In this document: piece after piece, positions 1-12,239 of the stretch
How the letters are laid out: each line of letters starts with the position of its first letter
Position numbering within the stretch: position 1 is the first letter of the stretch
NCBI GenBank assembly: GCA_041736305.1
Contig: JBGSTX010000316.1
Span: 1 to 12,239, forward strand
DNA length: 12,239 nucleotides
Reading direction: 5' to 3'
From: Oligoflexus sp.
Lineage (GTDB): Bacteria; Bdellovibrionota_B; Oligoflexia; Oligoflexales; Oligoflexaceae
Made by a program: the position numbers and the translations under genes
The notes under the pieces: generated by a model
Database searches by the model: none
Told to the model about the DNA's origin: nothing
The model's input: the letters and a program-made list of their open reading frames with translations, nothing else

Positions 1-1
1 A

Positions 2-682
2 TGGAAGACGCCCTCCTATCTCGGTTGGACTCAGCATAGGGACGGCAGTCTTTCGCTGGGCTTTCATACTCTTTCCGGACGCATTGTCGACAGCGATAAG
101 CGCCCACTCAAGTCGGCCCTGCGCGAGCTGATAGAGCAATACCGTCTCGATCTGCAGATAACACCAGAGCAGGATCTGATACTATACGGAGTCCCACCCA
201 GCGAGCAGCGCAAGATCGAAGCTTTCCTCGATGCGCGCGGCCTCAGTCCAGCAAGTCCACAAAAGCTCTACGATCGAGCGCTCACCTGCGTGGCGCTGCC
301 GACGTGTAGCAAAGCTTTGGCCGAAGCTGAACGGGCGGGCCCCGAAATTTTTGGCTGGCTGCAGGAAAGCCTCGATCGTCACGCGCTCAATGAGAGGGCA
401 CCTATCGTTCGCATCACGGGTTGCCCCAACGGTTGCGCGCGCCCTTATACCGCAGAAATCGGCCTGGTCGGCCAAATGCCTGGTCAGTATGCGGTCTATC
501 TCGGGGGGGATGTCGAAGGTTTGCGTCTTGCTAAAAAGATTAAAGACAAGGTTAAAATCGCTGAGCTGCCTGCCCTCTTCGATCGTCTGAGTGCCATCTG
601 GTCTGAGCACAGCTCCAGTGAAGAACGGCTCGGCGATTTCACCTGGCGCTACGGGCACGACGCTTTAGGAGCTGCCCTATGA
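2..682 (+). CDS. cysI: Sulfite reductase hemoprotein (CysI/Sir family), C-terminal part; gene starts before the window
   Basis: The frame is open from position 2 (WKTPSYLGWTQHRDG...SGRIVD...QITPEQDLIL...) and contains the siroheme/4Fe-4S ligand motifs CVALPTC and ITGCPNGCARPY followed by AEIGLVG. Its TGA stop (680-682) overlaps the cysH ATG (ATGA). The 290 start in the ORF track is internal. Confidence 0.93.
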   Translation, partial: WKTPSYLGWTQHRDGSLSLGFHTLSGRIVDSDKRPLKSALRELIEQYRLDLQITPEQDLILYGVPPSEQRKIEAFLDARGLSPASPQKLYDRALTCVALPTCSKALAEAERAGPEIFGWLQESLDRHALNERAPIVRITGCPNGCARPYTAEIGLVGQMPGQYAVYLGGDVEGLRLAKKIKDKVKIAELPALFDRLSAIWSEHSSSEERLGDFTWRYGHDALGAAL

Positions 683-1428
683 CAGCTTTCGCGCAGCGCA
701 CGGCCGCTGATCTAAATGAAGCCTACGGAGATCTGCCTCCCGGCGAACTTCTGAAACTGCTCTTCACTTGGTACCCAGCGAGTCAAACGAGTTTTGCCAA
801 CAGCTTTGGTCTTGAAGACATCGTCATCCAGCATCTGCTGCTCAGTTTTCCTGAGCAAGCTGAGAGTTTTGTGCTCGACACGGGTCGACTGCCCGAAGAA
901 ACTTACGAACTCATCGAGCGTTGGCGCCTCCGCTTCGGGCTGAGACCGCGGATCTTCAGCCCGCGAGCTGATCTGCTCGATGAATTCCTAAGTGAAAATG
1001 GTCCAAACGCCTTCTATCAATCGCAGATCTTGCGCAAAAGCTGTTGCGGCATTCGCAAGCTCGAGCCCCTCACCCGCGCTCTAGCTGGAAAAACCGCTTG
1101 GATCAGTGGGCTGCGCCGCGAGCAGTCGAGCGCCCGCGCTTCGCTCGAAGTCTTCGCCTATGACGAAGACCAGCGTCTCAAACTCAGCCCGCTCGCCAAT
1201 TGGAATTTGGACCAAGTATGGACCTACGTGAGGGAGCACAATCTCCCTTACAATCGCCTCCACGATCAGGGCTATCCGAGCATCGGTTGCGCGCCCTGTA
1301 CGCGCGCCGTCAGCGCAGGCGAAGATCTGCGCTCCGGTCGCTGGTGGTGGGAGACAGATTTGCAACGTGAGTGCGGACTTCACACCCCGCGCAGTGAAAG
1401 GACTGAGCATGCCACGCCACAGCGCTAA
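679..1428 (+). CDS. cysH: Adenosine 5'-phosphosulfate (APS) reductase, CysH family, 4Fe-4S type
   Basis: Motifs [50 protein letters not shown]. The CC plus CxxC set marks cluster-containing APS reductases rather than PAPS reductases. Confidence 0.95.
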
Positions 1429-2305
1429 TGACTCTTATCTTGATCAGCTCGAAGCTGAAAGCATCGATATCTTACGCGAAGTCGCAGCGAGCTATCAGCG
1501 GCCGGCCTTACTCTATTCCGTGGGCAAGGATTCGTCCGTGCTCTTGCATTTAGCGCAGAAAGCCTTTGTTCCAGGGAAACTCCCTTTCCCACTCGTCCAC
1601 ATCGACACGGGCTACAAATTCGGCGAGATGTACAGCTTCCGCGATCATACTGTGAAAGAACTGGGTCTCGAACTCATCGTCCATCGGAATGAGGATGCGA
1701 TAGCCCAAGGAACCCATCCGCAGAAACGCGGTACCAGCGCTTGCTGCGCTCTGCTTAAAACTGAGGCGCTGCTCGACGTTCTTCGTCGCTATGAAATCGA
1801 TGCGGCCATCGGTGGAGCCCGGCGGGATGAAGAACGCTCGCGGGCCAAAGAGAGGATATTCTCCTTCCGCGATCGACATGGTCAGTGGGATCCCAAGAAT
1901 CAGCGGCCCGAGCTCTGGCAGCTCTATAATACGCGAGTGCATCCAGGAGAAAATATGCGGGTTTTCCCGCTTAGTAACTGGACTGAGAGCGATATCTGGC
2001 ATTATATCCGCCGAGAAGAAATCCCCATCGTTCCTTTGTATTTTGCCGAAGAACGTTGGGTTATCGATAAGGGTAGCCTCTTGATTCCAAGCGATGCGCA
2101 AGATCCTCGCGCCACGCGGGTCCTGAGCCGATTCCGTACCCTTGGCTGCAGTCCTTGTACAGGAGCGATCCGTTCGCAGGCACAAAATCTCGATGAGATC
2201 ATCGAAGAACTCTTTGCAGTCAGGGTTTCCGAGCGAGCGACTCGGGTGATCGATCATGATCAAGATGCTTCTATGGAACTCAAGAAACGGGAGGGTTACT
2301 TCTGA
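1409..2305 (+). CDS. cysD: Sulfate adenylyltransferase subunit 2
   Basis: [17 protein letters not shown]-loop [50 protein letters not shown]-terminal [11 protein letters not shown]. Start placed at ATG 1409, after GAAAGGA (1396-1402). Confidence 0.96.
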
Positions 2306-3843
2306 TGCTCTACAATCGCGAACCCAAGGCTGTTCTACGCATCACAACGGCTGGCAGCGTCGACGACGGCAAATCTACTTTGATTGGACGGCTGCTCTAC
2401 GAATCTTCGGCTATTTATGAAGACCAGCTGGCGTCCTTGCAAGAGAAGAAATCCCGCTCAGGAACTAGAGATGGCAGTAGCACGATCGACCTTGCGCTCG
2501 TGACCGATGGCCTCAAGTCGGAGCGCGAGCAGGGCATTACGATCGATGTTGCGTACAAGTATTTTGCTAGCAGCGAGCGGAAGTTCATTCTCGCCGATGC
2601 ACCAGGACATGTTCAATATACCCGAAATATGGTGACCGCCGCCTCGCGGGCCGATGTAGCGATAATTCTCGTCGATGCGGCGCAGGGAGTTCTCGAGCAG
2701 ACCCGCCGTCATGCTTATCTCTTGCATCTGCTCGGCGTGCCCCAAATAGTTTTAGCCATCAATAAGATCGACTCCATAGGCTACGACGAGGTGCGTATAG
2801 CAGCGATCGAAGCTGACTTTCTCAGCCTCAGCTGGCAGCGGGATTCACGCGCTGCCCTTTCGGTTATTCCCATGAGTGCACTGCTCGGTTGTAACGTCCT
2901 AAAACGAAGCCCAAATACTCCATGGTATCGAGGGCCGAGCCTTCTCGAGCTGCTCAACACTCTCAATCCGCGTCGGCTTAGCAGCTCGGCCTTCCAGCTG
3001 CCCCTACAGTATGTAGGGCGCGACGCACATGGTCGGCGCTTTGCGGCGGGAACTCTGCAAAAAGGGACGATTCATCGAGGCGATCGCGTGCGGCTGCTGC
3101 CCTCACAACGCGAGAGTGAAATCGCCGCACTATGGGTGCATGGGGTGGCGACCGATCGCGCGGATGCTGCTAGCGCGGTGGCCATTGAACTGAGTGACGA
3201 ACTCGATCTCGAACGAGGCAACATTCTCGTGCCTAGGGAGTTAAAGCTGCAGCCGACCCGGCGCTTCAGCGCTCAGCTTGTGTGGTTCGACAATGAGCCT
3301 TGGCGAGCGCAGGAGCGGTATATTCTGAAGATGGGGACCCAAAGCAGTCGCGCCCAAATCGTTGAGATTGAATACCGTTACGATTTAGAGAAGCTGGAGG
3401 AATTGCCAGCTTCCGTGCTGCAGATGAACGATATCGCCAAAGTCCAAGTGCAGAGCGCCCGCCCTCTATTCGCAGAGTCTTATGCCGAAGATCGCGAGGC
3501 GGGCGCTTTTATTCTCATCGACCCCCAAACAAACCGTACCGTAGCGGCTGGGATGACCGAAGATCGGCTCGACGCTGCGGCAAGTCTTGCAGACTCACCT
3601 CTGAGTCGCCTCCAGCTGGTCGATTCACTGGACCGCTCCAAAGCCCTCTTATCCGGCCAACTGCTGCAGATTCCTCAGAGCTTTCTGGAGATCAACACCG
3701 ATACCGCACAGCTACATGCTTTAGGACTACTCTTGGAACTAGGCTGGTCCCTGCAAGTGGAGCATAGTCAGGAAGCCCGGAAACTCCAGCAGGGCCTGGC
3801 GGGCCTTGGCTATGGCTCCTTCGATCAAGGCTCCGGCATCTAA
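2305..3843 (+). CDS. cysN: Sulfate adenylyltransferase subunit 1 (GTPase) with an atypical ~95-aa C-terminal extension
   Basis: TAGSVDDGKSTLIGRLL, EREQGITIDVAY, DAPGH, YTRNMVT, NKID, GAFILID...TVAAGM. TGATG coupling to cysD. No APS-kinase P-loop in the extension. Confidence 0.95.
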   Translation: MLYNREPKAVLRITTAGSVDDGKSTLIGRLLYESSAIYEDQLASLQEKKSRSGTRDGSSTIDLALVTDGLKSEREQGITIDVAYKYFASSERKFILADAPGHVQYTRNMVTAASRADVAIILVDAAQGVLEQTRRHAYLLHLLGVPQIVLAINKIDSIGYDEVRIAAIEADFLSLSWQRDSRAALSVIPMSALLGCNVLKRSPNTPWYRGPSLLELLNTLNPRRLSSSAFQLPLQYVGRDAHGRRFAAGTLQKGTIHRGDRVRLLPSQRESEIAALWVHGVATDRADAASAVAIELSDELDLERGNILVPRELKLQPTRRFSAQLVWFDNEPWRAQERYILKMGTQSSRAQIVEIEYRYDLEKLEELPASVLQMNDIAKVQVQSARPLFAESYAEDREAGAFILIDPQTNRTVAAGMTEDRLDAAASLADSPLSRLQLVDSLDRSKALLSGQLLQIPQSFLEINTDTAQLHALGLLLELGWSLQVEHSQEARKLQQGLAGLGYGSFDQGSGI

Positions 3844-3868
3844 ACCATGCCTATAAAGATCTGATCTC

Positions 3869-3903
3869 TTGAATTGATAGAATCATTTTCTTAGGGTTAA
3901 TAT
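3869..3903 (+). promoter_or_regulatory. Possible internal sigma-70 promoter for cysE-cysK
   Basis: AT-rich 89-bp gap containing TTGAAT-N17-TAGGGT (3869-3897) and TTGATA-N18-TAATAT (3874-3903). Confidence 0.35.
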
Positions 3904-3932
3904 GAGAGCTTTGCGTCTTGAGGGGAGAAATC

Positions 3933-4751
3933 ATGAGCGGGACTCTGGAAACCTTTCTCCAGCAGCGTACTCTCGAACACGAGTTGCTCTGCAGCTATCA
4001 CGAAACTATTCAGGCTCTCATCCGTTTGAGCAGCAGTGGACTCCTCTTTGAGCGGGAGCCCCAGGCTTTTTTTAAAGTACAGATCGAACCTTTGCTCGAA
4101 AAACTGCTCGGCTGTCTCAGACGCACCTACACTGAAAACCATGCGGGTCTTAGGCGAGTTTCGGTGCAGGACCTCAGCCAGGACCTGCAGAAGATCGCCC
4201 CGCTGCTGCGCAGTGACATCGAAGCTGCGCTCAAGAATGATCCGGCTACCGAAGACCCACTCGAAATCCTCTTTTGCTATCCAGGCTTCAAAGCGATTAC
4301 AGCCTATCGGATCGCGCACGTCTTCTACCTCCGCTCGCTGCCGCTCATTCCGCGCATGATTGCTGAATTAGCCCACGAGCAGACGGGAATCGATATCCAC
4401 CCCGGAGCTGAGATCGGTTCGCACTTTTTTATCGATCACGGCACGGGAGTGGTGATCGGTGAGACGGCCATCATAGGTCAGGCGGTGACGCTCTATCAGG
4501 GAGTCACTTTGGGTGCAAAGAGCTTTGCACGAGACGCTGAGGGGACGGTGATCAAGGGCCAGCCGCGACATCCGATTCTAGAAGACCGGGTCACGGTCTA
4601 TGCGGGCGCGACAATTCTCGGTCGCATAACGATTGGAGCTGCGAGTATGATAGGCGGCAACGTGTGGCTGACCGAGAGCGTTCCTCCCAAGAGTCGCATC
4701 ACGCAGCAGCATTACCTAGCCCATTTTTTCCGTGATGGAGATGGAATTTAA
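3933..4751 (+). CDS. cysE: Serine O-acetyltransferase (CysE/EpsC-type)
   Basis: DPA...[53 protein letters not shown], hexapeptide repeats, C-terminal GDGI. ATG 3933 follows GAGGGGAG. Confidence 0.95.
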
Positions 4752-4768
4752 AGATATCAGGAGCAAAC

Positions 4769-5713
4769 ATGCAAAGACGTCAGCGCCCTAAAATTGCTAA
4801 AAACATTCTGGAAACCATCGGCAATACGCCCTTGGTCCGCCTCAACAAACTCACGAAGGGTCTCAGCGCCGACATCCTACTCAAGCTGGAGTTCTTCAAT
4901 CCCCTTTCCAGCGTCAAAGATCGCATAGGCGCCGCTATGATAGAGGCTGCTGAAGAAAGCGGAGCACTCAAAGCCGGTATGACGATCGTCGAACCGACCA
5001 GCGGTAATACCGGAATCGCACTAGCTTTCGTTGCCGCGCAGAAAGACTATCGCCTTATTCTGACAATGCCCGAGACAATGAGCCTTGAACGACGGAAAAT
5101 GCTCAAGGCCCTAGGCGCAGAGCTGGTTCTTACGCCTGGCGATAAGGGAATGAAAGGAGCCATTGCTAAGGCCGAGGAGCTCGTGGGCAGCAATCCTAAT
5201 TACTTCATGCCGCAGCAGTTTAAAAACCAGGCGAACGTTCTGGCCCACAAGTCTTCAACGGCTCTCGAAATCTGGGATGACACGGATGGCGAAGTCGATA
5301 TCCTGATTTCTGGGGTTGGTACCGGTGGCACCATTACCGGCGTTTCAAGCGTTCTCAAGGAACTGAAGCCCGGCTTTAGAGCGATAGCGGTCGAGCCTCG
5401 CGATTCTCCCGTCCTTTCCGGTGGTCAAGCTGGACCGCACAAAATCCAAGGTATCGGTGCAGGCTTCGTACCCGACATTCTCGACAAGAGGCTGGTCGAC
5501 GAGATAGTTCCCGTGAGCAATGAAGAGGCAGGGATATGGGCCCGTCGCGCGGCGAAAGAAGAAGGTATACTGTGCGGAATTTCCTCAGGCGCAGCTATCG
5601 CTGCTGCTGTGCAGGTAGGAGCCCGGCCCGAAAACAAGGGTAAAACCATAGTCGTGATCATACCCAGTACCGGTGAGCGCTATCTTTCCACTTGGCTCTT
5701 TGATGATGCTTGA
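4769..5713 (+). CDS. cysK: Cysteine synthase A (O-acetylserine sulfhydrylase)
   Basis: [12 protein letters not shown] lysine in [64 protein letters not shown] at 4759-4763. Confidence 0.96.
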
Positions 5714-5719
5714 GCGACG

Positions 5720-5751
5720 AGCCGAAGACGACGCAAGCGTGGGGCTTTTTT
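5720..5751 (+). terminator. Weak or imperfect intrinsic terminator candidate after cysK
   Basis: AGCC...ACG-CAAG-CGT...GGCT followed by a T-run (5746-5751). The stem is interrupted. Confidence 0.3.
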
Positions 5752-5771
5752 GAGTCGTGAAGAGAAATAAC

Positions 5772-5800
5772 TTGTCAAAGAACAAGGCCCTGCCTATTGT
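5772..5800 (+). promoter_or_regulatory. Sigma-70 promoter for the metB/metC-like genes
   Basis: TTGTCA (5772-5777) - 17 nt - TATTGT (5795-5800). The predicted start near 5806-5808 coincides with the 5' end of the aptamer-like motif. Confidence 0.65.
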
Positions 5801-5807
5801 GAGCAGG

Positions 5808-5851
5808 TGAAGGATTTGTGGCCGATTGCAGCTTTAATCTGCTAAAGAGCC
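5808..5851 (+). ncRNA. SAM-II-like riboswitch aptamer candidate (compact variant)
   Basis: UGAAG-GAUUUG-UGGCCG-AUUGCA-G-CUUUA-AUCU-GCUAAAG-AGCC. The SAM-II core blocks GAUUU, UUGCA and GCUAAA are in the right order. P1 is UGAAG/CUUUA; the pseudoknot pairs GGC..UUGC with GC(U)AA..GCC. It lies upstream of Met biosynthesis genes. The P1 register and L3 length deviate from the canonical motif. Confidence 0.6.
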
Positions 5852-5903
5852 CGTCCTGTCTTGCAAGCCGCTACGCAGCTTTTGGAGACAGGATGTGTAC
5901 TTG

Positions 5904-5935
5904 AAAAAAGCCACGCTCCCGCGTGGTTTTTTTTT
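5904..5935 (+). terminator. Strong intrinsic terminator/attenuator inside the metB-like leader
   Basis: AAAAAAGCCACGC-TCCC-GCGTGG-TTTTTTTTT: a GC-rich stem plus 9 T, about 100 nt before the start codon. Confidence 0.85.
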
Positions 5936-6034
5936 GCGCAAATCCCGAGTAAATCGCTGATATTCGAGCGTCTTTTGAGGCGCGTCGCGATCCCTTGTTT
6001 TTTTCCTCGAAAGTACCTTACGGAGGATTTGCTC

Positions 6035-7219
6035 ATGTCTCAGGAAGCAAGCTTGTCAACGCTAGTCGTTCACGCCGGCGAAGCGCGTGAAAAAAGTGAC
6101 TTTGCCATCGTCGACCCCATTCACTGCGCGTCGACTTTCACCTTTGCCGACACGGCCGCAATCATCTCAATGCTCGAAAACGAAGGACTTGCCGAACGCG
6201 ACGAGTACGCACGCTACAGTAGTCCTAATATCAGGACGGTCGAGAAGAAGCTGGCTCAGCTCGAGGGGACCGCTGACGCCCTCCTCTGCACAACCGGAAT
6301 GTCCGCTCTCACGCTACTCTTTTGGAGTCATCTGCGGCCGGGCGATCACTTGCTTTACTTTGATCGCTGCTATCATCGCACTAGACAGTTCTGCAGCGAT
6401 TATCTCGAACAATTCGGGGTCCGCTGCGAAGCCATCCCGACCGGCGATTTTGCGGCCTTGGAAGCAGCCACCAACGCCAAGACCAAGTTGATTTTCACCG
6501 AACTGCCGACCAACCCCCACCTGGACGTCATCGATCTCGAGCGCCTCTGCAGCTTCGCTCGCGCCAAGGGCATAAAAACCTGTATCGACACGACCCTGGC
6601 GAGTCCCATCAACGTGCGGCCGGCTGAGTGGGGAGCCGACTTTATCCTGCATTCGGCGACCAAATATCTGGGTGGACATAATGATCTTCTCGCCGGCGTC
6701 CTTGCCGCTTCCGTCGAGGATTTGGCCCCAGTCCGCAAACTACAGGGTATCAGTGGTGCAATAGCGGCTCCTCATACGGCTTATCTCTTGCAAAGAGGGC
6801 TCAAGACTCTCGCTCTCCGCATCGCTCAGCAGAACCGCTCGGGCCAACGCGTGGCTGAATTTTTGGCCCAACACCCCCGAGTGGAAAAAGTCTACTATCC
6901 CGGGCTGGAAACGCATCCGAGCTATGCGCTGGCCCGCCGCTTTCTTAGTGGCTTTGGCGGTCTCATCAGCTTTGAACTCAAGACTGATAGGAAGGGTGCG
7001 AGTCGCTTCGTCGATGCGGTGCGGATCCCTCGCATAGGTCCAAGTCTAGGCGGGGTTGAATCCCTTATCGAACAACCGGCGATCATGAGTTTTTACCGAG
7101 CTTCCGAGGCCGAGCGGCGGCGCTGGGACATCAGCGATTCCTTAGTTCGTCTCGCGTTGGGAATCGAAGACAGTGAGGATCTCATTGCGGATCTTGAGCA
7201 AGCTTTAGCCACCATTTAA
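6035..7219 (+). CDS. metB: Cystathionine gamma-synthase, plant-type (Cys/Met metabolism PLP-dependent family)
   Basis: VHAGE, EYARY, CYHRTR, ELPTNP, PLP site HSATKYLGGHND, RGLKTLALR, YYPGL, PSLGGVESLIEQPAIMS. ATG 6035 follows GGAGG (6022-6026). The 5861 start in the ORF track lies within the leader. Confidence 0.8.
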   Translation: MSQEASLSTLVVHAGEAREKSDFAIVDPIHCASTFTFADTAAIISMLENEGLAERDEYARYSSPNIRTVEKKLAQLEGTADALLCTTGMSALTLLFWSHLRPGDHLLYFDRCYHRTRQFCSDYLEQFGVRCEAIPTGDFAALEAATNAKTKLIFTELPTNPHLDVIDLERLCSFARAKGIKTCIDTTLASPINVRPAEWGADFILHSATKYLGGHNDLLAGVLAASVEDLAPVRKLQGISGAIAAPHTAYLLQRGLKTLALRIAQQNRSGQRVAEFLAQHPRVEKVYYPGLETHPSYALARRFLSGFGGLISFELKTDRKGASRFVDAVRIPRIGPSLGGVESLIEQPAIMSFYRASEAERRRWDISDSLVRLALGIEDSEDLIADLEQALATI

Positions 7220-7231
7220 GAGGAGTAGTCC

Positions 7232-8443
7232 ATGCATCTTTCCACTCGGTCCATTCACAGTGGCAACAGCAAAGATCCGCTGACAGGCGCCGTCATCCCC
7301 CCGCTCTATCTTTCGTCGACATTTGCACCGGATGGGGATTTTTCTCAGGCACGCTTCGATTATTCCCGCAGCGGGAACCCGACTAGGGCCTGTCTGGAGA
7401 CGACTCTTGCGGCGCTCGAAGAAGGTTGCGGTGCCTTGGCTTTTTCCTCGGGCATGGCGGCTATCCACTGCGCTCTGCAGCTGCTCAAGACGGGCGAGCA
7501 TGTTCTCGCCAGCAGCGATATTTATGGAGGAACCTATCGCATCCTGCACAAAATCCTCAGTCGCGTGGGCATCGAAACGACCCTGGTTCAAATGAACGAT
7601 CTTGCGGCAGTTAGGGCCGCCATTCGCCCTAACACGCGCATCCTCTGGGCGGAGAATCCCGGCAATCCCCTGCTCTCGCTCGTAGATATCGAGGCGATAG
7701 CCGAGTTGGCCCACGAGCACGGTGCGCTCTTAGCTGTCGACAATACTTTCGCCACTCCGGTTGCGACACAAGCACTGACCCTCGGTGCCGATATCGTTAT
7801 GCATTCGGCTACTAAATTTCTCGGCGGTCACAGCGACCTCTTGGGGGGTGCCCTCATCGTCAAGGACCCAGCCTTGCTTAAGGAACTCTACTTCATCCAG
7901 AATGCAACGGGAGCCGTCATGGCTCCTTTCGATGCGTTTCTCTGTTCCCGCGGTATCAAGACCCTCGAGTTGCGTTTTCGAGAGCAGTGTAAAAGCGCCC
8001 TGTGGATCGCGCAGTACCTCGTTCATCATCCCGCCGTAAGCCGCGTCTACTACCCCGGTCTCCCTGATCATCCCCAGCACGCATTGGCGCAAAAACAACT
8101 GCGCGGCTACTACGGAGCAGTCGTCAGTTTCGAGCTTGATGCCGACTTTGCGGCAGCTCAGGCCTTTGTGAGCCATACCAAGCTTTTCCAGAGAGCCGTC
8201 AGTGTGGGGGCTGTAGAATCTCTTATTGAACAACCGGCTTCGATGTCGCATGCAAGCTACGACAGGCAGGATAGATTAAAAGCAGGCATACACGATGGCC
8301 TCATCCGACTCTCTGTGGGACTCGAGCATGTGCACGATTTACTAGCTGATTTGCAGCAGGCTTTTCATCATTTTAATGGAAGTGAGAAACGCGAGCTGGC
8401 AAGTTCTACGGCAGAGCTTCCGCTATCGACTCATGCCCATTAG
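7232..8443 (+). CDS. Cystathionine beta-/gamma-lyase (MetC/MccB-like trans-sulfuration enzyme)
   Basis: TGAVIPPLYLSSTF, FDYSRSGNPTR, FSSGMAAI, DIYGGTYR, VDNTFAT, HSATKFLGGHSD, SVGAVESLIEQPASMSHAS, GLIRLSVGLE. RBS AGGAG at 7221-7225. The family is secure; beta-lyase is favoured only because it is paired with the synthase. Confidence 0.85.
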   Translation: MHLSTRSIHSGNSKDPLTGAVIPPLYLSSTFAPDGDFSQARFDYSRSGNPTRACLETTLAALEEGCGALAFSSGMAAIHCALQLLKTGEHVLASSDIYGGTYRILHKILSRVGIETTLVQMNDLAAVRAAIRPNTRILWAENPGNPLLSLVDIEAIAELAHEHGALLAVDNTFATPVATQALTLGADIVMHSATKFLGGHSDLLGGALIVKDPALLKELYFIQNATGAVMAPFDAFLCSRGIKTLELRFREQCKSALWIAQYLVHHPAVSRVYYPGLPDHPQHALAQKQLRGYYGAVVSFELDADFAAAQAFVSHTKLFQRAVSVGAVESLIEQPASMSHASYDRQDRLKAGIHDGLIRLSVGLEHVHDLLADLQQAFHHFNGSEKRELASSTAELPLSTHAH

Positions 8444-8667
8444 AGGAACGAAGAAAATATCTGCATTTCTTTGCGCTTGTCAGTATAGATATGGTTTGTT
8501 ATCAAAAATGGGAAGGCAGCTCCTAACGTTGCTGGACCAAGGTCCACGCAGAGGCTCTTTCAGTTTTGCCAGGTACTTTGACTTCATAGGGAACTTTCCT
8601 CGCTATTCGTGGAAATTTTCCACTGAAGGCCTCCAAAAGAATCCCAAGTTTTCGGATCGAGCTTTGG

Positions 8668-8700
8668 GCAGAGAAGCCTTTTGGTTTCTCTGCTTTATTT
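8668..8700 (+). terminator. Intrinsic terminator
   Basis: GCAGAGAAGCC-TTTT-GGTTTCTCTGC (11 bp, one G-U) followed by TTTATTT. Confidence 0.75.
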
Positions 8701-8864
8701 GCTTATTTCCGAATTTTTTACTTACTTGGCCCAGAATGAGTGAAGGGACCCCGGATTGGCAAACCATTTAAGCTGCAAATCGCAGAAGCCAACCTTTAAC
8801 CTTTAGAATCCTATGGACTCTTGAAGACCAGGGGAGGTTGGCATCGATCTCTATCTTTGACAAG

Positions 8865-9041
8865 TTAATATTCTGAACGTGATGATGCTCCCTGCCTAGG
8901 ATCGCGTGGACTCTCTATAAAGCGCTGGTCGAGCGAGGCCCCCTCGAGAAAAAGGCTGAACTCAGCTTGGGTGAGGATAATCTTGCCAGCATGGTGGGGG
9001 TTCAGATGAATTTCGAGATTTGCACTCTCGCTCTTCTCGAA
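8865..9041 (-). pseudogene. Probable remnant of the IS66-family accessory gene tnpB (C-terminal fragment)
   Basis: A start-less 58-codon frame, FEKSESANLEIHLNPHHAGKIILTQAEFSLFLEGASLDQRFIESP..., resembles the 'LEKGRF...I.LT..EL.LLLEG.DL' C-terminus of IS66 TnpB. An in-frame stop precedes it. Recognised from memory only. Confidence 0.45.
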
Positions 9042-9160
9042 TCATGGATCGCGCGGCTCCGATCTTGGGCTTTCATTTTAAGCGAGGTGGAAAGGGCGGC
9101 GGTGTCATCTAGCGAAATCCGATCCAAATCAAGGTAGATCCAATCAGTCTTGAGCTATTA

Positions 9161-9267
9161 TTGAGCATCTCATAAATAAAGAGACCAGGCACGAGACCGG
9201 CGAGCACCGAAGTGGGCATTTGGGGCCATGAAGGGCGGAGCCGTATCGTTACTTATGAGACACTCCA
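9161..9267. mobile_element. 107-bp MITE-like element with 19-bp imperfect terminal inverted repeats and TA flanks
   Basis: Left end TTGAGCATCTCATAAATAA (9161-9179) versus the reverse complement of the right end TGGAGTGTCTCATAAGTAA (9249-9267): 15/19 identical. TA at 9159-9160 and 9268-9269. GC-rich non-coding interior. Confidence 0.6.
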
Positions 9268-9290
9268 TAGATTCGGATCGTCCGAATCTA
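9268..9290. repeat. Perfect 10-bp inverted repeat
   Basis: TAGATTCGGA-TCG-TCCGAATCTA, 35 nt past the stop of the minus-strand small gene. No U-tract follows it on either strand. Confidence 0.8.
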
Positions 9291-9325
9291 AAAGCTTAAG
9301 ATATTGTCATACATCAGCTCTATGT

Positions 9326-9616
9326 CTACATTCCCATCCCCATATGGCCCTTACCCATCATCATCGGACATACGTCTGAGCCCATGGTTTGACAACTCGT
9401 CTGCATGTCTTGTCGACAATCGTTGAAAGTCTTGGCTTGGTCGCGCAGGCAGCCAGCCATTTTCTCGTGTGTCTGAGCCATGGTTTCGCGTTGAGCCAGG
9501 GTAAGTTCTTTTTGAACGACCTTAGCTTGTTCCTTGGACTTGCTTTGTGCCGATAAGTTCAACGCAGGTAGCAGACAACTCAAGATCAAAATTTTGTGTA
9601 AGAGAGGTAGTTTCAT
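9326..9616 (-). CDS. Small secreted Met/Cys-rich protein of unknown function (96 aa)
   Basis: ATG 9616 follows AAAGGA. Signal-peptide-like MKLPLLHKILILSCLLPALNLSA; the mature part has C-x10-C-x7-C-x7-C and a CPMMMGKGHMGMGM tail. The longer 9775 start overlaps the upstream gene. Confidence 0.85.
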   Translation of the reverse strand: MKLPLLHKILILSCLLPALNLSAQSKSKEQAKVVQKELTLAQRETMAQTHEKMAGCLRDQAKTFNDCRQDMQTSCQTMGSDVCPMMMGKGHMGMGM

Positions 9617-9658
9617 ATGAAGTTCCTTTAATGAACGGTTGATAGCACATTGCATCAA

Positions 9659-9675
9659 TGCAAGGTTCATTCCAA
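9659..9675 (-). promoter_or_regulatory. Sigma-54 (-24/-12) promoter candidate
   Basis: Minus strand TTGGAATGAACCTTGCA has GG-N10-GC spacing with TTGCA, against the consensus TGGCACGNNNNTTGCW. It lies about 43 nt upstream of the ATG. Confidence 0.55.
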
Positions 9676-9701
9676 GGTCCACTGAGATAGGCAACGTTCC
9701 C

Positions 9702-12239
9702 CTAGAGTTCAAGTACGATGTGATGCTCTTGGCGATCATCGAACAGCGAAATAGGCCCGCAGATCTCGAGTCCATCTAGCATGGTTTTCATCGCACCACC
9801 TACTTTGCCCTCATTCTTAATCGTGACCTTGTAGGAAGTTTCTTTATAAGAGAAATTAATCCGTAATATGGGCCATGCGCTTGGGAGTCGTGGAGTCAAT
9901 ATTAAGTGATTTTCCCGTAGGTCAAAACCTAAAAATGTTTCGACGATACTCCGATAAAGCCAGGCGGACGATCCCGTATACCACGTCCACCCTCCTCTAC
10001 CACCGTGAGTTGGCGCTGCATAGACATCGGCAGCGACCACATAGGGTTCCACTTTGTAGCGGGCTATGGCTTCCGCTGTCGCACTGTGGTGAATGGGGTT
10101 GATGAGAGTGAGAAGTTCTAAAGCTCGATCGTGCTCTCCGAGCTGCGCAAAAGCCATGATCGCCCATACGGCAGCATGAGTATACTGACCTCCATTCTCT
10201 CTGACTCCCGGTAGGTATCCCCTGATGTAACCAGGATGAGGCAGCTGCTTATCAAAGGGGGGCTCGAAAAGCTTGATGAGTCCTAAGTCGCCACTGACAA
10301 GACGTTGGTAGACGGCGTCCATGCCTTGCTTGGCGCGATTTCCTGTCGATGCTCCTGACAGAACGGCCCAACTTTGGGGCAAAGAATCGATCTGGCATTC
10401 CTGATTTTCTGACGATCCGAGAGGCGATCCATCGTCAAAAAAGGCGCGCAGATACCAGGCCCCGTCCCAGCCATGCCGCTCTATATTTTGCTTGAGAAGA
10501 CCAGTCTGTTCCCCGCACATCTCTGCGACGGCAGGATCACTCCGACGAGCGGCTATCGCAGCAAATTTCTCTAAAGTTTGGTAGAGAAAGAAGGCCAGCC
10601 ACACGCTTTCTCCCTTCCCATGAAGGCCGACTTGATTCATCCCATCATTCCAATCTCCACAACCAATCAGGGGCAATCCATGGGTGCCGAATTTCAATCC
10701 ATATTTCAAAGCTCGGACGCAATGATCATAGAGATCGCCTGATTCCTCCGCAAGCAGAGGCAGGCTATAGTCAGATTCAGTAGAGTCTGGGAGAGGCTTG
10801 GCATTTAGGTAAGGCCTTTCCTCGCTAAGTATCGCCCAATCGCCCGTAACCCTTATGTAGTGCTCGGTGACAAATGGCAGCCAAAGATAGTCATCGCTAA
10901 TCTTGGTTCGCACCCCGCGACCACTAGGTGGATGCCACCAGTGCTGCACATCTCCCTCAAGAAACTGCCTGCCTGCGCAGCGCAGAATATGAGCGCGGAC
11001 CATTTCCGGAGCGCAGTATACGACAGCCATCATGTCCTGAAGCTGATCCCGGAAACCATAGGCTCCTCCAGACTGATAGAAACCGCTGCGCCCCCAAATG
11101 CGGCTGGCAATCGTTTGGTAGAGGAGCCAGCCGTTGGCCAACACATTGATGGCCTGATCAGGAGTCTCGATCTGGATACGCCTAAGCATCTGCGACCACA
11201 TCTGCTGAACATTCGTGAAAGCCACTTGCAGATGCGCCAGAGAACGGAATTGGCGCCCTAATCTTCGCACCTCCTGTATATCCCGCCCCACCCCAAAGAC
11301 GAGGGCCAATTCTTTGGTCCCACCCGGCTCTAGTTCACAGCTCACTTGCAGGGCCAAACACGGATCGAACAGACCTCCCACTTGATTGCTGAGCTCCCTG
11401 CGATCCATTGCCGCGGGGCAGTTTAAAGAACTATTACGACCAATAAACTCAGTGCGATCGCCCGTAAAACTGCTGGGCTTCTCACTCGCGCTTACAAAGG
11501 CGATACGTCCACGAAAGTCTGCGGCAAAGACATTGTGGCCATAGAGAATTCCGTTCGTGGCATCGAACTCACTCACAATCTGATTGGATGCCCTTGATCT
11601 GAGTTCGCCCAGAACCATTTCGAAATACGCTGTCAGTGAAAGCTTCCGAGTCCGCCCCGAAAGATTACTTAGCTTGAGCAAAAGAATTTTAACGGGCTCA
11701 TCAGACGCGACGAAGACAGTCAGCTCAGAGCTGATGCCATGAGCACTCGTAGAAAAGATGCTGTAACCAAAGCCATGACGAACCTTGTAAGCGCCCTGTG
11801 TGGGTCTCGGCGCTGGCGTTGGTGACCAGTATTCGCCACTGAGTTCGTCCCTAATGTAGAGGGCTTCGCCCGTTGGATCAGATACGGGATCATTAAACCA
11901 AGGCGTAAGTCGATGTTCATGAGCATTTTCGGACCAGGTATAAGCACTTCCTCTTTCTGAAACGAGAGTCCCAAAATCAGGATTGGCCAAAACATTGACC
12001 CAAGGCATGGGGGTCGTTCGATCGGCATCGAGGCGCATGACATATTCACGTCCGTCTTGACTGAATCCTCCAATCCCATTATCAGAGAATAGCTCATCAG
12101 CGTTCTTCTGCTGATGGCGTATTTCGGGGCCCCGGGTTCTCTTGCGTCTTGCGAGTTCTCGCGTCGATAGTCCCTTTGGCAAGGCTGCAGGGGCTACGCG
12201 CTCAGCATTGATCTGCTCCGCCAAGCTACCTGCCTGATC
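9702..12239 (-). CDS. ndvB: GH94 glycoside phosphorylase domain, C-terminal part of a cyclic beta-1,2-glucan synthase (NdvB/ChvB/Cgs-like); gene starts beyond the window
   Basis: The frame is open to the window edge (DQAGSLAEQI...). Motifs NGIGGFSQDGREY, PWVNVLAN, RLTPW, RSGFYQSGGAYGFRDQLQD, GDVQHWWH, catalytic GDWNDGMN, PGVRENGGQYTHAA, EPYVVAADVY, GRGGWTWYTGS. Confidence 0.9.
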   Translation of the reverse strand, partial: DQAGSLAEQINAERVAPAALPKGLSTRELARRKRTRGPEIRHQQKNADELFSDNGIGGFSQDGREYVMRLDADRTTPMPWVNVLANPDFGTLVSERGSAYTWSENAHEHRLTPWFNDPVSDPTGEALYIRDELSGEYWSPTPAPRPTQGAYKVRHGFGYSIFSTSAHGISSELTVFVASDEPVKILLLKLSNLSGRTRKLSLTAYFEMVLGELRSRASNQIVSEFDATNGILYGHNVFAADFRGRIAFVSASEKPSSFTGDRTEFIGRNSSLNCPAAMDRRELSNQVGGLFDPCLALQVSCELEPGGTKELALVFGVGRDIQEVRRLGRQFRSLAHLQVAFTNVQQMWSQMLRRIQIETPDQAINVLANGWLLYQTIASRIWGRSGFYQSGGAYGFRDQLQDMMAVVYCAPEMVRAHILRCAGRQFLEGDVQHWWHPPSGRGVRTKISDDYLWLPFVTEHYIRVTGDWAILSEERPYLNAKPLPDSTESDYSLPLLAEESGDLYDHCVRALKYGLKFGTHGLPLIGCGDWNDGMNQVGLHGKGESVWLAFFLYQTLEKFAAIAARRSDPAVAEMCGEQTGLLKQNIERHGWDGAWYLRAFFDDGSPLGSSENQECQIDSLPQSWAVLSGASTGNRAKQGMDAVYQRLVSGDLGLIKLFEPPFDKQLPHPGYIRGYLPGVRENGGQYTHAAVWAIMAFAQLGEHDRALELLTLINPIHHSATAEAIARYKVEPYVVAADVYAAPTHGGRGGWTWYTGSSAWLYRSIVETFLGFDLRENHLILTPRLPSAWPILRINFSYKETSYKVTIKNEGKVGGAMKTMLDGLEICGPISLFDDRQEHHIVLEL

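Follow-up and report, generated by a model that had tools for sequence, protein, structure and literature searches.

The analysed stretch of DNA, here named the window, comprises 12,239 nucleotides of an Oligoflexus sp. contig and contains a sulfate-assimilation operon, with the genes described here on the forward (+) strand. The 3' part of a sulfite reductase hemoprotein gene (sir/cysI, 2..682) runs off the window start; residues 2-219 of its product match profile positions 345-563 of 575 in NF010029, and the Pfam domains NIR_SIR_ferr and NIR_SIR were found. It is followed by cysH (679..1428), encoding a (P)APS reductase (NF002537, 242.1 bits with a cut-off of 154; TIGR02055 APS_reductase, 232.6 bits with a cut-off of 235.3), and by cysD (1367..2305), encoding the small subunit of ATP sulfurylase (TIGR02039, 444.7 bits, cut-off 396.6). 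With sir and cysH upstream, cysD is paired with cysN, the stop of the former overlapping the start of the latter by one nucleotide at 2305, and the gene order continues as cysN, cysE and cysK.

The cysN gene is an open reading frame of 512 codons (2305-3843). Its GTPase core (residues 1-427, 2305..3585) scored 471.7 bits against TIGR02034 (cut-off 336.1) over residues 11-417, a match that covers the GTPase domain together with domains II and III, which are EF-Tu-like, and contains the Pfam domains GTP_EFTU and GTP-eEF1A_C. The core is followed by an extension of ~85 residues, composed of residues 428-505 (3586..3819) and a seven-residue tail with its stop codon (3820..3843). No Pfam or NCBIfam match was found in CysN past residue about 427.

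CysE and CysK encoded downstream of cysN

The cysE gene (3933..4751) encodes a serine acetyltransferase with the Pfam domains Hexapep and SATase_N. Its ATG at 3933 comes after a GAGGGGAG stretch, and the first possible start is a TTG at 3918. The product scored 165.5 bits against the EpsC-type SAT model NF041874 (cut-off 150) and 173.4 bits against TIGR01172 for cysE (cut-off 210.65); we favour its designation as CysE on the basis of its isoleucine tail and its position between cysN and cysK. The tail (4728-4748) and stop, at 4728-4751, read ttc cgt gat gga gat gga att taa, or F-R-D-G-D-G-I-stop, and residues F266, D268, G269, G271 and I272 were invariant in six aligned orthologues.

The cysK gene (4769..5713) starts 17 nt after the end of cysE and encodes O-acetylserine sulfhydrylase A, the proposed docking target of the CysN tail. 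The protein scored 459.6 bits against TIGR01139 (cut-off 350.95) and 282.4 bits against the cysM model TIGR01138, below its cut-off, indicating a sulfhydrylase of the CysK type and not of the CysM type. A full-length match (E = 1.5e-126) was obtained with the PDB chain of 2q3b/2q3c/2q3d, and the entry 2Q3C, according to PMC9547175, shows M. tuberculosis CysK1 together with the D-F-S-I peptide of CysE. Positions K50, T77-S-G-N-T81, Q150-F151, G182/G184-T-G-G187, G228/G230-A-G-F233 and S272 were invariant in 22 orthologues. The active-site motifs listed for peptide-bound H. influenzae CysK (T-S-G-N-T, Q-F, G-V-G-T, G-I-G-A and a serine; PMC9547175) are all carried by the CysK of the window. Two CysK paralogues, 42% and 34% identical, are also present in the genome, the CBS-like one on contig C90. 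Two Cys/Met PLP enzymes are encoded downstream.

The C-terminal extension and tail of CysN

CysN ends at 3820-3843 with the codons ttc gat caa ggc tcc ggc atc taa, that is F506-D-Q-G-S-G-I512 followed by the stop, with the free terminal isoleucine and stop at 3838-3843 (atc taa). A preliminary description of this DNA had reported this ending, the F-R-D-G-D-G-I end of CysE and cysK as the next gene, and a reading of both ends and of the cysK start confirmed them; the E. coli CysE tail FEYGDGI that it quoted was likewise found in the K-12 record, which ends ...H-T-F-E-Y-G-D-G-I. As in the cysteine synthase complex, the tail combines a free terminal isoleucine after G-x-G with an aromatic residue at the seventh position counted from the end, a pattern shared by the CysE proteins of E. 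coli K-12 and of the window. The last four codons differ between cysN (ggc tcc ggc atc) and cysE (gga gat gga att), indicating that the likeness is at the protein level. A copying of the cysE tail as DNA into cysN was rejected for the same reason.

The frequency of such endings was estimated from a roughly compiled set of 4359 non-overlapping ORFs, each of 100 aa or more, covering the whole 5.02-Mb genome. The full pattern [FY]-x-x-G-x-G-I was found at the C-terminus of two ORFs, with 0.08 expected, and these were CysN and CysE, adjacent to each other and beside cysK. The shorter G-x-G-I ended 3/4359 ORFs, against 1.65 predicted by how often the motif occurs internally. The third of these ORFs encodes an unrelated response regulator. 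A CysA (sulfate-pump ATPase) with an Ile tail was also looked for in this genome, and no match above the TIGR00968 cut-off was found.

Conservation of the tail in close homologues, on which the preliminary description had staked its proposal beforehand, was borne out: a terminal G-x-G-I was found in 16 of the 18 distinct extension sequences, a count that overstates independence given that the compared genomes are mutually related. The extension itself was seen only in Oligoflexus-type CysN in the homologue searches, and in nine relatives it was only 27-35% identical to the version of the window, yet the tail was retained, which points to selection on it. The tail was kept in one genome (G003) although cysE and cysK are not beside its cysN. 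The motif was absent from the full-length orthologue of G009 (identical to P0007), which ends ...F-E-D-A-L-V-G-S-A-D, from the fragment P0009, which ends G-L-G-Leu, and from G033, the closest outgroup, which has a truncated extension, indicating that the tail is dispensable in some genomes. A frameshift behind the divergent G009 tail was considered, and the DNA reading gave no simple one-base explanation.

For the extension, which matches no family model, a small alpha/beta domain is predicted, and it carries a conserved L-L-E-L-G-W motif. A profile search among 1.84 billion representatives gave five matches with E <= 0.001, three of them <= 1e-10; the three best were CysN or CysN fragments, the fourth was an 86-residue fragment like the extension, and the fifth was P0011, of 837 aa (E 8.8e-4). 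No usable match was obtained with the extension in a protein atlas search, nor any match below E = 0.9 in a Foldseek search of the PDB. In the AF2 model of CysN, residues 451-500 had a pLDDT of about 80 (76 for the extension modelled alone), residues F506-Q508 formed a short strand on the extension domain, and the last four residues (509-512) fell below 50, as did residues 83-85 of the extension-only model. These models predict a folded domain with flexible last four residues, as expected of a free docking tail, and the modelled strand suggests that part of the seven-residue pattern may be conserved for folding.

Like CysNC fusions, the CysN of the window has an extra C-terminal module after the same core end (...T-V-A-A-G-M), and CysNC forms occur in the same family (the second copy in G006, and G058). 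Unlike them, the extension comprises only 85 residues and has no P-loop. A CysNC fusion was rejected, as NF004035 matched CysN only at profile positions 17-439 of 632, with 521 bits against a cut-off of 715 bits. A vestigial CysC domain was not supported; hhalign with the CysC (APS kinase) domain gave a probability of 0.06. The extension may nevertheless be such a remnant, because several of its weak look-alikes, which appeared in the fold search only with E above 1, are P-loop or APS kinases.

Isoleucine tails on CysN of other lineages

As a control set, 80 diverse loci of distant CysN (40-48% identity) were taken from a whole-CysN scan of genome contigs. Extensions longer than 130 aa were found in 30 of them, and short non-CysC extensions of 8-130 aa in 21. 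Eleven of the latter, whose extensions measure 15-21 aa, end in [FY]-x-I. According to peptide studies, CysK binding is favoured by an aromatic third-last residue (PMC9547175). The tailed proteins belong to Hymenobacter, other Bacteroidota and Verrucomicrobiota, they map to at least three separate places in the CysN tree, all outside the Oligoflexus clade, and their extensions are unrelated to the Oligoflexus-type one.

The ends of CysN and CysE were compared within these genomes. In three Hymenobacter genomes CysN ends A-F-S-I and CysE ends [MV]-F-S-I, while the respective ends of CysN and CysE were F-T-I and F-D-I in Pedosphaera, F-A-I and W-E-I in Chthoniobacterales, Y-E-I and F-S-I in Opitutaceae, and F-A-I and Y-Y-I in G075. 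Taken as sequences, the Ile tails on CysN look like a repeated, lineage-matched mimicry of CysE. The matching is not universal, since CysE lacked the terminal isoleucine in three of the ten non-Oligoflexus genomes with a tailed CysN and a CysE that was found (...F-R-M in G064, ...P-T-A in G068 and ...G-A-G in G069).

Proposed docking of CysN on CysK as a regulatory link

For CysE it is established that its tail binds CysK, that CysK is inhibited and that O-acetylserine causes release (PMC6829319, PMC9547175). Binding of the pentapeptide Y-G-D-G-I from Salmonella CysE to CysK has a Kd of 11.8 uM, and the terminal isoleucine is the main anchor (PMC9547175). We propose that CysN of the Oligoflexus-type lineage gained a C-terminal domain of ~85 residues ending in a flexible [FY]-x-x-G-x-G-Ile-COOH, which would copy the C-terminal tail of the organism's own CysE. 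The tail would dock in CysK's active site, tethering CysDN to a CysK protomer; with two active sites per CysK dimer, CysN and CysE would either compete or share one dimer. O-acetylserine would expel the CysN tail, as in the cysteine synthase complex, and the first step of sulfate assimilation would come under the O-acetylserine/sulfide sensor that controls the final two.

From the sequences and models, we give such a docking, and with it an O-acetylserine-sensitive CysDN-CysK link, a probability of about 60%; the arrangement suggests that the first and last sulfur-assimilation enzymes are physically tied together. We infer the binding of the tail, its sensitivity to O-acetylserine and whether the activity of ATP sulfurylase or CysK would be raised or lowered. 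The docking is partly supported by in silico checks that were all favourable, namely tail conservation, predicted flexibility, a canonical CysK and the Ile tails of unrelated CysN lineages, gained independently and similar to the tails of their own CysE. Complex prediction with CysK and the CysN extension gave 0.24 in both runs against a mark of 0.32 (22-row and 10-row alignments, respectively, without controls), which counts neither for nor against it.

The conserved tail could instead serve the extension domain as a structural element or turn, form an intramolecular latch on CysN or CysD, or bind a different partner, its likeness to CysE being a side effect. The packing of the F506-Q508 strand on the domain agrees with such a role, as do the tail-less G009 and G033 and the fact that Gly-rich ends can be kept for turns. 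The two CysK paralogues of the genome also agree with it, and candidates for a different partner could be the CBS-like one on contig C90 and the two downstream Cys/Met PLP enzymes. However, the model leaves the last four residues disordered, and the tails of other phyla are borne on linkers of 15-21 residues without any domain. Moreover, a purely structural role does not predict that tails would track the CysE of the same lineage, as in Hymenobacter (F-S-I in both proteins). On balance we regard a role of this kind as unlikely.

It is highly improbable that the tail is another C-terminal signal, read by a PDZ domain, a tail-specific protease or a quality control system and setting the turnover of CysN instead of a tether to CysK. 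PDZ domains and tail-specific proteases do read hydrophobic C-terminal residues, but no pointer to a system of this type was found in the window or in the relatives, and the seven-position match to CysE, the adjacency of cysE and cysK, and the lineage-specific co-variation with CysE would be left unexplained. A chance resemblance of a neutral Gly-rich end to the CysE tail is very unlikely, for although the bare G-x-G-I is not rare, the full pattern occurred only in CysN and CysE, and the tail was kept in most of the distinct relatives while the extension drifted to about 30% identity.

The proposed docking of CysN on CysK also resembles the cysteine synthase complex in the predicted flexibility of the tail and in the location of the genes in one operon with cysK. 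It differs in the carrier of the tail, which is here the GTPase subunit of ATP sulfurylase and not an acetyltransferase, and in that the tail hangs on a domain without a known family or solved-fold match. Three partners of CysK other than CysE are listed in PMC12895370: CdiA-CT of E. coli (G-Y-G-I), CymR in B. subtilis and S. aureus, and EGL-9, which pairs with the C. elegans CysK homologue. The CdiA-CT toxin is also described in PMC6829319. In these cases an unrelated protein borrows the insertion of the C-terminal isoleucine of CysE into the CysK active site, as proposed for CysN. They comprise a toxin, a transcription factor and a prolyl hydroxylase, whereas CysN is a pathway enzyme upstream of CysK, and its use of this Ile-tail trick would be a first for an enzyme of the same pathway. 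CysN is absent from the 2026 list of CysK partners in PMC12895370, and no description of a CysN-CysK tail was found in the titles and abstracts of the literature searched. With its tail, CysN would join an already known docking mechanism as a new client.

The CysN of E. coli K-12 ends ...A-R-D-L-L-G-D-K, without an Ile tail. O-acetylserine sulfhydrylase reportedly binds E. coli ATP sulfurylase (CysDN) and alters its kinetics, in work attributed to Wei et al. in 2002, and to our knowledge no structural basis was given for this interaction. It involves the same two enzymes, with the first pathway step sensing the last; given the E. coli CysN end, it is not mediated by this motif. A broader reading is that CysK is a general post-translational hub that serves all of sulfate assimilation and not CysE alone, with CysN as a client. 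CysN would have gained a CysE-mimicking Ile tail several times independently, borne on a domain in Oligoflexus-type bacteria and on short linkers in Hymenobacter, other Bacteroidota and Verrucomicrobiota, each tail tuned to the CysK pocket of its lineage. CysK would bind and regulate ATP sulfurylase in response to O-acetylserine and sulfide levels, and in some Verrucomicrobiota, whose CysE lacks an Ile tail, CysN may be the main CysK client. We hold this reading tentatively, at a little under even odds; if true, it would offer a structural route to the long-unexplained kinetic coupling reported for the two E. coli enzymes.

Mimicry of the CysK-CysE peptide is a template for inhibitor design (PMC9547175), which gives further natural tails a value as data. 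With convergence apparent in three phyla, cultivable organisms such as Hymenobacter are available for tests. CysDN carries out sulfate activation, the first and energetically costliest step of cysteine synthesis, and no direct protein-level feedback on this step from the pathway's end is known to have a structural basis. A CysN client would also explain why more CysK than CysE is produced. If the docking is true, one pathway enzyme would be added to the short list of CysK clients (CysE, CdiA-CT, CymR and EGL-9), and the O-acetylserine/sulfide switch that operates in the cysteine synthase complex would extend to ATP sulfurylase.

Tails of CysN and CysE in the sulfate-assimilation operon

The plus strand of the window encodes a sulfate-assimilation and cysteine operon, from sir (2-682, its 5' end lying beyond the window) through cysH (679-1428), cysD (1367-2305), cysN (2305-3843, 512 residues), cysE (3933-4751) and cysK (4769-5713, starting 17 nt after cysE) to two adjoining genes for Cys/Met-metabolism PLP enzymes (5861-7219 and 7232-8443). 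Neither PLP enzyme reached an equivalog cut-off; they may act in transsulfuration or in sulfhydrylation, and the first has ~60 additional N-terminal residues if its TTG start is real. A GH94 phosphorylase-like gene is found on the minus strand (9702-12224). The cysH product scored 232.6 bits, just below the 235.3 cut-off of the thioredoxin-dependent APS reductase model, and no cysC was found in the operon; sulfate is probably processed via APS, not PAPS. The cysE product scored above the NF041874 (EpsC-type) cut-off and below the TIGR01172 cysE cut-off, and its SATase_N match covers residues 82-129 only, residues 1 to ~80 lying outside it. A search of this genome for CysA, the ATPase of the sulfate pump, gave no match above the cut-off.

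CysN terminates in F-D-Q-G-S-G-I (with stop, 3820-3843) and CysE in F-R-D-G-D-G-I (with stop, 4728-4751). The preliminary description had noted that both tails read F-x-x-G-x-G-I, with cysK next, which is exact by reading of the window, and had given the E. coli CysE tail as F-E-Y-G-D-G-I, which the K-12 record bears out. The pattern F-x-x-G-x-G-I-COOH fits all three tails.

Insertion of a client protein's C-terminal Ile into CysK is already known, and clients other than CysE named in the discussion of a February 2026 paper are CdiA-CT, EGL-9 and CymR (PMC12895370). The window CysK scored above the CysK equivalog cut-off, with a cysM score below its cut-off, and aligns end to end with the chain of PDB 2q3b/2q3c/2q3d (E = 1.5e-126); in the text of one review, 2Q3C is M. 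tuberculosis CysK1 together with D-F-S-I, the native peptide of CysE (PMC9547175). The motifs that surround the peptide in H. influenzae CysK, according to the same text (the PLP lysine, T-S-G-N-T, Q-F, G-V-G-T, G-I-G-A and a Ser; PMC9547175), are all present in the window CysK and invariant in 22 orthologues. That text also attributes most of the binding energy of the CysE peptide to the terminal Ile, gives a Kd of 11.8 uM for the Salmonella pentapeptide Y-G-D-G-I, and reports better binding with a hydrophobic or aromatic third-last residue (PMC9547175).

The reading we favor, supported as far as sequence analysis reaches, is that the CysN tail would dock in the CysK active site (probability roughly 0.6). 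Neither this tail nor docking of CysN in CysK was found described in the literature searched (titles and abstracts), and PMC6829319, in the passages covered, mentions CysD and CysN only as a complex with each other.

The CysN extension and conservation of its tail

The CysN family models span residues 1 to ~427 (TIGR02034, 471.7 bits), and no Pfam or NCBIfam model matches residues 428-512. An AlphaFold2 model of CysN (19-row alignment, mean pLDDT 80.7) showed a small alpha/beta domain at residues 436-500 (pLDDT ~80), a short strand at F506-Q508, and pLDDT <50 for the last four residues; the extension modelled by itself behaved in the same way. A Foldseek search of the PDB with this domain gave no significant neighbour (best E 0.93), and its non-significant look-alikes (E >0.9) include several P-loop and APS kinases (2yvu, 1xnj, 2pey and 2ofw). 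These look-alikes hint at a possible vestigial CysC domain, but hhalign does not support this, since the profile of the extension (window 3586-3819) did not resemble that of the APS-kinase domain in a CysNC fusion (probability 0.06).

A structural role for the tail, or a partner other than CysK, is a less likely explanation. CysN matches (E <= 1e-50) were found in 17 of 61 related genomes. The complete extension is present in ten, of which nine (the window's own genome counted) belong to the same genus as the window and the tenth to a different genus of that family. In nine of these ten, CysN ends in G-x-G-I. With the additional members supplied by two large protein searches, and identical sequences collapsed, the terminal G-x-G-I is kept in 16 of 18 distinct extension sequences, so the conservation that the preliminary description had proposed to check for was found. 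Identity to the window's extension is only 27-35%, and the most conserved parts are the tail and an L-L-E-L-G-W motif. The extension is rare: when 1.84 billion cluster representatives were searched with its profile, five matched (E <= 0.001).

One of the two exceptions is a fragment (P0009) ending in G-L-G-L. The other, the CysN of genome G009 (L011:2920-2988, identical to P0007), ends in ...F-E-D-A-L-V-G-S-A-D and is the only full-length CysN of the Oligoflexus type, as we call the lineage with this extension, to lack the tail; no simple frameshift explains its sequence, and cysE (tail G-D-G-I) and cysK are intact beside it. Genome G003 keeps the tail although no cysE follows its cysN and cysK lies on a different contig. 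The nearest outgroup (G033, core 59% identical) has a truncated extension without the tail. In the same family, the CysN of G021 (L022, 42% identical) carries a non-homologous extension of ~100 residues that also ends in G-G-G-I, its CysE ending in G-D-G-I. In G015 and G014, to which it is most closely related, CysN ends in E-T-G-L and G-S-L-S. The G021 tail may have been gained separately, as a second event in this family.

That the CysN tail is a signal for a protease or a PDZ domain is improbable. Chance likeness of the two tails is just as improbable: in a crude set of 4359 ORFs (>=100 aa, without overlaps) covering the whole 5.02-Mb genome, three end in G-x-G-I (1.65 expected), and [FY]-x-x-G-x-G-I ends CysN and CysE only. 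For the latter pattern the expectation is 0.08, as it occurs 28 times internally in 1.5 million residues. The third G-x-G-I ORF encodes an unrelated 130-residue stand-alone receiver-domain protein (...A-E-G-A-G-I; L152:2093-2485, contig C311 of the same genome), probably so ended by chance given the 1.65 expected. The tail codons differ (ggc tcc ggc atc in cysN, gga gat gga att in cysE), which rules out a copied DNA stretch as the source of the likeness.

Ile tails of CysN in other phyla

A scan of contigs with the whole CysN provided a control set of 80 distant loci from many phyla (40-48% identical), of which 78 are complete ORFs; none of these ends in G-x-G-I, and 18 end in Ile. Sorted by the residues that follow the core end (...T-V-A-A-G-M), 25 of the 80 stop within 7 residues, the extension is long (>130 aa, CysC-type) in 30 and measures 8-130 residues in 21, two lack the core-end motif and two are incomplete. 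An [FY]-x-I end was found in 11 of the 21 with short extensions, all 11 of 15-21 residues: four of Hymenobacter type (L084, L085, L099 and L134; ...[AT]-F-S-I), a Saprospiraceae MAG (L116; E-F-A-I) and, out of eight Verrucomicrobiota, six (L058, L071, L103, L110, L120 and L122), among which the ends A-F-A-I, E-F-I-I, E-Y-E-I, D-F-T-I, D-F-A-I and D-F-M-I occur. A seventh Verrucomicrobiota locus, from a MAG (L102), has E-Y-D-D-F-A-I internally and continues for another 22 residues, which suggests a lost stop codon or an error in the contig. An order-level sample around Hymenobacter showed the tail in 2 of 18 CysN, those of Hymenobacter itself and G075 (L168, E-F-A-I).

Quick maximum-likelihood analysis of 113 CysN cores (115 loci entered, two incomplete ORFs dropped) gave a tree with tailed CysN placed separately in the Oligoflexus clade (support 100), at G021 in a sister group, in a Bacteroidota group, in a Verrucomicrobiota group (support 95) and at L058 alone. 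The short Bacteroidota and Verrucomicrobiota extensions and that of G021 could not be aligned with the Oligoflexus domain. We read the Ile tails as acquired repeatedly, although horizontal transfer may also have occurred within phyla.

Pairing of tails and the proposed complex

Outside Oligoflexus, CysE ends in Ile in 7 of 10 genomes with a tailed CysN and a CysE found, a small sample of genomes related to one another. The CysN and CysE ends are A-F-S-I and [MV]-F-S-I in three Hymenobacter genomes, whose last three residues are thus equal, F-T-I and F-D-I in Pedosphaera, F-A-I and W-E-I in Chthoniobacterales, Y-E-I and D-F-S-I in Opitutaceae, and F-A-I and Y-Y-I in G075. In three Verrucomicrobiota with CysN ending in F-M-I (G064, L139), F-A-I (G068, L149) and F-I-I (G069, L147), the only strong CysE homologues end in F-R-M, P-T-A and G-A-G, respectively; for G067, no CysE was found at E <= 1e-30. 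A CysK above the cut-off was found in all five tailed genomes tested, including these three without Ile on CysE. In two Bacteroidota whose CysN stops at the core (G087 and G081; L171 and L172), CysE ends in Y-F-F and S-I-L, so that neither protein is Ile-ended there.

Wei et al. reportedly found in 2002 that ATP sulfurylase and the sulfhydrylase of E. coli interact functionally. The CysN of E. coli K-12 has no Ile tail, so that interaction must work differently.

The Oligoflexus pair (both G-x-G-I) and the Hymenobacter pair (both F-S-I) are what a shared pocket predicts, in few and related genomes. By analogy, a CysN-CysK complex would be expected to act like the cysteine synthase complex, with each CysK protomer holding a single CysN tail that blocks it for as long as the two are bound, and with O-acetylserine expelling the tail. 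CysN and CysE would then compete for CysK, or a single CysK dimer could bridge both.

Follow-up and report, generated by a model that had tools for sequence, protein, structure and literature searches.

SAM-II riboswitches (RF00521; Corbino 2005, PMC1273637) are described in the parts of PMC2258182, PMC1273637 and PMC6061858 available to us as mostly linked to terminators and transcriptional, with metX called a rare translational one; a promoter just before P1 and terminators are standard in these accounts. PMC6061858 also counts the majority of SAM-II switches as transcriptional, although recent studies had centred on the translational example metX, and the accessible text of PMC2258182 (2007) states that the SAM-II mechanism was not established. 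According to Fig. S5 of PMC6061858, SAM-II has a P1 of at least 6 bp and a P2 of always 4 bp, and SAM-V (RF01826; Huang and Lilley 2018, PMC6061858) has a P1 of 4 bp and a P2 of 6 bp, together with a P3 and the Shine-Dalgarno (SD) sequence. Unrecognised SAM-II subfamilies have been reported before, as the available text of PMC4239095 and PMC2864571 indicates. One is the SAM-II long loops family (RF01726; Weinberg 2010, PMC2864571), another the beta-proteobacterial metXZ element (Leyn 2014, PMC4239095), which is called canonical SAM-II in the accessible part of PMC5473149.

The window analysed here is the whole stretch of 12,239 nucleotides from an Oligoflexus genome. Ahead of two genes predicted to make homocysteine it contains a 42-base RNA element that is a compact, conserved relative of aptamers of SAM-II and SAM-V type and is likely to bind SAM. 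Judging from sequence comparison, we consider it highly probable that the element binds SAM and acts as a transcriptional OFF switch for these genes.

With SAM-II, as far as the sources at hand describe it, the element shares the core blocks GAUUUG, UUGCA and GCUAAA, a GC-rich P2a, the absence of P3, a promoter a few bases before P1, a terminator between aptamer and open reading frame, and a position ahead of methionine-biosynthesis genes. It differs in a P1 of 2–3 bp instead of about 6, in the absence of the U by which P1 is closed opposite the G that follows UUGCA, in a P2 of probably 6 rather than 4 bp, in an L3 of 2–4 nt without the A-rich tract, in a P2a core of 3 bp where 5 bp are given for 60 % of SAM-II, and in its hosts, which are Pirellulales and Oligoflexus-like genomes. 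With SAM-V it has in common the short P1, the same ligand-pocket positions and, probably, a six-pair P2 with two plain Watson-Crick pairs beside P1; unlike SAM-V, it has neither the P3 hairpin nor the extruded C6, its P1 is shorter than 4 bp, it has a 3-bp GC P2a, and the SD lies about 175 nt downstream behind a terminator, not at the aptamer 3' end, and control would be by a terminator instead of translational. The long-loop family resembles it in being a subfamily that needed its own model and in the consensus U directly before GCUAAA, whereas its Bacteroidetes and marine hosts, longer P1 and A-rich loop, as given in the accessible text, set it apart. The metXZ element shares a SAM-II aptamer with a downstream terminator, was presented by its authors as a new element following an Rfam scan, and had an antiterminator speculated; in the portion of PMC4239095 available, however, it has a P1 of 5–6 bp (GCGCC/GGCGC), a canonical junction with a bulged base and a long L3, its terminators are unconserved in sequence and its antiterminator is attributed to other regions.

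By its predicted pocket and fold the variant belongs to the general SAM-II/V class, but no named type agrees with it in all defining helix lengths, and it stays below the Rfam threshold of every one. In the literature covered, mostly the text of openly available papers, we found no description of the variant, nor of SAM-II in Planctomycetota or Oligoflexus; the sources compared, as far as accessible, also included PMC3326309, PMC3303485, PMC12667848 and 10.1101/2024.10.14.618325. A SAM riboswitch that terminates transcription of methionine genes is a known concept; what is new is the aptamer, a minimal hybrid, together with its conserved antiterminator and the CAAAUCC element described below. 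In its P1/P2 anatomy the variant bridges SAM-II and SAM-V, and it would be smaller than the 52–55 nt SAM-V constructs mentioned in the available literature, offering a natural test of a minimal SAM pseudoknot.

The locus and its predicted methionine genes

In the window a sulfate-assimilation/cysteine operon (cysI-like, cysH, cysD, cysN, serine acetyltransferase, cysK) is followed by a 321-nt intergenic region and by two genes for Cys/Met PLP enzymes. Gene 1 (6035–7219, plus strand) matches PF01053 and likely encodes a plant-like cystathionine gamma-synthase; its best PDB match is cystathionine gamma-synthase 1i41/1qgn (445 aa, E 4e-98; next match 2e-82). The 1i41/1qgn protein is a plant enzyme, and plant cystathionine gamma-synthase uses O-phosphohomoserine. 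The gene 1 enzyme may do the same, which fits the finding that neither MetA nor MetX was detected above cut-off in the source genome (92.7 % complete). Gene 2 (7232–8443, plus strand) is closest to cystathionine lyases and likely encodes a cystathionine beta-lyase or gamma-lyase; none of the 25 NCBIfam families listed reached its curated cut-off, and we infer the exact activity. Together, the two enzymes are predicted to turn cysteine into homocysteine, a step that a SAM sensor should repress. One homologue, 66 % identical, bears the label Oligoflexus; the relatives that come next share about 57 % identity and carry the labels Pirellulales or Planctomycetia. Among the loci with at least 1 kb of downstream sequence, 83 of 84 sit ahead of a gene 1 orthologue; with PF01053 and the cystathionine gamma-synthase match, this agrees with the methionine-pathway context claimed in the original prediction.

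The start codon of gene 1 is the ATG at 6035, preferred because orthologues align from there. It stands behind the SD sequence GGAGG (6022–6026), which overlaps GGAUUUGC (6025–6032), so that the region as a whole spans 6022–6032 on the plus strand. A 452-aa open reading frame that opens with the TTG at 5861 prolongs gene 1 in frame across the leader, and this TTG was rejected as the gene 1 start. The ATG lies 188 nt past the end of the aptamer core at 5847, and the distance of about 185 nt given earlier was accurate; it had been considered unusual for SAM-II, but this distance and the terminator are both ordinary, since most SAM-II switches are described as transcriptional. The view that SAM-II usually occludes an adjacent SD is not supported by PMC2258182, PMC1273637 and PMC6061858 in their accessible parts.

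A few other features of the locus were noted. A hairpin with a run of six U residues lies 3' of cysK (5714–5758) and may be where the cysteine operon terminates, which would set that operon apart from the SAM-controlled unit; cysK is also found upstream of this unit in several relatives, and in others the unit is placed elsewhere. Two reading frames on the minus strand are unrelated to the riboswitch: a GH94 glycoside phosphorylase fragment that runs off the contig (9702–12224) and a 149-aa protein (9326–9775) that has no Pfam or NCBIfam match and looked secreted by eye.

Aptamer anatomy and distribution

The three core blocks GATTTG (5813–5818), TTGCA (5826–5830) and GCTAAAG (5841–5847) all occur where the original prediction had placed them, within 5813–5847. 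Pattern searches gave 134 matches, and five were dropped: L059, L065 and L132 are canonical SAM-II, L053 lies inside a gene and is likely due to chance, and L138 is divergent. The remaining 129 loci were counted; GATTT was required by the search patterns, so its conservation there is built in. All of the following elements are on the plus strand. The P1 5' strand, AAG (5810–5812, possibly reaching 5808), pairs with the 3' strand CUU (5832–5834) as G5812–C5832, A5811–U5833 and A5810–U5834. Over the 129 loci, pairs 1 to 5 counted from the junction can form in 124, 128, 95, 60 and 32, so that pairing drops to 60/129 by the fourth pair and the P1 of 2–3 bp is indeed short, as had been claimed. Exchanges occur between G-C and A-U and among A-U, C-G and U-A, with pair 2 being GC in 116 and AU in 11 loci; other registers of P1 were tried and fitted less well. 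In the predicted structure as a whole, 92 % of cells were paired, compared with 23–57 % in slid controls. Together with the covariation of P1, this supports the proposed SAM-II-like pseudoknot.

GAUUUG (5813–5818) is the predicted third strand of the triplex and corresponds, by mapping to Table S4 of PMC6061858, to SAM-V G5, A7, U8, U9, U10 and G11, that is, G5813=G5, A5814=A7, U5815–U5817=U8–U10 and G5818=G11. Further equivalents are A5825=A18, U5826/U5827/G5828=U19/U20/G21, U5843=U47 and A5844–A5846=A48–A50. The pocket bases U8, U9, U10, U19, U20, G21, C46, U47, A48, A49 and A50 (SAM-V numbering) are all identical in the window, and the same holds for all positions listed as touching the ligand in SAM-V or SAM-II. 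Also intact in the window copy is the U-A.U triple, to which the text available ascribes selection of the SAM sulfonium. Segment 5817–5822, UGUGGC, would have two uses: when the aptamer is folded it would supply the P2a 5' strand (5820–5822) and two triplex bases, and otherwise the 5' strand of an antiterminator. The P2a 3' strand GCC (5849–5851) lies outside the search pattern and reads G, C and C in 128, 128 and 127 of 129 loci; no two-sided change of P2a was seen across the loci.

A5825 and the P2 5' strand UUGCAG (5826–5831) make up 5825–5831, the P1 3' strand and the short L3 make up 5832–5838, and the P2 3' strand CUGC-U-AA occupies 5839–5846. In the latter, the bulged U5843 is the predicted partner of the SAM adenine and A5846 the predicted aminoacyl contact, roles transferred from SAM-V U47/A50 and SAM-II U44 as these are described in the accessible sources. 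The original prediction had seen an extra G before the P1 3' strand; this residue, G5831, is present, but it likely pairs with C5839, extending P2 to 6 bp as in SAM-V. Since this pairing lengthens P2, L3 is 2–4 nt and not the 4–5 nt proposed; 4–11 nt lie between the P2 strands in the 129 loci, the P1 3' strand included. Neither the C nor the U before GCUAA was in the search pattern, and they occur in 128/129 and 129/129 loci. With these positions left free, the arrangement TTGCAG...CTGCTAAA appeared by inspection in 135 of 138 matches, a denominator that retains two apparently chance matches (G577:C50 and G656:C22). A metagenome scan demanding a base other than G at the position of 5831 returned exactly one locus, L184, which lies upstream of the same gene as gene 1 and in which the partner C is changed to U, giving a compensatory A-U in place of G-C. 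There is also a counter-example: L185 in genome G554, a real copy, lacks both the G and its CU partner. The canonical SAM-II junction fits L041. Five of the six P2 pairs never vary, so the support for P2, namely invariance and a single compensatory sequence, is weaker than that for P1.

It had been proposed that covariance models would miss such a variant, and this proved correct. At gathering threshold Rfam gave no match in the window, which scored 13.1 bits with RF00521 SAM_alpha (cut-off 36) and 13.5 bits with RF01726 SAM-II long loops (cut-off 44); RF01826 SAM-V (cut-off 41 bits) gave no match at E<=10 in five variant-carrying genomes. The top window matches at E<=10 (Leu_leader, RNAI, Phe_leader and others) were matches to the terminator hairpin far under their cut-offs and were rejected. 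None of the 31 compact loci (30 distinct) reached an Rfam cut-off, and three of three canonical loci used as positive controls scored 50–53 bits with RF00521. In a genome-wide RF00521 search the site ranked 9th of 11, with eight other sites scoring equal or higher; a score of this size does not rise above the noise of this genome, and the case therefore rests on comparative evidence. A variant model built from alignment A1, with 52 chosen sequences rather than all loci, scored 58 bits for the window (a training member), 48–51 bits for two held-out bridge copies and 29–30 bits for canonical SAM-II, and it found one copy in the genome of the window. Five weak matches to this model at 22–24 bits (L198–L202) were inspected and not accepted. 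Five planctomycetotal loci, L175–L179 (in G344, G386, G510, G400 and G314), combine a canonical long P1 with the junction of the variant; one of them passes the RF00521 cut-off (L176, 36.3 bits), and L177 and L179 score 48–51 bits with the variant model. These long-P1 forms bridge the compact variant to the SAM_alpha family. They are followed by a terminator and an open reading frame of 170–173 aa, a candidate SAM-regulated gene with no Pfam match in the one tested, L175.

Among 60 relatives we found 11 orthologues of gene 1, and in 10 of the 11 leaders the aptamer is present along with the terminator and a promoter that lies about 12 nt upstream; the eleventh has 133 nt of upstream sequence only. 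Recurrence of this arrangement in leaders whose flanks have diverged exceeds chance. Gene 1 and the motif are both carried by the same 9 of 13 genomes of the genus, the other four being 80–90 % complete, and class-wide 13 of 131 genomes match, one probably by chance. A scan of GTDB contigs found at least 120 loci, nearly all labelled as Pirellulales or other Planctomycetota, with three from Gemmatimonadota and one from a gammaproteobacterium among the matches listed. With a relaxed pattern 136 of 201 Pirellulales genomes matched, as did 9 of 401 genomes spread evenly over the phylum, and backwards-pattern controls gave 0 matches; about two-thirds of the sampled Pirellulales genomes thus carry a likely riboswitch that Rfam does not call, and this blind spot is now filled. 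These locus counts are not independent, because the genomes are related. The bare three-block pattern gave five strict matches in the source genome, four of them at other sites, so the core blocks alone are not significant without conservation. A quick tree, with its careful search unfinished, placed the genus of the window beside, not inside, Pirellulales. The patchy spread within the class suggests a lateral gain of gene plus switch, for which the tree names no donor. Of the excluded matches, the three from Gemmatimonadota (L059, L065, L132; 50–53 bits) are followed by proteins with a likeness, judged by eye, to methionine synthase, and L138, from a gammaproteobacterial MAG, is SAM-II-like with 26 bits in the new model, an A-rich L3 and no clear P2a.

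Promoter, terminator and a proposed, conserved antiterminator

The promoter proposed at 5772–5800 (plus strand) is found there as a sigma70-type promoter-like sequence with -35 TTGTCA, a 17-nt spacer and -10 TATTGT, which would place the start at about 5806–5808. A promoter scan found two promoter-like sites where shuffles gave an expectation of 0.3. The position recurs across loci: TTG..N16-18..TANNNT stands just 5' of the aptamer in 17/17 loci of the Oligoflexales group and in 105/116 other loci, versus 0/51 and 5/348 control windows, respectively.

Behind the aptamer, an 11-bp hairpin including two G.U pairs (5852–5862/5885–5895, spanning 5852–5895, plus strand) lies exactly where it had been described; neither its sequence nor its length is conserved, and in relatives it is replaced by other or much shorter hairpins. 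It is better regarded as a variable spacer, which would bring the terminator arm beside the aptamer. The intrinsic terminator at 5904–5935 (plus strand) was likewise located correctly and recurs in the orthologous leaders; its stem is 5910–5916/5921–5927, with A6 before it and T9 at 5927–5935. A consensus terminator scan listed the terminator hairpin on the minus strand only. In a near-identical strain T5927C changes a G.U of the stem to G-C, and the aptamer is unchanged. By inspection, there is no short open reading frame between promoter and terminator, which disfavours a leader-peptide attenuator.

The 5' arm of the terminator, GCCACG (5910–5915), would form the 3' strand of the antiterminator with UGUGGC (5817–5822). 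This pairing had been put forward as a candidate, and its complementarity recurs across loci and appears in folds of the nascent RNA. A strict terminator filter was passed by 68 of the 129 loci; 125 had enough sequence, and 57 of these were without a strict terminator. Arms starting with GCCRC, the complement of the aptamer GYGGC, were seen in 61 of the 68 loci, whereas the 764 control terminators, taken from the genome of the window (51 % GC), included 16; an in-phylum control from the locus flanks gave 1/12. The pairing between aptamer and arm covers six positions and falls off on either side, with position 4 paired in 59/61 and position 6 in 56/61 (UG 32, UA 24). GCCRC is missing from seven of the 68 terminators; an A.C mismatch occurs in L051, and in L043 the sequence is GCCAG. 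The complementarity is retained at aptamer-terminator distances from about 24 to more than 150 nt. These data support an antiterminator that is conserved in sequence across two phyla and is new here. Aptamer and antiterminator would be mutually exclusive, because GGC pairs with GCC 5849–5851 in P2a and U5817/G5818 join the triplex. Unconstrained folds of nascent RNA ending at 5915–5924 contain the antiterminator, whereas from 5927 on the terminator fold wins, and at full length it is 9.7 kcal/mol better than the antiterminator.

As 57 of 125 loci are without a strict terminator, either some loci lack the terminator platform or the filter is overly stringent, and with 68/129 passing, many Pirellulales copies may work otherwise. 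Copies such as L062, L092, L128, L129, L145, L166 and similar ones from Pirellulaceae have no terminator by the filter, and some of these have an in-frame start near the aptamer and are possible translational versions. We also noticed that an ACUUG-A-rich stretch often precedes the terminator arm (5897–5909 in the window; also L049, L050 and many Pirellulales loci), and in the window it can lengthen the antiterminator duplex (-10.8 kcal/mol).

Proposed mode of control and the CAAAUCC element

Just beyond the coordinates of the original prediction lies a further element that is new here, CGCAAAUCC (5937–5945, plus strand), which is complementary to the aptamer at 5812–5820 and partly to 6025–6032. 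In the order of the window, 14 of 16 loci, all of them related to one another, have CAAATCC no more than 20 nt past the U tract, compared with 5 of 3335 U tracts in the genome. Pairing with the aptamer 5' end was better than in shuffled sequences (p<=0.05) in 13/16 loci; in L042 both the element and the aptamer 5' end are different, and they match each other over about 9–10 bp. Pairing of the element with the SD beat shuffles in just 3/16 loci. In folds with the aptamer withheld, the element pairs with the SD region (GGAUUUGC, 6025–6032) in the window and several relatives, and under this condition the cost of opening the SD went up in 11/16 loci and down in one, with a shift of only 1.3 kcal/mol in the window. 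In Planctomycetota 4 of 53 loci were significant, and the element was judged absent there. It cannot affect termination, because it is made after the terminator. We read it as likely a lock on the ON state and possibly a translational second switch in the genus of the window.

Transcription would start a few bases before P1. With SAM, the H-type pseudoknot would close (P1 of 2–3 bp; P2 of 6 bp, UUGCAG/CUGC-U-AA; P2a of 3 bp, GGC/GCC), GAUUUG would lie in the major groove and SAM would sit on U5843, U5816/U5827 and A5846; segment 5817–5822 would then be occupied, the terminator 5910–5927 would fold and the polymerase would stop at the U tract. Without SAM, 5817–5822 would capture the emerging terminator 5' arm and the polymerase would read through. 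Since the terminator, once complete, is the more stable structure, such a switch would have to work kinetically. In the genus of the window, CAAAUCC in the read-through mRNA would pair with the aptamer 5' end and lock the aptamer open, which is a less certain step.

It could be argued that the same SAM aptamer is followed by a constitutive or leaky terminator and that the main effect of SAM is on translation or on the stability of the RNA, which is what has been argued for S. meliloti metA; in this genus, CAAAUCC would mediate it by swapping between the aptamer and the ribosome-binding region. We think this unlikely. The terminator is far more stable at equilibrium, PMC9373788 describes a SAM-II switch followed by a terminator that does not depend on SAM, and the SD became harder to open in 11 of 16 loci with the aptamer withheld (easier in 1); however, terminator arms that start with the aptamer complement in two phyla (61/68 vs 16/764) would be left unexplained, CAAAUCC is absent in Planctomycetota (4/53 significant) and the SD shift in the window is just 1.3 kcal/mol.

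That the switch derives from SAM-II with a changed ligand, such as SAH or another sulfur-pathway metabolite, seems to us very unlikely: the altered P1/P2 junction and the very short P1 would suit it, as would five extra copies from the same genus with A to G at the A7 equivalent ahead of non-Met genes, but no ligand-contact base differs in the window copy, its U-A.U sulfonium triple is intact and the context is methionine synthesis in 83/84 loci. The conserved sequence might also be a protein-binding site (a DNA operator or the target of an RNA-binding protein) or a degenerate, non-switching relic of a riboswitch, as the nearly invariant core, a trait that operators also show, and the noise-level Rfam scores (13 bits, with eight other genome sites as high or higher) would allow. 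This we regard as extremely improbable, because covariation of the kind shown by RNA helices is seen in P1 and in one pair of P2, the complementarity is kept while the terminator distance ranges from about 24 to more than 150 nt, and the motif is kept in 136/201 Pirellulales genomes.

For the transcriptional OFF switch that we favour, the antiterminator sequence is constant between the two phyla, so that two-base mutations could test the mechanism. The transcript level of plant cystathionine gamma-synthase is also under SAM feedback, as the accessible text of PMC3878949 reports, and if SAM is the ligand, the same metabolite would control the same step as in plants by a different route. More tentatively, and with rather less than even confidence, we propose that the variant may be a third SAM-II/V architectural type (about 40 nt, combining the junction of SAM-V with the core of SAM-II and a P1 of 2–3 bp) that in this genus would run two switches from one strand, the 3' half UGUGGC gating the terminator and the 5' half GGAUUUG gating a separate anti-Shine-Dalgarno element, with duplicated A-to-G copies.

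Extra copies of the switch occur in genomes of the same genus at L196:1501–1547 (plus strand), L204, L205, L206, L208 and L190 (in G004, G002, G008, G007 twice and G006). Five of them read GGUUUG for GAUUUG, the change falling on the SAM-V A7 equivalent, and the copy in G006 keeps the A; the A-to-G copies may have a shifted affinity or ligand and may control unrelated genes. All extra copies retain the promoter, the terminator and CAAAUCC. Five precede an open reading frame of 67–81 aa that gave no usable Atlas match, and L208 precedes a 245-aa protein that looked DNA-binding by eye.

Follow-up and report, generated by a model that had tools for sequence, protein, structure and literature searches.

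The window (the whole stretch of DNA analysed, 12,239 nucleotides from Oligoflexus sp., contig JBGSTX010000316.1) carries a gene for a PLP enzyme of Cys/Met metabolism, called metB in the preliminary description, followed by a second paralogue. Both match PF01053 (7.9e-120 and 4.6e-146, respectively). The best NCBIfam matches of the enzyme (methionine gamma-lyase and cystathionine gamma-synthase) all lie under their cut-offs. In the leader of the first gene, a candidate promoter, a SAM-II-like aptamer, an intrinsic terminator and a short conserved box are arranged in series ahead of the ribosome-binding site (RBS; Table 1). Hexamers like those of the candidate promoter (CTTG..A / TA...T) can be read at equal distance in the sequences of relatives. 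The promoter predicts that transcription starts near 5806-5807, and the aptamer would then lie right at the 5′ end of the RNA.

Table 1. Leader features and downstream genes, in window positions.
Feature	Position	Strand	Detail and basis
Candidate sigma-70-type promoter	5772..5800	+	TTGTCA, 17-nt spacer, TATTGT; consensus scan, 1 site against 0.3 expected
SAM-II-like aptamer, H-type pseudoknot	5808..5854	+	Model R1, 65.2 bits, and covariation
Aptamer P1	5809-5812 with 5832-5835	+
Aptamer L1	5813-5818	+	GAUUUG
Aptamer P2a	5820-5822 with 5849-5851	+
Aptamer P2b	5826-5829 with 5841-5842 and 5845-5846	+
Variable hairpin, aptamer to terminator	5852..5895	+	In MFE structures; sequence and length vary among relatives
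Intrinsic terminator	5904..5935	+	A-tract 5904-5909; GCCACGC 5910-5916 with GCGUGG 5921-5926; nine U 5927-5935
Box, putative anti-aptamer and anti-SD strand	5937..5945	+	CGCAAAUCC; conserved core CAAAUCC 5939-5945
Window-specific second segment	5947..5955	+	GAGUAAAUC; complementary to 6026-6034, 9 bp with one G.U
Inner helices, post-terminator leader	5955..6013	+	CGCT 5955-5958 with AGCG 5967-5970; CTTTTGAGG 5972-5980 with CCTCGAAAG 6005-6013; folding
Ribosome-binding region	6022..6034	+	SD GGAGGA 6022-6027, ending 8 nt before ATG
SD-side partner of the box	6025-6032	+	GGAUUUGC; complementarity, MFE
Regulated gene, Cys/Met-metabolism PLP enzyme	6035..7219	+	PF01053
Second paralogue of the PLP enzyme	7232-8443		Follows the regulated gene; PF01053

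On the evidence of sequence comparison, we take the SAM-II-like aptamer to be real. It has a P1 hairpin, and P2a and P2b form between the loop of this hairpin and the 3′ tail. Across 47 copies (43 distinct) from the window's genus and Planctomycetota MAGs, compensatory changes occur in P1 (AU23/UA5/CG3 and GC30/AU11) and in P2a (GC38/UA3), and P1 is ACC/GGU in one further copy. The P2b pairs are invariant and so carry no covariation information. In this alignment 92.5% of cells are paired, a level reached by none of 500 shuffles, with a bias towards P2, since the model used for fitting the alignment already contains P2. The pocket strands of SAM-II (GAUUUG, GAUUGCA and UGCUAAAG) are matched in the cmscan alignments to RF01726 and RF00521, and their columns are invariant or almost so across the 47 copies. 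SAM is the probable ligand. Like SAM-II riboswitches, which precede methionine-pathway genes and in many cases have an intrinsic terminator behind them (Barrick and Breaker 2007, PMC2258182, in the part available), the aptamer stands upstream of methionine/SAM metabolism genes, as judged from PF01053 in the window and from reading frames in relatives.

The likeness to SAM-II (RF00521 SAM_alpha and RF01726 SAM-II long loop) and to SAM-V lies in the H-type pseudoknot, a short P1, the U-rich L1 (GAUUUG), the (A/C)UUGCA and UGCUAAAG strands and a G+C-rich P2a. Unlike the SAM-II Rfam families, against which it reaches ~13 bits, the aptamer has a P1 of 3-5 bp at the very 5′ end and an invariant GCAG/CUGC. 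Its subclass is found in the Oligoflexus-type genus and in Planctomycetota, whereas SAM-II occurs in Alphaproteobacteria or Bacteroidetes. At gathering thresholds, Rfam called no family in the window; the aptamer scored 13.5 bits with RF01726 (gathering 44) and 13.1 bits with RF00521 (gathering 36). Matches by E-value to the Leu, Phe and Thr leaders, RNAI, istR and others were rejected, the resemblance being one of hairpin-plus-terminator shape only, and the supplement alignment of the Rhodopirellula-1 motif (Weinberg 2010) proved unrelated to the aptamer.

Genomes of the window's genus contain 1 to 3 aptamer copies upstream of different genes, all with the same box. Frames of 390-398 codons with a VHAGE-type coding sequence follow the aptamer in relatives, as read from their sequences, and in six genus leaders and three metagenome leaders a small ORF takes the place of the PLP enzyme. 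This small ORF had no match in Pfam (three scanned) or NCBIfam (one scanned). When 131 genomes of the phylum were searched with the model, just one more copy came up, a weak one that has no box and lies on a short contig without a visible gene. Among titles and abstract openings of the open-access literature, we found no description of a riboswitch in Oligoflexus and no paper describing a SAM riboswitch in Planctomycetes/Planctomycetota.

The preliminary description had predicted an aptamer followed by an intrinsic terminator, and this was borne out, with a terminator at the corresponding position in 16/16 leaders of the genus. GUGGC in the aptamer (5818-5822) is complementary to GCCAC in the terminator (5910-5914), a candidate antiterminator pairing. 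In the sequences of relatives, the terminator stem begins with a conserved GCC(A/G)C. Attenuation by a leader peptide was set aside: the sole mini-ORF, AUG UGU ACU UGA (5893-5904), has no run of regulatory codons.

Downstream of the terminator, one strand has two mutually exclusive partners, as the preliminary description proposed, and the observation is correct at the level of coordinates. The motif AGGATTTG is present at 5811-5818 in the aptamer and again at 6024-6031, overlapping the SD. The exact complement of GGATTTGC (6025-6032) is GCAAATCC at 5938-5945, and GGATTTGTG (5812-5820) can form a 9-bp helix that includes one G.U with CGCAAATCC (5937-5945). The two inner helices also pair as described. 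The MFE structure of 5936-6046 holds the 5938-5945/6025-6032 helix together with the inner helices, and that of 5800-6045 pairs 5812-5820 with 5937-5945 instead (z -3.83, with none of 200 shuffles as stable). The MFE structure of 5809-6046, ligand-free, contains a pairing that the preliminary description missed, between 5947-5955 and 6026-6034; because of it, the ON state of the window is not open. No counterpart of this second segment was seen in the leader sequences of relatives, and the inner helices are not conserved, the leaders being unalignable in this region.

Taken in the window by themselves, these complementarities do not stand out. Over the two strands GGATTTG is matched four times, where 1.89 matches are expected and 21 of 200 shuffles reach four, and folding of the post-terminator leader gives no stability beyond that of shuffled sequence (z -0.60; 57 of 200 fold equally well). 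The observation rises above chance because relatives conserve the box and its pairing. CAAAUCC occurs 3-11 nt past the terminator U-tract in 21/23 leaders of the window's genus type (15 of 16 genus leaders and 6 of 7 metagenome leaders), where it is the sole conserved island in otherwise unalignable post-terminator flanks and is found upstream of two unrelated genes. The unremarkable window statistics would suit functionless short complementarities in an A/U-rich leader, but an island kept in 21/23 leaders and before two gene families already contradicts this, and we consider coincidence very improbable.

The conserved strand also keeps its partner in the aptamer. The box and the aptamer 5′ strand form a helix of 9-11 bp whose seven core pairs are kept in 19/19 distinct sequences; the flanking pairs are present in 13, 15, 16 and 10 of the 19, and past the helix ends complementarity falls to background (2, 1 and 0 of 19). 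Where an aptamer A changes to G, pairing is retained as G.U, and one flank pair varies between U-A, U.G and C-G. The predicted pairing probability of this helix is 0.85-1.0 in 10/15 leaders, with the cis partner ~120 nt away on the same RNA, which argues against a target in trans. In that case CAAAUCC on full-length mRNAs would be bound by the terminated riboswitch transcript (~130 nt), whose 5′ end carries GGAUUUG, or else by some other sRNA or a protein. Nor did the analysis turn up any hint of a protein or of a distinct sRNA. Such a target would fit the presence of the same box throughout genomes with one to three aptamer copies before different genes, and terminated riboswitch RNAs are described as accumulating as sRNAs in S. 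meliloti (PMC9373788, as far as its accessible text goes); overall, we regard it as quite improbable.

On the other side, the box overlaps an anti-SD sequence that is matched to the SD flank of each leader. Among nine lineage representatives, hand-picked from the box-bearing leaders, duplexes between the 3′ flank of the box and the leader's own SD flank average -10.6 kcal/mol, and those formed with the SD flanks of other leaders -7.9 (permutation p 0.0004). The own matches differ between lineages (UCC(C)GAAG/CUUCGGA, AAUCCC/GGGAUU, UCCUGG/CCGGGA and UCCUC..GC/GC..GAGGA). In post-terminator MFE structures, the SD is paired to the 3′ part of the box or to the adjoining 3′ flank in 10/15 box-bearing leaders, and in small-ORF leaders the anti-SD hairpin begins within the box. 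The strand 5937-5945 has the make-up of an anti-SD/anti-anti-SD element, being complementary to 5812-5820 or 6025-6032, conserved, and matched in its flanks. The match is uneven. A sublineage (L007, L008 and L010) retains the box with weak box-SD duplexes (-5 to -7 kcal/mol); L007 and L010 rank 8th of 9 when the box is fixed, and 4th and 9th of 9 when the SD is fixed (L008 was not a representative). Because these leaders keep the box despite weak box-SD pairing, its conservation is better explained by the aptamer than by the SD.

The repeated 8-mer that the preliminary description had emphasized does occur at the SD, but that copy is peculiar to the window: the SD sequences of relatives differ and do not contain it, while the box and the aptamer copy are retained. 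This bears on the idea of a degenerate second SAM-II/SAM-V-like aptamer overlapping the RBS, with the repeated AGGAUUUG at 6024-6031 as its 5′ motif. Tandems of SAM-II and then SAM-V, with terminator and then RBS control, are known (PMC9481103, in the part available). Within 5700-6200 we found no second aptamer; the next best candidate, on the + strand near the RBS at 6021-6036, scored 1.8 bits with filters off, which is the 5′ motif match alone, and was rejected. Since relatives have no motif at the SD and the bases downstream are coding sequence, a second aptamer is scarcely credible.

Folding with the aptamer blocked, a constraint that is a crude proxy for the ligand-bound pseudoknot, moved the box as predicted and affected the RBS less clearly. 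In the window, the probability of the box-SD helix rose from 0.00 to 0.47, the cost of opening the RBS rose by just 1.6 kcal/mol, and the SD core was unpaired at 0.30 with the aptamer free and 0.41 with it blocked, the reverse of the predicted direction. Across 15 leaders, blocking raised the box-SD probability by at least 0.3 in eight and the RBS opening cost by at least 1.3 kcal/mol in 10, with a change of about zero or negative in the other five; the box-less leader L011 is not a clean control, because it shows +2.6. SD-core unpaired probability moved in the predicted direction in seven of the 15, was unchanged in two and moved the opposite way in six. Of the two-level ON/OFF switch in the preliminary description, then, the aptamer, the terminator, the conserved box pairings and the in silico shift of the box stood up, but the modelled effect on the RBS is weak, and L007, L008 and L010 have little box-SD complementarity.

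These weak points lend weight to another explanation, in which pairing between the box and the aptamer 5′ strand serves solely to close and lock the riboswitch domain in read-through mRNA and the SD complementarity is a by-product of the UCC core. Such a lock might switch the aptamer off once termination has been decided, keep the folding of downstream RNA apart, or hide the 5′ end from 5′-end-dependent decay. No feature is conserved better than the box-aptamer helix, which persists in the sublineage with weak box-SD pairing and has the predicted transcript start only a few nucleotides ahead of it. In a third of leaders, modelling gives little or no change in RBS access; in S. meliloti, moreover, the state of a SAM-II riboswitch affects mRNA stability (PMC9373788, available in part). 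A pure lock would not readily account for box-SD duplexes that beat cross pairs with flanks differing between lineages (p 0.0004), for an anti-SD hairpin starting inside the box in small-ORF leaders, or for terminator-less relatives whose sequences read as carrying the aptamer complement, fused in L098 to the anti-SD. We judge it unlikely.

The reading that we consider on balance probable is that, in this Cys/Met-PLP-enzyme operon, one SAM-II-like aptamer in the leader drives two expression platforms in series. Since the box can pair with either the aptamer 5′ strand or the RBS, one sensor may act on transcription as well as on translation. Platform 1 would be the intrinsic terminator. With ligand bound, the aptamer 5′ strand GGAUUUGUGGC would be held in the pseudoknot and triplex and the terminator would form; without ligand, GUGGC would pair with the GCCAC of the terminator 5′ strand and permit read-through. 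Platform 2 would be the box, transcribed directly past the U-tract. In ligand-free read-through RNA, the aptamer 5′ strand would capture the box through 9 bp, removing the UCC-containing anti-SD so that the RBS opens more easily (ON). In RNA that leaked through with ligand bound, or after later ligand binding, the aptamer strand would be unavailable, and 5938-5945 would pair with 6025-6032 and block initiation (OFF). Termination and translational control are the functional consequences that the sequences and folding models predict.

The arrangement with a post-terminator box is lineage-specific, because 19 Planctomycetota leaders with a U-tract show no post-terminator complement to the aptamer (z -1.7 to +1.3). 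A search for exact CAAAYCC/AAAUCC in 32 Planctomycetota leaders gave three regex matches, none of them after a terminator. In six Planctomycetota leaders without a U-tract, the 5′ strand of the aptamer does have a strong complement (z -2.4 to -3.4), which in one leader, L098, reads as overlapping an anti-SD. Terminator-less relatives may use the same switching logic as their sole platform.

The usual description of a riboswitch couples one aptamer to one expression platform. Two levels of control can arise by a tandem second aptamer, by an RBS buried in the terminator or through protein factors (Rho, RNase E). The two-platform reading resembles each of several described systems in part. Bi-mechanism tandems, with SAM-II and a terminator followed by SAM-V at the RBS, share the ligand class if the ligand is SAM, and act on termination first and RBS access second within one mRNA; as outlined in the accessible part of PMC9481103, they have two aptamers, each with its own platform, whereas the window has one aptamer and a second platform that would reach upstream, past the terminator, to the 5′ strand of that aptamer. 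The dual transcription-and-translation attenuation platform, going by the available portion of PMC2258182, likewise offers two possible control levels to one aptamer, but it places the RBS in the 3′ strand of the terminator; in the window the SD (6022-6027) lies 87 nt past the U-tract and has a separate anti-SD strand. The SAM-II riboswitch of S. meliloti metA (Scheuer et al. 2022, PMC9373788, in its accessible text) combines a Rho-independent terminator in the leader with translational control of a far-downstream start codon, a dual regulation; there, however, the SD is inside the aptamer and directly sequestered, and the second effect is mRNA stabilisation. The abstract of that paper describes no post-terminator anti-SD box, and we found no description of one in the accessible text of the open-access literature that we examined. 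Synthetic dual-control transcription-translation regulators also let one RNA input act on termination and translation, with the aim of cutting leak, but, in the part of PMC5435934 available, these are engineered and use antisense RNA, not a metabolite aptamer.

We tentatively suggest, short of regarding it as probable, a natural single-aptamer bi-mechanism riboswitch in which a terminator gate is followed by a translation gate working through a post-terminator anti-aptamer/anti-SD strand. Repression would be multiplicative and possibly reversible after transcription without a second aptamer, in a SAM-II-like subclass undetected by current Rfam models and common to the Oligoflexus-type genus and Planctomycetota. 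The proposed switch is directly testable because the protein of one relative is 100% identical to an NCBI protein named from Oligoflexus tunisiensis. With this aptamer subclass, SAM-II-like sensing would reach into phyla without Rfam 15 matches. If the reading is true, the post-terminator strand would be a compact means to suppress terminator leak while keeping the full-length mRNA responsive to ligand, and may offer a design pattern for low-leak synthetic switches.

The SAM-II-like aptamer was not detected by Rfam 15 at gathering scores, which returned no match. E-value mode gave 5800-5866 weak alignments at 13.5 bits with SAM-II long loop and at 13.1 bits with SAM_alpha, and in these alignments GAUUUG, GAUUGCA and UGCUAAAG are shared. 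When 41 related genomes were searched at the DNA level, nine of the 13 other genomes of the genus, in which one relative's proteins bear the name Oligoflexus, had the core (5810-5851) with 85-93% identity, and no other genus had it; same-genus genomes hold up to three copies and the window's own genome a single one. Species-representative genomes were then covered by a pattern scan filtered with a covariance model built from 15 genus copies, which added 32 copies, every one in Planctomycetota MAGs. In the 47-copy alignment, 92.5% of cells were paired, a value reached by none of 500 shuffles, and two P1 pairs (AU23/UA5/CG3 and GC30/AU11) and a P2a pair (GC38/UA3) varied in composition, so that a SAM-II-type pseudoknot is supported at the level of the alignment. 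Because of this support, and because ACC/GGU forms P1 in an extra copy, which comes from a different family within the order, we take 5808-5854 to be a genuine SAM-II-like aptamer missed by the Rfam models, with SAM as its putative ligand. As judged from these comparisons, it is a SAM-II-like subclass of the window's genus and many Planctomycetota MAGs that escapes detection at Rfam 15 gathering scores. The loci carrying it are window 5808-5854, L003-L017 (genus), L041-L113 (32 of them, Planctomycetota) and L156-L163 (further copies, including metagenome leaders), mostly upstream of Cys/Met PLP enzymes.

Directly 5' of the riboswitch and on its strand, at 679-5713, the window carries a sulfur-assimilation cluster with genes for sulfate assimilation and cysteine synthesis. 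With this cysteine block upstream and a methionine block downstream, the riboswitch thus separates the two. NCBIfam cannot tell the reaction of the two downstream PLP enzymes since all matches fall under its cut-offs. GCCAC (5910-5914; GCCGC(A/G) in most Planctomycetota copies) opens the terminator stem on its 5' side and is complementary to the P2a strand G(U/C)GGC of the aptamer (5818-5822); this pairing, read by eye, is likely an antiterminator. We also observed a mini-ORF of three codons (5893-5904, AUG UGU ACU UGA) with GGAG ahead of it; L003, L011 and L159 have its surroundings, GAUGUG(U/A)ACU(U)GA, 5' of the terminator as well.

Features of the window and of the small-ORF loci
Feature	Position	Remark
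PAPS-reductase-family genes, two	within the 679-5713 cluster	same strand as the riboswitch
GTPase, EF-Tu/CysN type (CysN-like)	2305-3843	
Serine acetyltransferase-like gene	3918-4751	
PALP enzyme	4769-5713	
Intergenic region, 321 nt	5714-6034	second half is the seat of the finding
Promoter-like site	5772-5800	predicted transcript start a few bases 5' of the aptamer
Strong intrinsic terminator, after the aptamer	stem 5910-5916 with 5921-5926	nine U, 5927-5935
Cys/Met-metabolism PLP enzyme 1	6035-7219	PF01053, 7.9e-120
Cys/Met-metabolism PLP enzyme 2	7232-8443	PF01053, 4.6e-146
Small ORF	L012:1207-1410(-), L013:1633-1848(+), L014, L015, L016	also L156, L160, L161

The preliminary description had proposed two mutually exclusive partners for one strand, and a sequence check reproduced each of its elements. 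This strand, here called the box, lies just past the terminator U-tract. AGGATTTG occurs at both 5811-5818 and 6024-6031; 6025-6032, overlapping the SD, is exactly complementary to GCAAATCC at 5938-5945; and 5812-5820 can form 9 bp, one of them G.U, with CGCAAATCC at 5937-5945. The two inner helices of the post-terminator leader also matched. Folded alone, 5936-6046 formed both inner helices as well as the one between box and SD, and in the fold of 5800-6045 the box-aptamer helix took the place of the box-SD helix; the two partners therefore compete in the energy model. GGATTTG occurs four times on both strands of the window versus 1.89 expected, a count reached by 21 of 200 shuffles, and the stability of the post-terminator leader is not above that of shuffles (z -0.60). 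Judged on the window alone, the two-partner feature is unremarkable.

Comparison across leaders backed the structural part of this interpretation. Of 16 leaders (the window and 15 genus relatives), 15 carry the box core CAAAUCC 3-11 nt past the U-tract, and six of seven further metagenome leaders of the window's type have the box, giving 21/23; the exceptions, L011 and L159, have another sequence there, common to both. When ten lineage representatives were aligned, it was the sole conserved island 3' of the terminator. The leaders run into either the PLP enzyme gene or an unrelated small ORF, which has aptamer, terminator and box all ahead of it. This ORF spans 68-81 codons in five of six genus leaders (L017 has only a 22-codon frame there), is monocistronic and encodes 68-81 aa with the motif LEGDPLSREKLEF...RSEGGD. 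Neither Pfam nor NCBIfam matched it, a large protein collection held only 13 homologues, and its product is, on this reading, a putative SAM-regulated protein.

A box-anchored tally over 19 distinct sequences found the seven core box-aptamer pairs in 19/19 and the neighbouring pairs in 13, 15, 16 and 10, with a drop to 2, 1 and 0 at the positions next beyond, so the helix measures 9-11 bp. In most small-ORF leaders (L013-L017, L156) the aptamer GGAUUUG has become GGGUUUG and the pair is kept as G.U; L012, L160 and L161 retain GGAUUUG. One flank pair varies as U.G, U-A and C-G. The helix excludes the folded aptamer because it consumes L1, the 5' strand of P1 and some of P2a. Unconstrained ensemble folding paired the box core with the aptamer strand at a probability of at least 0.85 in 10/15 leaders (0.99 in the window). 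The main rival explanation draws on this partner, and holds that the box only locks or protects the read-through RNA through aptamer pairing.

As for pairing with the SD, the box's conserved UCC proves little by itself because it is an anti-SD core. The 3' flank of the box varies between lineages and fits the SD flank of its own lineage: GCAAAUCC with GGAUUUGC in the window, UCC(C)GAAG with CUUCGGA in L004, AAUCCC with GGGAUU in L005, UCCUGG with CCGGGA in L006/L009, and UCCUC..GC with GC..GAGGA in small-ORF leaders. Among nine lineage representatives picked by hand, own box-SD duplexes averaged -10.6 versus -7.9 kcal/mol for cross duplexes (permutation p 0.0004). The exceptions are L007, L010 and, by sequence, L008, with GGAAGG SD regions that pair poorly with box regions.

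We mimicked the ligand-bound state by barring the aptamer nucleotides from pairing, in fold models that ignore pseudoknot, ligand and kinetics. P(box-SD) rose by at least 0.3 in 8/15 leaders (window 0.00 to 0.47, L005 0.01 to 0.76, L012 0.06 to 0.74); L003, L006 and L009 started from a high value, and L007, L008 and L010 had no such pairing. Opening the RBS (positions -16 to +4) cost at least 1.3 kcal/mol more in 10/15 (window +1.6), and the change was about zero or negative in five; boxless L011 likewise gained +2.6. SD-core unpaired probability moved as predicted in seven leaders, was unchanged in two and went the wrong way in six, including the window. In the free state of the window, 6026-6034 pairs with an extra segment, GAGUAAAUC at 5947-5955, so the ON state is only partly open. 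This second, window-specific 9-bp complement to the SD-start codon spacer, present in the ligand-free MFE, competes with the box for access to the RBS. The box plausibly has a candidate function as a second, SAM-dependent switch of translation, weak in one sublineage.

"Dual transcription and translation attenuation" (Barrick and Breaker, PMC2258182) places the RBS within the terminator 3' strand, whereas in the window it lies outside; bi-mechanism SAM-II/SAM-V tandems join a terminator to later RBS control through two aptamers (tandem riboswitch review, PMC9481103), unlike the single aptamer here; and the S. meliloti metA SAM-II leader similarly has a terminator ahead of the real start codon but an SD within the aptamer (PMC9373788). 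Open-access literature, judged mostly by title, described neither a SAM riboswitch in Planctomycetes nor a riboswitch in Oligoflexus, and it described no post-terminator anti-SD box.

We analysed 31 of the 32 Planctomycetota leaders. L088, on a Planctomycetaceae MAG contig, has a terminator-like hairpin whose U-tract is weak and, 3' of it, AUCCCAAGG, which is complementary both to the aptamer GGGAUU and to CCUUGGGAU just 5' of the start codon; it may be an independent case of the same two-partner arrangement. A post-terminator complement to the aptamer strand was found in none of the 19 leaders with a U-tract (z -1.7 to +1.3). Among the 12 lacking a U-tract, six had a complement that was strong (z -2.4 to -3.4) and that in L098, read by eye, continues into an anti-SD (GGCAUCACUUCCA versus UGGAGUG); modelled RBS opening costs in these six changed by +1.7, +4.6, +0.1, +8.0, 0.0 and +1.8 kcal/mol. 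Because of these complements, the L098 anti-SD and the opening costs, the two-partner anti-SD logic would be the ordinary translational platform of the aptamer family, and the window's genus sets the same logic behind a terminator.
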